From: Candidatus Moraniibacteriota bacterium
GTDB lineage: Bacteria; Patescibacteriota; Minisyncoccia; Moranbacterales; GCA-2747515
DNA: 64,000 nt
Direction: 5' to 3'
NCBI GenBank assembly: GCA_942490825.1
Contig: CALNYG010000005.1
Span: 134,240-198,239 of the forward strand
Shown: one piece after another, positions 1 through 64,000 of the stretch
How the letters are laid out: every line of letters begins with the position of its first letter
How positions within the stretch are numbered: position 1 is the first letter of the stretch
Made by a program: the position numbers and the translations under genes
The notes under the pieces: model-generated
What the model saw: the letters and a program-made list of their open reading frames with translations, nothing else
The model's database searches: none
Told to the model about the DNA's origin: nothing

Positions 1-123
1 ATTCTGAATAGAAAGAGTATTCTAAGCTCTATTTAAATAATAACACGAGTTTTGAATTAATAAAATTATATGTTAAAATAAAACTGTAAAGATGTCGTCA
101 ACATCCGACAACATTTAATTCTA

Positions 124-147
124 AACAAGGGGTCATGACCCCTTGTT
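124..147. promoter_or_regulatory. Perfect 24-bp palindrome AACAAGGGGTCA/TGACCCCTTGTT, 14 nt upstream of the regulator gene start; candidate operator
   Basis: Loop-free 12+12 nt inverted repeat read directly. No T-run on either side, so it is unlikely to be a terminator. Confidence 0.35.
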
Positions 148-161
148 CATAAAAAATTATT

Positions 162-932
162 ATGAACATAACCCAAGCCCTAAAACAAATAAACTGCACT
201 GATAACGAAATAAACACCTTTCTCGCAGTTTTAAACAAAAAAGAAGGCATAACAGTTGTACAATTAAGTCGAGAATTAAACTTACCACGACCAACCATTT
301 ACGGACACCTCAATTCCCTTGCGGAAAAACAATTAATTAAAAAAGCACTAATTGAAAGCGGATCACGATTTTATGCTGAAGATTTAGAGAATATCACTCA
401 AATATTTGATAAAAAAAGCGAAAAAATAATTCAAGCAAAAAAAACATTAAAAGAAAGTCTAAAATCACAAAATAATCCCAGTTATCAACCAAAATTTTCC
501 ATTTACGATAATTCAAATTCAGCGGAATCTATATTTAACGATATTATACGAACTGGTGAAGAAACTTACTGGTTTTGGTCAGCGGAGGAAATGGTGAAAA
601 CAATTTCTCCAGATGTATTTAAGTCATTTAATCAGAAAAGAATAGAAAGAAACATAAAATTAAACGTTTTATGGCCAGAGAAAAAAACCGTTGATTTAAA
701 CGAAAATATATTTATAGGGAGTTCTAACTTGAAAGAATCTTTGCGAGAGATTAAAATTTTACCTAAAAACATTGATTTTACGATGGGATATGGTGTTTAC
801 GGTAATAAAGTGGCTTTTATTTCATCCCAGAGGGAAAATTATGCGTATGTGATTGATAGTAAAGAATTAAGTGAAACTATGAAGAATCATTTCAATTATT
901 TTTGGGAAATATCTAAAAATTACACGGAATAG
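162..932 (+). CDS. TrmB-family-like winged-HTH transcriptional regulator
   Basis: 256-aa ORF. The N-terminal segment FLAVLNKKEGITVVQLSRELNLPRPTIYGHLNSLAEKQLI looks like a TrmB/MarR-type wHTH. The C-terminal domain is uncharacterised. Confidence 0.6.
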   Translation: MNITQALKQINCTDNEINTFLAVLNKKEGITVVQLSRELNLPRPTIYGHLNSLAEKQLIKKALIESGSRFYAEDLENITQIFDKKSEKIIQAKKTLKESLKSQNNPSYQPKFSIYDNSNSAESIFNDIIRTGEETYWFWSAEEMVKTISPDVFKSFNQKRIERNIKLNVLWPEKKTVDLNENIFIGSSNLKESLREIKILPKNIDFTMGYGVYGNKVAFISSQRENYAYVIDSKELSETMKNHFNYFWEISKNYTE

Positions 933-969
933 TCGTTTTTTGGTGAAAAAAAGCTATTTTTGGTATATT

Positions 970-987
970 TTGTTCCACGTGGAACAA
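970..987. promoter_or_regulatory. parS-like palindrome, site 1 (TTGTTCCACGTGGAACAA)
   Basis: Perfect 18-bp palindrome. The core TGTTCCACGTGGAACA differs at one position from the Bacillus subtilis parS TGTTCCACGTGAAACA. Confidence 0.6.
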
Positions 988-1010
988 TTAAGTGAATTTA
1001 AAATAAAAAA

Positions 1011-1028
1011 TTGTTCCACGTGGAACAA
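1011..1028. promoter_or_regulatory. parS-like palindrome, site 2
   Basis: Perfect copy, extended to the 22-bp palindrome AATTGTTCCACGTGGAACAATT (1009-1030). Confidence 0.6.
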
Positions 1029-1050
1029 TTCAGATAGAATAGTATTAAAA

Positions 1051-1068
1051 TTGTTCCACATGGAACAT
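1051..1068. promoter_or_regulatory. parS-like palindrome, site 3 (degenerate)
   Basis: TTGTTCCACATGGAACAT has two mismatches to the other copies. Confidence 0.45.
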
Positions 1069-1233
1069 TTTTCGAATATTTTATAAAAATAAACGTAATT
1101 AGGTAAAATATGACAAATATTGTGAGAATTTTTTGAAATTGCTACATTAATTTCTTATATGGAAGTTATATTATTTCTCATTTCCCTCCTCTTTATGCTT
1201 ATTTCACACAATAATGGGTGTTTCGTGATTAAA

Positions 1234-1251
1234 TTGTTCCACGTGGAACAA
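1234..1251. promoter_or_regulatory. parS-like palindrome, site 4
   Basis: Perfect copy within the 22-bp palindrome at 1232-1253. Confidence 0.6.
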
Positions 1252-1309
1252 TTTCTTTGATTAAGTAAGTTTATTTTTTATCATTGCTAGTTTTAGCGAA
1301 GTAATTTCC

Positions 1310-1338
1310 ATAGTGAACGATTTTAAATCGTTCACTAT
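1310..1338. repeat. Inverted repeat ATAGTGAACGATTT-T-AAATCGTTCACTAT
   Basis: 14-nt arms read directly. It lies between parS-like sites 4 and 5. Function unknown. Confidence 0.4.
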
Positions 1339-1364
1339 AACAATCTATGATTCTGCTAATATAA

Positions 1365-1382
1365 TTGTTTCACGTGGAACAA
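1365..1382. promoter_or_regulatory. parS-like palindrome, site 5
   Basis: TTGTTTCACGTGGAACAA. The left half TGTTTCAC equals the canonical parS half-site. Confidence 0.55.
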
Positions 1383-1730
1383 AAGATTGGCTTAATAAAT
1401 TAAACTATAGTAATCTATTGCAATAAGTTTCTGTAGGCTTTTAAGAAAGACTCAACATTTTAAATTGTTAACTTGTTATTATTCAGTTAATAAGTCTCGA
1501 TTTTATCACTATCATGATTTATTTTAAATAAAAATAAATAAACTTTTCTAAAAGGGTTAATATAACGTATTAAATATTAAAATAAAGCGTAATTGTACGA
1601 CAAAAATGCTTAGTAGCTTTTTTAAATTTTTTAATACAAGAGCACCTAAATTTATTCCTAAACTAGCTATTAAATTTTAGTGCAGAATTTAAACTCCAAA
1701 ATATAGTAAATTAGATAGAGGGACTTGTTT

Positions 1731-1748
1731 TTGTTCCACGTGGAACAA
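1731..1748. promoter_or_regulatory. parS-like palindrome, site 6
   Basis: Perfect copy, ending 2 nt before the stop codon of the minus-strand gene at 1751. Confidence 0.6.
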
Positions 1749-1750
1749 TT

Positions 1751-2467
1751 CTATTTACCTTTATTACCATTATCGCTTGTAACATAGACAATGCCATTTA
1801 AGACTTTTACTGCTTCCCAACTACCCTTTTTACCAATTTTTATTTTATCTACAACTTTTTTATCTTCAATTAACATCACAATGTTTTTATCATCAGAAAT
1901 AACGTACAATATTCCATCTGCATAATCAGCTCCAGAAAGGTTAGAATAGGGTAATTCAAATTTATCCAATATTTTTCCTTTTAAGTTAATTTCATAAACT
2001 TTGTTATCACCTTGTCCAACTACATACAAGTTACTTTGAGGAGAACAGGCGATTCCTTCAACTCCAGAATTATTCTTACCAATTTTAAAATCAATTAAGC
2101 CAGTTTTATAAAAATTAGAATCTAAAATATATATTTTACCAGACTTTTCAGCAGCGATATAATACCTGTTATTACAGAAGGTCACGCCTTCTAAATCTCC
2201 ATCAAAATCATATTTTTTATCACCTTCATATATTTTTCCACTATCGTCAACTACAATCCATTTGTCATCATTCCATTCCAAACCAGAGGCTTCTTTAGCG
2301 GGGGTATCTAATATTTTTAATTTAGTCACTCTTACAACTTTCTCAATCTTTTTTTCAGGTTCATTTTTTTTATCACCTCTCTTATTAAAAATACTTTTAA
2401 ATACGATTAAAGCAAATACAAATAAGATAGATATAAAAATTAATAAAAATATTTTTTTATTAAACAT
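1751..2467 (-). CDS. Membrane-anchored or secreted repeat protein, possibly beta-propeller (SdiA-regulated/YjiK-like resemblance)
   Basis: 238-aa ORF with an N-terminal hydrophobic helix (IFLLIFISILFVFALIVF). Contains repeated GKIY/LYVV/ILYVI strand-like motifs. The family assignment is tentative. Confidence 0.55.
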   Translation of the reverse strand: MFNKKIFLLIFISILFVFALIVFKSIFNKRGDKKNEPEKKIEKVVRVTKLKILDTPAKEASGLEWNDDKWIVVDDSGKIYEGDKKYDFDGDLEGVTFCNNRYYIAAEKSGKIYILDSNFYKTGLIDFKIGKNNSGVEGIACSPQSNLYVVGQGDNKVYEINLKGKILDKFELPYSNLSGADYADGILYVISDDKNIVMLIEDKKVVDKIKIGKKGSWEAVKVLNGIVYVTSDNGNKGK

Positions 2468-2691
2468 AGGTTAATTATTTTTTAAAATTAATTTTAATTT
2501 ATTATGGTTTAAGGCTACAAATTAAGTAATACGATAGCAAACGAATCCTTTGAGACACTACTTCCACTTAGAGTAGAGAACTTCCCTTGCTTTTATGTAT
2601 TTAATTAATTTTAGCACTTATAATTTTTAAAATCAAACAAATTTATTCAATTGTCAACAAAAACCCAGTTGTAGTCAACATTGCCACTAAA

Positions 2692-2707
2692 CCACAATAT
2701 ATAGTAT
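2692..2707. promoter_or_regulatory. Candidate NrdR box upstream of nrdD
   Basis: CCACAATATATAGTAT resembles the NrdR operator consensus acaCwAtATaTwgTgt. Only one box is convincing, and no nrdR gene lies in the window. Confidence 0.3.
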
Positions 2708-2755
2708 AATTTTCAATTCTTGTGGATATGTCGACTAAACTTACTAAAAAAAGTA

Positions 2756-2764
2756 TGCTATAAT
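2756..2764 (+). promoter_or_regulatory. Extended -10 promoter element (TGcTATAAT) for nrdD
   Basis: TGnTATAAT lies 55 nt upstream of the ATG. The same 14-mer, TATAATAATTTCAG, recurs at 9218 upstream of the PrgI-like gene. Confidence 0.4.
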
Positions 2765-2818
2765 AATTTCAGGTAAGCGAGGGCAACCTTCTTTATTTTT
2801 TTAACTAAAAAACACAAC

Positions 2819-4930
2819 ATGGGAATCCATAAAATCAAAAAACGCAACGGAGAGATAGTAGATTTTGACATATCAAAGATAGAAAGTGCCATAGAAAAGG
2901 CCTTTTCAGCAACAGGAATTCAGGATGATTCAAGTAAAATTTGCGAGAAAATCTATGTAGAATTAGATGAAAATTATACAGAAGAAGTACCTACAGTTGA
3001 AGAAATACAGGATGCCGTCGAAACTATTTTAATCAAAGAAGAATATTCAGATACTGCCAAAGCATATATCCTCTATCGTCAAAAAAGAATCGAACAGCGA
3101 GCTGATCAAAATGTCATGGTAGACGTTGAAAAAACCATGGGGGAATACCTCAAACAGTTAGATTGGCGAGTTAATGCCAATTCAAATATTGGGTACTCTT
3201 TGGGAGGGATGATTTTAAACACTTCGGGAAAAGTTACTGCGAACTATTGGTTATCACATGTTTATCCAAAAGCTATTGGAGAAGCTCATCGAAATGCTGA
3301 CATTTATATTCACGATTTGGATTTTTTCTCAGGATATTGTGCCGGCTGGAGTTTGCGAGTTTTATTAGAAGAGGGATTTAACGGGGTTCCTAGTAAAGTC
3401 GAATCAGATCCGCCGAAACATCTTTCGAGCGCAGTTTCTCAAATGATTAATTTTTTAGGAACTTTACAGAACGAGTGGGCAGGAGCACAGGCTTTTTCTA
3501 GCTTTGACACATATTTAGCCCCTTTTGTCAAGAAGCGAGAAATGGAATTGCGAAAAGAAATCGAAGAATCTGAAATGAGTTTTCCTTCAGATGATAAAAA
3601 AGAAGCGTATATTGAAAAATCAATTGAAAAATACGTTTTTCAAAATGTTCAGTCTTTCGTATTTAATTTAAATATTCCATCTCGATGGGGAACACAGACA
3701 CCTTTTACTAATATTACATTAGACTGGCTGTGTCCAGATGATATGAAAGAGAAGACTTTGCTATTAGGAGGAAAGCCGTTCGAATATAAATATGGTGAAT
3801 TGCAGAATGAGATGAATGTTATTAATAGAGCTTTTCTTAAAGTGATGATGAAAGGAGATGCAAAAGGGCGAACCTTTACCTTTCCAATTCCGACCTACAA
3901 TATTACCAAAGATTTCAATTGGGAAGATCCAAAAGTTTTACCACTTTTCGAAATGACAGCTAAATACGGGACTCCTTATTTCCAAAATTTCATTAATTCT
4001 GACTTAGATCCGAAGGACGTGCGGTCAATGTGTTGTCGTTTACAGTTAGATTTGAAAGAATTACGTAAAAGAGGTGGTGGATTATTCGGTTCAGCGGAGA
4101 TGACAGGTTCAATCGGTGTAGTTACGTTAAATATCGCAAGAATTGGTTACAATTTTAAAGGTGATAAAGAAGGATTATTAAATAGGATTAAAGAATTAAT
4201 GGAACTAGCGAAGACTTCTTTAGAAATTAAACGAAAAGTTATTCAAAAATGGACAGATTTAGGTTTGTTTCCCTACACAAAGCGTTATTTAGGCAAATTA
4301 GATAGTCATTTCTCAACAATTGGTGTGAATGGAATTAATGAAGCAATTCGTAATTTTACGGATGATAAGGAAAACATTGTTACAGAATATGGTCAAAAGT
4401 TTGCTGAAGAAGTTTTAGAATTTGTTCGAGAAGGGCTTTCCGAATTTCAAGAGGAGACTGGTAATCTTTATAATCTTGAGGCAACGCCAGGCGAAGGTGC
4501 AAATTATCGTTTTGCCAGGGAAGATCAAAAGAAATTTGAAGAAATTATTCAGGCTGGAACTGAAGATGCTCCTTATTATACTAATTCTACTCAAATTCCA
4601 GTGGGATATACTGATGATGTATTTGAAGCACTTGATTTACAGGATAAATTACAAACAATGTACACAGGAGGAACTGTTTTTCATGCGTATATGAGTGAGA
4701 AACTAAGTTCAGGTGAAGCGTGTCGAGATTTAGTGAAAAAGATTTTAACTAATTATCATTTGCCTTATTTGACAATTACTCCGACATTTTCTGTTTGTCC
4801 AAAGCATGGTTATTTAGCAGGAGAGCATGAGTTTTGTCCAAAATGTGATGATGAATTAGGTATTGTGGATGGTGATAAAGTTGATCCGGAGATGGTGAAG
4901 AAACATAGGAGTGAGGAAGCACATCGTTAA
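2819..4930 (+). CDS. nrdD: Anaerobic ribonucleoside-triphosphate reductase (class III RNR) large part; lacks the glycyl-radical C-terminus
   Basis: 703-aa ORF. It has an N-terminal ATP-cone (IKKRNGEIVDFDISKIESAIEKAF) and the C-terminal zinc motif CPKHGY...CPKC. It then ends in a non-conserved 25-aa tail without an RVxGY-type glycyl-radical motif. Confidence 0.9.
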   Translation: MGIHKIKKRNGEIVDFDISKIESAIEKAFSATGIQDDSSKICEKIYVELDENYTEEVPTVEEIQDAVETILIKEEYSDTAKAYILYRQKRIEQRADQNVMVDVEKTMGEYLKQLDWRVNANSNIGYSLGGMILNTSGKVTANYWLSHVYPKAIGEAHRNADIYIHDLDFFSGYCAGWSLRVLLEEGFNGVPSKVESDPPKHLSSAVSQMINFLGTLQNEWAGAQAFSSFDTYLAPFVKKREMELRKEIEESEMSFPSDDKKEAYIEKSIEKYVFQNVQSFVFNLNIPSRWGTQTPFTNITLDWLCPDDMKEKTLLLGGKPFEYKYGELQNEMNVINRAFLKVMMKGDAKGRTFTFPIPTYNITKDFNWEDPKVLPLFEMTAKYGTPYFQNFINSDLDPKDVRSMCCRLQLDLKELRKRGGGLFGSAEMTGSIGVVTLNIARIGYNFKGDKEGLLNRIKELMELAKTSLEIKRKVIQKWTDLGLFPYTKRYLGKLDSHFSTIGVNGINEAIRNFTDDKENIVTEYGQKFAEEVLEFVREGLSEFQEETGNLYNLEATPGEGANYRFAREDQKKFEEIIQAGTEDAPYYTNSTQIPVGYTDDVFEALDLQDKLQTMYTGGTVFHAYMSEKLSSGEACRDLVKKILTNYHLPYLTITPTFSVCPKHGYLAGEHEFCPKCDDELGIVDGDKVDPEMVKKHRSEEAHR

Positions 4931-4939
4931 ACTGTAGAT

Positions 4940-5077
4940 ATGTCATTCTGAACGAAGTAATTTTGTTGTTAAACAAAATTACGCAGTGAAGAATCCCAAT
5001 AAGTTTTTCTGATATTGAAAGTGTTGCGGTGCACCGTTCGGAATTCTTCATTTCGCTCCGCTACATTCAAAATGACA
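4940..5077. mobile_element. MITE-like repeat (ATGTCATTCTGAA variant) inside the nrdD interruption
   Basis: The ends ATGTCATTCTGAACG ... CATTCAAAATGACA are inverted. The internal units GAAGAATCC/GGAATTCTTC are also inverted. It belongs to the family seen at 7394, 8061, 19905, 27154, 33045 and 46298. Confidence 0.55.
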
Positions 5078-5160
5078 AAAAATTTATAATTTAAAAATTT
5101 TCAATCCTGACGTAATTATCAAATTTATAAATAAAAAATAATTAATTAATATAGAAATAT

Positions 5161-5328
5161 ATGCAAAATGCAAAACGTACTCGTTGCGAGGTTTGGACTC
5201 GGACAATGGGATATTATCGACCGACTTCTTTTTATAACTTAGGGAAGAAATCTGAGCATTATTCTCGAAAGCATTTTCAGGAATGTGTTTGTGCTAATAA
5301 GGACTTTACTGAAAAGTATTCTGATTAA
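5161..5328 (+). CDS. nrdD: Stand-alone glycyl-radical segment of NrdD (55 aa)
   Basis: My translation is MQNAKRTRCEVWTRTMGYYRPTSFYNLGKKSEHYSRKHF... The stretch CEVWTRTMGYYRP..NLGKK.E...R matches the class III RNR C-terminal glycyl-radical loop. A strong terminator follows. This ORF is absent from the supplied track because it is under 60 aa. Confidence 0.75.
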   Translation: MQNAKRTRCEVWTRTMGYYRPTSFYNLGKKSEHYSRKHFQECVCANKDFTEKYSD

Positions 5329-5344
5329 AAATTAGAAGATGGTT

Positions 5345-5374
5345 AAAAAACCCGCCGTGATGGCGGGTTTTTTT
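5345..5374 (+). terminator. Rho-independent terminator after the nrdD C-terminal ORF
   Basis: AAAACCCGCC-gtgat-GGCGGGTTTTTTT. Confidence 0.85.
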
Positions 5375-5395
5375 AAAAAATTAAATTAAAAAAAT

Positions 5396-5953
5396 ATGTA
5401 TAATAGACCACGCATGAGTAGAAAAACAATAGAAGCTTACTATTTGGAGAATGAACAAAAAATCCAAAGAGAGATCTTTCAAGAGAGCAATGTAGATCTT
5501 TTAAATATTGATAGCTATTATAAAAAATATTCTTTAAATCCTATCGTAATTGACAAAAATAAAGAAAAGAAAAATAACGGTGAGTCTAAAAGAATCAAAA
5601 TAGAAGTTCCAATCATTGAAAATAATAAAATAGATAAAATTTCTAAATTAGAATCATTAAGATTTCCGGATATTTCTCTAGAAAAAGAATTTTCATTCTT
5701 TGATAATAAAATAACTTTTTATTTAAATATTTCGGATGGTGATAATAATATAGATCCTGAAGAAATAAAAAAGAATAAAAAAAGCAAAGAGAGTGATTTG
5801 AAAGAGCTTATTTCTTGTAAAAATACTGATATTGAAAAAGGAAATAAAGAAATCAAAAAAATTATTGAAGATTCAATAGAAAAAAGAATTATTGAATTAG
5901 AAGAAGATAAAAAACATTTAGCTTCTGTGCTTAAAGAAATAAATGAAGATTAA
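5396..5953 (+). CDS. Hypothetical Lys/Glu/Asn-rich protein
   Basis: 185-aa ORF of low-complexity charged sequence. No recognisable motif. Confidence 0.5.
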   Translation: MYNRPRMSRKTIEAYYLENEQKIQREIFQESNVDLLNIDSYYKKYSLNPIVIDKNKEKKNNGESKRIKIEVPIIENNKIDKISKLESLRFPDISLEKEFSFFDNKITFYLNISDGDNNIDPEEIKKNKKSKESDLKELISCKNTDIEKGNKEIKKIIEDSIEKRIIELEEDKKHLASVLKEINED

Positions 5954-5981
5954 AGAGATTTTTAATTAAAGAGAATAAATC

Positions 5982-6015
5982 AAAAAACCACTCGCCAATA
6001 CCAAGTGGTTTTTTG
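5982..6015. terminator. Bidirectional intrinsic terminator between convergent genes
   Basis: AAAAAACCACT-11 nt loop-AGTGGTTTTTT, with A/T runs on both sides. Confidence 0.75.
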
Positions 6016-6022
6016 TTTATTT

Positions 6023-7228
6023 TTACAATCCACTAACAAATCTCCCCTGAGTCTCACTCAAAATACCATTAATAGCATCCAAATCCTTACAACCATACTT
6101 CATACTCGCAGAATAAAACCTCTTTTTCGGTCCATGACAACCACCATTATCCTTATGCAACGGCGTCAAAACAGGCATCAAAAAACCAACATCTTGCGAA
6201 ACAAACTTATCATGAAGATCCTTTAACGTCTCATGCCTTTTCTCCTCACTCATTCGAGAAAACTTACTCATATCATCACCAATCACGCCACTCCAATCCA
6301 AGTGAACAAAAACATTCTTAGCTTTAGATTTATATCTCTCATGCCATAACAAAGCCCAACACCAACCACCATTTTCAGCACTCCACCAACGTGAAAAACA
6401 CTGTTGATCTTCAACGCTACCATCAGTATGCAAGCCAATTCCACCTTCAATAAAATCAAATATTTTTAAATAATCCTTATCCTCAATATCATTAGTCTGA
6501 GCACCAATCACAATTTTAACACCACGTTTTTTAGCATAATCCCGCATATTTTTCACCACTTCTCGAGTACGTTTTGGATCATCAATATCTTCTTCCTGAT
6601 AAAAAACCTGACCAAACATAAAAACCTGAATACCATTTTCAATAGCATCTTCAGTTATTTGCTGAACATAATTACGATATTCTTCTTCACTAAAACTAGG
6701 TTTACAAGTGTGCTCGCCCCAATAATTTTTGCTATTTTCTCGACACATTTCACCAAAATCAAATTCACGATCCTCTTTTTTAAAATAATAATTCTCTTTT
6801 TTATTAATAGCTTCAGCAATAAACATCCCGTACAAAATATCTTTTTTATCTATTTGCGCTTGTATTTCTTGAACTTCACTAAAATCAGGCGCATCCAACC
6901 AAGTTTCCAGAGCTCGATGTAGGTAATAACACTCACTATCATTAATAACTTTTATATCCTTACTGCTTTTATTGTAGCCGCTAAGCAATCCGTCGGCAAC
7001 ACAACCTTGCGTTTTCATTTTCTTTATATCTGGATCAGCAAAGTTAAGTGGGATATCTTTTTTATCTATAGGTTCAGTTATGACCACAGGCTCTACTTTA
7101 GGAGGTACAGCAAAAGTTGGCACTTCTTCTTTGAAATTAGTCGATTTAGGTATAACAAACCAGACAGTCATTAGAAAAAGGACTGGTAATATAATTAATA
7201 TTCTTTTTTTGATTTTAAATAATTTCAT
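6023..7228 (-). CDS. Hypothetical membrane-anchored exported protein
   Basis: 401-aa ORF with an N-terminal TM/signal segment (ILIILPVLFLMTVWFVIP) and several Cys and Trp-rich motifs. No family recognised. Confidence 0.65.
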   Translation of the reverse strand: MKLFKIKKRILIILPVLFLMTVWFVIPKSTNFKEEVPTFAVPPKVEPVVITEPIDKKDIPLNFADPDIKKMKTQGCVADGLLSGYNKSSKDIKVINDSECYYLHRALETWLDAPDFSEVQEIQAQIDKKDILYGMFIAEAINKKENYYFKKEDREFDFGEMCRENSKNYWGEHTCKPSFSEEEYRNYVQQITEDAIENGIQVFMFGQVFYQEEDIDDPKRTREVVKNMRDYAKKRGVKIVIGAQTNDIEDKDYLKIFDFIEGGIGLHTDGSVEDQQCFSRWWSAENGGWCWALLWHERYKSKAKNVFVHLDWSGVIGDDMSKFSRMSEEKRHETLKDLHDKFVSQDVGFLMPVLTPLHKDNGGCHGPKKRFYSASMKYGCKDLDAINGILSETQGRFVSGL

Positions 7229-7280
7229 ATTTTTTGTAAATTTCTCTCCTGCTTATATTATAACAGAGTTATTAAAATAA

Positions 7281-7345
7281 ATTGTGCCTGTCTGCCCTGC
7301 CTTTGCCGGCAGGCAGGCGAACAGGCAGGCTAGCCGCACGGGCTT
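7281..7345. repeat. GC-rich imperfect hairpin plus a reverse copy of the 19-mer variant
   Basis: GCCTGTCTGCCCTGCC-tttgcc-GGCAGGCAGGCGAACAGGC is followed by GCTAGCCGCACGGGCTT. Confidence 0.6.
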
Positions 7346-7393
7346 TTTAGGCTTAAGATTTTAAACCCCTATAAAATTATGTAAGTCCACAAA

Positions 7394-7528
7394 CATGTCA
7401 TTCCGGAAAATATATTTTCTTTTGTAGAAACGTCGATTTATCGCGTTTTATAGATAGAAAATAATTTATCCGGAATCTATACTATAAGTTTAAAGAAAAT
7501 TTTAAAGTATAATTTTTCAGGATGACAT
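7394..7528. mobile_element. MITE-like element (ATGTCATTCCGGAA ... TTCAGGATGACAT)
   Basis: Terminal inverted repeats. The first ~90 nt match the copy at 8061 with a single mismatch. Confidence 0.6.
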
Positions 7529-7607
7529 AGGAAAAAATTCATGACTTAATAAATCTAAAATATTAGTGTATAATGTTAAAAAGAAGGTTTAATTTTAGTG
7601 TATTTCT

Positions 7608-8033
7608 ATGAAAAAAATTATTACTAATTCAGCTAAAGAGACACAACAGTTAGCATTTGATTATACCTTGAAAATAGCAAAAGGTCAAGTGGTTTGCTTT
7701 CAAGGTGATTTAGGTGCAGGGAAGACTACTTTTATTCAGGGGATGTTAAATTTTCTAAACGCGGAAAAGCCATATACTAGTCCAACTTTTGTGATTATGA
7801 AGAAATATCGAGTTAATCATGATATAATAAAGAACGTGTATCATATTGATGCTTATCGAATAGATGATAATTCCTTATTTGATTTGGGTTGGGATGAAAT
7901 TGTGCGAGATCCAGAATCTCTAGTTTTATTGGAATGGCCAGAAAAGATTGAAAAGTCTATTCCGAAAGATGCTCAATTAATTAAATTTAAGTGGATTGAT
8001 GAAAATTCGAGGGAGATTGATTTTAGTAAATAA
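7608..8033 (+). CDS. tsaE: tRNA t6A37 threonylcarbamoyl-transfer protein TsaE
   Basis: 141 aa with GDLGAGKTTFIQG (P-loop), SPTF and HIDAYR motifs typical of TsaE/YjeE. Confidence 0.85.
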   Translation: MKKIITNSAKETQQLAFDYTLKIAKGQVVCFQGDLGAGKTTFIQGMLNFLNAEKPYTSPTFVIMKKYRVNHDIIKNVYHIDAYRIDDNSLFDLGWDEIVRDPESLVLLEWPEKIEKSIPKDAQLIKFKWIDENSREIDFSK

Positions 8034-8060
8034 AAGTTGAGTTATTTTTGAATCTCCAAA

Positions 8061-8266
8061 CATGTCATTCCGGAAAATATATTTTCTTTTGTAGAAACGT
8101 CGATTTATCGCGTTTTATAGATAGAAAATAATTTATCCAGAATCTATATTTTAGGTTTTTTTAAGTCTTAAAGCATAGATTCCGGATAGACTAATTTGTA
8201 TTCAACCTGTCTGTCGGCAGACAGGTCGCTACGCTCTTGAACAAATTATGTCTTCCGGAATGACAT
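8061..8266. mobile_element. MITE-like element, longer copy with a nested GC hairpin
   Basis: CATGTCATTCCGGAA ... TTCCGGAATGACAT. It contains CCTGTCTGTCGGCAGACAGG. It has the same orientation as the 7394 copy, so tsaE is bracketed by direct copies. Confidence 0.6.
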
Positions 8267-8300
8267 AACAATAAGTTAACAATTAAATTAATAATAAAAT

Positions 8301-9089
8301 ATGCAAAATAGAAAAATAGTTTGGTCGAGTATAGCAGTGGTCATAGTAATTTTAATTTCATTAATTTTTATTGTAAAAAATAAAAAAGAAATTACAAATA
8401 AAATTGATTTAGATAAAGAGCAGGTATTAAGCTCAAAAGACCTTTCAAAAAAGCAAAAAGAAAATGTCAATTCAAAAGAAGAAAAAAATTCAAATAGTTC
8501 AAGTAAGTCAAATGTAAATAATCAAGTTAATAAAAATAATCAAAAAAATAATATGGAACAAAAAACAGCAGAATCAATTAATATGAATTTAGTAGAAACT
8601 TGTCAAGGTGTAAAAATGAAAACTAATCAAGGAACAATTGAAATTAAGTTTTATAATGAAAAAGCACCGACAACAGTAGCAAATTTTTGTAGTTTAGCGA
8701 AAGAAGGTTTTTATGATGGTATTAGATTTCATCGAGTTATTAAGGATTTCATGATTCAGGCTGGAGATCCTAATTCAAAAGATTTAGCGAAGAAAAATAC
8801 TTGGGGCATGGGCGGACCTGGTTATAAATTTAAAGATGAACTTCCAAAAGCAGGTGAATATAAAATGGGCTCAATAGCAATGGCAAATTCTGGACCAAAT
8901 ACAAATGGTAGTCAGTTCTTTATTGTTTCTGGCGAGGCTGGCGTTGGATTGCCACCACTTTATACTCTTTTTGGTGAGGTAGTTGAGGGAATGGATATTG
9001 TTAATTTAATCCAAAATGTGGAGACTGAGGGAAGTGATCGTCCGGTTAATGATGTGATTATTGAGGGAATTGAGGTTTTGGAAAAGTAA
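8301..9089 (+). CDS. Membrane-anchored cyclophilin-type peptidyl-prolyl cis-trans isomerase
   Basis: 262 aa. N-terminal TM, a low-complexity N/K/S linker, then GTIEIKFYNEKAPTTVANF...FHRVIKDFMIQAGDP...GSQFFI. Confidence 0.9.
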   Translation: MQNRKIVWSSIAVVIVILISLIFIVKNKKEITNKIDLDKEQVLSSKDLSKKQKENVNSKEEKNSNSSSKSNVNNQVNKNNQKNNMEQKTAESINMNLVETCQGVKMKTNQGTIEIKFYNEKAPTTVANFCSLAKEGFYDGIRFHRVIKDFMIQAGDPNSKDLAKKNTWGMGGPGYKFKDELPKAGEYKMGSIAMANSGPNTNGSQFFIVSGEAGVGLPPLYTLFGEVVEGMDIVNLIQNVETEGSDRPVNDVIIEGIEVLEK

Positions 9090-9134
9090 AAATTTTAATT
9101 TTATTATTAAAAGCACCAGATAATCATATATTTT

Positions 9135-9171
9135 AAAAGATCACTTTAATCAAGTGATCTTTTATTTTTTT
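9135..9171 (+). terminator. Intrinsic terminator after the PPIase gene
   Basis: AAAAGATCACT-ttaatca-AGTGATCTTTTATTTTTTT. Confidence 0.8.
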
Positions 9172-9214
9172 GTGTATAGCACTTTATTCAACTCTTCTAA
9201 AACAAATAAAAAAG

Positions 9215-9223
9215 TGTTATAAT
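9215..9223 (+). promoter_or_regulatory. Extended -10 (TGtTATAAT) upstream of the PrgI-like gene
   Basis: It lies 46 nt upstream of the ATG at 9269 and shares TATAATAATTTCAG with the nrdD promoter. Confidence 0.4.
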
Positions 9224-9268
9224 AATTTCAGACAATATTTCTTTAAAAAATAGAAATAAAATAAAAAC

Positions 9269-9721
9269 ATGAAAATAGTTCCACAATATGTCGATATAGA
9301 AGATAAAATAGTAGGTCCATTAACCTGGAAACAATTAGGTTGGTATGGTGGCGGTGGAATAATTCTAGTTATTTTTTATCAATCTCTCGATAAATCAGCC
9401 TTCTACGCAGCAGCTATCCCAGTAATAATAATAATTTCACTATTCGCATTTTACAAGCCCCAAGGACTAACCTTAATTCAATTTATTGGATTTGCAATTC
9501 TTTACGTATTTAAACCACGTCGATATCTATGGCAGAGAGATCCTGAAATAAAAAAACAAAAAAAATCAGAATCTTTTGAAATGAATCAAGTTATTCACAA
9601 TAAAAAACCAGTGAATACAGACGATATTTCAATAATAGCTCACACATTAGACACTAGAGGTGAAAATGAAAATGGCAAATTAGAAGAAATTTTAAAAAAG
9701 CGAACAGGTTATAATGGTTAG
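9269..9721 (+). CDS. PrgI-family (VirB3-like) small membrane protein of Gram-positive/CPR type IV secretion-like systems
   Basis: 150 aa. The N-terminus MKIVPQYVDIEDKIVGPLTWKQLGWY followed by two TM helices is the typical PrgI signature. Confidence 0.7.
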   Translation: MKIVPQYVDIEDKIVGPLTWKQLGWYGGGGIILVIFYQSLDKSAFYAAAIPVIIIISLFAFYKPQGLTLIQFIGFAILYVFKPRRYLWQRDPEIKKQKKSESFEMNQVIHNKKPVNTDDISIIAHTLDTRGENENGKLEEILKKRTGYNG

Positions 9722-9792
9722 ATAATAGATAAATTTTAAATTAAATATTTTTAAATTTACTAATATATTAATTTACTGTTTATAAAATAAAA

Positions 9793-10470
9793 ATGACAAA
9801 AAAAGCAAAAGAAAATCAGAATATCAGTACACTAAAATATGTTGATATTCAAACTATCAAAGATGGTGTAGTTGTACTTAAAAATGGTTCCTTAAGATCT
9901 GTTTTATTAGTATCTTCAATTAATTTTGACTTGAAATCATCTGATGAACAGAGAGCTATTATAGGAGCTTATCAAAATTTTCTTAACTCCTTAGATTTTC
10001 CAATTCAAATAGTGATCAATTCTCGAAAATTAAATATTCGACCATATTTAGAACAATTAAAAGAAAGTGAGAAGGGTCAACGCAATGAACTTCTTAAGAT
10101 TCAAACTGCGGAATATAGAGCTTTTGTTCAACATCTTACAGAGGTCACCAATATTATGAGTAAATCTTTTTACATCGTAGTACCATTTTCTCCAATTGAA
10201 AGTAATACTGGGGGAATCTTGAGTAAATTATCATCCTTATTAAACCCATCCCAAGTAGTAACTGAACGTCGAGAGGTATTTGAAACCTATAAGAATCAAC
10301 TTTATCAAAGAGTTGAGCACGTTGCAGCAGCGTTAAGTGGAACTGGATTGAATTTTACAACTTTAGATACTGACGAATTAATTGAGTTGTTTTATAATTC
10401 ATATAATCCATCTGTTTTCGCTCGATCTGCAATTAAGAATATTGAGAAAACTGAGTTAGTTAGTTTGTAA
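9793..10470 (+). CDS. Hypothetical protein resembling a VirB4/TraC N-terminal domain
   Basis: 225 aa. LKNGSLRSVLLVSSINFDLKSSDEQRAIIGAYQNFLNSLDFPIQIVINSRKLNI follows the pattern of VirB4 N-domains. There is no NTPase motif. Confidence 0.5.
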   Translation: MTKKAKENQNISTLKYVDIQTIKDGVVVLKNGSLRSVLLVSSINFDLKSSDEQRAIIGAYQNFLNSLDFPIQIVINSRKLNIRPYLEQLKESEKGQRNELLKIQTAEYRAFVQHLTEVTNIMSKSFYIVVPFSPIESNTGGILSKLSSLLNPSQVVTERREVFETYKNQLYQRVEHVAAALSGTGLNFTTLDTDELIELFYNSYNPSVFARSAIKNIEKTELVSL

Positions 10471-10873
10471 ATTAATAATTATTAATTTACAATTTTGAAT
10501 ACAATTATTTCAAAAAAATAATTTTACCTACTCCATAAATGATTTCATCAGATATTTAGAAAATTTATTAAATAATTAGATTTCAGAAGATCAATTTTTA
10601 AATTTACATAAAAACAATAACCCAAAAAATACTTATGATATTATAGTGTCTCTAAATCATTATCTTTCTGACTCAGATATTAGAAATAAAGATGAAGAAT
10701 ATACAAAAATACAAAATAATGAATTAAAAAAGTTAATTTATTGTTAAAAAAATAACAAGATGCAAGAAGTTGTTGAAAAAATAAATTTTTTAAAAGAATC
10801 TTCTATCAATATTGCTTAATAATTTAAATAATTTCTAGTTACTGATTATCAGTTACTATTTACAAAAAACAAA

Positions 10874-12745
10874 ATGTTATTTAGTAAAAAACAAAAAAAA
10901 CAAGATCAGGTAATTGTAGACACTCCAGAAGAAATTTTGGAACGTGAAAAATTCTATCAAAAAGGAGTTGCTACAGTTCGTGGATTAATTGCTCCAAGTG
11001 CTTTAAGTATAACTCCTAGTAGCATTCAAGTTGGCGACACACTTTCATCTACTTTATTTGTAATAGCTTATCCACGATACCTAAACGACAATTGGTTTTC
11101 ACCAATTGTAAATATAGATTTTCCAATGGATGTGGCTATGTTTATTCATCCGGCAGACAGTCGTAATGTGTTAAAAAGTTTGAGAAAAACTTCTACTCAC
11201 GTTCAATCACAAATGCATATCGAAGCAGAAGCAGGAAAAATCCGCGATCCTATGCTAGAGACTGCATTAGAAAATGTGGAGACTTTACGAACACAATTAC
11301 AACAAGGAACAGAGAGGTTTTTTAGATTTGGTCTGTATGTAACTTTCTATGGAGAAAATGAGGAGGAGTTAAGACGAAATAAAAATGAGGTTACGGCGAT
11401 TCTAGAAGCTCAAATGATTTATACAAAACCTGCCACTTTACGCATGGATCAAGGTTTTCTTTCCAGCATTCCTCTATGTAATGATAAACTAAATAACGGA
11501 AATAATTTAAATACCGCACCACTTTCAACAACGTTTCCGTTTGTTTCTTCCAATCTCTCTTCTAATGAAGGAATTCTTTATGGTATTAATCGACATAACA
11601 ACAGCTTGATTTTGTTTGATCGATTTAATATGGAAAATGCCAACATGGTAATTTTTGCTAAATCTGGTGCTGGTAAAAGTTATTTTGTAAAATTGGAAAT
11701 TTTGCGATCAATGATGTTCGGAACTAATGTTATTGTAGTTGATCCAGAAAGTGAATATAAGCATTTATGTCAAACTGTAGCCGGAAGCTTTATTAAAATT
11801 TCGCTTGGATCAAAGGCATGTGTTAACCCTTTTGAACTACCAAAAATTCCCACTGATGAAAGACCTCAGGATGTTTTTAGAAACACAGTTGCTGGTTTAA
11901 TTGGTCTTCTTCATTTAATGCTAGGATCTGTTACAGCTGAAGAGGATACTGTATTAGAAAGAGGTGTTAGAGAAGCTTATGCAGTACGAGACATTAGTGA
12001 AAATAGTAATTTCGGCTCTATTCCACATTCAGGCTACCCAACAATGTCAGATCTTTATGAAGTTCTAGTCAACATGGATGGTGGTGATTCTCTTTCAAAA
12101 AGACTGGCTAAATATACCGAGGGTATTTTCGCTGGATTTTTAAATCGACCAACAAATGTTGAGATTAATAATCAGATGGTTGTATTCAATATTCGGGATT
12201 TAGAAGATGAATTGCGACCAATTGCTATGTATATTATTTTACAATTTATTTGGAATGAGATGCGTTCTAATATGACTCAAAGAATGGTTGTAGTTGATGA
12301 GGCTTGGGTTATGATGCAAAGTGAGGACGCAGCTTCTTTTATGTTTAGTATTGCAAAGCGTTGTCGTAAATATTACACAGGATTAACAACCATTACACAG
12401 GATGTGAGTGATTTCATGTCTAGCCGTTTTGGTAAGCCAATTGTAACTAACTCATCACTTCAATTACTTCTTCGTCAATCTCCAGCTTCAGTTGATGTTA
12501 TTGCAGATACTTTTTATTTAACTGATCATGAGAAATTTTTATTACTAGAGAGTGGCGTTGGAGAGGGAATTCTTTTTGCAGGGCCAAAGCATGCAGCAAT
12601 TAAAATTATTGCTTCTTATAGTGAAGATAAGATTATTACCTCAGATCCTCGACAGTTAGAGAAAATGAAAGAGCAAGAAGAACTGGAAAAACAAGTAGGT
12701 CTAGAAAATGTTCAACGTCAGTCAGATGATATTGAGTATCAGTAA
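10874..12745 (+). CDS. virB4: VirB4/TrsE/PrgJ-like type IV secretion ATPase
   Basis: 623 aa. Walker A FAKSGAGKSYF, Walker B MVVVDEAW, and a C-terminal TTITQDVSDF motif. Confidence 0.85.
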   Translation: MLFSKKQKKQDQVIVDTPEEILEREKFYQKGVATVRGLIAPSALSITPSSIQVGDTLSSTLFVIAYPRYLNDNWFSPIVNIDFPMDVAMFIHPADSRNVLKSLRKTSTHVQSQMHIEAEAGKIRDPMLETALENVETLRTQLQQGTERFFRFGLYVTFYGENEEELRRNKNEVTAILEAQMIYTKPATLRMDQGFLSSIPLCNDKLNNGNNLNTAPLSTTFPFVSSNLSSNEGILYGINRHNNSLILFDRFNMENANMVIFAKSGAGKSYFVKLEILRSMMFGTNVIVVDPESEYKHLCQTVAGSFIKISLGSKACVNPFELPKIPTDERPQDVFRNTVAGLIGLLHLMLGSVTAEEDTVLERGVREAYAVRDISENSNFGSIPHSGYPTMSDLYEVLVNMDGGDSLSKRLAKYTEGIFAGFLNRPTNVEINNQMVVFNIRDLEDELRPIAMYIILQFIWNEMRSNMTQRMVVVDEAWVMMQSEDAASFMFSIAKRCRKYYTGLTTITQDVSDFMSSRFGKPIVTNSSLQLLLRQSPASVDVIADTFYLTDHEKFLLLESGVGEGILFAGPKHAAIKIIASYSEDKIITSDPRQLEKMKEQEELEKQVGLENVQRQSDDIEYQ

Positions 12746-12837
12746 GTAAATTTTTAAATTTCCAAGTCGTTAGGCGAATAAATCTAAATTTTATTTATAT
12801 AATTTTTGCATTATAATATTTTAGTTAACATAAAGAT

Positions 12838-13554
12838 ATGCCTAGAAATCCAGAACTCCTTGCTAGACTTTATAATAGAACTCCGGAAGAGAGTAAGACT
12901 GGGGCTAAACTTAATAATGCCAGACTTCAAGATGAAAATCAAAGCATGTCTGAAAATTTTAGTAATAGAATACAAACTAATATCAGTAACCGCGTAGATG
13001 ACTTTACTAGAAAACAAGCTCTACAAAGAGCTAGGCAAATTGATGATATTAAAGAAATCGCTAAAAATGATCAATTTGTTGAAGATGCTGAAACTTTTAG
13101 AAGCATAGTTCAAGGTAATAAATTGAAAGCACCACTTAAAGCTATTAAATTAGCATTGACTTCAAGGAAGGCTGTTAAAGATCATAAAAAACATGCTTGG
13201 ACAATGCCTTTTGTAGTAGCTTTGGCAATGGATGGAATTATTAGCATTATAAGTGCTGCAATTAGCACAGTTTTACCCATCCCTGTTTTTTCTCCTGGAA
13301 AATTAATGTTGTTATGTGGTTGGATTTATTTGCTTATTTTTTTATGGGGAACTGGAGCACAGTTAAAAGCTAGAATCATCGGATTAGTGTTTGCTTGTAT
13401 TGAAGTTTTTATTCCTTTTGTAAGTTTATTACCCCTTAGTACATTAGCAGTTTATATGGCCTACAGAAAATCAGAAAAAAAATATATGAAAGGAAAAGCC
13501 CACCAAGAAGAATTTAGTCAACAATATCCAGGTGTCTCCATAGAGCAAGCCTGA
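12838..13554 (+). CDS. Hypothetical membrane protein (soluble N-terminal half, 3 or more C-terminal TM helices)
   Basis: 238-aa ORF in the VirB4 operon context. A VirB6-like role is only a guess. Confidence 0.55.
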   Translation: MPRNPELLARLYNRTPEESKTGAKLNNARLQDENQSMSENFSNRIQTNISNRVDDFTRKQALQRARQIDDIKEIAKNDQFVEDAETFRSIVQGNKLKAPLKAIKLALTSRKAVKDHKKHAWTMPFVVALAMDGIISIISAAISTVLPIPVFSPGKLMLLCGWIYLLIFLWGTGAQLKARIIGLVFACIEVFIPFVSLLPLSTLAVYMAYRKSEKKYMKGKAHQEEFSQQYPGVSIEQA

Positions 13555-13609
13555 CCATTTGCTCATTTTATGGTAAATTAAAGATAGAATATTATTTTCC
13601 AAATATAAA

Positions 13610-14299
13610 ATGTATTTTATAATTGACGATCTAAAAAAAATAAAACATACTACGGTGGAATTAATCGTTTCATTGTTTTTTGCTTTGAGTTGCTTATTAT
13701 TATTTTGGCTACTACCCAAAGAAATTGAGGGTCGCTTAGACATGACAGAATCAATTTTGAGAGCTTTTATATTTCTTGTGGTTTTCCCAATTTTATATAT
13801 TCGTATTGTTTTAAAGAAAAGCTTTGCTGATATATATATTAGTTCTCACAAAAACATTCTTCAAACAATCTTACCTACAATATTTGCTTTAGCGGTGGGC
13901 GTGTTATCAATTGTATGTATAACACAATCCTTTTTAAGAGATCATTATTATTCATTAGTAAATTATTTATCAATAAAATTTCAGGTGTTTTTAATATATG
14001 AAGTATTTATAGCTTTCTTTTATTTATTTTTTGTGATTTTCAGTTTTGGCTTTGTAAATTCTATAACTAAAAAATACGACAAATTAAATAAACTACTGCC
14101 CATCTTTACTTTTTTCTTATTATTAATGACTTTTTTTGATTCTTCGGGAGAGCTTTTATTAATTAATTTATTGATGATTTTGCCAACTTTATTCTTTAGA
14201 AAAATAGTAAATATCAGTCAATCAATTTGGTCTTTATACTTTCTACTTTTACTTTTAAACATTATTTTAAATACTGTTATTATTAAAATTGCATTATGA
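13610..14299 (+). CDS. Hypothetical polytopic membrane protein
   Basis: 229 aa, almost entirely hydrophobic helices. Its stop overlaps the next start (ATGA at 14296-14299). Confidence 0.55.
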   Translation: MYFIIDDLKKIKHTTVELIVSLFFALSCLLLFWLLPKEIEGRLDMTESILRAFIFLVVFPILYIRIVLKKSFADIYISSHKNILQTILPTIFALAVGVLSIVCITQSFLRDHYYSLVNYLSIKFQVFLIYEVFIAFFYLFFVIFSFGFVNSITKKYDKLNKLLPIFTFFLLLMTFFDSSGELLLINLLMILPTLFFRKIVNISQSIWSLYFLLLLLNIILNTVIIKIAL

Positions 14300-17289
14300 A
14301 ACAAATTAAAAAAATCAAAAAAAAATTATTGGCATCGTTTCTTATTTTAGAAATCATTATTTTTTCTACAATACCAACTCACCATGTTGATGCGTATATA
14401 CCAGTAGTTTCAGAAATAGCTGGCGTACTCGGAAGTGTAGCTGGAGATGTTGTTGGGGAACCAGTTTCAAATTTTATTAGCGAGTTTTTTGAAAATGATC
14501 TTAATTTAGCTATTACACAACTTCCTATTGACCAATTAAATGCCATCGATAAAAAAGATATGATGCCTCAAGTTGATATAAGTTTCACAGGAACAGTTGA
14601 CTTGGGAGAATACATAACCGCTACAGCAAATCCAACTGGATTAATAAATCCACAAGATGCTTATTATAGTTGGTATCTTATAGAGGAAGGTGAAGATCCT
14701 ACTGACCCTGAAGTTATAAATGAAGGAAAAATTAGAGCTATTAAAGCAATGGTGGAGGCTAATTCTAATTTCAATCCATTACTTTATGATCAGAAATTTA
14801 ATGGTGGAAATGAAAATGGAAAAATTGATGGTGATGAATGGCCAGAGACTGAATTTAAAGTTGAAGCAGCTTTTTTAGGAGGTGCTAGCAATAGATCAGT
14901 TAAGGAACCTCGTATGTACGCTTGGTTTGACGGTGCTTTTTCTGAATTAGGTAAAGCTAAAAAAATAGACTATGGCACATGTGATGAAGGTTTTGTGCCC
15001 ACTTGTATGTTGGAATTTAATGGTGGAACACCTTGTCCAATACTAGATCCACCTGTAGAGGGTGAAGTAACTTCCTCTTCATCTTCTGAAGGTGGTGGAG
15101 GAGGAGCTTCTGATTCAAGTAGCGCTACTGCAGATGGTGGTAGTGGAGGTGATTCTGAATCAGACTCATCCGCCAAAATAGAAGAAGAGCCAACCACAAG
15201 TGGGGGTTTAAGATTTTCTCAATGTCTTGCTGCAGGCGAGCCTAAATGCAGTGCCTTTAATAGAGGAGAAACTGTTTGTCCTTTTGGTGGGGAGCCTTAT
15301 TGTGCTCCTACATTAGACACCGACTTAGGATATGATTTTTATAAAAAAAATACTGTTTGTCCAAATCCTCATGTGGTTTGGAAAGCTCTTTTTGAAGAAG
15401 GTCAAAATGCGGTAGGAGCTGAATGTAAAGACTTTGAAGAAGATTATCTAACTAAATTCGAGTGTTTTGAGTCGCCAGACGAAGAAGATGATTATGAACC
15501 TTATAATGATGAGGAGATGCATTTTTTTCCCAGGAGTGGTGGCGATGCAATGTTTGGAATAGAAGACAAAATTACTTCCGGAGTAAAACTCTCTTTTAAC
15601 ATGGACCCAATATCAGTATCGACAACTAAATTAGGAATTCCTGATATAGATTTAATCAGAGGAAAGGGCATGAATAATCTAAAATTTAAAGCAATTGGAG
15701 AAAATGGGAAAAGAGTTAAAGTTGGAGTTGTAGTTGAAGGTTTATCATCTAACCAAACTCCTCATTATGACGAAAATAGTGATGATGAAGGAGGTGGTTA
15801 TATGCCCGTTTTTGCATTTATGTCAGGAGGCTGTGAAATGGATAAAAAGGATAAAGGAGGTTATTCTATAGTAGTCAAAGGAAAAGAAATAACTGTACAA
15901 ACTGCAGATATGAAAATGGATGATTTAAATAAGTGCTTAGCTAACAATTTAGTTGATCCAGGATCAAGTCAGAGCGATCCATTAAATGTTAAACTAACTA
16001 CAAACTGGGACAATATAGCTGTTACTGTTGGAATAGGAAATACTATACAAATTAATCCTATGATTAACAGTGACTCAAATAGAATGCTTGATCTATCCAG
16101 AATGAATTATAAGTGGAACGTAACTTGTTCAGATAATCCAGGAAATGTATGTGAAGAAGGTTTTGATATAACTAAAGATCTACGAGAAGCTGGCAATTTG
16201 AACAGTAAAACTATTGGTAATGATCTAGGCTCGTTGAAAATGCTTGCAAATAATTTAGATGATAAATGTTTTGATGATGGAGGCAGAGGCTATCTATGCA
16301 CTACCTTAAAAGCAAACACAAACCATGGAGGAGATACTACTAGTTTTGGCATGCAATCAAAAATAATTCCGATTCAAAAGTCAGGAGGCAAATTAAAAGC
16401 TTATTCGACGACAACAGATGGACAAACTGTAAATAGTAGAGAAGAAATTTGTAAAGATAGAATGAATGAAGCTCTTTGCCGAGTGGTAAAAGGAGAAATT
16501 ATTGGAGTTGAAATGGTTGTGCCAGAAGGAGGAGATAAAGAGCTTGTTTCCTGGACAGTTAATAGAGTAGGTTATTCTTGTGATAGCAGTGTTTCTAATG
16601 AATGTGCTGATGACAATAATACAAATAAAATATTTTTTCCTATAACTGGTAATATAGGGGAGTCTATCACAATAATAGCCAACTATAATGATCCTAGTGA
16701 GACTACACATGGCTATCAATCTATTCAAAAAACTTTTCAGATAGTTGCTCCAAGTATTTCTATTAAACCTCTAGAAGGCGGCAAATTTAAGCTCTTAGGA
16801 AAATATCTTGGCCGAAATAAAAAAGAATATGAAGATAGAAGCAATGGAATTATAGAAATACAACCCGATAACAGTGCTACCTTAGAAGCTGTATTTACAC
16901 CTAGCTTTATTGAAAGTGATACAAAAATAACATGGAATATCAATGGATCAAAAAGTTATGAGAAAAAATTACAAATTGCCCCAAATTTACCTAACAATGT
17001 TAACCTAAGAGCAACTTATACCCATTCACAAACAAAAAAAGATGCTCTATATAATATATTTGGAGTTAGTCAATTTAACACCAAAGACACGTATATGATT
17101 GCGACTGCCAGATTAGTTTCTGCTAAAACAAAAGCAATTGGCAAGAACAAACAAAATGGATTTTTTGCAACAACAGCTAGCAACACACCAGCTTATTTTT
17201 TCTTTCTTTTAAAAATGGCCTTGATGGTTAGTGTAATGTTATTTGTTTCTCGTCTAGCATTAAATGTTGCTTCTTTTAATAAGCGTTAA
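14296..17289 (+). CDS. Large Cys-rich surface protein with an N-terminal signal/TM and a C-terminal TM anchor
   Basis: 997 aa. It has an acidic S/G/D/E tract (SSSSSEGGGGGASDSSSATADGGSGGDSESDSS) and many Cys residues. The C-terminal hydrophobic segment is YFFFLLKMALMVSVMLFV. Confidence 0.7.
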   Translation: MKQIKKIKKKLLASFLILEIIIFSTIPTHHVDAYIPVVSEIAGVLGSVAGDVVGEPVSNFISEFFENDLNLAITQLPIDQLNAIDKKDMMPQVDISFTGTVDLGEYITATANPTGLINPQDAYYSWYLIEEGEDPTDPEVINEGKIRAIKAMVEANSNFNPLLYDQKFNGGNENGKIDGDEWPETEFKVEAAFLGGASNRSVKEPRMYAWFDGAFSELGKAKKIDYGTCDEGFVPTCMLEFNGGTPCPILDPPVEGEVTSSSSSEGGGGGASDSSSATADGGSGGDSESDSSAKIEEEPTTSGGLRFSQCLAAGEPKCSAFNRGETVCPFGGEPYCAPTLDTDLGYDFYKKNTVCPNPHVVWKALFEEGQNAVGAECKDFEEDYLTKFECFESPDEEDDYEPYNDEEMHFFPRSGGDAMFGIEDKITSGVKLSFNMDPISVSTTKLGIPDIDLIRGKGMNNLKFKAIGENGKRVKVGVVVEGLSSNQTPHYDENSDDEGGGYMPVFAFMSGGCEMDKKDKGGYSIVVKGKEITVQTADMKMDDLNKCLANNLVDPGSSQSDPLNVKLTTNWDNIAVTVGIGNTIQINPMINSDSNRMLDLSRMNYKWNVTCSDNPGNVCEEGFDITKDLREAGNLNSKTIGNDLGSLKMLANNLDDKCFDDGGRGYLCTTLKANTNHGGDTTSFGMQSKIIPIQKSGGKLKAYSTTTDGQTVNSREEICKDRMNEALCRVVKGEIIGVEMVVPEGGDKELVSWTVNRVGYSCDSSVSNECADDNNTNKIFFPITGNIGESITIIANYNDPSETTHGYQSIQKTFQIVAPSISIKPLEGGKFKLLGKYLGRNKKEYEDRSNGIIEIQPDNSATLEAVFTPSFIESDTKITWNINGSKSYEKKLQIAPNLPNNVNLRATYTHSQTKKDALYNIFGVSQFNTKDTYMIATARLVSAKTKAIGKNKQNGFFATTASNTPAYFFFLLKMALMVSVMLFVSRLALNVASFNKR

Positions 17290-17454
17290 TTTTTTCAAAC
17301 TCTAAGTTTAAGATTAATCACATCTTTAAAATTCAACTGAGGTTTTTAATAAGCTTTAAACTTTTCAAGTTTATATTAAAAAAATAATAAAATCTTACAT
17401 TTTATTTGTCCCGTAAAACATTAACCGTTAATTAAATTAATAACCCTTAAATCC

Positions 17455-18588
17455 ATGACTTTAAAGAAGATATTTATTATTTCTACGGTAATTTTAATTT
17501 TTGTAAGTATATTTTCAGGAATATATTTTCTAGTATTTAAAAAATCTTCTACAACATCTCAAATAATTAACTCTCCAAAAGAAAATAATTTTGGATCATC
17601 AGAAACTATCAATTCGAAAATAATAAGAGTAACAAGCACACCTATTATTTCAGCTGCAATAAATGAAACAGATGGAACAATCTATTATTACCAAAAATCT
17701 GACGGAACATTATGGAATATAACTAATCAAAGCACTAACACTCAGCAAGTCATAAATGAAAAATTATCCGACATTAAATCAATCAATTGGTCAAAGGATT
17801 CTGAATTTGCAATTATAGATTTTGATGATGGCAATATTAGGATCATTGATCATAAAACCGGCAACAAAACTGAATTAAAGAAAAATGCTGACTCAGCTGG
17901 ATGGGCAAACATCAATAATAAAATTATATACAAATATTATGAAGAAAAAACAAAAGAACGCTCTTTAAATATTTCAGATTTAGACGGCAGTAATTGGAAA
18001 AAACTTACTGATGTAGATTTTCGTTATGTAAATTTTCAAAAAATAGCATCGTCAATTCAATTAGCTTTTTGGCCAAAAGCAGATGCTAGCACAAACACAA
18101 AATTATTAAAAATAAATATAACAGGAACTGGCACTCCTCAAGAAATATTTTCTAATAAATTTGGTGCAGACTATTTATTTTCTCCAGATGGTAGCAAATT
18201 TATAGTAAGTTATGTTACTAAAGAAAATGGTAAAAAAATGAATTTAGGTGTTGCTAATAATCAAGGAAAAGAATATAAGGATTTGAATATTCCGACATTA
18301 GTTCAAAAAGTTGTATGGAGTAAAGATGGTAATGTTATCTATTATGCTCAACCTGGTGAATCGCCAAGTGAAAGTGTAATGCCAAACGATTATTTAGAAA
18401 ATAAATTTTTTACTCAAGACACTTTTTGGAAAATGGATTTGAAAACAGGAAAAAAAGAAAGGTTAATCAACTTAGATGAACTAACTGAACAAATTGATGC
18501 TGTAAACTTATTTCTTTCTAAAACTGAAAATGCTTTGTTTTTTATAAATAAACGAAATAGTTTATTGTATCGCATAAATATGGATTAG
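17455..18588 (+). CDS. Membrane-anchored TolB-like (PD40/WD40-like beta-propeller) protein
   Basis: 377 aa with an N-terminal TM. It has repeated FSPDGSKF / WSKDGNVIYY / WSKDSEFAI motifs. Confidence 0.6.
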   Translation: MTLKKIFIISTVILIFVSIFSGIYFLVFKKSSTTSQIINSPKENNFGSSETINSKIIRVTSTPIISAAINETDGTIYYYQKSDGTLWNITNQSTNTQQVINEKLSDIKSINWSKDSEFAIIDFDDGNIRIIDHKTGNKTELKKNADSAGWANINNKIIYKYYEEKTKERSLNISDLDGSNWKKLTDVDFRYVNFQKIASSIQLAFWPKADASTNTKLLKINITGTGTPQEIFSNKFGADYLFSPDGSKFIVSYVTKENGKKMNLGVANNQGKEYKDLNIPTLVQKVVWSKDGNVIYYAQPGESPSESVMPNDYLENKFFTQDTFWKMDLKTGKKERLINLDELTEQIDAVNLFLSKTENALFFINKRNSLLYRINMD

Positions 18589-18635
18589 CTATAAATCAAA
18601 TAATTATAATATATCAAAATAAAATTGTAGCAAAA

Positions 18636-19844
18636 CTACAATTTTATTTTTAAATTATTTTTTTCTTTTAACCCTGAAATTATTATTAACCAAAAAATTA
18701 AAGCTAGATCGTTTTTCCAATAAGGTGTATCAAAAATTCCTGTGATCATTATTGTTAAAATAATCAAGAGACAGAAAAAAGCATCTTCATCATTGTCGTT
18801 GCCTTTTTTTATTTTTAAAAACATGTTTATTGTCCAGTAAATAATTATTAAAATAAATAATATTGTAAAAACAAGTCCTCCAGAAAATAAATTCATTAAA
18901 ATAAAATTATGCGGAGTTGGGACTGCCCATTCTGGATAGGGTGAATGAAATTTTTGTTGAGCTAAATATTCATTTTGAAAATCTCCTAAATTGTTTCCAA
19001 TGAATAAATTATTTCTTATTGAATTTAGAGAAACATTATAAATAACTAGTCGAGAACTTCCGGAATTTTTTTGAAAAAAAGTTTCAACATTCGGAATTTT
19101 TTGTTGAATGGAAAAAAAGATTAAGCTTATTGTTAAAAAAATGCTAGCGATAAGAATAAAACTTCGGCGGTAAAAATAAATTAAATAAATATTAATTCCG
19201 ATAAAAACAGCTAGTAGATTAATAATAGAATTAGTTTTAAATAAAATTAATATTCCAGATAAAATTATTCCAGATAAAAATAATTTTTGAGCTATTTTTT
19301 TTGTTCTGTGAAAAAGATTAAAAACTATAAATATCATTGAAGATAAAAACATCGCTAAATGATTTGGAGAAAGATAAAAAGCTTTCAATCGGTGGTCGTA
19401 AGTTAAATCTTTTCTAATCCAGTAAAATAAAGCAATTATTGATGTCGTGAAAAAAATAAAAGTTAAACTTTTTTTTAGAAACAAAACATTTCTCTCATTT
19501 ATTTGTAAATGAATTAAGATGATAAAACTAGTTAAAATCGGAAGAGCAAACCATTCAATAAAAATTCCGTAGGCATGCAAAGTATTTGTTTTCAAAACAG
19601 AAATTAATAAAGTCGCTAAAAGACATAAAACGAGATTACAAAAATATTTGTTTTTTAAATAAGTTTTTTTTAAATTTTTTCGATAAATAAAAATACCAAA
19701 TACAGTTAGTAGCATTTCCGATACGCTTAGTATGCTAAATGAAGTTACAAAAATAGGTATTCGTATTTGATAAAGCGGAATTGAAATAATCGCTAAAAAT
19801 AATAAAATATTTATTGCGTTATTTTGTGTGATAAATTTTTGCAT
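18636..19844 (-). CDS. O-antigen ligase (Wzy_C)-like polytopic membrane protein
   Basis: 402 aa with at least 10 TM helices and a PHNFILMNLFSGGLVF motif near the C-terminus. Confidence 0.6.
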   Translation of the reverse strand: MQKFITQNNAINILLFLAIISIPLYQIRIPIFVTSFSILSVSEMLLTVFGIFIYRKNLKKTYLKNKYFCNLVLCLLATLLISVLKTNTLHAYGIFIEWFALPILTSFIILIHLQINERNVLFLKKSLTFIFFTTSIIALFYWIRKDLTYDHRLKAFYLSPNHLAMFLSSMIFIVFNLFHRTKKIAQKLFLSGIILSGILILFKTNSIINLLAVFIGINIYLIYFYRRSFILIASIFLTISLIFFSIQQKIPNVETFFQKNSGSSRLVIYNVSLNSIRNNLFIGNNLGDFQNEYLAQQKFHSPYPEWAVPTPHNFILMNLFSGGLVFTILFILIIIYWTINMFLKIKKGNDNDEDAFFCLLIILTIMITGIFDTPYWKNDLALIFWLIIISGLKEKNNLKIKL

Positions 19845-19869
19845 AAATTGTACAATTAAAAAAATACTT

Positions 19870-19888
19870 GTGCTCGCCGCACGGGCTT
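19870..19888 (-). repeat. GC-rich 19-mer AAGCCCGTGCGGCGAGCAC (reverse copy)
   Basis: Exact GTGCTCGCCGCACGGGCTT. Confidence 0.8.
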
Positions 19889-19904
19889 TAACAGCCTCTC
19901 CCTT

Positions 19905-20075
19905 ATGTCATACCGGAAGACAGAATTTATTCAAGAGTGTAGCGATTGATTTAAATTCATCTATCCGGTATCTATACTGCAAGTTTAAAGAAAACTTAAA
20001 GTTTAAGATTCCGGATAAATTATTTTCTAATTTTTTGCTACGCTCAAAAAGAAAATATATTTTCCGGAATGACAC
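19905..20075. mobile_element. MITE-like element between the two O-antigen-ligase-like genes
   Basis: ATGTCATACCGGAA ... TTTTCCGGAATGACAC. The internal AAGTTTAAAG/CTTAAAGTTTAAG core matches other copies. Confidence 0.55.
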
Positions 20076-20106
20076 GTCTAGAGCACAGAAATTCTTTGAG
20101 AGAAAA

Positions 20107-21387
20107 TTAAAAATAATTATTATCACCATTTTCATAAAAAGATCCCAACGCAACTATAAAAATAAAAACAGGAAAAATATGGACGGAAAAAATAGGCGTG
20201 TCAAAAATTAAATGTCCCATAAAAATACTTAAACTTATTATAGCAAATTTAGAAAAAGTTTTTTTTCTATTTTTATAAAAAATGATAAAAAGTGATAATA
20301 ATATTCCAATAAATAACAAAAGTCCGATCAATCCCAATTCAACCCAAATGTCTAAATATGTATTATGCACATAAATTGGCATGCGATAATCTGCCAAAGG
20401 ATTGACTACTTTTGGATAAGCTCCTAACCCGACGCCAAAAAATAAATTATTTTCTATAACTTTCCAAGCGTCTGCCAAAATTTCTAATCTTTGATTAACT
20501 GAATTATCTGATTGATCAAAAGAAGATTGAAATCTGTTTACAAAAAAATTATTGGGAATAAATAAAATTAAAATAAATAAAATTATTAAAAGTGTCGCTA
20601 GATGTTTATAAAATATTTTTAAATGACTCCAGAATAAAATTATTGCAACTATAAATCCAGTTATTAAACCAAAGTATCCTCCGCGAGTGAAAGTTAATAA
20701 ATCTGCTAAAATTATTACAAAAAATCCGACAAGCCAGAAATTATTTTTTGTTTTTGAAAATAAGGCGAGAGCGAAGGAGATTGTTAAACCGCAATAAAAT
20801 GAAAAAATATGTGGATCAGGAAAAAAAGCAGTGGCTCGAATTAAATCTTTTCCAGCAACATTAACCAGCCAACTATTATATTCAATAACTGCTTCGGAAA
20901 ATGAATTGCCGAGAAAAAATGGTGCGATGGAAGTCCAGATGTTTAAAATTGTATTTAAGCCAAAAATGAATTGTGCAAAAAATTGAGCGATTCCTATGAA
21001 TGATGTAACGATTGCTCCGGCGACTAAATATTTTATCAGCGAGTCTATTTTATTTTCTTTTTTAGCGTAGTTTAAAGCATTGGAAAATACTAAAAATATA
21101 ATCCCGATGGAAACTAGAAATATTATTTTTCGTAATGTCCAGCTGAGAACTGGTGTATAGAATATTGAAAAGGTTGTCCAGAAGATGAATAGGAAACTGA
21201 ATAGGGCGACAAATCCTTTGGGGATAATTAGGTTTTTTTTGTATAGGGCGACGGTTAGGTAGATTAAAAACAGGGCTATTATTGCTAGGCGAATAATGGC
21301 TAGGTCGATGGTACTTCCGATGTTGAGGGCGAATTGGAAGGGGATTAGGAAGAGAATAAATTGTGTTAGGTTTTGGAGGAGTTTCAT
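20107..21387 (-). CDS. O-antigen ligase family membrane protein
   Basis: 426 aa. TRGGYFGLITGF and HNTYLDIWVELGLIGLLLF motifs are typical of the Wzy_C domain. Confidence 0.75.
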   Translation of the reverse strand: MKLLQNLTQFILFLIPFQFALNIGSTIDLAIIRLAIIALFLIYLTVALYKKNLIIPKGFVALFSFLFIFWTTFSIFYTPVLSWTLRKIIFLVSIGIIFLVFSNALNYAKKENKIDSLIKYLVAGAIVTSFIGIAQFFAQFIFGLNTILNIWTSIAPFFLGNSFSEAVIEYNSWLVNVAGKDLIRATAFFPDPHIFSFYCGLTISFALALFSKTKNNFWLVGFFVIILADLLTFTRGGYFGLITGFIVAIILFWSHLKIFYKHLATLLIILFILILFIPNNFFVNRFQSSFDQSDNSVNQRLEILADAWKVIENNLFFGVGLGAYPKVVNPLADYRMPIYVHNTYLDIWVELGLIGLLLFIGILLSLFIIFYKNRKKTFSKFAIISLSIFMGHLIFDTPIFSVHIFPVFIFIVALGSFYENGDNNYF

Positions 21388-21430
21388 TAGTAACAGAATT
21401 GAGATTAATATCTCTTTAGTGTAACAACAT

Positions 21431-21459
21431 TTGACTTTTTTGGGAAACTATGCTAAAAT
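21431..21459 (+). promoter_or_regulatory. Sigma70-type promoter TTGACT-17-TAAAAT (TG at -15/-14)
   Basis: Spacing counted directly. It precedes the orphan ORF at 21543. Confidence 0.5.
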
Positions 21460-21542
21460 TTAGAGTTGGATTTAATAATCCATGTGCATAGCATTTAAAT
21501 ACAAGACTTAATTTTAAGTTGAAAATCAGAGAGGAAATAAAG

Positions 21543-21875
21543 ATGAGTAAGAAAATTAGCAAGGAAAAAGCACAAACTGCTGTAAACTCGCTAGAAGGTT
21601 CAGTTAATGAGTTACTCGAAGAAATAACCGTTTTATTAACCGCTTTCTATGAAGGAGATCCGCGTAGAGACATGGAATTAATAGGAGATTTCATTACTCA
21701 AAAAAGAGAAGAGGGTGAGGTTAATATGAATAGAACAGAGGCTCTTTTCGATTACCTTTGTTCATTGACTGAGCAGGTTGCAAGAACGCAAAATACCATC
21801 GCTGATCTCTCAATCAGAAAAAGAAAAAGGTGTTTTAGGAGAATGAAAAAGAGTCTGAAAGATTTTCCAGATTGA
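21543..21875 (+). CDS. Hypothetical small protein (orphan)
   Basis: The ATG at 21543 is preceded by GAGAGGAAATAAAG. The product is 110 aa with no recognised motif. It is a lone plus-strand gene between minus-strand genes. Confidence 0.5.
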   Translation: MSKKISKEKAQTAVNSLEGSVNELLEEITVLLTAFYEGDPRRDMELIGDFITQKREEGEVNMNRTEALFDYLCSLTEQVARTQNTIADLSIRKRKRCFRRMKKSLKDFPD

Positions 21876-21935
21876 TAATGTTTTATCACTAAAAATGCTA
21901 TGGATTGACCGTGGAAATTATTCTGCGGTCTTTTT

Positions 21936-22725
21936 TTACTTAAAAATCCCCCGAAAAAATCTCAAGACCCAACCTTGCCATTTCCTAAAATGCTTAGCAA
22001 AAAAATAATCCTGCGATTTATAATACTCAACCTTTTGCAATTTCTCTTCCGACCAACTCTTACCACCCCAATGGAAAACCTCACTCAAAGGAAAATAAAA
22101 AATTTCAGCTCCAACACTTTTTAACCGCAAACACAAATCCTGATCCTCAAAATACATAAAAAAATTATCATCAAAACCATTCAAATCATTAAATAATTTT
22201 TTCTCAACAATCATTGCACAACCACTAGCCCAATCAACCTGCGTAACATTATTATTTATCCAAGGTTTTTTTTGTAAATTTATTTCTAGAGATAATATTA
22301 AACAAAGAAGTTTTATAACCACATGACCAATCCTGAACTTCACTATTTTTAATATCTAAAACCTTTAAACCTAAAATTTTATTTTTATTTTCCTCACTTT
22401 TTAAAAAATCAATAATCTCAATAAATGAATTATTTCTAAATTCAGTGTCTGGATTAAGAAAAAACAAATATTTTCCTTTAGATATCTTTGATCCCTTATT
22501 ATTAGCATCGCCAAATCCTAGATTTGCATCATTTTCTAAAATTTTTAATTCAAATTTAAAGTCATTTTTTAAATCTAACTTGTTCTTATCATTATTAACC
22601 ACAAGCACTTCAAAGTCATCTTGTAAAACAGGTGTTATAAACCGATCAACACTTTTTAAGCATTGATTTAAAAAGTTTAAACTCTTATAATTAACTATAA
22701 TAATAGAAATAAATTTTTGAGACAT
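21936..22725 (-). pseudogene. Family-2 glycosyltransferase split by a frameshift in an A8 tract
   Basis: The N-terminal ORF (22252-22725) has IIIVNYKS...NPDTEF. The C-terminal ORF (21936-22343) has VDWASGCAMIV...FMYFEDQDLCLR. The two frames join if the A8 run (plus-strand T8 at 22266-22273) were A7. Confidence 0.75.
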
Positions 22726-22734
22726 TCTTTTAAG

Positions 22735-22892
22735 ATGTCACTCTGAACAGAATAATTTTTATTTCATAAAAATATGCAACGAATAATCCTAATAAATTTT
22801 TCGATAACTTATTGTTTTCTTTGAGAAATTCCTATCTATTGTACAACAAGCGAATTTCTTTTTACAAAAATTTTATTACACTCAGAATAACG
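22735..22892. mobile_element. Degenerate MITE-like element (ATGTCACTCTGAAC ... CACTCAGAATAACG)
   Basis: The ends resemble the family TIRs with mismatches. Confidence 0.35.
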
Positions 22893-22912
22893 ATAAATAT
22901 AACTAAATTAAC

Positions 22913-24340
22913 CTACTTTTTCAATAAAAGCTGTTTAATTTCTTCCTTGGAAATAGCTTTAGACAAAAACAAAGCTGAGAAGTAAATTATAACTGCTAAA
23001 ACTACATCAAGATATAAATTTAGTGGTGAAAAATAATAAACACAAAACATTATTATTCCAGCAAAAAAAATTGAGTAAATTTTTGACATATCAATTTTAT
23101 AAATATTATTTCTTGCCAATACCCAAAGTGAAATAGCCACAACTAAGAATTCAGTTACAACTGAAATATAAGCAGCTGCCATATAAGAATATTTAGGTAT
23201 AAAAATAATATTTAAAGATAAATTAAAAATTGCCATTAAAACTAAAATTTTCATTAAGGCAGCTTGTTTTCTTACAGCAATTAATAGATTTGTGAAAAGT
23301 TGACCAAAAAATATAAAGGCTAAAGCCAGGATTAAAACCCTCAAAGCGCTTCCTGATCTTAAAAATGCTAGCCCTCCAATTGCAGTTACAACTTCATCAG
23401 CTAGAAACTGAACACTGATAACCATTGGAATAGTTAATATTATAAAAAATTTAAAAGTACTATTGACTGCCTTATTAAAATTATTTTTATTTTCTTTAAA
23501 ATAACGTGAAAAAAGAGGGAACACTAAACCAATTACCATAGAGGGAAAAAATACCAAAGTTTCAATTAATCTATATGCAAAACCGTAAACACCAACCTGA
23601 TCATCGTTTTGATAATGTTTCAAAATAAGCGTATCAAATTTAAAATACATAAAAGTAGCGATTGCCCCTATTCCTAAAGGAGCTGATTTTTTCAAAAATT
23701 TCTTCCAATAATCAAAGTCCCAATCAAATTCAATCTTAACGAACTTAGTTACGAAAATATTTACCAATATAAAATTAACAATCATTGCAGCTAAAATATA
23801 AACCAGAGAAAACAAAAGTCCCTTATCAAATTTGACAACTAAGAATATAACGATAGCCTGAGTTACTTTTCCAATCAATTCTGCAAAAGCCACTTTGTCC
23901 ATTGCCAAATGTTTCTGAAATAATCCATTCAGCAATCCATAACTAGATGAAAATAAAAATGACACTCCTATAATTAAGATCCCCAATTGAATTTCTTTAG
24001 TATAGTTTAAAAAACCTACAGAAACTAAAAAAGGAATTAGTATAACAAAAAAAAGAAAACAAACTATTGAAACAATAACTCGTAAAGTAAAAATTTTATT
24101 TATAATTAAATTTTCGTCAGCATCTTTTTTGGAAATCTCTCTGGTCATTAAAGGATAAATACCCAAATCACTAAAAGCCACAAAAAGCGCTAAATATTGA
24201 AATATAGTAGTATACTTTCCATAATCTTCCGTTCCTAAATAACGTGATAAAATACCTATGCTAAAAAAGGCTATTCCTAGTGAAATAACCTTAGAGATTC
24301 CGTTAAAAACTACATTGTAAGCAACTTTTCTAGCTATCAT
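22913..24340 (-). CDS. Polysaccharide flippase (MOP/Wzx-type)
   Basis: 475 aa with about 14 TM helices and a typical N-terminal region (VVFNGISKVISLGIAFFSIGILSRYLGTEDYG). Confidence 0.75.
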   Translation of the reverse strand: MIARKVAYNVVFNGISKVISLGIAFFSIGILSRYLGTEDYGKYTTIFQYLALFVAFSDLGIYPLMTREISKKDADENLIINKIFTLRVIVSIVCFLFFVILIPFLVSVGFLNYTKEIQLGILIIGVSFLFSSSYGLLNGLFQKHLAMDKVAFAELIGKVTQAIVIFLVVKFDKGLLFSLVYILAAMIVNFILVNIFVTKFVKIEFDWDFDYWKKFLKKSAPLGIGAIATFMYFKFDTLILKHYQNDDQVGVYGFAYRLIETLVFFPSMVIGLVFPLFSRYFKENKNNFNKAVNSTFKFFIILTIPMVISVQFLADEVVTAIGGLAFLRSGSALRVLILALAFIFFGQLFTNLLIAVRKQAALMKILVLMAIFNLSLNIIFIPKYSYMAAAYISVVTEFLVVAISLWVLARNNIYKIDMSKIYSIFFAGIIMFCVYYFSPLNLYLDVVLAVIIYFSALFLSKAISKEEIKQLLLKK

Positions 24341-24822
24341 AAAGACTCCATAATGCCTCGTGGCTTGATAACAATCTTTCTTTCTTCACCTTCACCAACA
24401 CTTTCTGTCATAACTCGATTATCATCTTCTAAAAATACGTGTACGTTTCTTCGTTCAAAAGCATTCATTGGTTTTAATACTTGAGGCTTTTTCTCACGCG
24501 CTACTCTGTCAGCAATTTCTAATACTAGCCTTTGCGTATTATTTTTTTTACTTTCACGATAATCATTTATATCTAATAAAAGTCTTTCTCGGATACCTTT
24601 TTTAAAAGTAATCATTCTTAAAATATGTTCTAGAGCTTGAAGGGTGGCACCATGTTGTCCAATAATAAAATTTGAATCTTCTTTTATTTCAATTTTGCAA
24701 TTAATATTTGTAGACTCAGATCTAGAATCAGAACTTTCAGAAATTACACATTCACCTTCAAATCCCATTAAATCAAAAACTTTCTCGACACTTTCTTTAA
24801 CAATTTTTTTAGTATCAGTCAT
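24337..24822 (-). CDS. jag: Jag/KhpB RNA-binding protein (KH + R3H)
   Basis: 161 aa. It has GQHGATLQALEHILR (KH-like) and FERRNVHVFL (R3H). It lies downstream of yidC, as in the canonical origin-region operon. Confidence 0.8.
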   Translation of the reverse strand: MTDTKKIVKESVEKVFDLMGFEGECVISESSDSRSESTNINCKIEIKEDSNFIIGQHGATLQALEHILRMITFKKGIRERLLLDINDYRESKKNNTQRLVLEIADRVAREKKPQVLKPMNAFERRNVHVFLEDDNRVMTESVGEGEERKIVIKPRGIMESL

Positions 24823-24872
24823 AAATCTTTTGCTTTTATCGGATTAATTTAATTATAATTTTTATAAAAGTA

Positions 24873-25622
24873 TTATTTATTTTCAATATCTTTTTCATCT
24901 TTATTCATAACCACCCATTGTTGTGCAATGGTGAATAGAGTAGAAGTCAACCAGTAAAGTGCTAGTCCAGCAGGAAATTGTATTCCCATAAATAAAGTCA
25001 TCATTGGAATAACTATTAACATTTGCTTTGACATCATAGCAGCCATATCAGGAGAACCATCTTTTTTAGGCTCAGCAACAGTTTTAGTTTTCTCGTTTTT
25101 CTGTTGCATCATCTTAATCTGATAGTATTGAAAGGCAGCCGTAACAATAGCTAAAAAATAGTTTTTTGTTTTAGATAAATCTAAAAATCCTAAAAACATT
25201 CTCCCCACATTTTCAGAATGAGAAACAAAAGAATACAAACTTTCGAGATGCACTTGAAAATCATCAACTTGAGTTAAATTTCGAATGATACGATACATAG
25301 TTATAAAAACTACCATTTGAATAATCAAAGGTAGGCAACCAGCAGCAGGATTTATTTTATGCTCTTTGTACAACTTCATCATTTCCTTTGACTGCGTTTC
25401 TTTGTCATTTTTGTATTTTACTTGAAGCTCTTTGATTTTTGGCTGTACTTTCTGTAATTCTTTTTGCGAAGTAATTTGTTTCTTTGAAAGAGGTATAAAC
25501 AAAAGCTTAATTATCACAGTTAAAGCAATAATAGCTAAACCCAGATCATTTCCCAAAATGGAATATAAAAAGATCAGTAGATTATAAATAGGTTGATAAA
25601 TAATAGCATTGAAAAATTCCAT
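24873..25622 (-). CDS. yidC: Membrane protein insertase YidC (short Gram-positive type)
   Basis: 249 aa. LSKKQITSQKELQKVQPKIKELQVKYKNDKETQSKEMMKLYKEHKINPAAGCLPLIIQ is the conserved YidC/Oxa1 core. Confidence 0.9.
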   Translation of the reverse strand: MEFFNAIIYQPIYNLLIFLYSILGNDLGLAIIALTVIIKLLFIPLSKKQITSQKELQKVQPKIKELQVKYKNDKETQSKEMMKLYKEHKINPAAGCLPLIIQMVVFITMYRIIRNLTQVDDFQVHLESLYSFVSHSENVGRMFLGFLDLSKTKNYFLAIVTAAFQYYQIKMMQQKNEKTKTVAEPKKDGSPDMAAMMSKQMLIVIPMMTLFMGIQFPAGLALYWLTSTLFTIAQQWVVMNKDEKDIENK

Positions 25623-25709
25623 ATTTGATTAATTTATTGGTTAATTTTATTTAATAATGTTGCAAGTTAATATGTTAATTATGCACTTTAATTGAGGTAT
25701 AGTCAATGT

Positions 25710-25738
25710 TTGACTACTTTTATTTTTTTTGTTAAATT
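25710..25738 (+). promoter_or_regulatory. Promoter TTGACT-17-TAAATT
   Basis: Spacing counted directly. It lies about 70 nt upstream of the orphan ORF at 25807. Confidence 0.4.
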
Positions 25739-25806
25739 AAGGTTTCTTTACTAAAGGAGCGGTAGAGAAGCAGTTCTTTATTTTAAGCTCTAAAAATGAG
25801 GGTGTC

Positions 25807-26184
25807 ATGAGTGAAATAAAAGTCATCATTAATGAACAGGGGAAGCCAGAAGTAAAAGGTTTACCTGAAGGTTTCGAGATTCTTGTGTTAGCTTCGGAAT
25901 CTCATGAAGACGATTTTATTCTCGTAATAGGAAGAGTAACGCTACCAAGAGTTTACGCTATACGGAATAAGAAGGCGAGAGAGAATGCTCGACTTTATTT
26001 TGGTAAAAAAGATGAGGTAATGGAACAGGTGGTTATCACTAAAGCAATTAGGTTGGTTCATTCAAGAACAATTAAGTATGATTTATATCTAAATGTTTTC
26101 TGGGATGTAGATAATAGCAAGAGAGTTAAGATTGGACCAGAATTTAACGAAGTGACGGTGTCATACGTTCATCAAATTCAGTAA
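25807..26184 (+). CDS. Hypothetical small protein (orphan)
   Basis: 125 aa, RBS GAGGGTGTC-ATG, followed by a strong terminator. No motif recognised. Confidence 0.55.
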   Translation: MSEIKVIINEQGKPEVKGLPEGFEILVLASESHEDDFILVIGRVTLPRVYAIRNKKARENARLYFGKKDEVMEQVVITKAIRLVHSRTIKYDLYLNVFWDVDNSKRVKIGPEFNEVTVSYVHQIQ

Positions 26185-26192
26185 CGTAAAAA

Positions 26193-26236
26193 AGCGACGG
26201 TCTCATCAGTTGAGAGACCGTCGCTTCAAATTTTTT
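26193..26236. terminator. Bidirectional intrinsic terminator
   Basis: AGCGACGGTCTC-atcagttg-GAGACCGTCGCT followed by TCAAATTTTTT. Confidence 0.85.
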
Positions 26237-27005
26237 AATGAGAATGCCCAAGTAAATGCAAAATCAAAAACATAAATAAAGCTCCAAAAATAAGAAGGCT
26301 TATATGAACAACTTTAGAGTCACTTTCTTTTTTCTTAAGACTATGAGGAATTAGATCAACTATTACTGTATTAAAGAATATTCCTGATGTTATTCCAATA
26401 ATAATACCGTTTATCATTTTCGTATTAGAAAACAAAAATCCTATTGCAATACCAATAATAATTGTTAGAGAAATTAAAAAATTATAAAATAAAGCTTTTT
26501 TAGTGGAAAAACCAGCTTCCTTTAAAACAAAAAATTCTGAAACTTCTTGTAAAAATTCATGAATAATCATGGAAATTGAAACAGCAATTCCTAAATGAAG
26601 GCTAGTTAAAAAACTAGTTGCTAAAATTATTCCATCGCCCATGTTGTGAAAACCATCTCCAATTAATATTTTTTTAGCTTCTATTTTATTTTTATGTAAG
26701 TGATCACAACAAGAATCATGATGTTCGTGAATCTGAGGAAACATTTTGGTTATTATCATAATTCCGACAAATCCTACTGCAAAAGACAGGATTGCATATT
26801 GAAAGTTGTCTAAAATATGTTCAGATTCATGAAACATTTGATAAGCTATTGAAGCAAATACTCCAGCGGAAAAAGAAATTAGATAATGTAAGTTTCTGTC
26901 GAGAAATTTTTTTAGGTTTTTTTGAACAAAAAAAACACCTGACATTGAAACAGCGATTATTAACAATGTTGTTATTGCTAAATAAAGGAGTGCGTTGGAA
27001 TCCAT
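26235..27005 (-). CDS. zupT: ZIP-family divalent metal (zinc) transporter
   Basis: 256 aa with HNMGDGI and HEFLQEVSEF motifs and a His-rich loop (HEHHDSCCDHLH). Confidence 0.8.
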   Translation of the reverse strand: MDSNALLYLAITTLLIIAVSMSGVFFVQKNLKKFLDRNLHYLISFSAGVFASIAYQMFHESEHILDNFQYAILSFAVGFVGIMIITKMFPQIHEHHDSCCDHLHKNKIEAKKILIGDGFHNMGDGIILATSFLTSLHLGIAVSISMIIHEFLQEVSEFFVLKEAGFSTKKALFYNFLISLTIIIGIAIGFLFSNTKMINGIIIGITSGIFFNTVIVDLIPHSLKKKESDSKVVHISLLIFGALFMFLILHLLGHSH

Positions 27006-27153
27006 ATTTTAATAATTAATTTAATTATAGTTTCATTTTAGCAAATTGTAGCAAAGAAATCTAGTTTGATGTGTTGACTTTTCGCAAAACTTTTCGTTCA
27101 TCTCCTGAACAAGTAAAAGGTATTAACCCTACAAATTTAGCAACCCCTCCCGA

Positions 27154-27334
27154 CATGTCATTCCGGAAATTTTTTAGGTTTTTTGTAAAAAAATTTAAAA
27201 ATTATCCGGAATCTAGGAAACTTTAAGATTAATGATAAAGTTTAAGTTAAATATCAAATATAATAAAAACGTTATGGAACTAGTTGTAAAACTGGTTCCT
27301 GCAATAGTTTATCTCAAATTTTTCAGGATGACAT
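27154..27334. mobile_element. MITE-like element
   Basis: CATGTCATTCCGGAA ... TTTCAGGATGACAT. It contains the GGAACTAGTT-gtaa-AACTGGTTCC hairpin. Confidence 0.55.
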
Positions 27335-27395
27335 GAATTAAAGTTTTGTGATTTTCTGTAGGAGATTCCTGTCTACTGACAGATACAAAAATTAC

Positions 27396-27540
27396 AGAGT
27401 TAGTTCAATCGTCCTCGATTGAACTGTTTTTTATTTCAAACTTTAAATTTTATAAAAATAATAAAAAGTTAAAGTAAGCTTTAAATCTTTTGAGTAGAGT
27501 ATGAAAATAAAGGTTCAATCTACAAGATTGAACCAACTCT
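27396..27540 (+). repeat. 145-bp twin-hairpin element, copy A
   Basis: AGAGTTAGTTCAATCG-tcct-CGATTGAAC ... about 95 nt AT-rich ... GGTTCAATCT-aca-AGATTGAACCAACTCT. Near-identical to the copy at 29913. Confidence 0.8.
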
Positions 27541-27545
27541 TTTAA

Positions 27546-27562
27546 AAGCTCGTGCGGCGAGC
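27546..27562 (+). repeat. 19-mer variant AAGCTCGTGCGGCGAGC
   Basis: One mismatch to the consensus. Followed by the GC hairpin CCTGCCTATGTCGGCAGACAG. Confidence 0.7.
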
Positions 27563-27595
27563 CTGCCTATGTCGGCAGACAGACACAAGAATTAT

Positions 27596-28183
27596 TTAAA
27601 CTTTTCTTTTTCTCAAATTCAAAATAAAAGCAGTAATCGTTACAATTGTAATTATAACCATTGCCCATAAAGAAAGCTTACTTTCCAAATTATAAGTCTC
27701 ATAAATTCCAGCGGAATAAAAATAGACATACGCCAATCTCTGAATCCTTTTCCAATTCCGTTTCAGCAAAATCATCGAAAAATTATTCGAAGTCACTAAA
27801 AGAATCAATCCCGTAATATCACTCAAATGTGCAAAGAAAATATAATTTTTAAATGACCAATATTCCAGCGTAAAAATAGACAAAAGATAATTTGAATGTA
27901 GAGGAATAATTTTTCCAAACATAAAACCAATAATAATTGACGCAGAAAAAATCCCAAAACTTTTACGCAAAATCACCAGCTTTCTCAACCAAAGTTGCTT
28001 TCTAAAAATATCAGCCAGCGGACGAATTAACATCACAAGAAAAACCGCACCAAAAGATATCCTATACAAAACACTCGTCAAAAAAATATTTTCATCACCA
28101 AAAGCAGTCCACAAAGGCAAAAAGGAAATAATCAATAAAGACACTCCGATAATAAAATTTTGAAATATGCGTAAAGTTTTCAT
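27596..28183 (-). CDS. Ferric-reductase-like (MsrQ/YedZ-type) transmembrane protein
   Basis: 195 aa with 5-6 TM helices. Contains LIRPLADIF and FAHLSDITG...IQRLAYVY patterns. The neighbouring ApbE gene fits a flavin/heme membrane redox module. Confidence 0.5.
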   Translation of the reverse strand: MKTLRIFQNFIIGVSLLIISFLPLWTAFGDENIFLTSVLYRISFGAVFLVMLIRPLADIFRKQLWLRKLVILRKSFGIFSASIIIGFMFGKIIPLHSNYLLSIFTLEYWSFKNYIFFAHLSDITGLILLVTSNNFSMILLKRNWKRIQRLAYVYFYSAGIYETYNLESKLSLWAMVIITIVTITAFILNLRKRKV

Positions 28184-28210
28184 AGTTTGATAATTAGATT
28201 TAAAAAGATA

Positions 28211-28239
28211 GTAGTAAACGGTTTGAAACCGTTTACTAC
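28211..28239. repeat. Perfect hairpin GTAGTAAACGGTT-tga-AACCGTTTACTAC
   Basis: 13-bp stem, related to GTAGGGAACGGTTTGAAACCGTTCCCTAC at 63339. It may terminate apbE on the minus strand. Confidence 0.7.
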
Positions 28240-28250
28240 CAAAAGATTTT

Positions 28251-29162
28251 CTAAAATTTAAAGTTAGCTGATTTAATTATAGCACCATTCTTACAAATAA
28301 TTATAAATTCAATATTTTCTTTTTTCAAAAAATCCTGTGCCTTTTTTGATCCTAAAGTTATAGCTAGAGTTGCGTAAGAATCGGCAATTGCTCCGCTTTC
28401 ATTAATTACACTAGCAGAAATTATATCTGTTTCAGCACTGTCTTTTGATTGTGAATTTATAATATGATGTTTATTTTCATTATTATTTTTCCATTTTCTT
28501 TTATAAATCCCACTGGTACAAATAGCTTTATTTTCAACAGAAATTTTTATATTCTTATTTTCATCATGAGGATTTACAATTTCAATTTCAAATTTTTTCT
28601 GTTCACAGTCTTTTCCACTCACGTAAATATCACCGCCGATATTTATAATCATGCCATTAGCACTTTTAATTTTTTGTGTAATTTCTTGAGCGACATAACC
28701 TTTTAAAAATCCACCAAAATCTAACTCCTGATCTTTTTGTAAAGTTAAACAGTTTTCTGAAATAGTAATGTTTTCTAATTTTGAATTATATTGTAAATTT
28801 TCTCTTTCTTCAATTTCTTTATTTTTTTCATTTAAATTTTCTATAATTTTTTCAAACGATTGATCATAGCCAATTCGCGAAACTTGCAAAAGTGGATTAA
28901 ATTTCCCGTCAGTTTTTTTGTAAAGCTCAAAAGCGATTTTAAAAATATTCAAAAATTCTGGAGATATTTCTGCAGATTTATTTTTATTAACATAAGAAAG
29001 TTCACTGACATCATTGAATCGGGAAAATTTATCTTCATAAAAACTAGCTATTTTTATCGCTTCGGTAAAATAACCATCAGCTTTTTCGACGGATTCAGCA
29101 ATAAAAGTCATGTCAAAATCACAGCCCATGACACGCGTATGATAGTTGTATTCGTTTAGCAT
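28251..29162 (-). CDS. apbE: FAD:protein FMN transferase ApbE
   Basis: 303 aa with the GGDIYVSG motif and ApbE-like overall pattern (MGCDFDMTF, GFLKGY). Confidence 0.8.
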   Translation of the reverse strand: MLNEYNYHTRVMGCDFDMTFIAESVEKADGYFTEAIKIASFYEDKFSRFNDVSELSYVNKNKSAEISPEFLNIFKIAFELYKKTDGKFNPLLQVSRIGYDQSFEKIIENLNEKNKEIEERENLQYNSKLENITISENCLTLQKDQELDFGGFLKGYVAQEITQKIKSANGMIINIGGDIYVSGKDCEQKKFEIEIVNPHDENKNIKISVENKAICTSGIYKRKWKNNNENKHHIINSQSKDSAETDIISASVINESGAIADSYATLAITLGSKKAQDFLKKENIEFIIICKNGAIIKSANFKF

Positions 29163-29215
29163 ATGAATTATAATAAGAATAATAGTTTTATATTTTTAGT
29201 ATAACTTAAAATCGT

Positions 29216-29620
29216 ATGAAAAAGAATTTATTTTATGTTGTGATTAGTTTTTTTACAGTTATTTGTATTATTCTTTTGGGTGTGAATATTGTTTTTCGCA
29301 CAAAAACAATTCCTGAATTGGAAAGTTCAGTTTACAAAAAGCAGGAAGAATTTGAACAGCAAGTACAAGTAAAAGAAGATCGCATTGTCGAATTAGAAAA
29401 AGAATTAAATTCCTCAATTGAAAAGCAACGTAAAGCGGAGGCTGATTTAAAAGTTAAATTAGAGGAAGAGGCAAAGATTGCTTTAGAAAAAGCTCAGGCA
29501 GAAGAAGATGCTCGAATTGCTAAAGAGAAAGCAGAAAAGGCTGAGGCAAATAGAATTGCAGCGGAAAAAGCTAGACTAGCAGCTGAGGCAGAAGCTAGTA
29601 AAAAGTCTAAAGCATCTTAA
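29216..29620 (+). CDS. Membrane-anchored coiled-coil protein (K/A/E-rich)
   Basis: 134 aa with an N-terminal TM, then an EEAKIALEKAQAEEDARIAKEKAEKAEANRIAAEKARLAAEAEA low-complexity helix. Confidence 0.55.
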   Translation: MKKNLFYVVISFFTVICIILLGVNIVFRTKTIPELESSVYKKQEEFEQQVQVKEDRIVELEKELNSSIEKQRKAEADLKVKLEEEAKIALEKAQAEEDARIAKEKAEKAEANRIAAEKARLAAEAEASKKSKAS

Positions 29621-29647
29621 ATATTTTTCATTTAATTTTATAGATTT

Positions 29648-29676
29648 AAAAAAACTCCAAGGATGGAGTTTTTTTG
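29648..29676 (+). terminator. Intrinsic terminator
   Basis: AAAAACTCCA-agga-TGGAGTTTTTTTG. Confidence 0.8.
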
Positions 29677-29775
29677 TTTTAAGATTTAGATTTTTTAAAA
29701 ACTGTAAGATTGTATTTTTTAATTAAAGTAAATTTTTAAGGAAAATGTTATTGGGAGTCTGGTGAATCTCTGTGG

Positions 29776-29832
29776 GGAATTCTTCACTTCTTTATTTTTT
29801 CTAACGAAAAAATAAATCCGTTCAGAATGACA
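29776..29832. repeat. Half-unit of the MITE family (GGAATTCTTCAC ... CGTTCAGAATGACA)
   Basis: It matches the right half of the element at 4940-5077. Confidence 0.45.
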
Positions 29833-29888
29833 GGAAATTTTAATGACAGAAAATTTGTAGGGGTTTGCCAGTGGCAAACCTAAAAATT

Positions 29889-29903
29889 CCGTGCGGCGAG
29901 TAC
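29889..29903 (+). repeat. Truncated 19-mer copy CCGTGCGGCGAGTAC
   Basis: Read directly. It abuts twin-hairpin copy B. Confidence 0.6.
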
Positions 29904-29912
29904 AAGAATTAT

Positions 29913-30057
29913 AGAGTTGGTTCAATCGTCCTCGATTGAACTGTTTTTTTATTTTAAACTTTAAATTTCATAAAATAATAAAAAATTAAAGTAAACTTTA
30001 AATCTATTGAATATGGTATAAACAGAAAGGTTCAATCTACAAGATTGAACCAACTCT
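29913..30057 (+). repeat. 145-bp twin-hairpin element, copy B
   Basis: Perfect 15-nt terminal inverted repeat AGAGTTGGTTCAATC / GATTGAACCAACTCT. Each end is part of a GGTTCAATC/GATTGAACC hairpin. Confidence 0.8.
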
Positions 30058-30062
30058 TTTAC

Positions 30063-30081
30063 AAGCCCGTGCGGCGAGCAC
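30063..30081 (+). repeat. 19-mer AAGCCCGTGCGGCGAGCAC
   Basis: Exact copy. Confidence 0.8.
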
Positions 30082-30125
30082 TATTTAAATTAAAAAAATT
30101 CAATTAAAAAATAATTCTTGCAAAA

Positions 30126-30155
30126 TAAAAACAGTCTTTTTACAGACTGTTTTTA
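30126..30155. terminator. Bidirectional hairpin terminator downstream of tRNA-Gly
   Basis: AAAAACAGTCT-ttttac-AGACTGTTTTTA. Confidence 0.7.
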
Positions 30156-30164
30156 TTATCTTTG

Positions 30165-30237
30165 AGCGGGTGAAGGGAATCGAACCCTCGTCCTCAGCTT
30201 GGAAGGCTGGCATAATAAGCCACTATACGACACCCGC
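30165..30237 (-). tRNA. tRNA-Gly (anticodon UCC)
   Basis: The reverse complement is GCGGGTG-TC-GTAT..AGTGG..-CCAGC-CTTCCAA-GCTGA-GGAC-GAGGG-TTCGATT-CCCTT-CACCCGC-T. It aligns arm for arm with E. coli glyT. CCA is not encoded. Confidence 0.9.
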
Positions 30238-30252
30238 TGTTTTTTTATCTCA

Positions 30253-30954
30253 CTAACCAAAATTGTCAAAAATGATATTTTCTTTGGCAACATTCATTTC
30301 TGTAAGTAAACTTTTCATTGCTTCAATGAATCCTTGAGTACCTACTACATAATATAACGAATTTTTTACTTCGTCAAGATGTTTGTTTATCATTTCACTA
30401 TTTATCCTTCCGCATTCGCCATTCCAATCAGTACAATTTCTGGTCATTGTGTTAATGCATTTGTAATTTTCTAGTTGAAATTCCTCCATTTCTTTGTAAA
30501 GAGCTGCACTTTCGACGTTTCGATTTGAATAGAATAAGGTGATTTTTCGCTCAGATTTTTCAGTTTCTTCTTTTCTTAAAATTGATCGGATGGGTGTTAT
30601 TCCTACACCAGCAGTTAAAAAAACTATTTTTTTATCTTTATCTTCAGGTAAAGTAAAGTTTCCGATTGGACCTTTGATTTTTATTTCTTCACCAATTTGC
30701 ATTGAAGTGATATTTTTTTTGAATGCACTTTCGCTTTCTCGCATTACGAAATTTAAATAATTGTCTTTTGGTGCTGAAGCAAATGACATGGCTCGGAATT
30801 TTGGTTGGTCGTCGGTAAATTTTTCGTTTAGTATTTCTAAAAAGGTATATTGTCCTGCTTGAAATTTGAAATCAGCTGGTTTTTCAAAAGTAAACATCCA
30901 AGTGTTCTCGGCAACTTTTTCTTTTTTATTTAGTTTTACGATGTATTCTTTCAT
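30253..30954 (-). CDS. Ferredoxin-NADP reductase-like FAD/NAD(P)-binding oxidoreductase
   Basis: 233 aa with RAMSFASAP (RxYS-type FAD motif), GPIGNF and FLTAGVGITPIRS (NAD-binding GxGxxP). Confidence 0.8.
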   Translation of the reverse strand: MKEYIVKLNKKEKVAENTWMFTFEKPADFKFQAGQYTFLEILNEKFTDDQPKFRAMSFASAPKDNYLNFVMRESESAFKKNITSMQIGEEIKIKGPIGNFTLPEDKDKKIVFLTAGVGITPIRSILRKEETEKSERKITLFYSNRNVESAALYKEMEEFQLENYKCINTMTRNCTDWNGECGRINSEMINKHLDEVKNSLYYVVGTQGFIEAMKSLLTEMNVAKENIIFDNFG

Positions 30955-31106
30955 GCCTTAATTTTAACTTTTAAGTTGGTTTTGAGCAAGTTTAAGTCTT
31001 TTAAAAAATAAAAACTGGCTAGTCACTTGTTTTGACTAAGCCAGCTTTGACGAGTTATTCGTCCAAACGATATTTTTACATCTTACTTGTTTTCGCTAAA
31101 AAAATT

Positions 31107-31879
31107 GGTATTGCTACCAAACTATAGATAATGTAAAATGAATAGGTAATTAAATACCTAAAAACAAAAAAATGAAAATTAAATGCCCTCATTGCAATAA
31201 TAAGAATTATGTTAAAAATGGTAAAGTAAATAAAAAACAAAGATATCTATGTAAAGAATGTAGCTATAACTTTTCTAGATTTACAAAAAGAGGAAAACCT
31301 AAAGAAATTAAGAAAAAAGCAATTGAAATGTATTTAGAGGGACTAGGATTTAGATCAATAGGAAGAATACTGAAAGTTAGTAACGTTAGTATATTAAGAT
31401 GGGTAAAAAAAGCAACTAAAAAATTAAGGAATATTTTAAAAAGTAAAAAAGAAGTAAAATATTGGAAAATAGAAAAAATGGAATTAGATGAAATGTGGCA
31501 TTTTGTGTTAAAAAAAAGAAAAAAGCCTGGATTTGGCTTGCAGTTGATAGATCTAGTAAAATAATAATTGATTTCGTGATAGGGACAAGAGGTGAAAAAA
31601 CTGGAAGAAAATTATGGGACAAAATCAAAAAAATTGATTGCGATAAATACTGTTCAGATCATTGGGATGTTTATAAAAAATTTTTACCAAAAGATAAGCA
31701 CATTCAAACAAAAGCAGAGACTTTTACAGTTGAAGGAATGAATAATCAATTAAGACATTATATAGCAAGATTTCATAGGAAAACTCATTGTTATTCTAAA
31801 AGTATTGAAATGGTTGAATATACAATCTTGCTATTCATGCACAGAGAAATTGCTATTTCTATATTTGAGTAGCAATACC
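31107..31879 (+). mobile_element. IS1-family insertion sequence (773 bp) with 8-bp target-site duplication AAAAAATT
   Basis: IRL is GGTATTGCTACC (compare E. coli IS1 GGTGATGCTGCC). IRR is GGTAGCAATACC in reverse. The flanking direct repeats lie at 31099-31106 and 31880-31887. Confidence 0.85.
31172..31872 (+). CDS. IS1 transposase InsAB' (InsA zinc-finger/HTH plus InsB catalytic part; programmed -1 frameshift)
   Basis: InsA frame: CPHCNNKNYVKNGK..YLCKEC. The -1 frame reads AWIWLAVDRSSKII...GTRG. The slippery run TTAAAAAAAAG lies at about 31508-31518. The frame offset between the two ORFs is -1. Confidence 0.85.
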
Positions 31880-32524
31880 AAAAAATTTACTATTTCAGCG
31901 AAAGTTTTTATTTCTTTTGCGGTGTTGTAGAAATCACTCTTGTTTTTATTGTTAGAAACAATCACGAGAGCCTTGTATTCCTCAAATGGATAATTTGGAT
32001 CTTCAACGTATCCACACGATGATTTCATCTGAGCAGGTTTAATGATGATATTATAATCACCATCCAATACTTTAGCAATGCTATCGTAAAAAACTTTCTT
32101 TTTTTGAGCTTCTTCCGCTGGCATGTTGCTGATCATAGCTGTAAAAGGGGGGAGCATTTTATTATACTTAACACCGCCATCAGGCAAAAACATCGCAAGG
32201 GGACTAAAGCCAGGTCCACAAGGTCCTATAATTTGTAAGTTTTGCTTATGCTCTTCAGCAAATGAAAAACATGCAAGACCAAAAAAAATAGATGTTACCA
32301 CAGTAAAATTTAGAAAGAACCGTTTCATAGCACACTCCTTATTTTGTGCTTTAATATTGTGTGACAAATTTCCCAATGAAAATTGTCAACATGTAAGTAT
32401 AGCAGATTTAAAATATTTGTCAACCCTATTGACTCCATGCTTTATTCTTATTATTTTCCAAAAAATCCTTTACAAACCCCCTTTTTAATGATAATCTCAA
32501 TATAATCACTAGTACAAAGAAATT

Positions 32525-33028
32525 ATGACAAATTTCTATTTTATAAATGAAAATAACCTCAAAATGTTTGTAACGATAGCCTTATTATTAAGTCTAGTGT
32601 CTTTAATTATATCTTTAATTTTATTTTTGCAAAATCGCAAGAACAATAAAAAATTAAAGCTACTTTTTCGTGGAAAAAAAGGAAAAGACTTAGAACAAAT
32701 CATTTTAGACAATAACGATAAAATAGAACATTTTGACAAAGAAATTCAAGAACTATTTGATATTTCCAATCGGATCAATAAATTAGCAGGAAAAGGACTT
32801 AGTCGTTTCAAGGTTGTGCGATTCAATCCGTTTAAAGATTTAGGTGGAGATCAGAGTTTTGTAGCAGCTTTTTTAGATAGTCAAAACGATGGTTTAGTGA
32901 TTTCGTCTATGCACACACGAGAAGGAACACGAGTTTATTCAAAGCCAATTATTAAAGGCAAGAGTGAGAAATATAAATTAACAGATGAAGAGGTGAAAGC
33001 GATTGAGATGGCGAGTGAGGGGAAATAA
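32525..33028 (+). CDS. DUF4446-family protein
   Basis: 167 aa with an N-terminal TM. RFNPFKDLGGDQSFVAAFLDSQNDGLVISSMHTREGTRVYSKPI matches the DUF4446 pattern. The true start may be the internal Met at about 32564. Confidence 0.65.
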   Translation: MTNFYFINENNLKMFVTIALLLSLVSLIISLILFLQNRKNNKKLKLLFRGKKGKDLEQIILDNNDKIEHFDKEIQELFDISNRINKLAGKGLSRFKVVRFNPFKDLGGDQSFVAAFLDSQNDGLVISSMHTREGTRVYSKPIIKGKSEKYKLTDEEVKAIEMASEGK

Positions 33029-33044
33029 GATTTATAGACACATA

Positions 33045-33227
33045 ATGTCATGTCATCCTGAAAAATTATTTCATTTTTTGTAAAAAAATTAAAAAATTTA
33101 TTCAGGATCTCAGAAGAATATTATACTTTAAATTTTTTTCTTAAACTTAAAGTGTAGATTCCGGATAAATTATTTTCTATTTCATCGCTACACTCTGAAA
33201 GAAAATATATTTTCCGGAATGACATGT
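33045..33227. mobile_element. MITE-like element
   Basis: ATGTCATGTCATCCTGAA ... TTTTCCGGAATGACATG. Its right half closely matches the right half of the 19905 copy. Confidence 0.55.
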
Positions 33228-33272
33228 TTGGGAGTTCGTGCAATTTTGTAGGAATCAAAAAACAAACCAAAA

Positions 33273-33291
33273 AAGCCCGTGCGGCGAGCAC
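33273..33291 (+). repeat. 19-mer AAGCCCGTGCGGCGAGCAC
   Basis: Exact copy. Confidence 0.8.
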
Positions 33292-33431
33292 ATTTATTAT
33301 TTAAATATTTTTAGTATTCCTGTGAGGATAGGAATCTTTCTGTAGAATATATTATAATTTTTAGAAGAATTAAAAGACTTCAAGAAAATTTAATTGCAGA
33401 AATAGTTTAATTCGTTTTAAAATTTTAAAAT

Positions 33432-35222
33432 ATGTCAGAAGAAAAAGATTTAGAAGAAGAAAAAGAAGTAAAAAATGTAAAAATACCAGCGACAGTAACC
33501 ATTAAGGATTTTTCGTCAATTTTAGATTTACCAGTTACAGAAGTAATCACTGAGCTGATGAAAAATCAGATTATGGCAACAATCAATGAAGAAATTGATT
33601 TCGATACAGCAGCTTTAATCGCTGGAGAGTTAGGTTTCGAAGTAGAAGAGGATTTAGAAATTGCTGATAATGAAACAATAACTTTAGAGAGATTATTAGA
33701 AATTTGCGAAAAAGAAAAATTGTCAGATAAAAAGTTTGCTTCTCGACCGCCAATCGTTACAATCCTTGGACATGTTGATCATGGAAAGACAACTTTATTA
33801 GATACAATTCGACAAACTTCTGTAGCAGGCGATGAAGCCGGAGGAATTACTCAGCATATTCGAGCCTATCAGGTTAAAAAGAAAGGAAAGACTTTGACTT
33901 TCATTGATACTCCAGGACATGCAGCTTTTGCAGCTATGCGTGAGCGGGGCGTTTCTTTGGCAGATATTGCGATCCTAGTTGTAGCGGCAGATGATGGCGT
34001 ACGACCTCAAACTGAAGAGGTAATAAAGTATTTAAAAGATAAGAACATTCCAACTTTGGTAGCAATCAATAAAGTTGACAAACCAAATGCTAATGTTAAT
34101 CGAGTAAAACAAGAATTAGCCGAACACGATATCATGATTGAGGAATACGGTGGAAAGGTAATATGTAATGAAATTAGTGCTAAAAATAAAATTGGAATTA
34201 ATGAATTATTGGAAAGCGTTTTGCTTTTAGCTGAAGTTGAGGACTTGCGTTCTGATGAAAAAAGAGATGGGTTAGCAGTTGTTCTTGAATCTCACAAAGA
34301 TCCACAAAAAGGACCAGTAGCAACAGTAGTAGTTAAAACTGGAACAATTAAAGTTGGGCAAGATGTTACAGTTGGCAAGACTTATGGGAGAATTAGACGA
34401 ATTGAAGATTATAATGGAAAAAGTATTGATAAAGCTGGACCATCAATGCCTGTAATTGTTTTTGGTCTTTCTGATACAGTTGAAACAAATAGTGTTATTC
34501 AGGTAGCTAATGCAAAAAGATCAGCTAGACTTAAATCGGAAGAAATGGCGAGTCGTTTAGCAGGAGGCAAAAAGAATGTAAAAAGTATTAACAGCGGAGC
34601 TGATGTACAGTTGAATGTTATTATAAAAGCAGATGTACAAGGATCTATTGAAGCTATTGATCAGGTTTTAGGAACTATTCCTCAAGGAAAGGTTTCGATT
34701 AATTATGTTGATGTTGGAGTGGGAAATATTACTGAATCAGACGTACAGATGGCAGAATCTTCTAAAGCAATACTTTTTGGATTCAACGTTAGTACTAGTC
34801 CTGTGGCTAAAAGAATGGCGGAAAATAAAGGAGTTGAAATCGATGAGTATTCTGTTATTTATAAATTAGTTGAGAATATCAATGAAAGATTAGTTACCTT
34901 ACTTCCTGAAGAGATTGAGAAAACTGATTTGGGCAAGTTAGAAATTTTAGGTATTTTCAGAACAGAGAAAGATAATATGATTATTGGTGGACGAGTGATC
35001 GAAGGTAAAATTTTGAATAAAGGTGTTAAACTTAATATTTTCAGAGAGGAAAAGAATATTGGTAAAGCAAATCTTGTGAACTTACAAAGTAATAAAGTTG
35101 ATGTGAATGAGGTGAAGAAAAATGATGAATGTGGGATTACCATTGATAAAAGCTTCAAACTTAAGATCGGAGATGTTGCGGAAATTTATCAAGAACTTGT
35201 TAAGCCTAGAACTTTGGAGTAG
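33432..35222 (+). CDS. infB: Translation initiation factor IF-2
   Basis: 596 aa with the G-domain motifs ILGHVDHGKTTLLD, DTPGH, NKVD. Confidence 0.95.
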   Translation: MSEEKDLEEEKEVKNVKIPATVTIKDFSSILDLPVTEVITELMKNQIMATINEEIDFDTAALIAGELGFEVEEDLEIADNETITLERLLEICEKEKLSDKKFASRPPIVTILGHVDHGKTTLLDTIRQTSVAGDEAGGITQHIRAYQVKKKGKTLTFIDTPGHAAFAAMRERGVSLADIAILVVAADDGVRPQTEEVIKYLKDKNIPTLVAINKVDKPNANVNRVKQELAEHDIMIEEYGGKVICNEISAKNKIGINELLESVLLLAEVEDLRSDEKRDGLAVVLESHKDPQKGPVATVVVKTGTIKVGQDVTVGKTYGRIRRIEDYNGKSIDKAGPSMPVIVFGLSDTVETNSVIQVANAKRSARLKSEEMASRLAGGKKNVKSINSGADVQLNVIIKADVQGSIEAIDQVLGTIPQGKVSINYVDVGVGNITESDVQMAESSKAILFGFNVSTSPVAKRMAENKGVEIDEYSVIYKLVENINERLVTLLPEEIEKTDLGKLEILGIFRTEKDNMIIGGRVIEGKILNKGVKLNIFREEKNIGKANLVNLQSNKVDVNEVKKNDECGITIDKSFKLKIGDVAEIYQELVKPRTLE

Positions 35223-35247
35223 CAACTAAAATCTAATTAAATTTATA

Positions 35248-35276
35248 AAGTAGACTTTTTAAGTCTACTTTTTATT
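35248..35276 (+). terminator. Intrinsic terminator after infB
   Basis: AAAGTAGACTT-tt-AAGTCTACTTTTTATTT. Confidence 0.8.
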
Positions 35277-35374
35277 TATAAAAGACTACTAATGACTGCA
35301 AGTTATCTTTAATAATAAACGATAGACATAAAGTTAGATTTGCAAAAATTTATGACAATTGTTAAGCTTTAAAA

Positions 35375-35893
35375 ATGAATTTACCAAATCTACAAGAAAT
35401 TGATCAAATACGAAAAACTGGCTTTCGCCCACAAGTAGTTGGGTGTATTTTAAATAACAAAAAAATACTTTTTTTCTACAAAAATAAATATAATTTGTGG
35501 CAATTACCTCAGGGAGGAATCGATAATAGGGAAAATATTGAAAAAGCAGTAATTCGTGAAATGACCGAGGAACTTGGAATTAGCTTCACTAAAAAACTAG
35601 AGGTTAAATCATTGTTTGGCTATACTCAGTTAATTTTTCCACCTAAACTTCGAGGTTCTCGCAGTTTAAAAACTGATAGTGGAGCTAGTATATTTATGAA
35701 AGGTAAAAAATATTTTTTTATCGAAATAAATACAAATATTGGAAATTTAGACATTAAAGAAACAGAGTTCAATAAATATAAATGGCTAGATTATAGACAA
35801 GCTATTGAACTGTCTAAAAATATATATCAAAAAGGAAAACGGGAAATGACCACTAAAATTTTATCTAAACTACATAATTTAGATTTATTATAA
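35375..35893 (+). CDS. Nudix hydrolase
   Basis: 172 aa. The Nudix box GGIDNRENIEKAVIREMTEELGI fits Gx5Ex7REUxEExGU. Confidence 0.85.
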   Translation: MNLPNLQEIDQIRKTGFRPQVVGCILNNKKILFFYKNKYNLWQLPQGGIDNRENIEKAVIREMTEELGISFTKKLEVKSLFGYTQLIFPPKLRGSRSLKTDSGASIFMKGKKYFFIEINTNIGNLDIKETEFNKYKWLDYRQAIELSKNIYQKGKREMTTKILSKLHNLDLL

Positions 35894-35909
35894 AAAATAA
35901 AAAAATACA

Positions 35910-36794
35910 ATGAAAAAAATATTTAACAACCTATCAAATGAAAGAAGAGGGGAACTAACTTTACTTCTTGAAATAATTATCTGGAGCACTTTACCAATAA
36001 TTTCAAAATTTAGTTTTTTAGGTGTCTCTCCGATAATGTCAGCTTCAACATCTTCATTGCTAGCAGGAGTATTTTTTCTTATCATCTTTACATATCAAAA
36101 AAGATGGCATGAATTAAAAAATAATTTTGATTGGAAAAATATTATTTTACTTTCTATTGTCTTAACAATAACTTTTTATTTTTTATTTACAGGAACCAAA
36201 AATACAACAGCTGGAAATGTTGCTATTTTATCTCAAATGGAAGTATTTTTTACTTTTTTAATATTTTCTGTATTTTTTAGAAAAGAAAAAATATCTCCCT
36301 ATCGCATTCTTGGTGCGACACTTATGATTTTAGGTGTTGTCATGGTTTGCTACTCAAAAGATTTTTCTTTAAGCTTAGGAGACATTTTTATCCTTATTTC
36401 AGTCTTCTTTGGAGCCTTTTGTAGTTTGTTTGCAAGAAAGGCACTGGAAAAAATGAGCGTTGTTTTAGTGATGATGGCAAGAAGTTTTTTATTGGGAATT
36501 TCCTTATTTATTCTAGCTATCTTTTTCAATCAATTTCCTACTTTTACAGAATTTAAAGTATCATTTCCCTTTTTATTATTAAATGGATTTCTCATTTTTG
36601 GAGTTTCCAGAACTTTAATGTATAAAGTTTTTAAAATGATACCAGTCACAAAAGCTTTATCCTTAAAAGCAATTTATCCGCTTTTTACCCTGTTTTTTTC
36701 TTATTTATTTCTCTCAGAAATTCCAACTATTTGGCAAGTTGTAAGCATCATTCCATTTTTTATTGGAACCTGGTTTTTAGTTAATAAAAAATAA
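35910..36794 (+). CDS. EamA/DMT-family transporter
   Basis: 294 aa with about 10 TM helices in two similar halves. Confidence 0.65.
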   Translation: MKKIFNNLSNERRGELTLLLEIIIWSTLPIISKFSFLGVSPIMSASTSSLLAGVFFLIIFTYQKRWHELKNNFDWKNIILLSIVLTITFYFLFTGTKNTTAGNVAILSQMEVFFTFLIFSVFFRKEKISPYRILGATLMILGVVMVCYSKDFSLSLGDIFILISVFFGAFCSLFARKALEKMSVVLVMMARSFLLGISLFILAIFFNQFPTFTEFKVSFPFLLLNGFLIFGVSRTLMYKVFKMIPVTKALSLKAIYPLFTLFFSYLFLSEIPTIWQVVSIIPFFIGTWFLVNKK

Positions 36795-36798
36795 ATTT

Positions 36799-37098
36799 AT
36801 GGATCTAGTGTTAAATTTAATTGCATGTCATTTTATAGGTGATTTTGCATTGCAAAGTGAATTCATATCAAAAAATAAAGGCAAGTCTTGGGAAATAAAT
36901 TTTTATCATGCTATAACATATACTTCGGTATTTATATTGTTTAGTAATATCTCTTTATCTTTTTATATTTTAATATTTTTTAGTCATTTAATAATAGATC
37001 CTCTTAAATCTCGATATGGAATAATCAAAAACATATATACAGATCAGGCATTACATATTATAATACTTTTAATCGGTTATTACTTATTTTCTAATTAA
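36799..37098 (+). CDS. DUF3307-family membrane protein
   Basis: 99 aa with the CHFIGDFALQS motif. Confidence 0.6.
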   Translation: MDLVLNLIACHFIGDFALQSEFISKNKGKSWEINFYHAITYTSVFILFSNISLSFYILIFFSHLIIDPLKSRYGIIKNIYTDQALHIIILLIGYYLFSN

Positions 37099-37101
37099 CT
37101 C

Positions 37102-37365
37102 ATGAAAAAAACATTCCTCATAATCATAGCTGTACTTTTAATTATTTTTACAATAATTTTCTTTAATATATTTGATCTTAAAAAAGATCAAAATGGTTTT
37201 GGTTTACAAATAGAAGATGATAAAAAAGTTTTTGTTAAAGAAATAGTCTCTAAAATAACAGACAAGGTTTATCAAGAGGCCACCGAACATAATCCAGAAG
37301 GAGATCGTCTTCCGGATTGGATTGACGATAGGATTAAAGAAGAAATTAAAAAAAGAGTTAATTAA
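37102..37365 (+). CDS. Hypothetical small membrane-anchored protein
   Basis: 87 aa with an N-terminal TM helix. Confidence 0.5.
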   Translation: MKKTFLIIIAVLLIIFTIIFFNIFDLKKDQNGFGLQIEDDKKVFVKEIVSKITDKVYQEATEHNPEGDRLPDWIDDRIKEEIKKRVN

Positions 37366-37409
37366 AAACTTCTATTTGTCTACAAATCTAAAAATCTACT
37401 AATCTATTT

Positions 37410-38138
37410 TTATTCTCTCGCAATCACCAAAGCTCGAACTTCTTCTGCTCCAGCTTTTTTTAGAACACTTGCACAAATGGATAAAGTTGTCCCTGTGGTA
37501 ATAATATCATCAATGAGAATAATTTTTTTACCTTTGATGTTTTCAGGGTTTTTGATGTGAAAAGCATCGTTTAAATTTTCCAGTCTTTTTTTACGGCTTT
37601 TCATTTTCACTTGGGGCGTCGTGTTATTTTTTCGAATTAGAGAATCGGTGATGATTGGGATTTTTAAATCTAATTCTTGAGCTAAAACTTCTGATTGATT
37701 AAAACCACGCCATCTTAGTCTTTTTTTGTGTAAGGGAACGGGAATTATTAAATCGGGAGTGGGATGTTTGGAATTTTGTAAAGATTGGGCAATTAGTAAA
37801 GCTAGAGGCTCGGCTAATTTTTCGATAAATTTGTATTTGAAATGGTGAACGGCTTTTTTTAAGATTTGGCTTTGGTAGGTTGATGCGATGAAAACGCTTT
37901 TTAAATCTGCTTCGTATTTTTGGGAGCAAGGAAGACATATCTCTCCGTTTTCTGTTTCGTTATTTTTGCAGATAAAGCAGTGTTGTTCTGTTAGGATTGG
38001 GAATGTTTTGTGGCAATCGTCGCAAATCCACTGATTGTATTTTTGGCAACTGAGACAGCGGATTGGGAAAAGTGTGTCTAAAATTATTTTTTTGGTTTTT
38101 TGGAAAATGACTTTTATTTTTATTTTTTTTAAATTCAT
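37410..38138 (-). CDS. comF: ComF-family protein (double zinc ribbon + phosphoribosyltransferase domain)
   Basis: 242 aa. N-terminal CxxC pairs (CLSC...CDDC; CFIC...CLPC) and the PRTase motif ILIDDIITTGTT. Confidence 0.85.
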   Translation of the reverse strand: MNLKKIKIKVIFQKTKKIILDTLFPIRCLSCQKYNQWICDDCHKTFPILTEQHCFICKNNETENGEICLPCSQKYEADLKSVFIASTYQSQILKKAVHHFKYKFIEKLAEPLALLIAQSLQNSKHPTPDLIIPVPLHKKRLRWRGFNQSEVLAQELDLKIPIITDSLIRKNNTTPQVKMKSRKKRLENLNDAFHIKNPENIKGKKIILIDDIITTGTTLSICASVLKKAGAEEVRALVIARE

Positions 38139-38315
38139 ATGTTTATTTATGCAAAATTAATTTTTTTCGCAGGAACCAGTTTTATAACTGGTTTCATAAC
38201 GTTTTTGTAAAGTTCAAAGTTTGTTTTTAAATTTTTTGTAGAACTTTTTCAGAAACGTGTGGAACGGGCTGTAAAACCCGTTCCTGCTTTAAGTAAAATT
38301 GGTGTTTTCATGGGG

Positions 38316-38344
38316 TTGACAAGATTTTTATTGTGTGCTATTAT
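38316..38344 (+). promoter_or_regulatory. Consensus promoter TTGACA-17-TATTAT
   Basis: Spacing counted directly. It has the same architecture as the promoter at 63537. About 175 nt of AT-rich leader precede the ORF. Confidence 0.6.
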
Positions 38345-38521
38345 TTGGTGTTGTGATATGAAATTCGATGAATTTTAATTGTAACATAGTTCTTTGAATA
38401 TTTTCATTTTTTCTCTGATTTATTGATTTGTTTTCGTAATTTAGAAAGTTAATTTTTTTTAGTTTTTTAGATTTACGGAAGCAACTCATAAAAAAGCTAC
38501 ACTATTACTATGGAGAGAAAC

Positions 38522-38809
38522 ATGTTAAAAAACCTAGAGCAAATAGCACAAGAGTTGGGTGGTGAAGAGTTCGTATCTTTTGCAGATTCTGACGAAAAAG
38601 ACGGTGGTGTAACCGTATGCTCATTCAAAGATCAGCAAAAATATGAAGATAAAAACAAACCATTATTTCAGGTTATGTATACCTTGTACGGCACGGAAGC
38701 CTGCATACTACAAAACCATCTTATATCCAAAATGGGATATGACCTTAAAGAAGTGCTTTACGAATCACATGGAGTAAATGAGATTTTATTTCAACTCACA
38801 AACCATTGA
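38522..38809 (+). CDS. Hypothetical small protein (orphan)
   Basis: The ATG at 38522 is preceded by GGAGAGAAAC. The product is 95 aa, followed by a hairpin plus T-run at 38873-38905. No motif recognised. Confidence 0.5.
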   Translation: MLKNLEQIAQELGGEEFVSFADSDEKDGGVTVCSFKDQQKYEDKNKPLFQVMYTLYGTEACILQNHLISKMGYDLKEVLYESHGVNEILFQLTNH

Positions 38810-38928
38810 TCAAAGAGAGTTCAATAGCTAGAAAAGCTCTTAGGGAGAATTTTGCTAAATAGTTTTTTCTTCAAGCGGTCTTACTCGTAGTTAGGCCGCT
38901 TTTTCATTTTTTAAATTAAAAACTTTAA

Positions 38929-38947
38929 AAGCCCGTGCGGCGAGCAC
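38929..38947 (+). repeat. 19-mer AAGCCCGTGCGGCGAGCAC
   Basis: Exact copy. Confidence 0.8.
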
Positions 38948-38964
38948 TTTTTTAAAAAACAAAA

Positions 38965-38992
38965 ACTCCACGATTTTTACAAACCGTGGAGT
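38965..38992 (-). terminator. Hairpin terminator for clpC (minus strand), distal to twin-hairpin copy C
   Basis: ACTCCACG-12 nt-CGTGGAGT, with a T-run on the minus strand (TTTTGTTTTTT). Confidence 0.55.
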
Positions 38993-39011
38993 CAAAATAA
39001 AACTTTAAACT

Positions 39012-39177
39012 TAGTTAGTTCAATTGTCCTCGATTGAACTATTTTTTTATACCAAATTTTAAGTTTAGATAATTTTAAAAGTTTACACAACAATCTTTTA
39101 GTTAAAATAAACACCAGGTTCAATCTACAAGATTGAACCAACTGCAAGATTAAACCAACTATAAGATTAAACCAACA
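39012..39177 (+). repeat. Twin-hairpin element, copy C, with a triplicated right end
   Basis: GTTCAATTG-tcct-CGATTGAAC ... GGTTCAATCT-aca-AGATTGAACCAAC, then two further 17-nt units (TGCAAGATTAAACCAAC, TATAAGATTAAACCAAC). Confidence 0.7.
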
Positions 39178-39180
39178 AAT

Positions 39181-41628
39181 TTATTTTTTAACCAAAATCT
39201 TCCCACCTTTCAAATCCAGCTTAATCTCTTTCACACCAATATTCTCAATAATAAACTCAGCCACAATATTTTCAACCTTATCATAAATAACCTTCCGCAC
39301 ACCTCTCGCACCCTCTTTAAATTCAATCGCTTTTCTCGCAATCTCACTCACAACTTTTTGAGAATAAGACAAAACAATATCACGTTTTTTAAGTCTAGTC
39401 TTAAGTTTCAACATTTCATTTTTTGCAATTTCTACAAGACTCGCTTCATTAAGAGAATTGAACACAATCTTGTTATCCAATCGTGAAAGAATTTCCGGAG
39501 AAAGAACCTGTTTGATCTCTTTCAAAACATTTTGAGAAACCATCTTTTCTTTTTTAGCAACATCTCCGCCACCAAAACCTAAACTAGAATTTTCATTGAA
39601 GAATTGATTTCCAATATTTGAAGTCAGAATAATAATACTATGACGGAAATTAATCAATCGTCCCTCACCGTCATGCAAAATACCATCTTCTAAAATTTGT
39701 AAAAGAATATTAAAAACATCAGGATGAGCTTTTTCAATTTCATCAAAAAGAATAACACTGTAGGGATTACGTCGAACTTTTTCAGTTAAAGTTCCGCCTT
39801 CACCATAGCCAACGTAACCTGCTGGTGCACCTACTAATTTAGAAGCTTGATGTTTTTCCATCAACTCACTCATATCCACTCGAATTAAGCTTTCCTCACT
39901 ACCATAAATTTCGCTAGCCAAAGTCTGAGCGGTTAATGTTTTACCAACTCCAGTCGACCCAAGAAATAAGAAAGAGCCATAGGGTCGTTCCTCACTAGAA
40001 ACACCCGTAATTGAACGATTTAAAGTTTGAGTAATTAGTTTTAGAACTTCTTCTTGACCAATTACAACTTTATTTAATTTCTGATAGGTTTTTGCTAAAT
40101 TATTTTCAGGAGTTAAAGAAATTTTTTCATAAGGTATATTTGAAATTAAAGATGTTGTTTGTGCAATATCTTCAATAGTAATTTCTTGTTTTTTACTTCG
40201 TAAATCTTTTTTGACTTTTTCTTGTAAATCAATTAGAACATCAATAATATCTGCTTCCTGCTTTTTAAAAACAGATGCTTTTTTATATTGTCGTGTTCGA
40301 ACGCTTTGTTCCTTTTTAGAAGAGATGTCCTTCAAATCATTTTCTAATTCAACAATTTCTTTTAAAATAGGATTTTTTTCTGTTTTAGAATTTAATCGGG
40401 AAGCTGTCTCGTCTAAAAGATCAATAGCTTTATCTGGTAGGTGACTTTCTTGAATATATCTAACACTCAAATCTACAGCGCTTTTTAAAACTTCTAAACT
40501 TAAAGAAACATGATGATATTTTTCATAAGATTTTCTTAATCCTTTTAAAATAGCTAATGTTTCTTTTGAAGTAGGTTCTTTTAAAACAACTTTTTGGAAA
40601 CGCCTAGTTAAAGCAGGGTCTTTTTCAATATGTTTTTTATACTCATCAAAAGTAGTTGCTCCGATAATTTGAACTAGACCTCGAGCTAAAGCTGGCTTTA
40701 AAATATTAGCTGCATCTAAACTACCTCCAGTATTCCCTGTTCCAACAATAGTATGAATTTCGTCAATAAACAGAATTATATCTGGTCGAGATTCAACTTC
40801 AGCTATAACATTTTTTAAACGTTGTTCAAATTCACCACGAAAACTAGTTCCTGCTACTAAAAGAGCCAGGTCTAGCATTAATATTCTTTTATTATACAAA
40901 TTAGCTGGTGCATCTGGTGAATTAGTTAATTGCGCAATATATTCTACTAAAGCTGTTTTTCCAACTCCTGCCTCACCAATAAGAATTGGATTATTTTTAT
41001 TTTTTCTTCCTAAAATAGCAATAATTCTATCAATTTCATTTTTACGCCCAATAAACGGCTTATTTTCTTTATCTTTATTTAAATCAATACAAAAATTATC
41101 TAAAACACTACTTTGTTCAGATTCCAAGTCATTTGCAGCTAAAGTTAAAGAGCCTAACCCCATTGGCATTCCATTTTGATTGTCAAACATATCTAAATTT
41201 AATTTGTTTTCTATATCGCTCTTTTTTCTCTTACTTTTACTTAGTATTTTTTTAATCTTATTATTCTCTAAATCCAATAAAATATAAGTAAAGTGCTCTG
41301 TTCCTACATAAGGATACCCAAAATTACCTGCTAAAACATAGGCATCAGTAATTATTTCTTTTACAACACCTGATAAATTAGTACTTTTTCTTTCCTTAAT
41401 ACCTTCATCTTTTGAAAAAATAATTTTCTCAAAAATTTCTTTATTTAAGCCTATGTTTTTCAAGATATTATTTCCAACACTTCCTTTTTCTAAAAATATT
41501 CCATATAGTAAATGTTCTGGATTAGTTTCTTTTTCACCATTAGACCTAGCAATAGTTTCTGCTTTTGAAAGGCTGTTTTTAGCATGATCAGTTAACTTAT
41601 CAATAATTGTTGAGGCTTCTTGTTTCAT
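39181..41628 (-). CDS. clpC: ClpC/ClpB-type AAA+ chaperone ATPase
   Basis: 815 aa. Contains a Clp_N repeat and two AAA modules (GEAGVGKTALVE; GSTGVGKTLTAQ). The short middle domain favours ClpC. Confidence 0.9.
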   Translation of the reverse strand: MKQEASTIIDKLTDHAKNSLSKAETIARSNGEKETNPEHLLYGIFLEKGSVGNNILKNIGLNKEIFEKIIFSKDEGIKERKSTNLSGVVKEIITDAYVLAGNFGYPYVGTEHFTYILLDLENNKIKKILSKSKRKKSDIENKLNLDMFDNQNGMPMGLGSLTLAANDLESEQSSVLDNFCIDLNKDKENKPFIGRKNEIDRIIAILGRKNKNNPILIGEAGVGKTALVEYIAQLTNSPDAPANLYNKRILMLDLALLVAGTSFRGEFEQRLKNVIAEVESRPDIILFIDEIHTIVGTGNTGGSLDAANILKPALARGLVQIIGATTFDEYKKHIEKDPALTRRFQKVVLKEPTSKETLAILKGLRKSYEKYHHVSLSLEVLKSAVDLSVRYIQESHLPDKAIDLLDETASRLNSKTEKNPILKEIVELENDLKDISSKKEQSVRTRQYKKASVFKKQEADIIDVLIDLQEKVKKDLRSKKQEITIEDIAQTTSLISNIPYEKISLTPENNLAKTYQKLNKVVIGQEEVLKLITQTLNRSITGVSSEERPYGSFLFLGSTGVGKTLTAQTLASEIYGSEESLIRVDMSELMEKHQASKLVGAPAGYVGYGEGGTLTEKVRRNPYSVILFDEIEKAHPDVFNILLQILEDGILHDGEGRLINFRHSIIILTSNIGNQFFNENSSLGFGGGDVAKKEKMVSQNVLKEIKQVLSPEILSRLDNKIVFNSLNEASLVEIAKNEMLKLKTRLKKRDIVLSYSQKVVSEIARKAIEFKEGARGVRKVIYDKVENIVAEFIIENIGVKEIKLDLKGGKILVKK

Positions 41629-41773
41629 GGTTATATGTATTTAATTCACTTAGATTAATAGGTATTATGTCTTTATTTTAACATATAGTCAAGAATAAAT
41701 CCGTGTTTATTAATGAATTTAAAAACTAATATCAAGATGATTGCCTAAATATTAACCTTCTGTAATCAATTTC

Positions 41774-41782
41774 TGTGGATAA
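41774..41782 (-). promoter_or_regulatory. DnaA box (perfect TTATCCACA on the minus strand)
   Basis: TGTGGATAA read directly, upstream of dnaA. Confidence 0.7.
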
Positions 41783-41816
41783 CTCCTTAATAACTATTAC
41801 TTTACACTTTCATCCC

Positions 41817-41845
41817 TTGCAAAAAATACCCTTAAAGCCTATAAT
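41817..41845 (+). promoter_or_regulatory. Candidate dnaA promoter TTGCAA-17-TATAAT
   Basis: Spacing counted directly. Confidence 0.5.
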
Positions 41846-41892
41846 AACACAATATTTATCTAAAAAATTACAAATCAACTCTATTATAACAG

Positions 41893-41901
41893 TTATCCAC
41901 T
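41893..41901 (+). promoter_or_regulatory. DnaA box (TTATCCACT, one mismatch)
   Basis: Read directly. Relaxed boxes TTATAAACA follow at about 41912 and 41923. Confidence 0.55.
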
Positions 41902-41992
41902 AATACACAGGTTATAAACAGTTTATAAACATTCTCTTTCTTCAATTAAGTGCTATACTTATACTAAATTTCACATTAATCTAAGAAAACCC

Positions 41993-43390
41993 ATGGAAAA
42001 CAATCATCAAGAGACCTGGAAAGCATCATTAGGAGTCATAGAATTATCCATTTCTAAAGCTAATTTCAATACATGGTTTAAAAACACCTCAATAATCTCG
42101 ATTGAAGATAATCATGTTACCGTAGGCGTTCCCAATGGTTTTGCAAAAGAATGGCTAGAAAACAAGTATCAATCATACATACTTTCCGCAATAAAGACGA
42201 TCGTTCCTAATGCAAATAGTCTTAGTTGCGTAATTTCCACACCTAACAAAAAAAATGATGATTCAACAGGCGCTACCACAGCAAAAACAATAGAAAATAA
42301 GGTTAATAATCCTCCAATAAGTAGAAATTATAAACCTTCAGTTACTTCTAATTATAACAATAGAATTACTCTTAACAATAAATATAATTTTGATAGCTTT
42401 ATTGTTGGTGAAAATAATGAACTTGCTAAAGCTGCTTGTCATGCTGTTTGTGAAAACCTAGGAAAAATATATAATCCTTTGTTTATTTATGGAAAAGTTG
42501 GCTTAGGAAAAACTCATTTATTACAATCAATTGGTAATTATATCAGAGAAAAATATCCAGAGAAAAAGATTATTTATACAACTTCCGAAATATTCACTGG
42601 AGAATTAATTGAATCTATAAAAACTAATAAAGCAGCTGAATTTAAAAGAGAATATCAAAAAACTGACCTTCTTATTATTGATGATGTTCAATTTCTTTCT
42701 GGTAAAGAAAAAACTCAACAAGAATTTTTTCATATTTTCAATGCACTTTATCAACTAAATAAACAAATTGTTATTTCCAGTGATAGACCTCCTAAATCTA
42801 TCAGTACACTTGAGGAGCGTTTACGTTCTAGATTTGAAGGCGGTATGATTGCTGATGTTAGTGAGCCTGATTTAGAAACAAGAATGGCTATTCTACGTAA
42901 TAAAACACTCGAAAAAGAGTTTTACATAAATGATGAAATCTTAAGATTTATCGCAAAAAATATCAAAAATAACGTTCGTGAGTTAGAAGGAGCTTTAAAT
43001 AGGATTATTGCTGTTTGTGATTTATATAAAAGAGAGCCTACAATTGAATCTGTTACTGGAATATTATCAGAAATAATCGATAGCAATAAAAAAACTGGAA
43101 TCCAAAATAAAGATATAATTGAGGCTATTATTGAATTTTATGAAGTAACTAACGAGGATCTTATGAGTAAAAGCAGAAAAAAAGAAATTTCCTTGCCAAG
43201 ACAAATCGCTATGTATTTATTCAGAACTGAATTAAAATTATCATATCCTGGAATTGGTAAATATTTTGGTGGACGTGATCATACTACAGCTTTACATGCT
43301 TATGAAAAAATTAATAAAAGTTTGAATACTGATGATAAAATAAAATCAGATATAGATTATTTACAGGAAAAGTTATATACAGTTGTTTAG
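41993..43390 (+). CDS. dnaA: Chromosomal replication initiator DnaA
   Basis: 465 aa with GKVGLGKTHLLQ (Walker A), LLIIDDVQF and the C-terminal DNA-binding domain (HTTALHAYEKI). Confidence 0.95.
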   Translation: MENNHQETWKASLGVIELSISKANFNTWFKNTSIISIEDNHVTVGVPNGFAKEWLENKYQSYILSAIKTIVPNANSLSCVISTPNKKNDDSTGATTAKTIENKVNNPPISRNYKPSVTSNYNNRITLNNKYNFDSFIVGENNELAKAACHAVCENLGKIYNPLFIYGKVGLGKTHLLQSIGNYIREKYPEKKIIYTTSEIFTGELIESIKTNKAAEFKREYQKTDLLIIDDVQFLSGKEKTQQEFFHIFNALYQLNKQIVISSDRPPKSISTLEERLRSRFEGGMIADVSEPDLETRMAILRNKTLEKEFYINDEILRFIAKNIKNNVRELEGALNRIIAVCDLYKREPTIESVTGILSEIIDSNKKTGIQNKDIIEAIIEFYEVTNEDLMSKSRKKEISLPRQIAMYLFRTELKLSYPGIGKYFGGRDHTTALHAYEKINKSLNTDDKIKSDIDYLQEKLYTVV

Positions 43391-43394
43391 AAGT

Positions 43395-43438
43395 TGTGGA
43401 TAAGTCAGTCAAATTTTGTGGATAATTATTGTGGATAA
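43395..43438 (-). promoter_or_regulatory. Three tandem perfect DnaA boxes (oriC core, dnaA-dnaN spacer)
   Basis: TGTGGATAA occurs at 43395-43403, 43417-43425 and 43430-43438. A very AT-rich stretch follows up to 43619. Confidence 0.8.
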
Positions 43439-43619
43439 GTTAGATGAAAAGTTAATAAGTAGCGTTTTATTTTAAATACCTCTCAATTCACCACAATGCA
43501 AGATTAAGCTGTTACTAAGTAGAGAGGTTTATTTTCTTTTGTAGACTAGCTTAATTGGACTTATGCACTTTTGCACAGTTTAATAGTAATAATAGATTTA
43601 ATTATATAAAGATACTAAT

Positions 43620-44762
43620 ATGATAATTACATGTACGTATGAAAAATTTAGAGAAGCTCTTTTATTTATAGAATCAGCTACAGGTAAAAATTCTAGTCTA
43701 CCAATTATAAATAATATTTTAATTGAAGCAAAAGAAAATCAATTACATTTTTCTGCTACTAATTTGGAAATAGGAGTTATTAAAAGGATTCAAGCTAAAA
43801 TAGAGGAAGGTGGAAGTGTGGTTGTGCCAATACATTTACTTTTAAATTTTTTAACTGCTTTGAGAGGAGAGGAAAATATTAATTTAGAATTAAAGGAAAA
43901 TCAATTAACTTTAAAAAGTGGAGCACATACAACTCAAATTAATAGTTATAATGCAAAAGATTTTCCAATTATTCCTCAAAGTTCCGAAAGAAATTTTTTA
44001 AATTTTAATTTAGAAAATTTTAAGAAAATAATTTCTAAAGTTTTTCCTTTTGTGAGTAGTTTGGAAACCAGACAGGAATTGACAGGTGTTCTTTTTAAAA
44101 TTGAAGATGATAATGTTTATACTGTGGCTACGGATAGTTTTAGATTGGGAGAAAATATTATTTCTAGTAATGATTTAGTAAATAATAAAAATGCTAATGT
44201 TGAATTAAGTGAAGAAAACTTTATTATTTTAACAAAACAGCTTTGTTTGTATATAAATAAAATTGGGGATAATTATAAAGATGTGAATTGTTGTGTGGAA
44301 AATAATCATCTTTTTATTGAATGTGAGGATTTGAGCGTTACTGCCAAACTTATTGATGGCAATTATCCAGATTATAAACAGATTATACCCAGTAGTTCTT
44401 CAACTTTAATCACGGTGAATAAGGCTGAATTTATTGAGGCTTTGAAGGTAACTACGGTTTTTGTTGGTAAGGATAATAAGGAAATATTTTTTGATATTCA
44501 TAATGACAAGATGAAAATTACTACTAAACAACAGGAAAATGGAAGTAGTACTACGGAATTGGATATTTCATTGGATGGGGAAAAGCAAGAAATTGCTCTT
44601 AATCCAAATTATGTTTTGGAGGGTGTTAGAAAAATAAGTGAGGAAGAGATTTCTATTTCGATTAATAATAAAATGACGCCGGTTATTTTTAAGGGTGTTA
44701 GTGAGGGTAAAATTAATGAAAATTTTACTTACTTGGTTATGCCGGTTAAAAGTGCTTCTTAA
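43620..44762 (+). CDS. dnaN: DNA polymerase III beta sliding clamp
   Basis: 380 aa in the position immediately after dnaA. It has a typical three-domain length and N-terminal pattern (LPIINNILIEAKENQLHFSATNLEIG). Confidence 0.9.
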   Translation: MIITCTYEKFREALLFIESATGKNSSLPIINNILIEAKENQLHFSATNLEIGVIKRIQAKIEEGGSVVVPIHLLLNFLTALRGEENINLELKENQLTLKSGAHTTQINSYNAKDFPIIPQSSERNFLNFNLENFKKIISKVFPFVSSLETRQELTGVLFKIEDDNVYTVATDSFRLGENIISSNDLVNNKNANVELSEENFIILTKQLCLYINKIGDNYKDVNCCVENNHLFIECEDLSVTAKLIDGNYPDYKQIIPSSSSTLITVNKAEFIEALKVTTVFVGKDNKEIFFDIHNDKMKITTKQQENGSSTTELDISLDGEKQEIALNPNYVLEGVRKISEEEISISINNKMTPVIFKGVSEGKINENFTYLVMPVKSAS

Positions 44763-44885
44763 ATTGTGTTTTAAGGTGTTGAAATTGACGGAGGTTGATT
44801 TATTTTGGTTTTGATGTGACTTTCTTGGTTGGGTTTTATAAAATGGCTTAGAAGTTAATTTTGATGGTTTTATAACTTTTAATTT

Positions 44886-45389
44886 ATGAATAAATTTATT
44901 TTTGTAATTGATGGCATGAAACTACTAGATTTGAGTAATTTAGGAATTGATTTTTTTATTTTAATAACACAGATTGCAATTGCATTTTTTGCGGGTTATG
45001 TAGTAATTAAGGGTAGAAAAATTTATAAAGAACAGAAAGAAGAGGATAGAAAATTATATGAGAGACAGAAAAAGGTTGATAGGAAAGAATATTTGAGAGA
45101 ATTAAAAGTTAATACTTTAAAAGATTTTATTGGTTATAAATATGACTTGAAAGGAGATGGTTTTTTAAAAGCATTAAATGAAGTTTTTATTGTTTTTCAT
45201 GATTCAGATTCAGTTATCAGAAAATGGAATGATTTTCATAATATTTTAAATAAGAACTTTGATAGTTATGAACATAGAGAAGATGTTTCAAATAAAAAAT
45301 TATATTTATTATTTAAAGAAATGTGCGAAGATTTAGGAATGGATGCAGAAAAATATAGTTATGAATCATTTACAAAAATTTTCAATTAA
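44886..45389 (+). CDS. Hypothetical membrane-anchored protein
   Basis: 167 aa with one TM (FFILITQIAIAFFAGYVVI), then a charged helical domain. Confidence 0.5.
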   Translation: MNKFIFVIDGMKLLDLSNLGIDFFILITQIAIAFFAGYVVIKGRKIYKEQKEEDRKLYERQKKVDRKEYLRELKVNTLKDFIGYKYDLKGDGFLKALNEVFIVFHDSDSVIRKWNDFHNILNKNFDSYEHREDVSNKKLYLLFKEMCEDLGMDAEKYSYESFTKIFN

Positions 45390-45415
45390 ATAGGAAGTGT
45401 TAAGAAATTACAAAA

Positions 45416-45709
45416 ATGAAAAAATTAGATAACTTTTTAAAATTTAAGAAAAAACAAGTCCAGAGAAAAAATATGGATGTCGATGAAAAAACCGTTTTTC
45501 ATTTATTTATGTGCGTAATTAAAGAAGAATTTGGCAATCAAGGACAAAAGAATATAGTTCCAGTTTTTTTAAAAGATTCCGTTATTTTTGTAAAGATTCA
45601 AAATTCTATTTGGGCACAAGAATTATGGATTCAAAGGACTTTTTTTATTGATAATTTAAACGCTAAAGTTGGTGGAAAGTTGATTAAAGATATTAAGATT
45701 TCTAGTTAA
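45416..45709 (+). CDS. DUF721/DciA-like protein
   Basis: 97 aa. It sits downstream of dnaN, and the pattern VIFVKIQNSIWAQELWIQRTFFIDNLNAKVG resembles DUF721. Confidence 0.5.
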   Translation: MKKLDNFLKFKKKQVQRKNMDVDEKTVFHLFMCVIKEEFGNQGQKNIVPVFLKDSVIFVKIQNSIWAQELWIQRTFFIDNLNAKVGGKLIKDIKISS

Positions 45710-45810
45710 AATAGATTTTTAGAAATTTGGAATGGTAGATAAATTAAATTATTAAAATGCAATTTACTGTTTTTTAGAATTTTATAAATATTTAAAATTA
45801 AAGAAAAAAT

Positions 45811-46254
45811 ATGAATAATTATTTTCTTTCAAAAACTAGAATACCGGAAAAATTACCAGCGGAAATGCAAGAGGTAGTTGATGATTTAAAACAGTCTTCG
45901 AGTCAAGGAGAATGTTTACAAAAGGCGTATAAAAATATGACGGGTAGATATCGCGGATATAAACTTAGAACTTACACGAGATTTTTTAATATATTTACTT
46001 TTAATGTTGATAAGTTGTGGAATGACAAAGGATTTATTCATTGTCATAATGCTAATTATTTATTGAGAATTTTATTGGTAAAAAGTGGATTTTTTGAAAA
46101 TAAAGATCTTAAAAATAAATGGACATTGACTTGGTATTTGGCAATTCATCAATATTTAAAAATAAAAATGAACAACGGTGAAATTATTAATGTGGATGTT
46201 TGGGGTACTGCTTACGGAATTAAATTCGATGATTATTCAAATGGATTTCATTGA
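45811..46254 (+). CDS. Hypothetical protein with a possible transglutaminase-like Cys-His-Asp core
   Basis: 147 aa. GFIHCHNANYLLRILL (Cys), then IHQYLKI (His) and INVDVWG (Asp) appear in the expected order. Tentative. Confidence 0.4.
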   Translation: MNNYFLSKTRIPEKLPAEMQEVVDDLKQSSSQGECLQKAYKNMTGRYRGYKLRTYTRFFNIFTFNVDKLWNDKGFIHCHNANYLLRILLVKSGFFENKDLKNKWTLTWYLAIHQYLKIKMNNGEIINVDVWGTAYGIKFDDYSNGFH

Positions 46255-46297
46255 TTATACTAAAACTAATTAACCTCCATTCAACATAGTAAAAAAT

Positions 46298-46424
46298 ATG
46301 TCATTTCGACTGTAGCGAAGTGGAATGGAGAAATCTCAAAACTCTAAGTTGAAACTAAAGTTTTGAGATCTCTCCACTCCATATTTTTAAACTTCATTTA
46401 AAAATATTCCGGTCGAGATGACAT
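46298..46424. mobile_element. MITE-like element (ATGTCATTTCGAC ... GTCGAGATGACAT variant)
   Basis: Has TIRs plus a long internal inverted repeat (TGGAATGGAGAAATCTCAAAACT / AGTTTTGAGATCTCTCCACTCCA). Confidence 0.55.
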
Positions 46425-46483
46425 ACTTGAGGGTAATTGTTAAATAAAAATAATTAATTTTTTAAAAATACTTTCAAATAAAA

Positions 46484-46502
46484 AAGCCCGTGCGGCGAGC
46501 AC
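46484..46502 (+). repeat. 19-mer AAGCCCGTGCGGCGAGCAC
   Basis: Exact copy. Confidence 0.8.
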
Positions 46503-46530
46503 TTTATTTTTTTTAAAATTTATCAAATAA

Positions 46531-46563
46531 AAAAAGACTAGGAATTAATCTAGTCTTTTTTGT
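46531..46563. terminator. Hairpin terminator downstream of the PBP gene
   Basis: AAAAAGACTAG-gaattaat-CTAGTCTTTTTTG. Confidence 0.75.
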
Positions 46564-46575
46564 TTTGAGTGAACT

Positions 46576-49380
46576 TTAAGGTGATGATTTAGTTGAATCA
46601 TCAGACTTATTTGATTTAGGTTTTTCTTCAGGGAAAGAAATTTTAGCCTTTTTACTACTTTCTACAGTATTACCAATATCATCAGTTAATTTAACTTTGA
46701 AAGTAATTTCAGAACCATCTTTTGATTTAGGAATATCATATTTAATATTTTTATCTTTAGTTTCGCCAATCTTATCACCACCAGCAAAATACTCTATTTT
46801 TTTCACATCATAAGGACTGTCAACATCAACTTTTATAGTTATTTTTTTGTCAGTAATTTTAGCAGGAATAGAAATTTTTATTTCAGGTTTATATTTATCA
46901 AAATCATCTTTTTTACATTCATCAGGCTTTTCTTCAAAAATCATTTTATCATCTTTTTCGTAATATTTTTCTATACCTTTCTCCCAACTTTTGTATTGAG
47001 GATCATTCTTTGGTTTATCTGGTTCTTCACCTTGAGGATCATCTTTTTTTACATAATAAAGAATATTATGAATATCAGCAAAATTTCTTTTCTTCCATTT
47101 ATCATCAGGACAATATTTATTTGCCTCACAATATTCATCATCTTCACCAGGAATTTCACAAACTTTAATACTATCTGGTTCAGGAAGTTCACCATCTAAA
47201 ATATCTTTACCTGTTTTATATTCATCTTTATCATATTTTGGGAATTTTTCACCAATTTTATCAGAGAAAACTTCAGTTAAAACCTTTCTAAATATTGGTG
47301 CGGCTACTGCAGATCCGCCACCACTATTACTCATTGAAGAGTTGTCATTATTACCGCCCCAAACACCAATGGTTATTTCTGGAGTATATCCTAATGTCCA
47401 AGCATCACGATTTTCGTTAGTGGTTCCAGTTTTTGCAGCGACTGTATCATCTTCAAATTTTAAAGCATTATTTTCTCCAAAAGCATCTACTCGATATTTA
47501 TTTCGAGAAAGAGAATGAGATAGCATAGTGACATATTTTTCTTCAACAATTCGTTCACCTTCACCAATTTCAGATTCTTCGATAACATTTCCATCTTTAT
47601 CCTCTATTCTTAAAATAGATCTTTTTTCAAATTTAACACCATTATTTGCAAACACAGAATAGGCTGCAACATGGTCAACTAATTTAACTTCACCACCACC
47701 TAGAACTAGAGATAATCCATAATGATTATCGCTTTTATTTAATCCAGTAATACCTAACCTTTTTACAAAACTTATTGTATCTTTGGTTTCTGCTAAATAA
47801 AGTATTTTTACAGCAGGAATATTTAAAGACATTGATAAAGCTTCTTTAAATTTTACAGGGCCACGGAAAGTTTCATCATAGTTCTGCGGTTCATAAGGTT
47901 CATCAGCTCCAATTTCAAATTTTGTTTCAACATCAAAAATTATTGTTTCAGGAGTATAACCTTTTTCAAAAGCATGGAGATAAGCATATGGCTTAAAAGA
48001 TGATCCTGGTTGACGTTCACTAATAGCAACATTTACATTACCATCAAATTTACAATCTTTCCCCGGAATACAACCTTCCGGTGAGGATTCTCCGAAATAG
48101 TCTCTAGAACCGACCATTGTTAAAATATCACCATTTTTTGGATCAATAGCAACTAAAGCAGCATTTTCAGCGTTATATTTTTCTATGTTTTGTGAAACGA
48201 TTTCTTTAATTATTGCTTCGGTTTTTTCTTGCTTTTCCCAATCTAGTGTAGTAATAACTTTCAACCCTTCTTTTTCTAAACGTTCCGCACCGTATTTTTC
48301 TTCTAAATATTCACGAACGTAAAATACGAAATGGGGTGCTTTAATGTTTTCTGTGTTCTTGGCCAACTTGGCGAATACATCTACATTTTTAGCTTCTAGT
48401 GCCTGTTCTGCGGAAATGTAACCTAATTCCACCATATTATCTAATGCGTACTCCTGACGTGATTTTACGCGTTCTCGGTTGGTTCCATATGGTGAAAATC
48501 GAGTTGGACTTTTTGGTAATGAAGCTAAAAGTGTAGCCTCATCTAAAGTTAAGTCTTTAGCTTTTTTATTGAAAAATGTTTGAGCTGCAGCTTCAATTCC
48601 ATAAGCATTGGATCCGTAGGGAATTTCATTTAAATACATTCCAAGAATTTCATCTTTTTCAAATTTCATTTCTATCTCTATGGATAAAATTAATTCTTTT
48701 ATTTTTCGAGATATTCTTCGTTCATTAGTTAAAATTGAATTTTTTACAAACTGTTGGGTAATTGTTGATCCTCCAACGCTTTGTCCAATCCCAAAAACAT
48801 TAGAAAGAACTGCTCTGATAAGTCCTTTGATGTCAAAACCAATATGAGTATAAAAATTTTGATCTTCTAAAGCAAGTGTAGCCTGCTTTAAAATATCTGG
48901 AATTTCTTCTTTGGGAATAATGGTTCTTTTTTCTTCTCCATGAATGTCATATAAAATTATTGTTCCGGTTCGATCGTAAATTTTTGTGCTTTCATCGATG
49001 GCTCGGGTATTTACTTTCCCTGGTTCTGGTAAGTCTTTTGCATAAAAAGCAAATATTCCAATTACTATAAATAATCCGATTAGACAGATTATTCCTGAGA
49101 TTTTTAGCAATTTTATAAATAAGGCTTTTTTATTTAAATTTTGCCATTTGTATTTTAGTTTTTCCCATAAATTTCCTCCGTTGAAATTATTCTGTGGTTT
49201 TTGTTGTGGCCGACGGGGGGTGTTTGGGGAGTTGTGTTGGATTCGATTAAATCTTTGGGACTGTCTTCCTTTTTCTTTTTTACTGAAAAGGTTGGTTATT
49301 TTGTTTTTTAATTGACAGAAAAAGCCACAATTTTGTTGTGGTCTTCTGCGGAAGTTATTGGTTGTGAATGTGTTTCGCAT
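46576..49380 (-). CDS. Bifunctional class A penicillin-binding protein (transglycosylase + transpeptidase) with a C-terminal extension
   Basis: The start is set at MRNTFTT (49380), because the longer ORF overlaps the divergent gene. GT51 motifs: EDQNFYTHIGFD, GGSTITQQ, RKIKE. TPase motifs: SSFKP, SLN, KTGTT. Confidence 0.9.
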   Translation of the reverse strand: MRNTFTTNNFRRRPQQNCGFFCQLKNKITNLFSKKEKGRQSQRFNRIQHNSPNTPRRPQQKPQNNFNGGNLWEKLKYKWQNLNKKALFIKLLKISGIICLIGLFIVIGIFAFYAKDLPEPGKVNTRAIDESTKIYDRTGTIILYDIHGEEKRTIIPKEEIPDILKQATLALEDQNFYTHIGFDIKGLIRAVLSNVFGIGQSVGGSTITQQFVKNSILTNERRISRKIKELILSIEIEMKFEKDEILGMYLNEIPYGSNAYGIEAAAQTFFNKKAKDLTLDEATLLASLPKSPTRFSPYGTNRERVKSRQEYALDNMVELGYISAEQALEAKNVDVFAKLAKNTENIKAPHFVFYVREYLEEKYGAERLEKEGLKVITTLDWEKQEKTEAIIKEIVSQNIEKYNAENAALVAIDPKNGDILTMVGSRDYFGESSPEGCIPGKDCKFDGNVNVAISERQPGSSFKPYAYLHAFEKGYTPETIIFDVETKFEIGADEPYEPQNYDETFRGPVKFKEALSMSLNIPAVKILYLAETKDTISFVKRLGITGLNKSDNHYGLSLVLGGGEVKLVDHVAAYSVFANNGVKFEKRSILRIEDKDGNVIEESEIGEGERIVEEKYVTMLSHSLSRNKYRVDAFGENNALKFEDDTVAAKTGTTNENRDAWTLGYTPEITIGVWGGNNDNSSMSNSGGGSAVAAPIFRKVLTEVFSDKIGEKFPKYDKDEYKTGKDILDGELPEPDSIKVCEIPGEDDEYCEANKYCPDDKWKKRNFADIHNILYYVKKDDPQGEEPDKPKNDPQYKSWEKGIEKYYEKDDKMIFEEKPDECKKDDFDKYKPEIKISIPAKITDKKITIKVDVDSPYDVKKIEYFAGGDKIGETKDKNIKYDIPKSKDGSEITFKVKLTDDIGNTVESSKKAKISFPEEKPKSNKSDDSTKSSP

Positions 49381-49498
49381 GGTACTTTTTATTACTTTAT
49401 GATGTGTAATTATTGTACTGCGAAAATGGGGGAGAGTAAAGGTTAGTTTAAGTTGGTTTGAAATGGTATAATATTTGAGTAATTTTAATTTTAAAAAT

Positions 49499-50950
49499 AT
49501 GATTGAGATAAATAATATCAATGATGTAAAAAGAGTAATTAAAAATGAAAATGTAAAAGTGTTTGGAATAGGTGGTACGCCAATCACTCGTACAGAAGCT
49601 CATCATTTTGTTGATGATTTTGAAGTTATTTGTTCAGTTGAAAATAAATTAGAAATATCTCAAATTAGTGAAAAAGTTAAAATAAAATGTTTTCCATTGA
49701 AAGATGAAAATGGAATATATATTAAAAAACCTTCTAAAATTTTAGAGAATAAAGATGTTCAAGATTATATAAGTATTGCGAGAAAAAAATATGATAAAAT
49801 TGCGATTTTTGTATTGAAACCAGATAAATTATTAGAAAAAATATGTCAAAATAATAATTGGATTTTAATTGGAAATTCTTCAAATATTATTAAGAAATAT
49901 AATGATAAAGAAGTGTTTCAGGAAATATTAAATGAGACAGATCTTAAAACAGGTACTTTTATTATTCAATTAGATCTATTAGAAAGTAACTTAGATTATA
50001 TTTTTGACAAGTTTGGAGAAAAAATTGTAATACAATTTCCTGAAGTGAGCGGTGGTGGACACGGAACATTTTTCTTTGAGAGAAAAGATAAAGATATAAT
50101 CATTCAACAAATAAACAATAGAATAAATATAATTAGTGAAAAGATATCTCCATCAACAAACATAATTATAAATAGTTTTTTTAGTGGACCAGCTTTGAGT
50201 ATTTTAGGATCAATTACACAAAATAATGAGATTATTGTTGTAAATCCACAACATCAACTAATTGATATTAAAGAAGTTACAAAGTCAAAAAATGATGCGA
50301 GTGGGATATTCTGTGGACATGATTGGACTTTAAACATTCCTGAAAAAATTAAAAAACAAGCTATTAATATTTCAGAAAAAATTGGAGTTTATTTAAAAAA
50401 ACAAGGAGTGGTTGGAATTTTTGGTACAGATTTAATGTGGGATTTGAAAAGTAATCAAGTTGTACCAATTGAAATTAATACACGTCTTACAGGGGTCTTT
50501 CCGTCTTTTGTGGATGTTCAATTAATTAATAATGAAGTTCCAATTTTAGCATTTCACATTTTGGATTTTTTGAAAATTTCTTATAAAGTTAGTGAGTCTT
50601 TTGTATATAGGAAAAATAATTTTTTAACAGGGGCTCAGTTAATTATTTTTAATAATCAGCCTTATTCAATTAGAATTAAAAAAACTGGAATTAAAAGTGG
50701 AATTTATTCTTTAAAAAAAGATAAATTATTTTTTGAGAGGGATGGTTTTGAGATGTCTGATATTCAAAATGATCAAGAATTTGTAGTTGTTGATAATGTT
50801 CCAGAAATTGGTTCAGTTTATGAAAAAAATAGAAAACTCCTTAGAATTATTTCTAAGGAGCCACTGGGTAAAAATTCATATAAATTAAATGAGTGGGGAA
50901 GAGAAATAGTTGAGAAAGTTTATGCTTCTATTGAGAGTGAAAAAATATAG
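49499..50950 (+). CDS. ATP-grasp superfamily protein (large, uncharacterised subfamily)
   Basis: About 484 aa from the ATG at 49499. Contains a Gly-rich loop FPEVSGGGHGTFFF and a late VVPIEINTRLTG (ExN-type metal/ATP site). Confidence 0.55.
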   Translation: MIEINNINDVKRVIKNENVKVFGIGGTPITRTEAHHFVDDFEVICSVENKLEISQISEKVKIKCFPLKDENGIYIKKPSKILENKDVQDYISIARKKYDKIAIFVLKPDKLLEKICQNNNWILIGNSSNIIKKYNDKEVFQEILNETDLKTGTFIIQLDLLESNLDYIFDKFGEKIVIQFPEVSGGGHGTFFFERKDKDIIIQQINNRINIISEKISPSTNIIINSFFSGPALSILGSITQNNEIIVVNPQHQLIDIKEVTKSKNDASGIFCGHDWTLNIPEKIKKQAINISEKIGVYLKKQGVVGIFGTDLMWDLKSNQVVPIEINTRLTGVFPSFVDVQLINNEVPILAFHILDFLKISYKVSESFVYRKNNFLTGAQLIIFNNQPYSIRIKKTGIKSGIYSLKKDKLFFERDGFEMSDIQNDQEFVVVDNVPEIGSVYEKNRKLLRIISKEPLGKNSYKLNEWGREIVEKVYASIESEKI

Positions 50951-51006
50951 AAGATTATTTTTAATTCATGATTTTTTATATCCTTAAAAAAGAAAATAAA
51001 AACTAA

Positions 51007-51963
51007 CTATTTTTTTAGAGAGAGCTTAAACATTTCAATTAATTCTTTATACAGCTCCATCATATAAGGCTTTTCTTCTTTAGTAAAGAATAATCCAGGC
51101 ATTGAATTAAATTCAACAATCCAAGGTTTTCCATTTTCATCAAACATAAAATCTACAGCAAAAACTCTTGGACAAAAGGAAATAAAGACTTCATTGACAT
51201 GTTTAATTATTGGCAGTATTGATTTTGGTAATTTGTTTTTAGGAACAATTTTTAAGCTACCTCCTTGAGATAAATTTGCTAAATAGCTATTCTCTTTTGG
51301 CTCTCTTATATAAGAATAAATAATTTTTTCATTTATTATTACAACTCGTAAATCGTGCATAGAGTGACTGATATCAGGGACTCCTTTTGATGAGTCAATA
51401 AATTCTTGAAGTAAAAAATCACCAGAAAATTTAATTTTTTTTAAATCATCATTTTTGTTTAAAATATAAACATCTTTCCCACCGCTTTCTGATAAAGGCT
51501 TTACTACAAATTTAGTACTTTTAATTTTAGGTAAAAACTTACTTAAATCATTTTTATTTTTTACAATAAAACTTTTTTTACACCATTTTTTAAAAATTAA
51601 GCTGGTTGTAAATTTATCATCAATTAGTCTAGTGAAGATTTGATCATTTATGAATTTATAACTTTTTCCAATTAATTCTTTCATAAAGTAAGTTTCCATT
51701 CTAGCTTTGGTTTTGTCATAAATTAAGTCAGGTTTTATATTGCAAACTTTTTTCCAATTACTATTTTTTTCTTCGTAAATCCATGCATGTTTAAAGATAT
51801 TCTTTTTGTAATCATATCACTGATATGAAGTTCTATACATTTGAATATTATTTTCCTTGCATAAAGTATAAAAATATTCATAGGAATATTTACAATCAAG
51901 GTTATTAAAAGGCTCTGCTTTTTCCCAATCACTTTTACCAAATAATATCATTACTTTTTTCAT
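51007..51963 (-). pseudogene. RimK-like ATP-grasp ligase paralog with an in-frame TGA (51817-51819)
   Basis: The ATG at 51963 gives MKKVMILFGKSDWEKAEPF...MYRTSYQ-TGA-YDYKKNIFKHAW..., continuous with ORF 51007-51699. The TGA aligns with Trp in the neighbouring paralog (RASIKW-FNEKNKCFTKAW). Confidence 0.7.
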
Positions 51964-52012
51964 ATTGTTTTATTGTTATCATTTATTAAAAATTCAGGTG
52001 TTTTTTCTAATT

Positions 52013-52987
52013 TTAGTTTATTTCAAAATTTAATGATTTCAAAAAAAGTTCAAAATTATGTTTTTTTATTTTTTTAGTACCAACTAACTGTAAAAAAACT
52101 AACCACAGAACTGTATTCATTTCTATTAATATGGGATTTTCATTATCGTCAAACATAAAATCTAAAGAATAATTTACATTAGAAAATATTGATAACTTTC
52201 CAACAATTTCTTTAGAAATTTCTATAACACTTTTTGGTAATTTACTTTTTGGAACTAAAACAACAGAACTTCCTTGATGAAAATTAGTAAATAAAGATCC
52301 TTCCTTTGCAATTCTGGAAAGAGCATATACTAATTTATTATTAGTATAGATTAACCTTAAATCAGCAACTTCATTTTTTTTAGAAAAACCAGGGATGCCT
52401 TTTGTGCTTTTTACAAAATTCTGCATAATAACAGGGTAATCGAAATTTTCATTTAAAGCTTGATTTTTTTTACCAATAAAAATACCAAATCCACCAGAAC
52501 CATTTACAGGTTTTATAACAACTTGTGAACTTTTTATTTTTTTTAAAGAAACTAGGAGTTCATTTTTATTATTAACAAGTAAAGTTTTTGGCATATACTT
52601 ATTAAATAGCATAGCTTGAGAAATTTTATTACCTGTAATTATTCTAAATAAAGGATGATTTAAAATAGGAATATTTTTTAAAATTTCCATTTTAATTTCA
52701 AGATATTTATAAGAATTTTTACCTGAGGTTTTATCAAAAATTGCTTGGGGTTTTATTTTTTTTGAAATTTTAATCCATTCTCCATTTTCAAATGTCCAAG
52801 CTTTAGTAAAACATTTATTCTTTTCATTAAACCATTTTATAGAAGCTCTGTAGAATTTTACATTATATTTTTCAGCTCTTTCATACCAATCTTCAAAAGC
52901 TAATTGAAAATTAATTTTATTTTTAGGAAAAGGATTTTTTTTATTCCAATCATCTCCATCGTATATTATAACTATATTTTTTTTCAT
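52013..52987 (-). CDS. RimK-like ATP-grasp ligase paralog
   Basis: Start set at MKKNIVIIYDGDDW (52987). Motifs: VVIKPVNGSGGFGIFI, ADLRLIYTNNKLVYALSR, LDFMFDDNENPILIEMNT. Confidence 0.7.
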   Translation of the reverse strand: MKKNIVIIYDGDDWNKKNPFPKNKINFQLAFEDWYERAEKYNVKFYRASIKWFNEKNKCFTKAWTFENGEWIKISKKIKPQAIFDKTSGKNSYKYLEIKMEILKNIPILNHPLFRIITGNKISQAMLFNKYMPKTLLVNNKNELLVSLKKIKSSQVVIKPVNGSGGFGIFIGKKNQALNENFDYPVIMQNFVKSTKGIPGFSKKNEVADLRLIYTNNKLVYALSRIAKEGSLFTNFHQGSSVVLVPKSKLPKSVIEISKEIVGKLSIFSNVNYSLDFMFDDNENPILIEMNTVLWLVFLQLVGTKKIKKHNFELFLKSLNFEIN

Positions 52988-53000
52988 AATTTTTATTAAC

Positions 53001-54410
53001 TTATTTACTAACATCAATTAAAAAACTCGATAAATTTCTTTTACCAATAAGCATCTTATATCTTAATTCGCCCCGATCAACAATATTGACTCTAGCAATA
53101 ACAACTTTCTTATCCATAACAAATTTAATCTTAACAACAGGACGAAGAGAAGAGCCACTAGAAGAAAAAACAATTGCTACAGTGTCTAAGTCAGGAATCA
53201 AATCTTTATATTTCAATAAAAAATCTTTTTTAATTAAAGATTCTTTTTCAGGTCTTAGACTATATTCAGATAAATCAATTTCATCAAACTTTTCTAAAGT
53301 TTTTTCAAAACCTAAATCAATCGCAACTTTTCGATCAATGGAACTAGAATAAGCTCCTGTATCTATCTTAGCCTCTAATTCTACTTCTTGTCCATCTTTT
53401 CCAAATAATTTTATTTTTTCGATAGAGCCAATTACACGTTTACCAGAAGTACTTTCTAATTCTTCTTCAATCTCACCACCAAATAAACTTTTTCCAACAG
53501 CCACACCTCGAGCTACGCTTTTAATTTTTAATCCCTCAACTCGTTCTAATCTTTTTTTTAATCCAGTCATATTGGCGATTTGAATTGCTAAACCAGGACG
53601 AGCGTTTAGTTCAAAAAAAACAGGTCCATAATTTTTATCGATAGCAATATCAGCCCCTAAAAAACCTAGTCCAGAAACTTCTTGAGCTTTTACTGCTAAA
53701 GTTAAAATTTCATTCCAGTGAGGAATTTTAATTCCTGAAAGTAATAGTCTTGAGCCTGGCAAATATTCTACAATTTTACCTTTGCCATGGACAGCAGTAG
53801 TAGTAACTCCTTGTGCCATATCAATCCCAATACCAATTCCGCCTTGTTGTAAATTAGCTTTTCCTCCAGAATCTTTTGTTGAAATCCGAAGCATTGCCAT
53901 GATGGGAACTTTATTATAAACAATTACTCGAATATCAGGAATTCCTTTATAGGAATATGGTTTGAAGTCTTTTATGATTTGAGTTCTTTCTTCAAAGAAC
54001 GCAATGTCAGGCATATTGGAAATAGAAAAGCCTCCATCTAAGATGCTTTGGACATGATTTTTCAAATCCTCAACATTCACTATTGATCCATCAGATTTAA
54101 TCCATTCGTTTTCTACGCCTTTCTTTCGAGCATAAACTACTAAAATTCCACCGCCACCGAGTCCGTTATTAGGCTTTAAAACAAAGCTTGGTGGTAAAAT
54201 ACTCCAATCGAAATTTTCTAATGTTTTATGAGAAGAAATTTGAGCAATCAGTTTCAGAACAGGAAGCTTATTTTTTATTAAAAGTTTTTTAGAGCGTATT
54301 TTATCATCAGCTAACCTTTTGGCTCTTTTTAAGTTATTCGGTCGAATGTAGGTTAAATTTCTAGCATTCATTCCTAAAATGTTTCTTCCAGCTTTTAATA
54401 GTTCAAACAT
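53001..54410 (-). CDS. Alpha-L-glutamate-ligase-like ATP-grasp enzyme fused to a C-terminal retropepsin-like (PF05618-type 'zinc protease') domain
   Basis: 469 aa. The N-terminus GMNARNLTYIRPNNLKRAKRLADDKIRSKKLL is typical of the RimK-related 'sugar-transfer-associated' ATP-grasp group. The C-terminus has LEAKIDTGAYSSSID ... DRGELRYKMLIGKRNLSSFLIDVS. Confidence 0.7.
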   Translation of the reverse strand: MFELLKAGRNILGMNARNLTYIRPNNLKRAKRLADDKIRSKKLLIKNKLPVLKLIAQISSHKTLENFDWSILPPSFVLKPNNGLGGGGILVVYARKKGVENEWIKSDGSIVNVEDLKNHVQSILDGGFSISNMPDIAFFEERTQIIKDFKPYSYKGIPDIRVIVYNKVPIMAMLRISTKDSGGKANLQQGGIGIGIDMAQGVTTTAVHGKGKIVEYLPGSRLLLSGIKIPHWNEILTLAVKAQEVSGLGFLGADIAIDKNYGPVFFELNARPGLAIQIANMTGLKKRLERVEGLKIKSVARGVAVGKSLFGGEIEEELESTSGKRVIGSIEKIKLFGKDGQEVELEAKIDTGAYSSSIDRKVAIDLGFEKTLEKFDEIDLSEYSLRPEKESLIKKDFLLKYKDLIPDLDTVAIVFSSSGSSLRPVVKIKFVMDKKVVIARVNIVDRGELRYKMLIGKRNLSSFLIDVSK

Positions 54411-54424
54411 AAATATAATGCTGC

Positions 54425-54452
54425 AATCAGTAACTAGTAATCAGTAACTAGT
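54425..54452. repeat. 14-bp tandem duplication AATCAGTAACTAGT x2, just upstream of the ATP-grasp gene start
   Basis: Read directly. Confidence 0.7.
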
Positions 54453-54533
54453 AACCAAATCTAAGCACGTTAAATATAAAATTATATTTTTACAATTTTT
54501 TGAATCGTAATTTGAGATTTTTTATTCTAAAAC

Positions 54534-55244
54534 CTACTGTCTTATTTTCTTGATAACTTCTCGGAAACGATAATATTCTGTTAAACGTAAACCTGTCCAT
54601 TTACCAATAAAAATATTTAAAGGCAATATTAATAATATAACGAATGGATAGGTTAGGACAAAATCAATAATGCTATATCCAGTATATGTTTTTGGACTCA
54701 TTAATGAATATCCTATAATTGCTATAATTAATGTTTCTATTGCTAAAATAGAAGCGGTCCTTGTTCCTTTTTCAATTTGAACAGCTACGAATTTTTCAAC
54801 TAAAGTAATCATTATTAAAATTGCAACAATTGAAGCTGATGCAAAGCCTGTTCTTAAAGCAGACCCAGCTAAAGCTAGACAAACTAGTGTCGAAAAGGAA
54901 ACTATAGTTATAGTTATAGCAACTCTAGGTAAATAAAGTAATCTCATTTTTTTCAAGATATAACGCATCATCATTCCTGTGGTTAAAACGATAAGATATA
55001 TGGCAATGGCATATTTTAAATTCCAGAAATTTTCTTTGGCAACTTCCATGAAAGCTACAGTAATAATTGTTGGTGTATAAATTCCGAAAGCTTTAATTCC
55101 AAGGATTTGTCTTAAAATAACTACGATCGTTGCGATGATTGGGAAGAGCATTAATAAAACAACATGCTCTAAGGGCACGCCAGAATCAAGAAAAAATTGA
55201 TTTATCCAAGGATGGATTTCTGTGTTTGTAAATAAATTTTCCAT
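54534..55244 (-). CDS. Seven-TM membrane protein resembling the 7TM module usually fused to an inactive transglutaminase
   Basis: 236 aa. LRQILGIKAFGIYTPTIITVAFMEV and overall 7TM topology. Its position directly upstream of the RimK-related ligase matches the known three-component association. Confidence 0.5.
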   Translation of the reverse strand: MENLFTNTEIHPWINQFFLDSGVPLEHVVLLMLFPIIATIVVILRQILGIKAFGIYTPTIITVAFMEVAKENFWNLKYAIAIYLIVLTTGMMMRYILKKMRLLYLPRVAITITIVSFSTLVCLALAGSALRTGFASASIVAILIMITLVEKFVAVQIEKGTRTASILAIETLIIAIIGYSLMSPKTYTGYSIIDFVLTYPFVILLILPLNIFIGKWTGLRLTEYYRFREVIKKIRQ

Positions 55245-55305
55245 AAGGCATTAGTATTTTAGATAATTAGTATTTAGAAACGTTATAACTTAAAATTAAA
55301 TATTG

Positions 55306-55836
55306 TTAATTTTTATTTAAATATTGTTGATAAATTCTAGAATTTAAATGACACAATGCTACAGCCAAGGCATCAGCAGCGTCATCTGGTTTTGGGATCT
55401 CTTTTAATTTTAGCACATTTTTTATCATTAACTGCATTTGTTTTTTGTCGGCTCGTCCGTAGCCTGTTAATGATTGTTTTATTTGCAGCGGTGTATATTC
55501 TCCAATTGGTAATTTTTTATTTTTTAAAATGTATAAAATTACGCCTCGAGCTTGAGCGACGGAAATTACGGTTTTTTTATTTTTAAAATAAAATAATTCT
55601 TCTACGGCTGCTTCGTCTGGTTTATATTCTTTAATCAATTCTTTTAAATCTGTTGCGATTAAATCTAAGCGTTCTGCGTCTGATAAATCTGACGATGTGG
55701 TTATTTGTCCGTAATCGATTGTTTTTATTTCTCTGTTTTCATTTTGTTCTAAAACGCCCCAACCAACAATTGCTGTTCCTGGGTCGATTCCGAGGACTCT
55801 GATTTTAGATTGGTAGACATTTAGATTGGTAGACAT
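55306..55836 (-). CDS. ruvC: Holliday junction resolvase RuvC
   Basis: 176 aa. IRVLGIDPGTAIVGWGVL plus the C-terminal DAADALAVALCH. Confidence 0.9.
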   Translation of the reverse strand: MSTNLNVYQSKIRVLGIDPGTAIVGWGVLEQNENREIKTIDYGQITTSSDLSDAERLDLIATDLKELIKEYKPDEAAVEELFYFKNKKTVISVAQARGVILYILKNKKLPIGEYTPLQIKQSLTGYGRADKKQMQLMIKNVLKLKEIPKPDDAADALAVALCHLNSRIYQQYLNKN

Positions 55837-55843
55837 TTAGATT
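55805..55843. repeat. 16-bp tandem repeat TTAGATTGGTAGACAT x2.4 covering the ruvC start codon
   Basis: Copies at 55805-55820, 55821-55836 and a partial one at 55837-55843. Each full copy carries an ATG on the minus strand. Confidence 0.8.
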
Positions 55844-55923
55844 TTTTATTTTAATAATTTATAAAAAATATTCAGAAAATAGTAAAACTTTTTAAGTAAA
55901 AGTCTAAGCGTCTAATGTTCTAA

Positions 55924-56658
55924 CTAATCTATGTCTTTTACATTATCAAAAATTTCTTGAACGTCATCTTGGCTGTCGATGATCTCGAAAAGTTCATTAT
56001 ACTTTATTTCAGTCTCTTTGTCAATATTGATTAGTTGTTTTGAGATATAGTTTATTTTTAAATCGCTTACTTTAAAATTTTCTTCTTCAAGTTTATTGTA
56101 AACTTTTTGTAAATCTGTTTTTTCGGTAATTACTAATATTTCGTTTTTTTCTATTATTTTTAAATCTTTTGCACCAGCTTCAATTATTTCTAATTCAGCA
56201 GATTCTAAGTCTTCAGTTTCTAAAATAAATTGTCCAACTTCTTCGAATTGAAAACTGACACTTCCGTTTGGTACGAATTTTCCTCCGTTCTTTTTTAATA
56301 ATGATTTTATTTCGCTGACGGTTCGGTTTATATTATCGGTGGCACAAAGGATCATCATGGCGATCATTTCGTCTGTGTTGGTGGGGAAGTAGGCTTCGTA
56401 AAATACTTCTTCGATTTTTCCTTCGCCATTTTCTCCTAATCCTCTTTTGATGGCTCGCTGGATGTTGTCTTTGGGCATGTTGGCTTTTTTGGCTTGATCG
56501 ATGGCTAGTTTTAGGCTCGTGTTTTTTTCTATGTCATCGCCTCCGTTTTGGACTAGGATTATTATTGCTTTGGCTAGACGGGTGAATACTTTGGATCTTT
56601 TTTTGTCTTGGGCTTCTTTGCGGTGTTTTATTCCTGACCATTTATTGTGTCCTGACAT
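55924..56658 (-). CDS. yebC: YebC/PmpR-family transcriptional regulator
   Basis: 244 aa. MSGHNKWSGIKHRKEAQDKKRSKVFTRLAKAI is the canonical N-terminus. Confidence 0.9.
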   Translation of the reverse strand: MSGHNKWSGIKHRKEAQDKKRSKVFTRLAKAIIILVQNGGDDIEKNTSLKLAIDQAKKANMPKDNIQRAIKRGLGENGEGKIEEVFYEAYFPTNTDEMIAMMILCATDNINRTVSEIKSLLKKNGGKFVPNGSVSFQFEEVGQFILETEDLESAELEIIEAGAKDLKIIEKNEILVITEKTDLQKVYNKLEEENFKVSDLKINYISKQLINIDKETEIKYNELFEIIDSQDDVQEIFDNVKDID

Positions 56659-56837
56659 GGTTTTTTGGTTTAAGGTTTATTGTTTTTATTGTAGGGGTTA
56701 TTTTTGAGTTAGTAAATAGGGGACTTGGTATTTGGAAAAAATTTTTGAAATTGGGCTTGACTTATTATTTTTATATTGATAGTTTTAAAATAGACTTGAT
56801 TAGTTTATTTTTTAAACTTAAAAACGAGAGGTTTGTT

Positions 56838-57242
56838 ATGCCGAGTTCAAACGATGTAGAACGCTATGTAAAAGAAAAAACATGCGATTGCGGCAAAGGA
56901 AAGCTAAATCTTTGTGCTACAAGAAGTAAACTTACAGGAAGGCTTCTTGCTCCTCGCGATAGAGCTTTAACGGAATATTGTCCATCCTGCAGGCAGGAAA
57001 GTAAATTTGAAGTTCATTGGCCTAAAGTAAGGTTAAAACCAATTTTCGAGAGAATTGATAATTCTAAAAGAATAGCTTTTTTACAAGGATTTACAAGGAG
57101 AAAAGCGATGACCAATGAAGAAAAAATAGATGGAAGGGGTTGTTTATATTTTATTATGGCTGGAATAGCAGCATGGATAACATTTATAATAGGAGTTTTC
57201 TATCGTGATGAAATATGGCAGTGGTTAAAAGTCATGTTTTAG
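56838..57242 (+). CDS. Hypothetical small protein with Cys motifs and a C-terminal TM helix (orphan)
   Basis: The ATG at 56838 is preceded by GAGAGG. The product is 134 aa. It has CDCGKGKLNLC ... CPSC and a C-terminal FIMAGIAAWITFIIGVF. Confidence 0.5.
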   Translation: MPSSNDVERYVKEKTCDCGKGKLNLCATRSKLTGRLLAPRDRALTEYCPSCRQESKFEVHWPKVRLKPIFERIDNSKRIAFLQGFTRRKAMTNEEKIDGRGCLYFIMAGIAAWITFIIGVFYRDEIWQWLKVMF

Positions 57243-57247
57243 GGGTT

Positions 57248-57285
57248 GGCGGGTATTTGTAGTTACAAATCCCGCCCTATTTTTA
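57248..57285. terminator. Bidirectional intrinsic terminator
   Basis: GGCGGGTATTTGTA-gt-TACAAATCCCGCC followed by CTATTTTTATTT. Confidence 0.75.
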
Positions 57286-57286
57286 T

Positions 57287-59468
57287 TTAAACAAGCTTTA
57301 CAATTTTAAAATTTTCAGTTAAAGTAAAATTTTTATTTTCTATAAATACAAAAGCGATCACTTTATTTTTGAATAATGCTAAATAATTATTTTTAAAAAT
57401 ATTTGTTAAAAAAGAATTAACCACAGGTAAATTTTTACTTAAAAATAAATTAAGTTTTTCTGAAAAACTATTTAGCCAAAAAACATTTTTAATCTCAGAT
57501 TCGTTTTTATTTTCAGTATCTTTAGTAATAATTTTTCTGGCAATTTTTTGTTTAAAATTTTCTTCTTGCCAGTTTTTTTCATTCAATAATGCTTGAGCGA
57601 TTATTTCTTGAACTTCAGGATTTTCTAATCCACTTTCTGCACTACTTATCCACTGCCATTCACCGTTAATTTTTTCATACGACTCATCATCTTTAATCTT
57701 ATCTTTTTCATAATAAACTTTATCCACAACTTTTCCATCGGGTTGTCGTAATTCAATAAAACTTTTTCTATTTGGTAAAGAAAGCACGGAATGTTCCCTA
57801 GTGATTTTTTTACGTTCTTTCTTTTTTATTTCTAATTTTTCTCTGATCGGATGATTAACTAATTTATCTTCTTTAGCTCCAGTAGCGATACTCCAATTCT
57901 CTAAATTAATTTTTTCTCCTGATTTATTTTCAATAACAATATATTCATTTAAAGCATCTAGACCTTTTGGATTGGGAACAATTTTTATTATTTTTATATC
58001 ATGTTTTGGATATTTTTTCACTTCGATTGTAAAGTTTTTTACAACCTCTTCGCTTTCATCTTGAATTCTTAAACTTCCATAATAAATTCCAGTTTTTAAA
58101 TATTTATGTTTAGTTTCAGCTTTGTAACTTTTTCGTCCGTCGCCAAAATCCCAGCGAATTTTTAATTCTTCACCATCGATATCGAAAGCTTTGACTGCAA
58201 AATTTGTGTAAACGTTTTTATAACTTTTTTTATCGATTTTGAAATCTTTAATTTCAGGTAAATTGTTAAATTTATTTTTTGCATTGGGTGTTAGAAATTT
58301 ACTCCAGCGCCAATTATTACTTTTTAAATCAAAATTGTAAGAAATGCTTTCTCGAGCACTTTCGTAATTTATTTCTGATTTAATTTTTTCGTTTGGTGCG
58401 ATTAAATAAACAGTTTCACCTCCAGAATTATTTAAGGCAAAATCAAAATCTTTTCGGTAAATTGTAAAATAAGAATTAGCTGAAATTTTTTGCTCTTTGT
58501 TAAAAATATAATTACTAGATTTTGAACTATCTTTCATTATCCAATTTTCTAAATTAACTTCAAAATTGTTTGGGTTGTAAATTTCGATAAATTCTTCAGT
58601 TGCTTCGTCGCCGATTGGGTTGGGTAAAATTTCAGATAGTTGCAGTTTTGGATATGTTTTAGTTAAGGGGTTTTCATTGTTTTTTTCATTAGGAGTTGGA
58701 TTAATCCAGTACCAATTTTTTTCATCAAAATTAAATGATTGTCCTTCAGTTGTTTCTTGATATGAAATGTCGTATTTAATGTTTGGATTAGGTGAAATCA
58801 AAGTTAAAGTTACGACATCACCTTCAGTTGCATTATTTCTCAAATCGAAAATTTGATTATTATTCTCATTAGTTAAAATTAAAAATTCGTTTCCTTCAAT
58901 TTTTTCATTATCAAAAATAAATTCTCTTTTTTGTCTCAGGAGTAGAGTTTTTATTTTTAGCAATATATTCTAATTTCCAATTTTTTAATTCAATAAGTTC
59001 ATCATTTGGATTGTAAATTTCTATAAACTCTTGGTTATCATCACTTCCGATTGCATTCGGAAAAATTTCATTAATAAAAATTTCTGGATAATTTTTAGTT
59101 GCGGGGTTTCCTAGATTTTTTTCTCCTGGCGTCAAGTTGATGATGTAATTTTCATTTTTGTCAAAATTAAAAGATAATCCTTCAAAGGAATTTTCATAAG
59201 AAAAGATTGACTGAATATTTGGATTTGGGCTTTCTAAATAAATTGTGTCAGTGTCATTATTTAAAGTAAAAGAAAAATCTTTTTTATTATAAAAAACTAA
59301 GTATTCAAAGGGCTTAATTTCAATATTTTTTAAAACTGTTTTTGTGGTAGATGTGTCGTGTAAAATCCAACCGTTTAAATTTACAGTGGTATCGTTGGGA
59401 TTATAAATTTCTATAAATTCATTTTCTGTATCTGTTCCTTTGGGATTTGGTAAGGCTTCATTGATGAT
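57287..59468 (-). pseudogene. Multi-lamin-tail-domain (LTD) + PKD surface protein, broken by a frameshift and lacking its own start
   Basis: The frame is open from directly after the TAA at 59469-59471 (IINEALPNPKGTDTENEFIEIYNPND...) to 58914. It then shifts at an A6 run (plus-strand T6 at 58927-58932) into ORF 57287-58963. That ORF carries two more LTDs (LSEILPNPIGDEATEEFIEIYNPNN; IVPNPKGLDALNEYIVIEN) and a PKD-like WDFGDG segment. Confidence 0.7.
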
Positions 59469-60020
59469 TTATGCACAATCATTATCGCAAGCAATGCCAT
59501 CTTTATTACCATCACGTCGTGAACAGCCACAAGAATTAAGTTGATACTGAGCTTCTTTACAAGAACTCATTTGAGGACATGTTTTTTTACAATTACATGT
59601 AAAGGAGCTAGTTGATTTTAGATTTGTAATTTTTTCAGCCGCCGCTTTTTCTTTCGTTAATTTTTCAGCCGCCGCTTTTTCTTTTTCAATTTGAGCTGCT
59701 TTTTCTTCTTGTATTTTTTTAAGAGCAACACGTTCTTTTTTTTCTTCCTCTGCTTTTTCTTCCGCTAATTTTTCAGCCTCTGCTTTTTCTTTTTCAATTT
59801 GAGCCTCTTTTTCTTTTTCTTTCGCTAATTTTTCAGCCTCTGCTTTTTCAATTTGAGCCTTTTTTTCTTCTTCCTTTGTTTTTTTATCAATACTACTTTC
59901 TTCTTGTGTATTTTCATTTACAGATGTTGCCTCTACCTGTTTAGTTGGGGTTGGATTTTCACAGGCACTTAAAACTATTGTAAGTAATAATAAAAATATA
60001 ATTTTTTTCATATTTTTCAC
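59469..60020 (-). CDS. Lipoprotein with a K/A/E coiled-coil repeat and a C-terminal Excalibur-like Ca-binding Cys motif
   Basis: 183 aa. Lipobox LLLTIVLSAC. Tandem AQIEKEKAEAEKLAEEK repeats. C-terminal CKEAQYQLNSCGCSRRDGNKDGIACDNDC. Confidence 0.7.
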   Translation of the reverse strand: MKNMKKIIFLLLLTIVLSACENPTPTKQVEATSVNENTQEESSIDKKTKEEEKKAQIEKAEAEKLAKEKEKEAQIEKEKAEAEKLAEEKAEEEKKERVALKKIQEEKAAQIEKEKAAAEKLTKEKAAAEKITNLKSTSSFTCNCKKTCPQMSSCKEAQYQLNSCGCSRRDGNKDGIACDNDCA

Positions 60021-60285
60021 TTTTTAAAAAATTAACTTAATTTATTATAACATTTACAATTCTCAAAAAGTCAAATAAATAATCTGCTAGCGTTTCACTC
60101 TTAAAAAATTATGTTAATTTAAATTAAAAAATAAATAAAAAATAAAAACGAAAATATTTTTTTGAAAGATTTTTGAACATGTATTTTTTGGAGAAAACGA
60201 AAAAAACAATAGATTTATAAAATCTATTGAATATTTTTTAAGTTGTTAATTAAAAACTGCTAAATTTAGCAGTTTAGATTTTTAT

Positions 60286-60876
60286 TTATTTTTCTGTGTT
60301 TTTCGCTGTAACTTTTTTGTCATCACATTTTTTCTTTTTATAAAAAGTTTTGCGTTGATTTTTGCTTTGCAATTCTATTAGAATTGCTTTTATATTATAT
60401 GGATTTGGTACTGATCGGAAAACAAATTTTGATTGTTCAGCAGCAGTTTGAACATGAACATGACCGTAATTCAAAATAGTTGGAATAAATCCAGAAACAT
60501 TAGTTGATATATCTTGAATTTGCAAAAATCCTAATTCACTAACATGTCGAGAAAATAAACCTTTTTGTTCAACATTAATCACACGTTTATTGGTGATGAT
60601 CCAAACATCTAAATAATAATCAAACCAAATTACAAAACTATAAACCCAAATTATTAAAAGTAGTAAAGATTGAAAAAAATAAAATATAATTTCAGAGTAT
60701 GAACTATTAAAGTCACTAAAAATATATGGGTTTAAAATTACGCCGACTAGCATTATGAGAAGTAAAAGAATGACAGGAAAATATTGTTTTAAAATATCAA
60801 ACCAGTGGCGATGAAAAATATGAAGAATTCTTTCATTAGCGGCAAGGTTTGAAAAATGATAATCTATTGGTTTCAT
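60286..60876 (-). CDS. Bacterial PH-domain (bPH_2/YdbT-like) membrane protein
   Basis: 196 aa with ERILHIFHRHWF, two TM helices, then TNKRVINVEQKGLFSRHVSEL...IQDI. Confidence 0.65.
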   Translation of the reverse strand: MKPIDYHFSNLAANERILHIFHRHWFDILKQYFPVILLLLIMLVGVILNPYIFSDFNSSYSEIIFYFFQSLLLLIIWVYSFVIWFDYYLDVWIITNKRVINVEQKGLFSRHVSELGFLQIQDISTNVSGFIPTILNYGHVHVQTAAEQSKFVFRSVPNPYNIKAILIELQSKNQRKTFYKKKKCDDKKVTAKNTEK

Positions 60877-61109
60877 AATGATTGATAATAAAGATCGGAG
60901 GGTGGTGAAAAATTACCAAAAGGAATTTGGATAAAAAAATAAATGTTAGCGATTATTAAAGTGGTGGTAATTATGAAAAAAATTATTATCATTGGGCTGG
61001 TTAGTTTGGGATTGATAGAATATTTTTTTAGATGATAAGTTGCTAAAAATCCGATGAATAGGATTCCTAGTATAAATATGAAGTATAGGATTGTTAGAGT
61101 TATTTGCAT
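60873..61109 (-). CDS. Small two-TM membrane protein
   Basis: 78 aa. Its stop overlaps the downstream start (ATGA). Confidence 0.5.
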   Translation of the reverse strand: MQITLTILYFIFILGILFIGFLATYHLKKYSINPKLTSPMIIIFFIITTTLIIANIYFFIQIPFGNFSPPSDLYYQSL

Positions 61110-61122
61110 TATTTTTGAAAAG

Positions 61123-62094
61123 TTATTCTACACAACCAACATACCTTATCTGATCAACATCTGCTATATTTAAATCTTTATAAATTTTGTCAAAATCTAC
61201 TTTATTTCCATTACAAACTAAATCATTTTCTATTTTATATTTATTTTCTAAATTTTTAAATTCTTTATTTTTAATTAGAGCTTCATTGGCACAATAAAGA
61301 TCATCAATATCATGTTCACAATCTTCGACATATTTAGTTTCAGCTATTTTTTTAAAGCTATTATCATTTAAATTTATTTCATAAAAATCAGCTGTAGCAA
61401 CTCCTGCATCACCAAAACCACTTCTTAATATAATAGAATTTTTATTTTTATTAAAATAAACTATTTTAGTAATCTTTAACTTTTCATTTCCAATATTATT
61501 AAAAATAACATTATTTTCACCACTAGATAAATTATAAGAACCAACAGAACACTCATCATTAGCAATAAAATTACAAGGTCCTTTCAGATAAAAAATTTGA
61601 TTGTTACCTATAAAAAAACTGGCTATAGAATTACCCGAACTATCACCTATATTCAAGCTTTCAATTTTTAAATTATTTAAATCAAGACTTGATAAATCTT
61701 TATTTTCATTAATAAAATAAATTTGATTTTTATAATAAAAAGAATTACGAAAAGGAACTCCATCTAAAGAAATCATTTCCTTCTTTTCTTTAGTATTTAT
61801 ATTATAAAGAAAAAATTCTATTTTTTCACCGCCCATGCCATCATTTAAAAGTTTTCTTTCAACAAAAAAAATATTTCCCTTTTCTGAAACATTATTATTT
61901 TTTTGAATTTCAATATCTTTTTCTACATTTTCAGCAACATTACTTTCCTCTTCAGCTAAAATCTCCTCTTTTTTAATTTCATTTCTATTTAAAGATATTG
62001 AATTATTTCTTAAAACATAAAACAACAATACCCCTATTACTCCCAATAGAAAAACAATAATCGAAACGTAAATCAACTTTAAATTTTTTTTCAT
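61123..62094 (-). CDS. Hypothetical membrane-anchored protein
   Basis: 323 aa with an N-terminal TM. No motif recognised. Confidence 0.55.
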   Translation of the reverse strand: MKKNLKLIYVSIIVFLLGVIGVLLFYVLRNNSISLNRNEIKKEEILAEEESNVAENVEKDIEIQKNNNVSEKGNIFFVERKLLNDGMGGEKIEFFLYNINTKEKKEMISLDGVPFRNSFYYKNQIYFINENKDLSSLDLNNLKIESLNIGDSSGNSIASFFIGNNQIFYLKGPCNFIANDECSVGSYNLSSGENNVIFNNIGNEKLKITKIVYFNKNKNSIILRSGFGDAGVATADFYEINLNDNSFKKIAETKYVEDCEHDIDDLYCANEALIKNKEFKNLENKYKIENDLVCNGNKVDFDKIYKDLNIADVDQIRYVGCVE

Positions 62095-62113
62095 ATATTT
62101 AATTTAAACAAAA

Positions 62114-63151
62114 TTATAATAATTTATCTTGCGAGCTAGATTTCTCAATATGTTCATAACCCAACTCTGTAACTATTCTACCCCGAGGTGAACGAGTAAT
62201 CAAGCCCAACTGCATCAAAAACGGTTCATAAACATCCTCAATAGTTTGCACTTCTTCAGATAACGCATTAGCAATAGTTTGAATTCCGACTGGACCACCT
62301 TTAAATTTTTCAATAATTAATTTTAAAAAAGCACGATCGGTAGATTCTAATCCTTTATCATCAACATCTAACATTTTCAAAGTTTTTTCAGCGACAAAAT
62401 CGTCAATACTTTCATCATCATGAACTTCAGACCAATCACGAGCTCGTTTTAAAAGGCGGTTGGCAATACGTGGAGTTTGGCGAGCAGACTTTGCTAATTT
62501 TTTAGCTCCCTCTAACGTTACTTTGCAATTTAAAATTGAGGCATTTCGTGTAATGATTTCCTTGATATTATCTTCTCCGTAAAACTCAAGTCGATGAATT
62601 ACGCCAAAACGATCTCGCAATGGACCAGTCAAAGATCCCATTCGAGTTGTCGCTCCGATCAAAGTAAATTTAGGTAAATCAATTTGTAAGGCTTGTGCAC
62701 TCGGACCTTTTCCAACTACTAAATCAAGTTTGTGATCCTCCATGGCAGGGTAGAGAACTTCTTCAACAGATTTATTCAATCGATGAATTTCGTCAATAAA
62801 AAGAACATCGCCATCTTGTAAATTTGTTAAAATAGAACCTAGGTCGCCAACTCGTTCGATTGCTGGTCCAGATGTGGTTTTTATATTTACATTCATTTCT
62901 TTAGCAATAATATTTGCTAAAGTTGTTTTTCCTAATCCTGGTGGTCCGTAGAGAAGTACATGTTCTAAAGATTCACCTCTTTTTTTTGCGGCTCCGAGAA
63001 AAATTTTAAGTTGTTTTTTTATTTTTTCTTGTCCGACATATTCATCTAATTTTTGTGGTCGCAAAGTTAATTCAAAAGAATCATCTTCTGTTGTTTCTAC
63101 AATTTTTGTCTCTTTATTATTTTCAGGTTTTTCGCTTTGTTTTTCAATCAT
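62114..63151 (-). CDS. ruvB: Holliday junction branch-migration helicase RuvB
   Basis: 345 aa. [33 protein letters not shown]. Confidence 0.95.
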
Positions 63152-63218
63152 TGGGATGGATAGTTAGATTTTAAGATGTTTGGGTTTGTAAAAATAAATT
63201 TAGATTGTTTATAATAAA

Positions 63219-63367
63219 GTGCTCGCCGCACGGGCTATGATACATATCCGCAGGGGTTTGTTAGTGGCAAACCCCTACATAATTTTAAGTTTATTGCAGG
63301 GCAGGCACAAGGCACTGCCCCTACAAAATTATACTTCCGTAGGGAACGGTTTGAAACCGTTCCCTAC
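63219..63367. repeat. Repeat island: reverse 19-mer plus three GC-rich hairpins
   Basis: GTGCTCGCCGCACGGGCT (63219-63236); AGGGGTTTG-ttagtgg-CAAACCCCT (63252-63276); GGGCAG-gcacaaggca-CTGCCC (about 63298-63320); GTAGGGAACGGTT-tga-AACCGTTCCCTAC (63339-63367). Confidence 0.75.
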
Positions 63368-63536
63368 AATCTTGCTGGAAGTAGTGTGTCGTAGACCACC
63401 CATTCTGACTTTAAATATTTTGAACTATGGAGGTGTCAGTATGGTTACATTTTATAAAATAAAGTTTAAAATGACTGTAGAATTGGGGATTTTTTGATAT
63501 TATTAATTTTTTCTCTTCCGCTCATTATAGCATCGC

Positions 63537-63565
63537 TTGACACGATTTCAAAATCGTGATATTAT
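63537..63565 (+). promoter_or_regulatory. Consensus promoter TTGACA-17-TATTAT
   Basis: Spacing counted directly. No plausible protein gene follows on this strand. Confidence 0.65.
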
Positions 63566-63570
63566 ACGGG

Positions 63571-63836
63571 GTCACATTAACAACAGGGAAAAATTATGTA
63601 ATAGTAATTTTAGGACTGTAGACAGTTTGGGCTTTCTATCTTTTAGCCTAAGCACGGGAGTTGTTTTGTCCAGACTGGGTAAGGTGGTTTCGGCTGCGTT
63701 ATTCCTCGACTCTTCTCTCACCTCATCAATCATTGATTATTGAGTATTGTCTACAGCCTTGAGATTGTTATCACTTACATTAAGTTAAGTGCAAGATTTG
63801 AAAAAAATCAACCTAAGTTTTGAGGTTGATTTTTTA
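63571..63836 (+). ncRNA. Candidate structured non-coding RNA (about 265 nt), family not identified
   Basis: It starts at a GGGG about 6 nt after the -10 and ends at the terminator AAAAAATCAACC-taagttttg-AGGTTGATTTTTT. Long-range pairings: 63616-63624 CTGTAGACA with 63749-63757 TGTCTACAG; 63598-63611 with 63761-63774 (13/14 including G-U); 63573-63580 with 63785-63791. Confidence 0.5.
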
Positions 63837-64000
63837 ATTTGAACTATTTTTAATTGAAAACCAGTCTCCGTTCGTTATAAAAATAATGTGATCTAAAAAA
63901 TTAAGTCTGAGAATGTCAGCACCTTTTTCTAAAACATCGGTTGTGGTGATATCTTGTTGGGAAGGTTTTAAATCGCCAGTGGGGTGGTTGTGCAAAACTA
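63834..64000 (-). CDS. radC: RadC-like JAB/MPN-domain protein, C-terminal part (gene continues beyond the window)
   Basis: My translation of the minus strand is ...VLHNHPTGDLKPSQQDITTTDVLEKGADILRLNFLDHIIFITNGDWFSIKNSSN-stop. It carries the HNHPxG JAMM motif. Confidence 0.75.
   Translation of the reverse strand, partial: VLHNHPTGDLKPSQQDITTTDVLEKGADILRLNFLDHIIFITNGDWFSIKNSSN

Follow-up and report, generated by a model that had tools for sequence, protein, structure and literature searches.

A dense array of predicted parS sites near the likely replication origin of a Moranbacteria-like chromosome

Clusters of parS sites have been described on the chromosomes of several model bacteria. In P. 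aeruginosa four sites lie near oriC and six more are dispersed, and parAB is located approximately 7 kb from oriC (PMC4368675). The sites bound best by its ParB, parS2 and parS3, have the sequence TGTTCCACGTGGAACA, and changes in the CACGTG core lowered ParB binding (PMC4368675). In Caulobacter crescentus five strong parS sites fall within 5 kb, approximately 8 kb from ori and on one side of it; the sites nucleate ParB, and their clustering has been proposed to concentrate it (PMC5815017). In C. glutamicum the sites parS1-10 extend over 35 kb at a distance of 73 kb from oriC and are mostly intergenic, and ParB nucleation and SMC loading at parS have been confirmed by ChIP-seq (PMC7083940).

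Here we describe six parS-like palindromes in a 64-kb stretch of DNA (hereafter the window, meaning the whole stretch that was analysed) from a Moranbacteria-like chromosome. With P. aeruginosa parS1-parS4 the array shares an identical 16-bp sequence, the clustering of several high-affinity sites near oriC, and a gradation from perfect sites to sites with one mismatch (PMC4368675). It differs in that its six sites are packed into 0.78 kb and parAB is absent from the 64-kb window. As in Caulobacter crescentus, the cluster lies to one side of the origin. However, the array in the window is approximately ten times denser, and it lies in a non-coding spacer, whereas the Caulobacter sites are within or close to essential genes, beside parAB. 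The likeness to C. glutamicum is that of a one-sided, mostly intergenic cluster located tens of kb from oriC (73 kb there, approximately 40 kb here), and the difference is again one of density, with ten sites in 35 kb compared to six in 0.8 kb.

The sopC centromere of plasmid F is made up of 43-bp units, twelve in tandem, and SopB binds an inverted repeat in every unit. It is a true tandem repeat that includes the spacers, it adjoins sopAB, and its motif differs from that of chromosomal parS. Like sopC, the array has ParB-family sites with a period of approximately 40 bp, as sites 1 to 3 of the window are 41 and 40 bp apart. In the window, however, only the palindrome is repeated and the motif is that of chromosomal parS. 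A plasmid-type, sopC-like tandem centromere was rejected because the spacers are unrelated to one another, no parAB is nearby, and the context is chromosomal (dnaA, dnaN, infB and ruvABC).

The array and its setting in the window

A motif search with TTGTTCCACGTGGAACAA returned exactly six matches in the 64-kb window at up to three mismatches, all of them within 970-1748, and no further copy was found elsewhere in the 64 kb even at this tolerance. The matches that start at 970, 1011, 1234 and 1731 are perfect, the one at 1365 has one mismatch, and the one at 1051 has two. The start-to-start spacings are 41, 40, 183, 131 and 366 bp. By chance a mean of 0.01 matches is expected, and none of 100 dinucleotide-preserving shuffles reached six. 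The original prediction had listed six palindromes with their positions, mismatches, spacings and uniqueness in the window, and all of this was reproduced exactly by the motif search. When the 16-bp parS consensus TGTTNCACGTGNAACA is used as the reference, five of the six sites are perfect and the remaining one has a single mismatch. The TTGTTCCACGTGGAACAA mismatch in the site at 1365 touches only the free N position of this consensus.

The six sites are described here without strand. Site 1 (971..986) has the perfect sequence TGTTCCACGTGGAACA and is conserved in three loci from close relatives, L003, L004 and L005. Site 2 (1012..1027) is perfect and is contained within the 22-bp palindrome AATTGTTCCACGTGGAACAATT at 1009-1030; its counterparts carry single changes (TGTTCCATGTGGAACA in L003 and TGTTTCACGTGGAACA in L005). 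Site 3 (1052..1067), with the sequence TGTTCCACATGGAACA, has one change in the central CACGTG (to CACATG), and its counterparts in L003 and L005 are perfect. Site 4 (1235..1250) is perfect and sits inside the second copy of the 22-bp palindrome at 1232-1253. Its counterpart has decayed to TTGTTCTGCATGGAATAA in L003 and L004, which indicates turnover of sites. Site 5 (1366..1381) has the sequence TGTTTCACGTGGAACA, with a B. subtilis-type half-site, and is perfect to the consensus; no counterpart was found in L003. Site 6 (1732..1747) is perfect and lies 3 bp past the stop of the gene at 1751-2467. A perfect site at 2014-2029 in L005 occupies the same place relative to the homologous downstream gene.

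The core of these sites had been regarded as a fully symmetrised version of parS. It is not a new form, as TGTTCCACGTGGAACA is the sequence of P. aeruginosa parS2 and parS3 and is also the commonest variant among the perfect consensus sites in the loci that we collected (508 of 819).

The array is held in an ORF-free spacer (933..1750, without strand) that is bounded on both sides by the stop codons of convergent genes. The left flank is a gene for a TrmB-family winged-helix protein (162-932, forward strand), which ends at 932. The right flank is a gene on the reverse strand for a beta-propeller/SdiA-regulated-like protein (1751-2467), with its stop at 1751, and after it comes nrdD (anaerobic ribonucleotide reductase). 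This placement between convergent 3' ends would keep the predicted ParB-DNA complex off promoters.

The ORFs within 933-1750 are short only (at most 66 aa from stop to stop). A blastx search for homologs of these ORFs gave only matches produced by translating the palindromes, and an Rfam search of the spacer gave nothing near the gathering score, only spurious miRNA-hairpin matches. The statement that the region holds no credible ORF is borne out by these searches. The interpretation of the spacer as a decayed gene was rejected, as both blastx and a ligase-family profile match only the translated palindromes and no ligase remnant was found with the profile. A non-coding RNA was likewise rejected because no Rfam match comes near the threshold.

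The window, which is part of a 374-kb contig, has a G+C content of 25-35%, and the best named relatives of its proteins are from Candidatus Moranbacteria and Patescibacteria. The genes dnaA (41993-43390) and dnaN (43620-44762) were both confirmed by their Pfam domains. Five perfect TTATCCACA DnaA boxes are present in the window, and four of them flank dnaA (at 41774, 43395, 43417 and 43430), three of these being in the dnaA-dnaN spacer. The segment made up of dnaA and its flanking DnaA-box clusters (41629..43619, forward strand) is the likely oriC, and it is relative to this segment that the array is called origin-proximal. Because dnaA-dnaN and the DnaA boxes are placed there, the array is approximately 40 kb from the likely oriC, and the distance of about 40 kb from the dnaA-dnaN origin in the original prediction is correct. 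Chromosomal parS sites are expected to be origin-proximal and rare elsewhere, and this is the distribution found within the 64-kb window. Array-free loci from relatives, 60 kb in all, yielded no parS-like sites.

Similar arrays in relatives and in other phyla

Homologs of the window TrmB-like protein are 89% identical in L003 and L004 and 79% identical in L005. In all three loci a triplet of sites with approximately 40-bp spacing directly follows the TrmB-like gene. Within the triplet region 46 of 48 site bases are identical in both L003 and L005. The non-site columns of the same region are identical at 61 of 93 positions in L003 and at 45 of 97 in L005 (46-66%), and in L005 the interior of the spacer has been replaced by unrelated sequence with a small gene. 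The sites have been kept while the spacers drift, which indicates selection on the motif, mainly in the triplet, rather than on the DNA around it. In L003, the 89% relative, the counterparts of window sites 4 and 5 have decayed or are missing, and not every site in the window need therefore be functional.

The same architecture is found in many other bacteria. A scan of genomes (one per species) for two sites 15-35 bp apart identified at least 120 loci in many phyla. Clustering of the neighbouring ORFs in the 120 loci listed gave ParA at 53, ParB at 51, and MnmG and RsmG at 45 each, followed by MnmE and Jag (20 each), YidC (18) and DnaA (15). Representatives of the ParB, ParA, MnmG and RsmG clusters were confirmed by Pfam. 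A second scan, for metagenome contigs with site triplets, also identified at least 120 loci, many on short contigs; among the 120 listed, ParB is present in 50 and ParA in 71. The spacing of neighbouring sites in the listed loci peaks at 35-50 bp within the permitted 31-56 bp, and the 40-41 bp spacing of the window falls in this mode. Six or more sites are present in 29 of the 240 loci listed, and the densest locus has 23.

Dense parS arrays are common across phyla, and this arrangement of the motif is tied to partition genes and to the origin neighbourhood. The clusters of the model organisms are approximately ten times sparser, yet dense arrays are common in sequence data. The original prediction had described the dense array as an unusual layout, a description that does not stand beside at least 120 loci with site pairs, at least 120 with site triplets, and the 29 of 240 listed loci with six or more sites. 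The lack of an adjoining parAB had also been considered unusual. In AT-rich, CPR-like metagenome contigs with arrays it is the rule (ParB in 0 of the 15 loci listed), and dense arrays are often unlinked to parAB.

Among the CPR relatives, the DnaA proteins of two metagenome contigs, L139 and L195, are 57-58% identical to the window DnaA, and the arrays of both are 0.3-2.2 kb upstream of dnaA. In L139 five sites are contained in a duplicated unit of approximately 145 bp, about 270 bp upstream of dnaA and beside DnaA boxes. In L195 five sites are found approximately 2.2 kb from dnaA.

The sites of L195, and those of a Parcubacteria MAG locus (L094), are in frame inside an ORF of the O-antigen-ligase family; in L094 a triple-site unit of approximately 110 bp is repeated three times. 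A homology search with the ligase-family ORF gave at least 120 ligase-family proteins, many of them named Moranbacteria, in a ranking that is biased because the query itself contains the site modules. The peptides FH[VM]E, STWN or VPRG[TN], which result from translating TTCCACGTGGAA in its three frames, are present in 114 of the 120 ligase-family proteins listed. In three 21-kb loci all parS-like sites are inside the ligase gene (12 of 12 in L252, 7 of 7 in L254 and 7 of 7 in L255), and the gene is part of a conserved block of CCA-adding enzyme, ligase and gyrA. Neither of the two ligase paralogs in the window contains a parS site.

The arrays of L252, L254, L255, L195 and L139 resemble that of the window in having the same motif, 5-12 sites per 0.3-1.3 kb and no parAB within 10 kb. 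They differ in location. The sites of the relatives are either in frame in a ligase gene that neighbors gyrA or immediately upstream of dnaA, whereas those of the window are in a spacer between TrmB-like and beta-propeller-like genes. The ancestral state of the clade was likely a centromere in frame in an O-antigen-ligase-family gene, with the array subsequently moved to a non-coding spacer in the lineage of the window.

ParB and other possible readers of the array

With the exception of a few groups, ParB is, to our knowledge, nearly universal. It is very probable that ParB is present in the source genome, given this near-universality and the perfectly conserved parS motif, which is hard to explain without ParB. 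In the window no ParB or ParA was found, either by Pfam on approximately 50 ORFs or by a ParB/ParA profile run in six frames at E<=10. None was found in approximately 227 kb of CPR-like sequence from about nine related genomes, which includes regions beside parS arrays and dnaA. The flanks of the ligase-hosted arrays of L252, L254 and L255 likewise contain no ParB within 10 kb on either side. The ParB profile was validated by its detection of 50 ParB proteins in other listed metagenome loci. A literature search on ParB or parS in Patescibacteria, CPR, Moranbacteria, Parcubacteria and Saccharibacteria found nothing usable.

Two candidate routes to a ParB gene were tried and rejected. DUF4446, with a copy in the window at 32525-33028, adjoins parB in L181 but infB without ParB in the close relative L127 and in the Moranbacteria loci L129-L131. 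The IS1-like ORFs at 31172-31872 were considered as a possible frameshifted parB gene; they resemble transposases and have no match to the ParB profile.

The approximately 227 kb without ParB or ParA was sampled around arrays and dnaA, the usual places of these genes, and on these grounds a lineage without canonical ParAB can be proposed. Its dense parS arrays would be read by another protein, for example by a member of the expanded group of TrmB-like winged-helix proteins, perhaps the one whose gene adjoins the array. We consider this very unlikely. If true, the centromere would have retained the universal parS sequence while its reader was replaced.

A different role for the TrmB-like protein is that of a transcription factor for which the palindromes are an operator array. 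Under this interpretation the adjacent protein (162-932) in particular would regulate its own gene or, for example, nrdD. The TrmB-like gene directly adjoins the array in the window and in L003, L004 and L005, L252 and L254 have TrmB-like paralogs at a distance of 3-9 kb from the array, and no ParB has been located to claim the sites. The adjacency in the three close relatives is, however, conserved synteny, and the paralog near the L252 array is only 25% identical to the window protein. The array lies beyond the 3' end of the TrmB-like gene and between convergent 3' ends, which leaves no promoter to control, and the sequence upstream of the gene (1-161) has no site. In L001, a non-syntenic locus with four TrmB-like genes, the TrmB homolog is 62% identical and no copy of the motif occurs within 20 kb. 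Arrays without a TrmB-like gene nearby are found in L255 and L195, and a TrmB-like ORF accompanies only one of the 120 metagenome arrays listed, at a distance of 11 kb, compared to 71 with ParA. The published TrmB operators known to us (of the TACT-N7-8-GAGTA type, and TATCAC-N5-GTGATA) are unlike parS. The original prediction had offered a TrmB operator array as its alternative; with convergent 3' ends, a homolog that lacks the motif and one listed metagenome array in 120, it has become highly improbable.

The palindromes could also belong to a locally amplified repeat module that happens to carry parS-like sequences, multiplies through duplication or insertion and has no present centromere role, for example as a relic after the loss of parAB. 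Repeated modules do exist in relatives (the unit of approximately 110 bp present three times in L094 and that of approximately 145 bp present twice in L139), sites have turned over between the window and L003, and the failure to locate ParB is compatible with a relic. In the window, however, the spacers are not repeats of one another and only the palindrome is repeated; the 65-78% identity over 40 nt between them reflects the site itself and AT-richness. Conservation is far higher in the sites than in the spacers, which argues for selection on the motif and not for a mobile unit, and a relic would decay if no protein bound it. There is accordingly very little chance that such a module accounts for the array.

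Least of all do we favor structural hairpins in RNA or DNA, such as bidirectional terminators or REP-like elements between the convergent genes, with an incidental resemblance to parS. A terminator-like scan does flag five of the palindromes (7 matches in 1-2900 compared to 0.9 expected), there are palindromic sites just beyond the two stop codons, and as RNA the palindromes fold to -8 to -11 kcal/mol. Yet the stems are weak (-8 kcal/mol) and contain just three G-C pairs, no U-run follows the hairpin in the transcript of the 1751-2467 gene, a terminator needs structure and not the fixed 16-base sequence that is kept in relatives, across phyla and within coding regions, and a REP- or MITE-like family would leave dispersed copies, of which there are none in 64 kb, all six being within 0.8 kb.

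A predicted ParB-loading centromere

We interpret the six palindromes as chromosomal parS sites that together form the predicted ParB-loading centromere of a Moranbacteria-like chromosome, and from the sequence comparisons we give this reading a probability of roughly 85%. The canonical motif and the conservation of sites over spacers support the original prediction of an origin-proximal parS centromere at which ParB loads. This prediction gains further support from the occurrence of the same closely spaced motif alongside parAB and oriC genes across many phyla. We infer that a ParB exists in this genome, binds to the sites and spreads from them.

The mechanism that we propose is drawn from ParABS systems studied elsewhere. 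Canonical ParB dimers would bind each 16-bp site through their helix-turn-helix domains. Binding to parS would trigger the CTP-dependent closure of the ParB clamp, which would then slide onto the adjoining DNA. With six loading sites in 0.8 kb, and 40-41 bp between three of them, ParB may be loaded at a higher rate. The result would be one concentrated ParB-DNA partition complex approximately 40 kb from oriC, and this complex may be the handle for ParA-driven segregation, for SMC loading, or for both.

This analysis annotates the predicted centromere of an uncultivated bacterium with a reduced genome and helps to locate its origin domain. It should be useful for work on ParB or SMC in the Patescibacteria. 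Very dense parS arrays, with sites 35-50 bp apart and up to 23 per listed locus, are common in sequence data. The ligase-hosted arrays, each contained in frame and in full in a gene for a membrane protein, offer a natural case of dual selection on one stretch of DNA, as protein and as centromere, and those of the Moranbacteria may hold more interest than the array of the window itself.

Likely origin region and hairpin of the window

Three perfect DnaA boxes occupy 44 bp of the dnaA-dnaN spacer (window 43395-43438) and one more perfect box is found upstream of dnaA (window 41774); oriC therefore likely adjoins dnaA. In the identical Logan contig L126, the gene after dnaN (4072-4365) belongs to the DciA family.

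The spacer that carries the six-site parS array also contains a hairpin (window 1310-1338) with perfect 14-bp arms, ATAGTGAACGATTT and AAATCGTTCACTAT. As RNA it has an energy of -15.5 kcal/mol (z -5.5), and no U-run was found 3' of it. The counterpart in L003 (4947-4975), the relative with an 89% identical TrmB-like protein, has paired changes in the arms, GAACGA to GAACGG and TCGTTC to CCGTTC.

Other loci of the window

A type-IV-secretion-like cluster (window 9269-17289) lies in a chromosomal context, 8-16 kb from the parS array. Its members include a PrgI-family protein, a VirB4/TraG-like ATPase and large proteins that lack a Pfam match. A family-2 glycosyltransferase is divided between two overlapping ORFs of 135 and 157 aa in different frames (window 21936-22725). 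The close relative L127 encodes the protein in one gene of 267 aa, so the split is due to a frameshift or else to a sequencing error. Two further overlapping ORFs in different frames (window 31172-31872), just upstream of a DUF4446 gene (32525-33028), have a sequence suggestive of an IS1-type transposase. The DUF4446 gene adjoins infB, without parAB, in the window and in Moranbacteria (L127 and L129), and adjoins parB in the metagenome locus L181.

Dense parS arrays across phyla and within ligase genes

Canonical parS sites set 35-50 bp apart, in pairs, triplets or longer runs, are a common feature in many phyla (genome loci L006-L125 and metagenome loci L132-L251; at least 120 loci per scan), and the richest of the loci listed has 23 sites. 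Examples of dense runs are L204 (12230-13979), L088 (5922-7964) and L181 (4603-5511). The parS clusters described from model organisms are much sparser than these runs. In L202 and L204 parA and parB flank the array or are surrounded by it. Four parS-like sites are present on a contig labelled Nitrosopumilus, an archaeon (L109 3246-3548). In two metagenome contigs open frames of approximately 660 aa cross 17 sites (L239 4274-6265 and L153 2288-4279); these are either real proteins or merely stop-free palindrome arrays.

In Moranbacteria and Parcubacteria relatives an O-antigen-ligase-family (Wzy_C) gene that adjoins gyrA contains the entire array of 7-12 perfect sites in frame. Such arrays were found in the Moranbacteria loci L252 (10001-11653), L254 (10001-11677) and L255 (10001-11752), where the ligase gene holds every parS-like site of each 21-kb locus, as well as in the metagenome contig L195 (11385-12488) and the Parcubacteria locus L094 (6840-8000). 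The L252 and L254 proteins are less than 50% identical, and their genes share offsets 254 and 404 for the first two parS sites. The ligase protein P0162 shares 47% identity with the L094 query. Peptides translated from the palindrome (FHVE, STWN or VPRGT) occur in 114 of the 120 best ligase homologs, a ranking biased by a query that itself bears such modules. A literature search found no paper on a parS array in frame inside an O-antigen-ligase-family gene.

Possible array growth by duplication

A parS-bearing unit of approximately 145 bp is tandemly duplicated in the metagenome contig L139 (13560-13850), about 270 bp upstream of dnaA and adjoining DnaA boxes. L094 likewise contains three copies of a triple-site module of approximately 110 bp. 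These duplications suggest that parS arrays grow by local duplication.

Follow-up and report, generated by a model that had tools for sequence, protein, structure and literature searches.

The dispersed repeats in a 64,000-nt stretch of Candidatus Moraniibacteriota bacterium (GCA_942490825.1, CALNYG010000005.1; the whole stretch is referred to as the window) are probably inverted pairs of CGTC/TGTC-tagged REP-type hairpins, belonging to one motif class with the Ssn-related motifs (SRMs; NTS in Neisseria), in which the inner hairpin has been enlarged. The pairs would then be gene-less relatives of the SRM-ssnA-SRM unit that are gained and lost over time. They represent a known repeat/nuclease system, in a variant with an expanded loop, and not a new element type.

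Architecture and census of the units

The window contains eight inverted pairs and one single hairpin unit, all located between ORFs. An earlier note on this DNA had described a repeat family with inverted termini at nine sites; the family is real, and the termini are present at all nine places. Each unit begins with (A)TGTC and closes with C-YA; between these, the two strands of an AT-led stem, in most cases ATTCCGGA, enclose an inner hairpin that varies and measures 36-66 nt. In the pairs the units are arranged head to head with their tags facing outward. In well-formed units (A/G/C/T)TGTC stands directly before the stem, and the common stem frame is ATTCCGGA...TCCGGAAT-C-(T/C)A(T/G/C), the ATTCCGGA stem being 8 bp long and the tail CTA or CCA. 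The AT...AT-C frame is retained in the other subtypes of the window; at 5078 and 29832 one additional T precedes the C. At ≤2 mismatches, ATGTCATTCCGGAA occurs seven times in the window, compared with 0.48 expected. CTCC..AAAC, apparently a shared flank, is assigned to the unit because it is found on the tag side, whichever side that is. Hairpin arms of ~80 nt and a shared core had also been proposed. The arms do form hairpins, but their length ranges from 40 to 90 nt (units mostly 57-91 nt), and a spacer of the AAGTTTAAAG or CTTTAAAC type is present in only five of the nine copies. Spacers measure ~25-60 nt in the five pairs with two full units.

A covariance model was trained on units from other genomes and then run on the window, where it recovered eight full-length half-units (E ≤ 7e-6) and gave no match inside genes. 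The copies at 4940, 22735, 29776 and 46298 have the tag and architecture in common with the rest and carry different stems (ATTCTGAA, ATTTCGAC, ATCTCGAC); their model scores are weak or absent (E 0.5-1 or no hit). A generic tagged-hairpin scanner of our own returned 15 matches against 7.9 expected, which was too noisy in AT-rich DNA, and the covariance model was used instead. Of the nine copies, six have co-directional neighbouring genes, two are in convergent gaps and one is in a divergent gap. The copies and their matches to the model are:

4940..5078, head-to-head pair of another subtype with stems ATTCTGAAC/GTGAAGAAT and ATTTTGAAT/ATGAAGAAT, identified by sequence and fold; weak model match at 4940-4997, plus strand, E 0.53; situated between the two parts of a split nrdD
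7390..7481, plus strand, full half-unit upstream of tsaE: CAAAC, ATGTC, ATTCCGGA, 60-nt inner hairpin, TCCGGAAT, CTATA; model 7395-7479, plus strand, 58.5 bits, E 1.3e-10
7482..7528, minus strand, spacer (AAGTTTAAAG...) and truncated inverted partner ending ...TTCAGGATGACAT
8057..8148, plus strand, full half-unit downstream of tsaE, direct repeat of 7390-7481; model 8062-8146, plus strand, 49.4 bits, E 1.3e-8
8176..8266, minus strand, inverted partner half-unit of a different subtype; model 52.8 bits, E 2.3e-9
19905..20075, head-to-head pair between two minus-strand O-antigen-ligase-like genes; model 19905-19974, plus strand, E 2.1e-8, and 20005-20075, minus strand, E 8e-11
22735..22892, degenerate pair, ATGTCACTCTGAAC ... 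CTCAGAATAACG; no model match, assigned by tag and architecture only
27154..27334, pair with a full left half-unit (model 27155-27215, plus strand, 59.7 bits, E 7.3e-11) and a truncated right end (...TTCAGGATGACAT) bearing an unrelated inner hairpin
29776..29834, minus strand, single half-unit, CTGTC, ATTCTGAAC ... GTGAAGAAT
33045..33227, head-to-head pair upstream of the 33432-35222 ORF, left stem ATCCTGAA/TTCAGGAT, right stem ATTCCGGA; model 33050-33111, plus strand, E 6.6e-6, and 33155-33225, minus strand, 67.7 bits, E 1.3e-12
46298..46424, pair of another subtype, ATTTCGAC / ATCTCGAC, folding as a single long hairpin between convergent genes; weak model match, E 1; Logan contig L001 terminates inside the pair

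The single half-unit at 29776 is 81% complementary to 4941-4997, and the right unit of the 33045-33227 pair differs by 1 base in 71 from a unit in another MAG (L046). The split nrdD consists of a ~705-aa ORF with a 55-aa glycyl-radical ORF downstream. The element as an intron or as the cause of this split was considered and rejected, since the split is also found in relatives without the element.

The gene tsaE occupies 7608-8033 (Pfam TsaE match, E 3.8e-33). Segments 7390-7481 and 8057-8148, one on each side of it, are in direct orientation, 667 nt apart, with one mismatch in 92 nt. The near-identical direct copies said to bracket tsaE are thus present, but the identity covers the half-unit and not the whole element: the two copies have only the left half-unit in common, and the right halves belong to different subtypes, that at 8176-8266 having a GC-rich inner hairpin with a GCGTAGC apex. 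Folded as single-stranded DNA and compared with shuffles, 8061-8266 has a z of -9.3 and 7394-7528 a z of -4.2.

Relation to Ssn-related motifs and CGTC-REPs

SsnA, a small GIY-YIG nuclease of ~94 aa, binds hairpins formed by single-stranded DNA and makes its cut immediately upstream (Chenal et al., 2025, Nat Commun 16:2388; PMC11893778). Both binding and cutting occur on single-stranded DNA, with cleavage of one strand only, a few nt upstream; the enzyme is inactive on dsDNA and RNA and does not bind RNA (PMC11893778). The published NTS is CGTCATTCCCGCGMAVGCGGGAATCYRG (PMC11893778). The window units read TGTCATTCCGGA...TCCGGAATCYA(K), and share with it GTCATTCC on the 5′ side and GGAATCY on the 3′ side. 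In the NTS, the C behind the palindrome is most crucial for binding and the 3 nt ahead of it are needed for cleavage, and the specificity of SsnA is determined by shape and also by the sequence of the stem (PMC11893778); the window units keep both this C and these 3 nt. The NTS is also cleaved when its two halves are on separate oligos (PMC11893778), so that the loop is not needed, which is compatible with loop expansion.

SRMs have a loop of 0-5 nt and a total length of 20-50 nt (PMC11893778). Like them, the window units have an unpaired 5′ HGTC directly before the palindrome, an AT-led palindrome resembling ATTCC...GGAAT, and then C with a CYNB tail. The strict SRM string, HGTCWYN(0-2)YYVSBRHN(0-5)WNVSBRGN(0-2)RNCYNB, has no true match in the window; the loop limit is exceeded and one stem position differs. 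A looser version of the string, with no limit on loop length and a single relaxed position, finds six true units against 0.46 expected. Nor does the search string match the short units of a Moranbacteria locus described below.

The second point of reference is the CGTC-REP class, defined by a CGTC, TGTC or CCTC tag (often TGTC), a stem of 8-9 bp starting with A, T, and a 3-nt tail of approximately CCA (Di Nocera, De Gregorio and Rocco, 2013, BMC Genomics 14:522; PMC3733652). CGTC-REPs occur mostly as head-to-head dimers with spacers of 20-100 bp, preferably between co-directional or convergent genes, and no transposase association has been reported for the class (PMC3733652). Tag, stem and tail of the window units agree with this definition, as do the predominance of dimers (eight pairs, one singleton) and the gene context. 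The loop does not: a 36-66-nt sub-hairpin replaces the loop of 4-5 nt that is found in CGTC-REP units of 20-40 bp. Searching the literature with sequence strings of the units gave no paper containing them, and no description of such repeats in Moraniibacteriota was found in the literature searched.

Beyond this genome, the 23-nt frame with a 40-70-nt interior was found at 53 loci (~0.5 expected by chance, an estimate) in Patescibacteria, Alphaproteobacteria, Ignavibacteriaceae, Gammaproteobacteria, Bdellovibrionales and Thermoanaerobaculia, the identity of the frame across phyla being partly a product of the search pattern. The pair architecture is the same in other phyla, and many units at these loci are single. 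The TGTC tag is invariant in a 46-unit alignment. The interiors differ in sequence and all form hairpins (mean z -2.8). Their extension helix covaries in a register-specific manner, the count of double-sided changes being 149 where shuffles give 54.8 ± 6.4.

Covariation could also result from selection on RNA structure, if transcribed hairpins stabilise, terminate or process mRNAs. Such a role would suit the position of the units, mostly downstream of or between co-directional genes and down to 10-44 nt past stop codons, a slight G-U excess on the tag strand (66/961 versus 43/923) and the RNA-level effects reported for REPs in other bacteria (PMC3733652). As the explanation of the elements it is unlikely. 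Rfam gave no match on them, either at the gathering threshold or at E ≤ 5; a promoter/terminator scan found nothing specific in the elements, no terminator-like site and none with a T-run after it; and the pairs are symmetric, both strands being alike. Moreover, the conserved unpaired tag and tail fit the known DNA-protein recognition frame of an enzyme that does not bind RNA. An RNA-level role could be a secondary effect.

The assignment to the SRM class is further supported by the genes that accompany the units in relatives. The Ssn family comprises single-domain GIY-YIG proteins of about 94 aa (cd10448), whose gene is typically flanked by the motif (PMC11893778). No GIY-YIG gene was detected in the 64-kb window (tblastn, E ≤ 1). 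Locus L010 (Moraniibacteriota, with the same element subtypes) has a unit at 5793-5852 (plus strand, 59.5 bits), a gene for a 96-aa GIY-YIG protein at 5879-6166 on the minus strand and a second unit at 6202-6262 (minus strand, 42.5 bits), with the tags facing outward. In L067 (Moranbacteria), a 102-aa homologue has short canonical units on both sides. The L010 protein (MCK4635914.1) is 51% identical, with no gaps, to the 94-aa Neisseria gonorrhoeae SsnA orthologue, which itself has NTS pairs on both flanks. Three residues that were mutated in the work on SsnA (PMC11893778), Y6, Y17 and E64 of the gonococcal protein, align with L010 Y9, Y20 and E67. A GIY-YIG ORF beside a unit in L039 was rejected as ssnA; it is 36% identical to the L010 protein, UPF0213/YhbQ-like by sequence and located beside a tRNA.

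A full-length element with the same ends, one of the checks suggested in the earlier note, was therefore found in the form of the longer, gene-carrying version in L010, but its gene encodes the SsnA-family nuclease homologue rather than a transposase. This bears on a REPIN-type origin, in which a RAYT (REP-associated Y1/HUH tyrosine transposase) works on single-stranded hairpins to copy a REP pair. REPINs have this architecture too, with an inverted REP pair, a spacer, a long hairpin and single-strand logic (PMC3733652). Nevertheless, a REPIN-type origin is highly improbable: the tag is TGTC and not GTAG, no Y1 transposase is present among the families matched by at least two neighbour ORFs at the 53 loci, and the flanked gene is ssnA in L010, L067 and Neisseria.

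Gain, loss and proposed function

In the syntenic relative L056 (13.6 kb; NrdD 88% and TsaE 78% identical), both flanks of tsaE are devoid of units, and the nrdD gap is unit-free in L055, L056, L058 and L059. The covariance model found no units in L056 or in L057-L059. The absence of units at matching sites in relatives indicates that the elements have been gained or lost. Conservation of the copies in position across distant relatives, with no empty sites, had been named as evidence against mobility; empty sites do exist, and a mobile or gain-and-loss reading survives the comparison. No clean empty-site junction was seen in the relatives compared because the flanks are too diverged. Exact-protein look-ups with TsaE, the cyclophilin-type PPIase, the 401-aa neighbour and P0001 gave no strain-level contigs, and a metagenome scan with the 401-aa neighbour gave seven loci, none syntenic with tsaE.

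It had also been suggested that the arrangement at tsaE allows excision or duplication of the gene. The 92-nt direct repeats, 667 nt apart with one mismatch, would permit this in principle; nothing in the analysis shows either event, and we give very little credence to the view that these copies are chiefly a recombination substrate. L056, the sole syntenic relative, is simply without the repeats, and with nine elements distributed over a few dozen intergenic gaps, two in neighbouring gaps are unremarkable. In Neisseria, the repeat-gene-repeat layout reduces gene replacement by incoming DNA and does not promote excision (PMC11893778).

The earlier description of the elements as MITE-like holds insofar as they form a small, dispersed, non-autonomous family with inverted ends and no mobilising gene in the window; it does not extend to the classical, transposase-type element. 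A classical MITE would be a deletion derivative of an IS, moved in trans by a DDE transposase reading the ATGTCAT... inverted repeats in double-stranded DNA. Inverted ends, small size, multiple intergenic copies and variable presence among relatives agree with this, and TGT...ACA ends resemble the ends of several DDE families. It is very unlikely, however. The supposed terminal repeats are complete REP-like hairpins with a directional tag and tail, which are also found singly (29776 and many loci elsewhere). Comparison of the flanking bases revealed no target-site duplication in any of the eight pairs. There is no ATGTCAT terminus at or around the IS1-like ORFs (31172-31872), no transposase family recurs among the 94 ORFs adjoining units at the 53 loci, and the gene observed between such ends is that of a GIY-YIG nuclease. 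Four other candidates (hammerhead, k-turn, integron attC and Xer/dif) were dropped, as the order and spacing of the conserved bases do not fit.

In the most likely mode of action, each unit would fold into a hairpin whenever its DNA is single-stranded, in replication, in repair or in incoming DNA. The base of the hairpin (AT + TCCGGA), together with the unpaired GTC ahead of it and the C behind, would constitute the recognition frame of a small single-domain Ssn-family GIY-YIG nuclease, which would bind the hairpin and nick the same strand a few bases upstream, just outside the element. Because the units of a pair are inverted, there would be one cleavable site per strand, at the outer edge. 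With the extension helix of 36-66 nt in place of the usual 0-5-nt loop, the recognition frame should stay intact. The enlarged units, with their ATTCCGGA-type stems, would be substrates of a putative Ssn enzyme encoded in this genome, which may also drive their spread. GIY-YIG nucleases are not known to rejoin DNA, which counts against spread driven by Ssn. By analogy with Neisseria, in which alone a biological role of the system has been demonstrated (PMC11893778), the units may restrict or shape recombination of incoming single-stranded DNA.

A more far-reaching interpretation is that SRM-ssnA-SRM is a still active mobile element with a new type of mechanism, whose nuclease nicks beside the hairpin ends while host repair or replication does the copying. 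The gene-less pairs would be miniature derivatives still spreading in Patescibacteria, and the enlarged covarying helix an adaptation of these derivatives (for example to single-strand stability) and not neutral growth. Three observations allow this interpretation, which we regard as speculative and rather doubtful: close relatives have empty sites, the 92-nt copies differ by a single mismatch, and one unit differs by 1 base in 71 between MAGs.

The system of Ssn nuclease and hairpin repeats that was characterised in Neisseria in 2025 is now placed in Moraniibacteriota, whose genomes are small and usually considered repeat-poor. Some Patescibacteria are naturally transformable; if DNA is taken up by the present organisms, repeats placed around genes could influence what part of it enters recombination. 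The spread of the repeats can be studied at the empty sites in relatives, and the units account for contig breaks, such as the end of L001, and for spurious small ORFs. Recurrence of the 23-nt frame across distant phyla, with a loop that can expand into a covarying helix of up to ~70 nt, is informative about what the enzyme reads, namely the stem base and its flanks. This is relevant to the design of single-stranded DNA tools, for which Ssn/hairpin pairs have been proposed (PMC11893778).

Comparison with known systems

The closest counterpart is the SRM/NTS-SsnA system, with which the window units share the GTC tag, the AT-led palindrome ATTCC...GGAAT, the C and then Y behind it, and the directional nature of the motif. 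In both, the repeats are multi-copy, almost always intergenic and located around genes. Tag-outward pairs are also found beside gonococcal ssnA, and unit-flanked ssnA homologues are present in related Moraniibacteriota. In contrast to the published motif with its loop of 0-5 nt and length of 20-50 nt, the window units have a 36-66-nt loop with an extra covarying helix and a bulged purine, and are mostly 57-91 nt long. The host is of the Patescibacteria type, a group not mentioned in the SsnA paper (PMC11893778), and no ssnA is present within the window.

CGTC-REPs, a superfamily that includes Neisseria dRS3 and Rickettsia RPE-4 and RPE-6 (PMC3733652), likewise have an unpaired tag with a TGTC variant, an 8-9-bp stem with A, T at positions 1-2 and a 3-nt tail near CCA. 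Head-to-head dimers predominate, spacers are often structured, several stem subtypes coexist in a genome and no dedicated transposase is known. The published examples are shorter, with 4-5-nt loops in units of 20-40 bp, and they come from five phyla, mostly Alphaproteobacteria (PMC3733652); the present ones are from Moraniibacteriota, with the frame also in Ignavibacteriaceae and others.

With REPIN/RAYT systems the elements share an inverted REP-hairpin pair as the repeated unit, one small gene flanked by repeats and single-strand hairpin recognition. In those systems, reportedly described by Bertels and Rainey in 2011 and by Nunvar in 2010, the tag is GTAG and the enzyme a Y1/HUH transposase, whereas here a CGTC/TGTC tag is associated with a GIY-YIG nuclease and no RAYT was found. 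Bacterial MITEs, such as Correia elements and RPE-type palindromic elements, are similarly small, non-coding and multi-copy, with inverted ends and variable presence. The elements described here differ from them in having no target-site duplication and no DDE transposase partner, and in possessing ends that are autonomous hairpins, found also singly.

Hairpin units in the window

With a G+C content near 29%, the window is densely packed with small genes, among them, by Pfam, dnaA, dnaN, a split nrdD, tsaE and type-IV-secretion-like genes. Its NrdD has the nearest homologues in MAGs of Candidatus Moranbacteria/Moraniibacteriota, so a Patescibacteria (CPR) genome is the most plausible source of the window; a Logan contig (L001), 99.98% identical to the window over 5 kb, ends within one repeat. 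The termini from which the earlier note had defined a MITE-like family are real and non-random, with seven matches to ATGTCATTCCGGAA at ≤2 mismatches against 0.48 expected. Upon inspection of the sequence, all nine places showed a shared anatomy based on the following half-unit.

Parts of the half-unit, in order
1: unpaired tag, (A)TGTC
2: stem starting A-T, T-A; most often ATTCCGGA
3: variable inner hairpin
4: returning stem, then C and a short tail (CTA or CCA)

Two inverted half-units with tags outward and a spacer between them (of type AAGTTTAAAG or CTTTAAAC in five of the nine copies) form an element of 127–206 nt. The window holds eight pairs and one single unit, all between ORFs. Trained on units from other genomes, a covariance model finds eight full window units (E ≤ 7e-6) in a strand-specific manner, with no match inside genes in the window scan. 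The copies at 4940, 22735, 29776 and 46298 have the same tag and layout with other stems, and their model scores are weak or absent. When folded as single-stranded DNA, pairs outperform shuffled sequences by a wide margin (z −9.3 and −4.2). The two copies bracketing tsaE, previously described as near-identical, share 92 nt with one mismatch (7390–7481 and 8057–8148) and then diverge, so the near-identical piece is one half-unit, not a whole pair. Their proposed role as a substrate for tsaE excision is unlikely.

The pair at 4940 sits in the gap separating the two nrdD ORFs (703 aa, 2819–4930; 55 aa, 5161–5328). The longer ORF covers Pfam NRDD positions 2–531, and the shorter covers the C-terminal end (532–562), with a MGYYRP stretch read as the putative glycyl-radical motif. 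Most Moranbacteria NrdD homologues are ∼705 aa long, and nrdD is contiguous in two relatives (P0007, 768 aa; P0008, 740 aa). In each of three other relatives (L055, L056 and L059), a separate 55-aa ORF lies 71–154 nt downstream of nrdD, indicating that the split predates the repeat now in the gap. At 21936–22725, a family-2 glycosyltransferase gene apparently falls into two ORFs that overlap (157 and 135 aa), possibly a frameshift or pseudogene, and directly adjoins the degenerate pair at 22735.

Other repeats and mobile DNA in the window
968–1395: near-perfect palindrome TTGTTCCACGTGGAACAA, four copies, upstream of nrdD
7327, 19870, 27548, 29887, 30065, 33275, 38931, 46486, 63219: 17-mer GCCCGTGCGGCGAGCAC
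27384–27562, 29901–30079, 39013–39143: second repeat family, ∼180 nt
31172–31872: IS1-like element; InsA-like ORF (Zn ribbon and HTH) overlapping the IS1 DDE ORF (Pfam E 3e-21) in a different frame

The palindromes, which also lie downstream of gene 162–932 (its L059 homologue matches Pfam TrmB), look like operator sites. The nine 17-mer copies (≤3 mismatches; 0 expected) give a weak hairpin only. Five of them lie 18–62 nt outside the tagged end of a hairpin pair in constant relative orientation, an arrangement also present in L010, a Moraniibacteriota MAG. The ∼180-nt family, which has AGAGTTGGTTCAATC...GATTGAACCAACTCT as inverted ends and hairpins in its interior, often adjoins the 17-mer; its first two copies are 86% identical. 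No ATGTCAT terminus was found at or around the IS1-like ORFs.

Units in relatives and in other genomes

The relative L056 (NrdD 88% and TsaE 78% identical to the window) keeps the gene order nrdD, 55-aa ORF, 403-aa gene, tsaE, PPIase, PrgI/TraC-like, and its 13.6 kb contain no unit. Its gaps beside tsaE measure 190 and 75 nt versus 380 and 268 nt in the window. Units are also absent after nrdD in L059 (92%), L058 (94%) and L055 (84%), and a unit in another MAG, L046, matches its window counterpart at all but one of 71 bases. The unit-less relatives and the near-identical L046 unit speak for recent gain or loss rather than fixed structural repeats; under the earlier note's own refuting condition, the mobile or gain-loss reading stands.

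A scan with the pattern ATGTCATTCCGGAA-N(40–70)-TCCGGAATC, one genome per species, returned 53 loci against an estimated ∼0.5 by chance. Hosts include Moraniibacteriota, other Patescibacteria, Gammaproteobacteria, Bdellovibrionales, Thermoanaerobaculia and Alphaproteobacteria, one Rickettsiales chromosome among them; two complete Ignavibacteriaceae chromosomes have several matches each. That the 23-nt frame is identical across phyla follows in part from the search pattern, and other stems coexist with it in the window. Across loci the interiors of the units have unrelated sequences, and almost every one folds into a hairpin (mean z −2.8). In a 46-unit alignment, the helix extending the conserved stem carries 149 double-sided changes versus 54.8 ± 6.4 in shuffles, a signal lost when the register was slid by one column; a purine bulge separates the conserved and variable helices. 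About half of the matches have an inverted partner 60–230 nt away, and the pair architecture is therefore also common to other genomes. Units are nested or tandem in six loci (L009, L020, L025, L034, L040 and L053); a second (T)GTCATTCCGG tag begins within the loop region of a first one, as would be expected if units inserted into each other or slippage occurred.

Against a DDE-type MITE, no target-site duplication was seen at the window elements, and no transposase family recurs among ORFs adjoining units at the 53 loci. Flanking sequences in the relatives have diverged too far for insertion junctions to be drawn. Like a DDE-type MITE, a REPIN driven by a RAYT and an element acting primarily at the RNA level are unlikely; an RNA-level effect may occur as a side effect.

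SsnA homologues beside units in relatives

L010, whose element subtypes are nearest to the window's, has a 96-aa GIY-YIG gene (5879–6166, minus strand) between two units with tags outward (model scores 59.5 and 42.5 bits). A 102-aa homologue, 67% identical, lies between short canonical units such as CGTCATCCCGGTCTTGACCCGGGATCCAG in L067 (Moranbacteria). A gapless alignment pairs the L010 protein, at 51% identity, with a 94-aa N. gonorrhoeae protein (gonococcal SsnA) around which pairs of the repeat NTS lie; gonococcal Y6, Y17 and E64, the positions that the SsnA study mutated, correspond to Y9, Y20 and E67 of L010. Similar ∼95-aa proteins number in the thousands, many annotated from Moranbacteria or Parcubacteria; the 64-kb window contains no SsnA-type GIY-YIG gene. 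As an architecture reference, L068 (NZ_CP119140.1 1881657–1883144), from a 2.17-Mb N. gonorrhoeae replicon that PLSDB lists as a plasmid, encodes a 94-aa SsnA orthologue that is missing from the annotation and has NTS units around it, two of them in head-to-head pairs. In another genome (L039, 6760–7180), a small GIY-YIG ORF directly preceding a tRNA gene seems from its sequence to be YhbQ/UPF0213-like rather than Ssn-like; a duplicate of the first ∼17 nt of the tRNA precedes the ORF, which looks like a cassette inserted at the tRNA.

In the mechanism we propose, each strand of a pair, when single-stranded, would offer one cleavable site at an outer edge of the pair. Pairs would be gene-less relatives of SRM-ssnA-SRM (SRM, Ssn-related motif) and, by analogy with Neisseria, where alone the effect is shown, might influence recombination of incoming single-stranded DNA. 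Spread of such repeats through Ssn is hypothetical, in Neisseria as well, since no GIY-YIG nuclease is known to rejoin the DNA it cuts.

Comparison with CGTC-REPs and Ssn-related motifs

No Rfam family matches the window elements. CGTC-tagged REPs, defined by Di Nocera et al. 2013 (PMC3733652), have an unpaired CGTC (often TGTC) tag, an 8–9-bp stem with A, T first, a 4–5-nt loop and a tail near CCA. They occur mostly as head-to-head dimers with 20–100-bp spacers between co-directional or convergent genes, without a dedicated transposase, and include Neisseria dRS3 and Rickettsia RPE-4 and RPE-6 (PMC3733652). The Neisseria repeat received a new definition, NTS (CGTCATTCCCGCGMAVGCGGGAATCYRG), from Chenal et al. 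2025 (PMC11893778), who extended it to a general class, Ssn-related motifs, which typically flank ssnA genes. Their SsnA protein has 94 aa and a single domain, GIY-YIG. It binds NTS in single-stranded DNA alone and on just one of the strands, and its cut falls a few nucleotides upstream; binding reportedly depends most on the C that follows the palindrome, cutting on the three bases before it, and the hairpin halves may come on separate oligos (PMC11893778). In Neisseria, repeat-bearing incoming DNA integrates less because of the Ssn system (PMC11893778).

Window units and NTS have in common the 5′ GTCATTCC and 3′ GGAATCY, exactly the critical positions. In contrast to published loops of 0–5 nt and units of 20–50 nt, the window units carry a 36–66-nt covarying loop extension; the enlarged loop would leave the recognition frame intact, which fits the split-oligo result. 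The window elements are probably Ssn-type/CGTC-REP hairpin units in head-to-head pairs. This kind of element was already described in 2013 and 2025; its occurrence in this host lineage, the covarying loop extension and the empty sites in relatives are new.

Follow-up and report, generated by a model that had tools for sequence, protein, structure and literature searches.

Twin-hairpin repeats in a 64-kb stretch of Moranbacterales DNA are very probably REP doublets of the REPIN/BIME type

The 64-kb stretch of DNA analysed here (the window) contains three copies of an element of about 145 bp with a hairpin at each end, which raises the question of what kind of element this is and how it came to be repeated. 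The first-pass annotation did not recognise it as a described family and offered three readings: a palindrome-associated transposable element with IS200/IS605-type ends, a four-site protein-binding module, and a 3′-UTR RNA element. Each copy is very probably a REP doublet of the REPIN/BIME type, a kind of element moved by a REP-associated tyrosine transposase (RAYT). This assigns an apparently unrecognised repeat to a known and mechanistically understood class.

All three copies are in the same orientation and are located as originally reported (Table 1). A profile built from them recovers exactly these three from the 64-kb window, with no degenerate extras, and the REP count is six, in three doublets with zero singlets. 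As described, each terminus has its own hairpin, of the form GTTCAATCG-tcct-CGATTGAAC on the left and GGTTCAATCT-aca-AGATTGAACC on the right. A 9-bp stem that ends in G carries the 4-nt loop (tcct) of the left REP, and a 10-bp stem that ends in T the 3-nt loop of the right REP (tgt on its own strand); the left arm in copy C is GTTCAATTG, such that one stem position is mispaired. Between the REPs lies AT-rich sequence of about 85 nt, with a centre-to-centre distance between hairpins of 110 bp in copies A and B, and the outer feet, (AGA)GTTG, face outwards on opposite strands. The terminal inverted repeats are 12–15 nt long; the perfect 15-nt repeat attributed to copy B (AGAGTTGGTTCAATC / GATTGAACCAACTCT) is present, and that of copy A is perfect but for a single mismatch (AGAGTTAG...).

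The three copies have in common the unit AGTT(A/G)GTTCAAT...ATTGAACCAACT. Identity between copies is 87–100% at the ends and 62–85% in the AT-rich core (Fisher p 0.008 to 3e-5), and 28 nt around the right hairpin are identical in copies A, B, and C. A 28-nt exact triple together with 145-nt copies at 85–100% identity cannot have arisen by chance. There is no pointer to recent activity, the three copies differing by 15–38% in the core. The proposed 9-mer occurring four times per element holds for the 8-mer GTTCAATC, found four times in each of copies A and B, but not for the exact GGTTCAATC, of which B has three and A two occurrences, with AGTTCAATC in the remaining arms. The triplication at the right end of copy C is reproduced by Tandem Repeats Finder, with a period of 17.

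Table 1. Positions in the window of the three putative REP doublets, their hairpins and associated repeats.
Feature	Coordinates	Strand	Comment
Copy A, putative REP doublet	27396..27540	+	Left REP 27396-27425; AT-rich spacer 27426-27510; right REP 27511-27540
Copy A, putative left REP hairpin GTTCAATCG-tcct-CGATTGAAC	27403..27424	+	Foot AGAGTTA on 5′ side; T-run after
Copy A, putative right REP hairpin GGTTCAATCT-tgt-AGATTGAACC (minus-strand reading)	27512..27534	-	Foot AGAGTTG 27535-27540
Copy B, putative REP doublet	29913..30057	+	Perfect 15-nt terminal inverted repeats
Copy B, putative left REP hairpin GTTCAATCG-tcct-CGATTGAAC	29920..29941	+	Foot AGAGTTG 29913-29919
Copy B, putative right REP hairpin	30029..30051	-	Foot 30052-30057, plus strand CAACTCT, 1-base overlap with stem
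Copy C, putative REP doublet	39012..39177	+	Immediately 3′ of clpC stop codon; conserved unit 39013-39143
Copy C, putative left REP hairpin GTTCAATTG-tcct-CGATTGAAC	39018..39039	+	One stem position mispaired
Copy C, putative right REP hairpin	39117..39139	-	
Copy C, 17-nt unit, 3.1 copies	39125..39176	-	Minus-strand reading of each unit: GTTG foot, 5′ arm and loop (partial REP)
GC-rich 19-mer core next to copy A	27550..27562	-	Junction GCTTTTAAAAG/AGTTGG (minus strand); element begins 9 nt after
GC-rich 19-mer core next to copy B	30067..30079	-	Distance and junction as at copy A: GCTTGTAAAAG/AGTTGG

The elements fold far more stably than shuffled sequence (z −5.8 to −7.0), and both the twin-hairpin fold and a long REPIN-like fold are strongly favoured over shuffles. 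In minus-strand RNA the outer arms pair together and the inner arms pair together (−41.6 kcal/mol, z −5.9), so that the inverted REP pair can form one long hairpin, as REPINs do. Compensatory change preserves the hairpin: among 62 additional GTTCA-N4-loop-N4-TGAAC sites at the loci analysed, 47 have fully complementary inner 4-mers, with five kinds represented. Stems of 9–10 bp and loops of 3–4 nt correspond to a REP palindrome, and the dispersed, extragenic position of REPs is likewise seen, with all three doublets in the window and 22 of 22 distinct doublets across loci being intergenic. REPs are also defined by a conserved 5′ GT[AG]G tetranucleotide at the hairpin foot (PMC6006769), and here the elements depart from the definition, the window copies having GTTG or GTTA and relatives GTTG or GCTG, although position and conservation are alike. 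The G(T/C)TG foot of these doublets is thus unusual and counts against the REP reading, given that a change of foot from GTAG to GTTG abolished cleavage by the Stenotrophomonas TnpA-REP (PMC8266576).

All three copies lie 3′ of minus-strand genes, as noted at first pass, namely an ORF (27596–28183) at copy A, tRNA-Gly (30164–30237) at copy B, and clpC (39181–41628) at copy C. However, the gene beside copy A is not the ferric-reductase-like gene it was taken for and has no Pfam match; the ferric-reductase-like FAD/NAD oxidoreductase (30253–30954) is beside the tRNA near copy B. The GC-rich 19-mer said to accompany the elements does so, with cores at 29889–29901 to the left of copy B and at 38933–38945, ~67 nt to the left of copy C, in addition to those to the right of copies A and B (Table 1). 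It constitutes a separate repeat family, and as a simple terminator it would be sensibly placed for that strand in only about five of nine copies. Outside the inverted repeats, copies A and B have a further 12 nt and 22 nt in common, the 19-mer included; these shared flanks may stem from duplication of a segment and not from separate insertions at two similar targets.

The position of the elements raises the alternative that they are mainly transcription modules, consisting of two inward-facing intrinsic terminators or 3′-end stabilisers that insulate convergent or tandem genes and form part of the clpC 3′ UTR, with the similarity elsewhere being secondary. On the plus strand, TTTTTT(T)AT follows the left hairpin in each of the three copies, and on the minus strand a T-rich tail follows the right hairpin; both hairpins pass a terminator-like scan (9 sites against 1.4 expected, and 4 against 0.4), the right one on the minus strand. 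Doublets favour gene 3′ ends and lie between divergent genes in only one of the 12 copies with both neighbours known, and REPs affect mRNA stability and termination (PMC6006769). However, copies A and B are downstream of other terminator-like hairpins, and the strong terminator claimed beyond copy C is indeed there (38964–38993) and is the stronger one, so the position proposed for a 3′-UTR element fits copy C only. Nor is the orientation relative to the upstream gene fixed in the family (3 (+,+) versus 4 (−,−)). The left hairpin of Brocadiaceae doublets is followed by CGAAACGTTT, with no T-run, and a terminator requires structure, not a 20-nt sequence that is invariant across five phyla. Since this reading also leaves the link to a RAYT gene (see below) unexplained, we regard it as unlikely to be the main one; a terminator role remains compatible with a REP doublet as a secondary, acquired function.

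The right hairpin, GGTTCAATCT-nnn-AGATTGAACC, is not confined to this genome: it is present at more than 120 genome loci (a lower bound), whereas chance would yield about one match to 20 specified bases in 596 Gb. The matches listed include loci in Chloroflexota, Brocadiaceae/Scalindua, Syntrophales/Smithella, Nitrospirota, Nitrospinota, and Kuenenbacteria (Patescibacteria). Thirteen Brocadiaceae doublets of the form cAGAGTTG/GTTCAATCG-tcca-CGATTGAAC ... GGTTCAATCT-aca-AGATTGAAC/CAAC agree with the window copies in their two hairpin types, in the order of these and in the AGAGTTG outer foot, and this foot covaries between copies (GTTG..CAAC versus GCTG..CAGC). In Chloroflexota the stem is invariant and the loop widely variable, and there is a form, AGATTGGTTCAATCT-nnn-AGATTGAACCAATCT, with the foot and its complement at both ends. 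Long-spacer doublets sought in metagenomes were found at eight loci, all with 38–46% GC and none CPR-like. A phage origin was considered and set aside (only 3 + 3 viral contigs carry either hairpin), as was a composite transposon, the hairpin pairs 0.3–4 kb apart enclosing ordinary genes.

Rfam has no match at gathering scores for the whole window, nor at E-values up to 10 for the region of copies A and B, and literature matches to GGTTCAATCT or GATTGAACC are to primers and unrelated sequences only. The specific sequence is in this sense not a described family, although its kind (REP, REPIN, BIME with RAYT) is well described. A strong RNA fold would suit a small RNA gene, and terminal inverted repeats of 12–15 nt a classical MITE moved by a DDE transposase. 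Besides the Rfam result, a core only 62–85% conserved argues against any conserved RNA body, and the small peptide that Brocadia copies could encode on the reverse strand (MRHAKRFGSIVDD) has its frame stopped in the window copies. No flanking direct repeat or target-site duplication was found at any of the three copies, as a classical MITE would have in addition to its inverted repeats, and no DDE transposase recurs near copies across the 120 loci; either identity seems barely credible.

The wider family also bears on whether the palindromes are double-stranded operator half-sites, about 110 bp apart, that bind a dimeric protein with possible DNA looping. An invariant stem around a variable loop, as in Chloroflexota, resembles half-site, spacer, and half-site, and the regular 110 bp of copies A and B would suit such an arrangement. 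Across the family, however, spacing ranges from 33 to 110 nt, the sites are at gene 3′ ends and not promoters, no DNA-binding protein gene recurs beside them at 120 loci, and the compensatory inner-stem changes suit a folded hairpin better than a fixed operator, so that operators appear extremely improbable. The four-site protein-binding module of the first reading is borne out loosely, in that recognition by a protein is predicted, but this most likely involves single-stranded hairpins and a RAYT.

In relatives, the hairpin flanks the gene of a Y1 transposase of ~166 aa. All-against-all ORF clustering of 120 loci gave no protein recurring next to the hairpin (the best cluster comprises 12 loci at a median of ~2 kb). 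The RAYT surfaced only in a targeted phmmer search using E. coli RAYT and IS200 sequences as probes, with subsequent confirmation by Pfam, NCBIfam, and solved-structure comparison. In a patescibacterial locus (L135) the RAYT gene lies between GTTGGTTCAATCT-tac-... and ...-gca-AGATTGAACCAACTC, and it is likewise flanked by the hairpin in Nitrospirota (L075), Brocadiaceae (L144), and Smithella (L147), a cognate REP thus flanking a RAYT gene in inverted orientation as in a REPtron; in Jettenia (L145) the flanking hairpin is a GGTT stem variant. Beside RAYT genes the loop, read on the strand of the REP itself, is always tgt, tgc, or tac. Other members of the protein clade have different flanking hairpins of 10–12 bp with 3-nt loops, and those around clade genes in Pacebacteria also form twin-hairpin units. 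Where seen, the RAYT gene is single-copy and amid ordinary genes.

The flanked proteins contain the motifs LNHIHLI and YI(E/H)xNPVRK and score 97.7, 84.3, 87.2, and 85.6 bits with the REP-associated tyrosine transposase model NF047646 (equivalog cutoff 80), placing them in the RAYT/TnpA-REP family. The IS200 model NF033573 (cutoff 55) matches one protein only, at 17.3 bits. Among solved structures they match E. coli TnpA-REP alone (4ER8; E 4.6e-7 over about 120 residues), in an alignment that brings the HUH and Tyr motifs into register. The search for a Y1 gene recommended at first pass therefore succeeds in relatives but not in the 64-kb window (tblastn E > 1), and none of the best 120 of 488 and the best 120 of 705 matches in two RAYT searches lies on a contig as long as the source contig (374,420 nt). 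A RAYT partner in this genome is therefore hypothetical.

A Nitrospirota miniature and matching sites that are empty are also in keeping with a REP doublet. At 771–912, L075 has a twin-hairpin miniature of 135 nt that arose from the RAYT unit by internal deletion and retains both hairpins, ~45 nt of RAYT leader including the first codons, and ~14 nt of trailer. Two clpC orthologues, about 80% identical, have a site matching that of copy C without the element; in one of them (L150) only 10 nt separate the stop codon from the 19-mer, compared with about 240 nt in the window.

That a gene with its hairpins yielded a deletion miniature is insertion-sequence behaviour, unlike that of a fixed REPtron, and with hairpin ends and absent target-site duplication it would fit a non-autonomous derivative of a true IS200/IS605 element (PATE), mobilised by a TnpA-IS200 dimer whether or not TnpB is present. 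However, the ends are not those of a TnpA-IS200 insertion sequence, and the flanked proteins reach 84–98 bits on the RAYT model against 17 on IS200, resemble TnpA-REP alone among solved structures, and are encoded by single-copy genes with no TnpB-like ORF beside the hairpins, as judged from ORF clustering and gene tables without a TnpB profile. Because these proteins pass the RAYT model and fail the IS200 model, the elements are best classed as REP doublets, and an IS200/IS605 derivative is very unlikely. The transposable element of the first-pass annotation was accordingly right in kind, as the RAYT-flanking hairpins of relatives indicate, but of the RAYT and not the IS200/IS605 type.

By analogy with the TnpA-REP proteins studied biochemically from E. 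coli, Stenotrophomonas, and Marinomonas, the REP doublets most likely spread as follows. In single-stranded DNA (e.g. during replication) each REP would fold into a hairpin, and an HUH/Y1-family RAYT (TnpA-REP) would recognise the foot and hairpin, cut nearby via its catalytic tyrosine, and rejoin the strand, such that doublets would be copied to new extragenic sites without target-site duplication. Secondarily, flanking genes may be served by the hairpins as inward-facing terminators or 3′-exonuclease blocks.

REP/RAYT systems have been characterised mostly in Proteobacteria, with REPs that are species-specific. The present family extends the class to one REP hairpin that has a non-canonical foot and is conserved almost to the base across Patescibacteria, Planctomycetota, Desulfobacterota, Nitrospirota, and Chloroflexota, including CPR hosts with tiny genomes, whereas RAYT carriers have been reported to have genomes of above-average size (PMC6006769). 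Exchange of REPtrons within a community, including across phyla, is suggested. It is conceivable, though rather doubtful, that a single REPtron lineage (a RAYT with G(T/C)TG-footed GGTTCA REPs) is still moving as a unit among at least five phyla whose members share anaerobic habitats (anammox reactors, sediments, and groundwater), seeding doublets even in ultra-small CPR genomes. On that view the doublets in this genome may persist without a resident RAYT, kept for transcription termination or insulation by their inward-facing hairpins. Movement across phyla is suggested by RAYT similarity at odds with host taxonomy, with 70% identity between the Jettenia and Pacebacteria proteins, and movement as a unit by the L075 miniature being a deletion copy of the RAYT unit. 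RAYTs are usually pictured as vertically inherited, domesticated, and lineage-specific, a picture that such a lineage, if real, would contradict. In practical terms, such repeats break metagenome-derived genome assemblies, and their presence or absence could mark strains in CPR genomes.

With IS200/IS605 elements and PATEs the window elements share Y1/HUH chemistry, subterminal hairpins read on single-stranded DNA, and the lack of target-site duplication, but here the associated protein is a RAYT, without TnpB and from a single-copy gene among ordinary genes. The 'double-foot' long REPs of TnpA-Y1 subclass 2.4 (PMC6006769) are matched in form by the Chloroflexota AGATTGGTTCAATCT-nnn-AGATTGAACCAATCT, which would be obtainable by central deletion of an inverted REP dimer, and by a second palindrome family in the window (GTAG...CTAC at 28211 and 63339). 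The 145-bp elements, in contrast, retain the full dimer and spacer and are not collapsed to one palindrome.

Like E. coli BIMEs with their Y and Z REPs and the TnpA-REP REPtron (PMC3333891, PMC6006769; 4ER8), the elements are mosaics of two related inverted REP subtypes, and E. coli TnpA-REP is the closest solved relative, with the HUH, Tyr, and WQP motifs kept in the flanked proteins. In E. coli the REP stems are bulged and the foot is strictly GTAG, whereas the window stems are perfect except in the left hairpin of copy C. Protein identity is low. E100, H101, and R104 of E. coli TnpA-REP align with P, E, and E in protein P0055; E100 and H101 belong to the residues described as touching the GTAG foot. 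With counterparts of these three residues that differ from those of E. coli, the clade offers a natural test of foot and hairpin recognition by RAYTs.

REP-Sm of Stenotrophomonas maltophilia, a Group 3 REPtron, has a perfect 16-nt palindrome with a 3-nt loop directly after GTAG (PMC8266576). The present REPs resemble it in the perfect stem, 3-nt loop, and foot at the stem base, and the loop is apparently important here too, given the tgt, tgc, or tac beside RAYT genes. They differ in the foot, in stems of 9–10 bp, and in host range, which here spans CPR, Planctomycetota, Desulfobacterota, Nitrospirota, and Chloroflexota. The REPINs and RAYTs of Pseudomonas fluorescens SBW25 (PMC3116915, PMC3337134) are similar in that an extragenic, inverted REP pair with a spacer can form one long hairpin, the ends are conserved above the spacer, and the cognate REP is beside a single-copy RAYT gene (here, in relatives). 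By comparison with SBW25, the window doublets have a longer AT-rich spacer (about 85 nt), two distinct REP subtypes differing in stem end and loop length, a G(T/C)TG and not a GTAG foot, and a REP that is found in several phyla and not in one species group.

The three twin-hairpin elements of the window, copies A, B and C, are confirmed at their annotated positions (see table), and a profile built from them finds exactly these three in 64 kb, with no weaker extra copies. Each contains a left hairpin, GTTCAATCG-tcct-CGATTGAAC, with one stem position mispaired in copy C, and a right hairpin, GGTTCAATCT-aca-AGATTGAACC, for which the surrounding 28 nt do not differ among the three copies. The 15-nt terminal inverted repeats are perfect in B and have one mismatch in A, and the triplicated right end reported for copy C is borne out as a 17-nt unit in 3.1 repeats. 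Identity among copies is 87–100% in the ends and 62–85% in the AT-rich core (Fisher p 0.008 to 3e-5). The element folds as single-stranded DNA into two terminal hairpins and as minus-strand RNA into one long hairpin, with the two outer arms paired to each other and likewise the two inner arms; both folds are much stronger than those of shuffled sequence (z −5.8 to −7.0). Copies A, B and C have no target-site duplication. The gene beside copy A had been mistaken for a ferric-reductase-like one; the adjoining ORF is without a Pfam match, and the ferric-reductase-like FAD/NAD protein is encoded beside tRNA-Gly near copy B.

A hairpin scan with the pattern GGTTCAATCT-nnn-AGATTGAACC, using one genome per species, matches at least 120 loci (~1 expected by chance), so that the right hairpin is not private to the window's genome. 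Hosts among the loci listed include Chloroflexota, Brocadiaceae/Scalindua, Syntrophales/Smithella, Nitrospirota, Nitrospinota and Kuenenbacteria, and three arrangements are present among these loci. Form I is the doublet as in the window, with 13 copies in Brocadiaceae (cAGAGTTG, GTTCAATCG-tcca-CGATTGAAC, ~65 nt, GGTTCAATCT-aca-AGATTGAAC, CAAC) in which the two outer feet change in concert from copy to copy (GTTG..CAAC or GCTG..CAGC). Form II has a GGTTCAGGCT or GGTTCAGGTT hairpin and an ATCT hairpin 33–56 nt apart, start to start, and form III is a lone palindrome with a 15-bp stem and a highly variable loop (Chloroflexota). The proposed check for stem covariation was run on 62 further GTTCA-N4-loop-N4-TGAAC sites of the fetched loci; the inner 4-mers are fully complementary in 47, of five kinds (an unbiased count), and the hairpin is thus kept through compensatory change. 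In the Ardenticatenaceae MAG CAZRIB01 (Chloroflexota; L002, L012, L069, L109, L113, L117) a long GGTTCAATCT palindrome lies centrally in a ~100-nt repeated unit with inverted ends of its own (AGTACTCAGTCA...), a composite miniature element that has the repetitive extragenic palindrome (REP) at its core.

ORF clustering finds no protein recurring beside the hairpin among the loci listed. A targeted search finds an ORF with a weak match to Y1_Tnp in a Nitrospirota locus (L075) containing four hairpins within 2 kb. Its upstream flank has the hairpin GCTGGTTCAATCT-tgt-AGATTGAACC, and its downstream REP is disrupted by a ~130-nt insertion between GTTCAATCTGCAAGATTGA and AGATTGAACCAG. The Y1 (RAYT-like) transposase gene that the first-pass annotation had suggested seeking exists with the same hairpin in relatives, and none is present within the 64-kb window. 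Among the best 120 hits of each of two RAYT searches (488 and 705 hits in all), none falls on a contig as long as that of the window. The family has 488–705 members of ~166 aa in Nitrospirota, Syntrophales, Brocadiaceae, Kuenenia, Jettenia, Cloacimonadota, Patescibacteria, Moranbacteria, Pacebacteria and Methylobacter, and several sources label members RayT or REP-associated tyrosine transposase. Four members score 84–98 bits with NCBIfam NF047646 (cutoff 80) and at most 17 bits with the IS200 model (cutoff 55); the sole solved-structure match is 4ER8, E. coli TnpA-REP, to which both the HUH and the Tyr motif align. RAYT genes with their flanks show the classical REPtron arrangement. The hairpin type differs by RAYT locus, so REP sequence and RAYT vary together, as PMC6006769 leads one to expect for such systems. 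RAYT similarity cuts across host taxonomy, with 70% identity between the Jettenia and Pacebacteria proteins.

Features of the window, with coordinates on the window unless a locus is named, and RAYT loci of other genomes
Feature	Coordinates	Host or description
Copy A	27396–27540	
Copy B	29913–30057	
Copy C	39012–39177	
ORF adjoining copy A	27596–28183	
Ferric-reductase-like protein	30253–30954	
clpC–dnaA spacer	41629–41992	
dnaA	41993–43390	adjoins clpC
dnaN	43620–44762	after dnaA
Likely origin region	41629–44762	
Second REP-like family	28211–28239, 63339–63367, 1310–1338	
GC-rich 19-mer, 13-nt core starts	7329, 19872, 27550, 29889, 30067, 33277, 38933, 46488, 63221	
TTGTTCCACGTGGAACAA palindromes	968–1750	
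Further intergenic repeats	7390–7505, 8057–8266, 19945–20077, 27135–27203, 33030–33227	
24–30-nt repeat array	59630–59878	
ORF containing the array	59469–60020	minus strand
135-nt element of L075	771–912 (L075)	
Downstream REP of L075	1878–2040 (L075)	
RAYT locus L135		Patescibacteria; flanks GTTGGTTCAATCT-tac-AGATTGAACC and GGTTCAATCT-gca-AGATTGAACCAACTC; REP and foot as in the window
RAYT locus L144		Brocadiaceae; twin-hairpin units on both sides
RAYT locus L145		Jettenia; GGTT stem variant
RAYT locus L147		Smithella; ATCT form and second hairpin type
RAYT loci L138, L141, L151, L153		other CPR; different hairpins, 10–12 bp, 3-nt loops
RAYT locus L151		Pacebacteria, AT-rich; twin-hairpin units

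On the model of the TnpA-REP proteins known from E. coli, Stenotrophomonas and Marinomonas (PMC3333891, PMC8266576), each REP would fold on single-stranded DNA, and the RAYT would read foot and hairpin, cleave nearby via its tyrosine and rejoin the strand, such that doublets would spread by this cleavage and rejoining. The foot in the window and its relatives is G(T/C)TG, compared with GT[AG]G, and P0055, a RAYT of this clade that retains the WQP motif, has P, E and E at the positions of E. coli E100, H101 and R104. PMC6006769 discusses E100 and H101 among the GTAG-contacting residues, and the altered foot and residues are consistent with a changed guide sequence.

Several features are signs of mobility. 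The 135-nt twin-hairpin element of L075 has both hairpins and retains ~45 nt of RAYT leader, including the first codons, and ~14 nt of trailer, which identifies it as an internal-deletion derivative of the RAYT-bearing unit. The window comes from a Patescibacteria genome; its ClpC matches at 100% identity a protein of a 374,420-nt NCBI contig, and Moraniibacteriota are the nearest relatives with a name. The element is absent from two clpC orthologues ~80% identical (L149, L150), with no copies across the 22 kb and 10 kb examined. In L150 the clpC stop codon is followed by 10 nt and then the conserved GC-rich 19-mer; in the window ~240 nt, corresponding to copy C and a terminator hairpin, separate the two, and L149 has neither. 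Copies A and B begin 9 nt past a 19-mer, at ...GCTT(T/G)TAAAAG|AGTTGG, which fits either a preferred target or duplication of 19-mer and element together. More speculatively, aberrant strand transfer may have left both the 17-nt partial-REP triplication of copy C and the comparable partial duplication of L129.

Each of the 22 distinct form-I doublets lies outside genes, with a preference for gene 3′ ends; the orientation with respect to the upstream gene varies (3 (+,+) vs 4 (−,−)), which argues against an obligate strand-specific 3′-UTR role. Both hairpins pass a terminator-like pattern, facing inwards, and a secondary role in termination or 3′-end protection is plausible. clpC and dnaA are divergent, and their spacer contains DnaA-box-like TGTGGATAA and TTATCCAC. 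With dnaA and dnaN this marks a likely replication origin region, in which there is no clear cumulative-GC-skew minimum, and puts the three copies all to one side of it. The orientation they have in common may reflect strand bias of single-strand transposition or, at p = 0.25 for three copies, may have arisen by chance.

The window contains other repeats. In a second REP-like family the palindromes are perfect over 13 bp and enclose a 3-nt loop; one end has the canonical GTAG foot, the opposite end the complementary CTAC (GTAGTAAACGGTT-tga-AACCGTTTACTAC and GTAGGGAACGGTT-tga-AACCGTTCCCTAC), and there is a diverged third copy (ATAGTGAACGATT-tta-...). Compensatory changes distinguish the stems, and the palindromes resemble the REPs flanking the Pacebacteria RAYT of L151 (GGAACGGGTT-aca-AACCCGTTCC), suggesting that two REP families belonging to one RAYT clade are present in this genome. 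The window has nine copies of the GC-rich 19-mer AAGCCCGTGCGGCGAGCAC (0.05 expected by chance), which on the other strand reads GTGCTCGCCGCACGGGCTTTT, a small hairpin then a T-run; only ~5 of the nine are in positions suited to a terminator on that strand. It often adjoins other GC-rich hairpins, e.g. CTGCC..GGCAG and GGTTTGCCACTGGCAAACC. Six copies of the palindrome TTGTTCCACGTGGAACAA, which closely resembles the parS consensus bound by ParB (TGTTNCACGTGAAACA), are clustered in 800 bp; the cluster is ~40 kb from dnaA and precedes an anaerobic ribonucleotide reductase gene. Motifs of several further intergenic repeat families (40–100 nt, 74–96% identical) include AGATTCCGGATAAATTATTTTCTA and TTTTCCGGAATGACA, and this small genome has intergenic regions resembling mosaics of reused modules. 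The probable product of an array of 24–30-nt repeats (TTTTTCAGCCGCCGCTTTTTCTTT...) is a repetitive protein segment rich in lysine, glutamate and alanine.

No report tying RAYTs or REPINs to Patescibacteria or anammox bacteria was found in the literature searched. The element is most likely of a known kind, the REP doublet of REPIN/BIME type, which it matches in architecture and associated protein; it differs in its foot sequence, its two fixed REP subtypes, its long AT-rich spacer and a REP that at least five phyla share almost unchanged.
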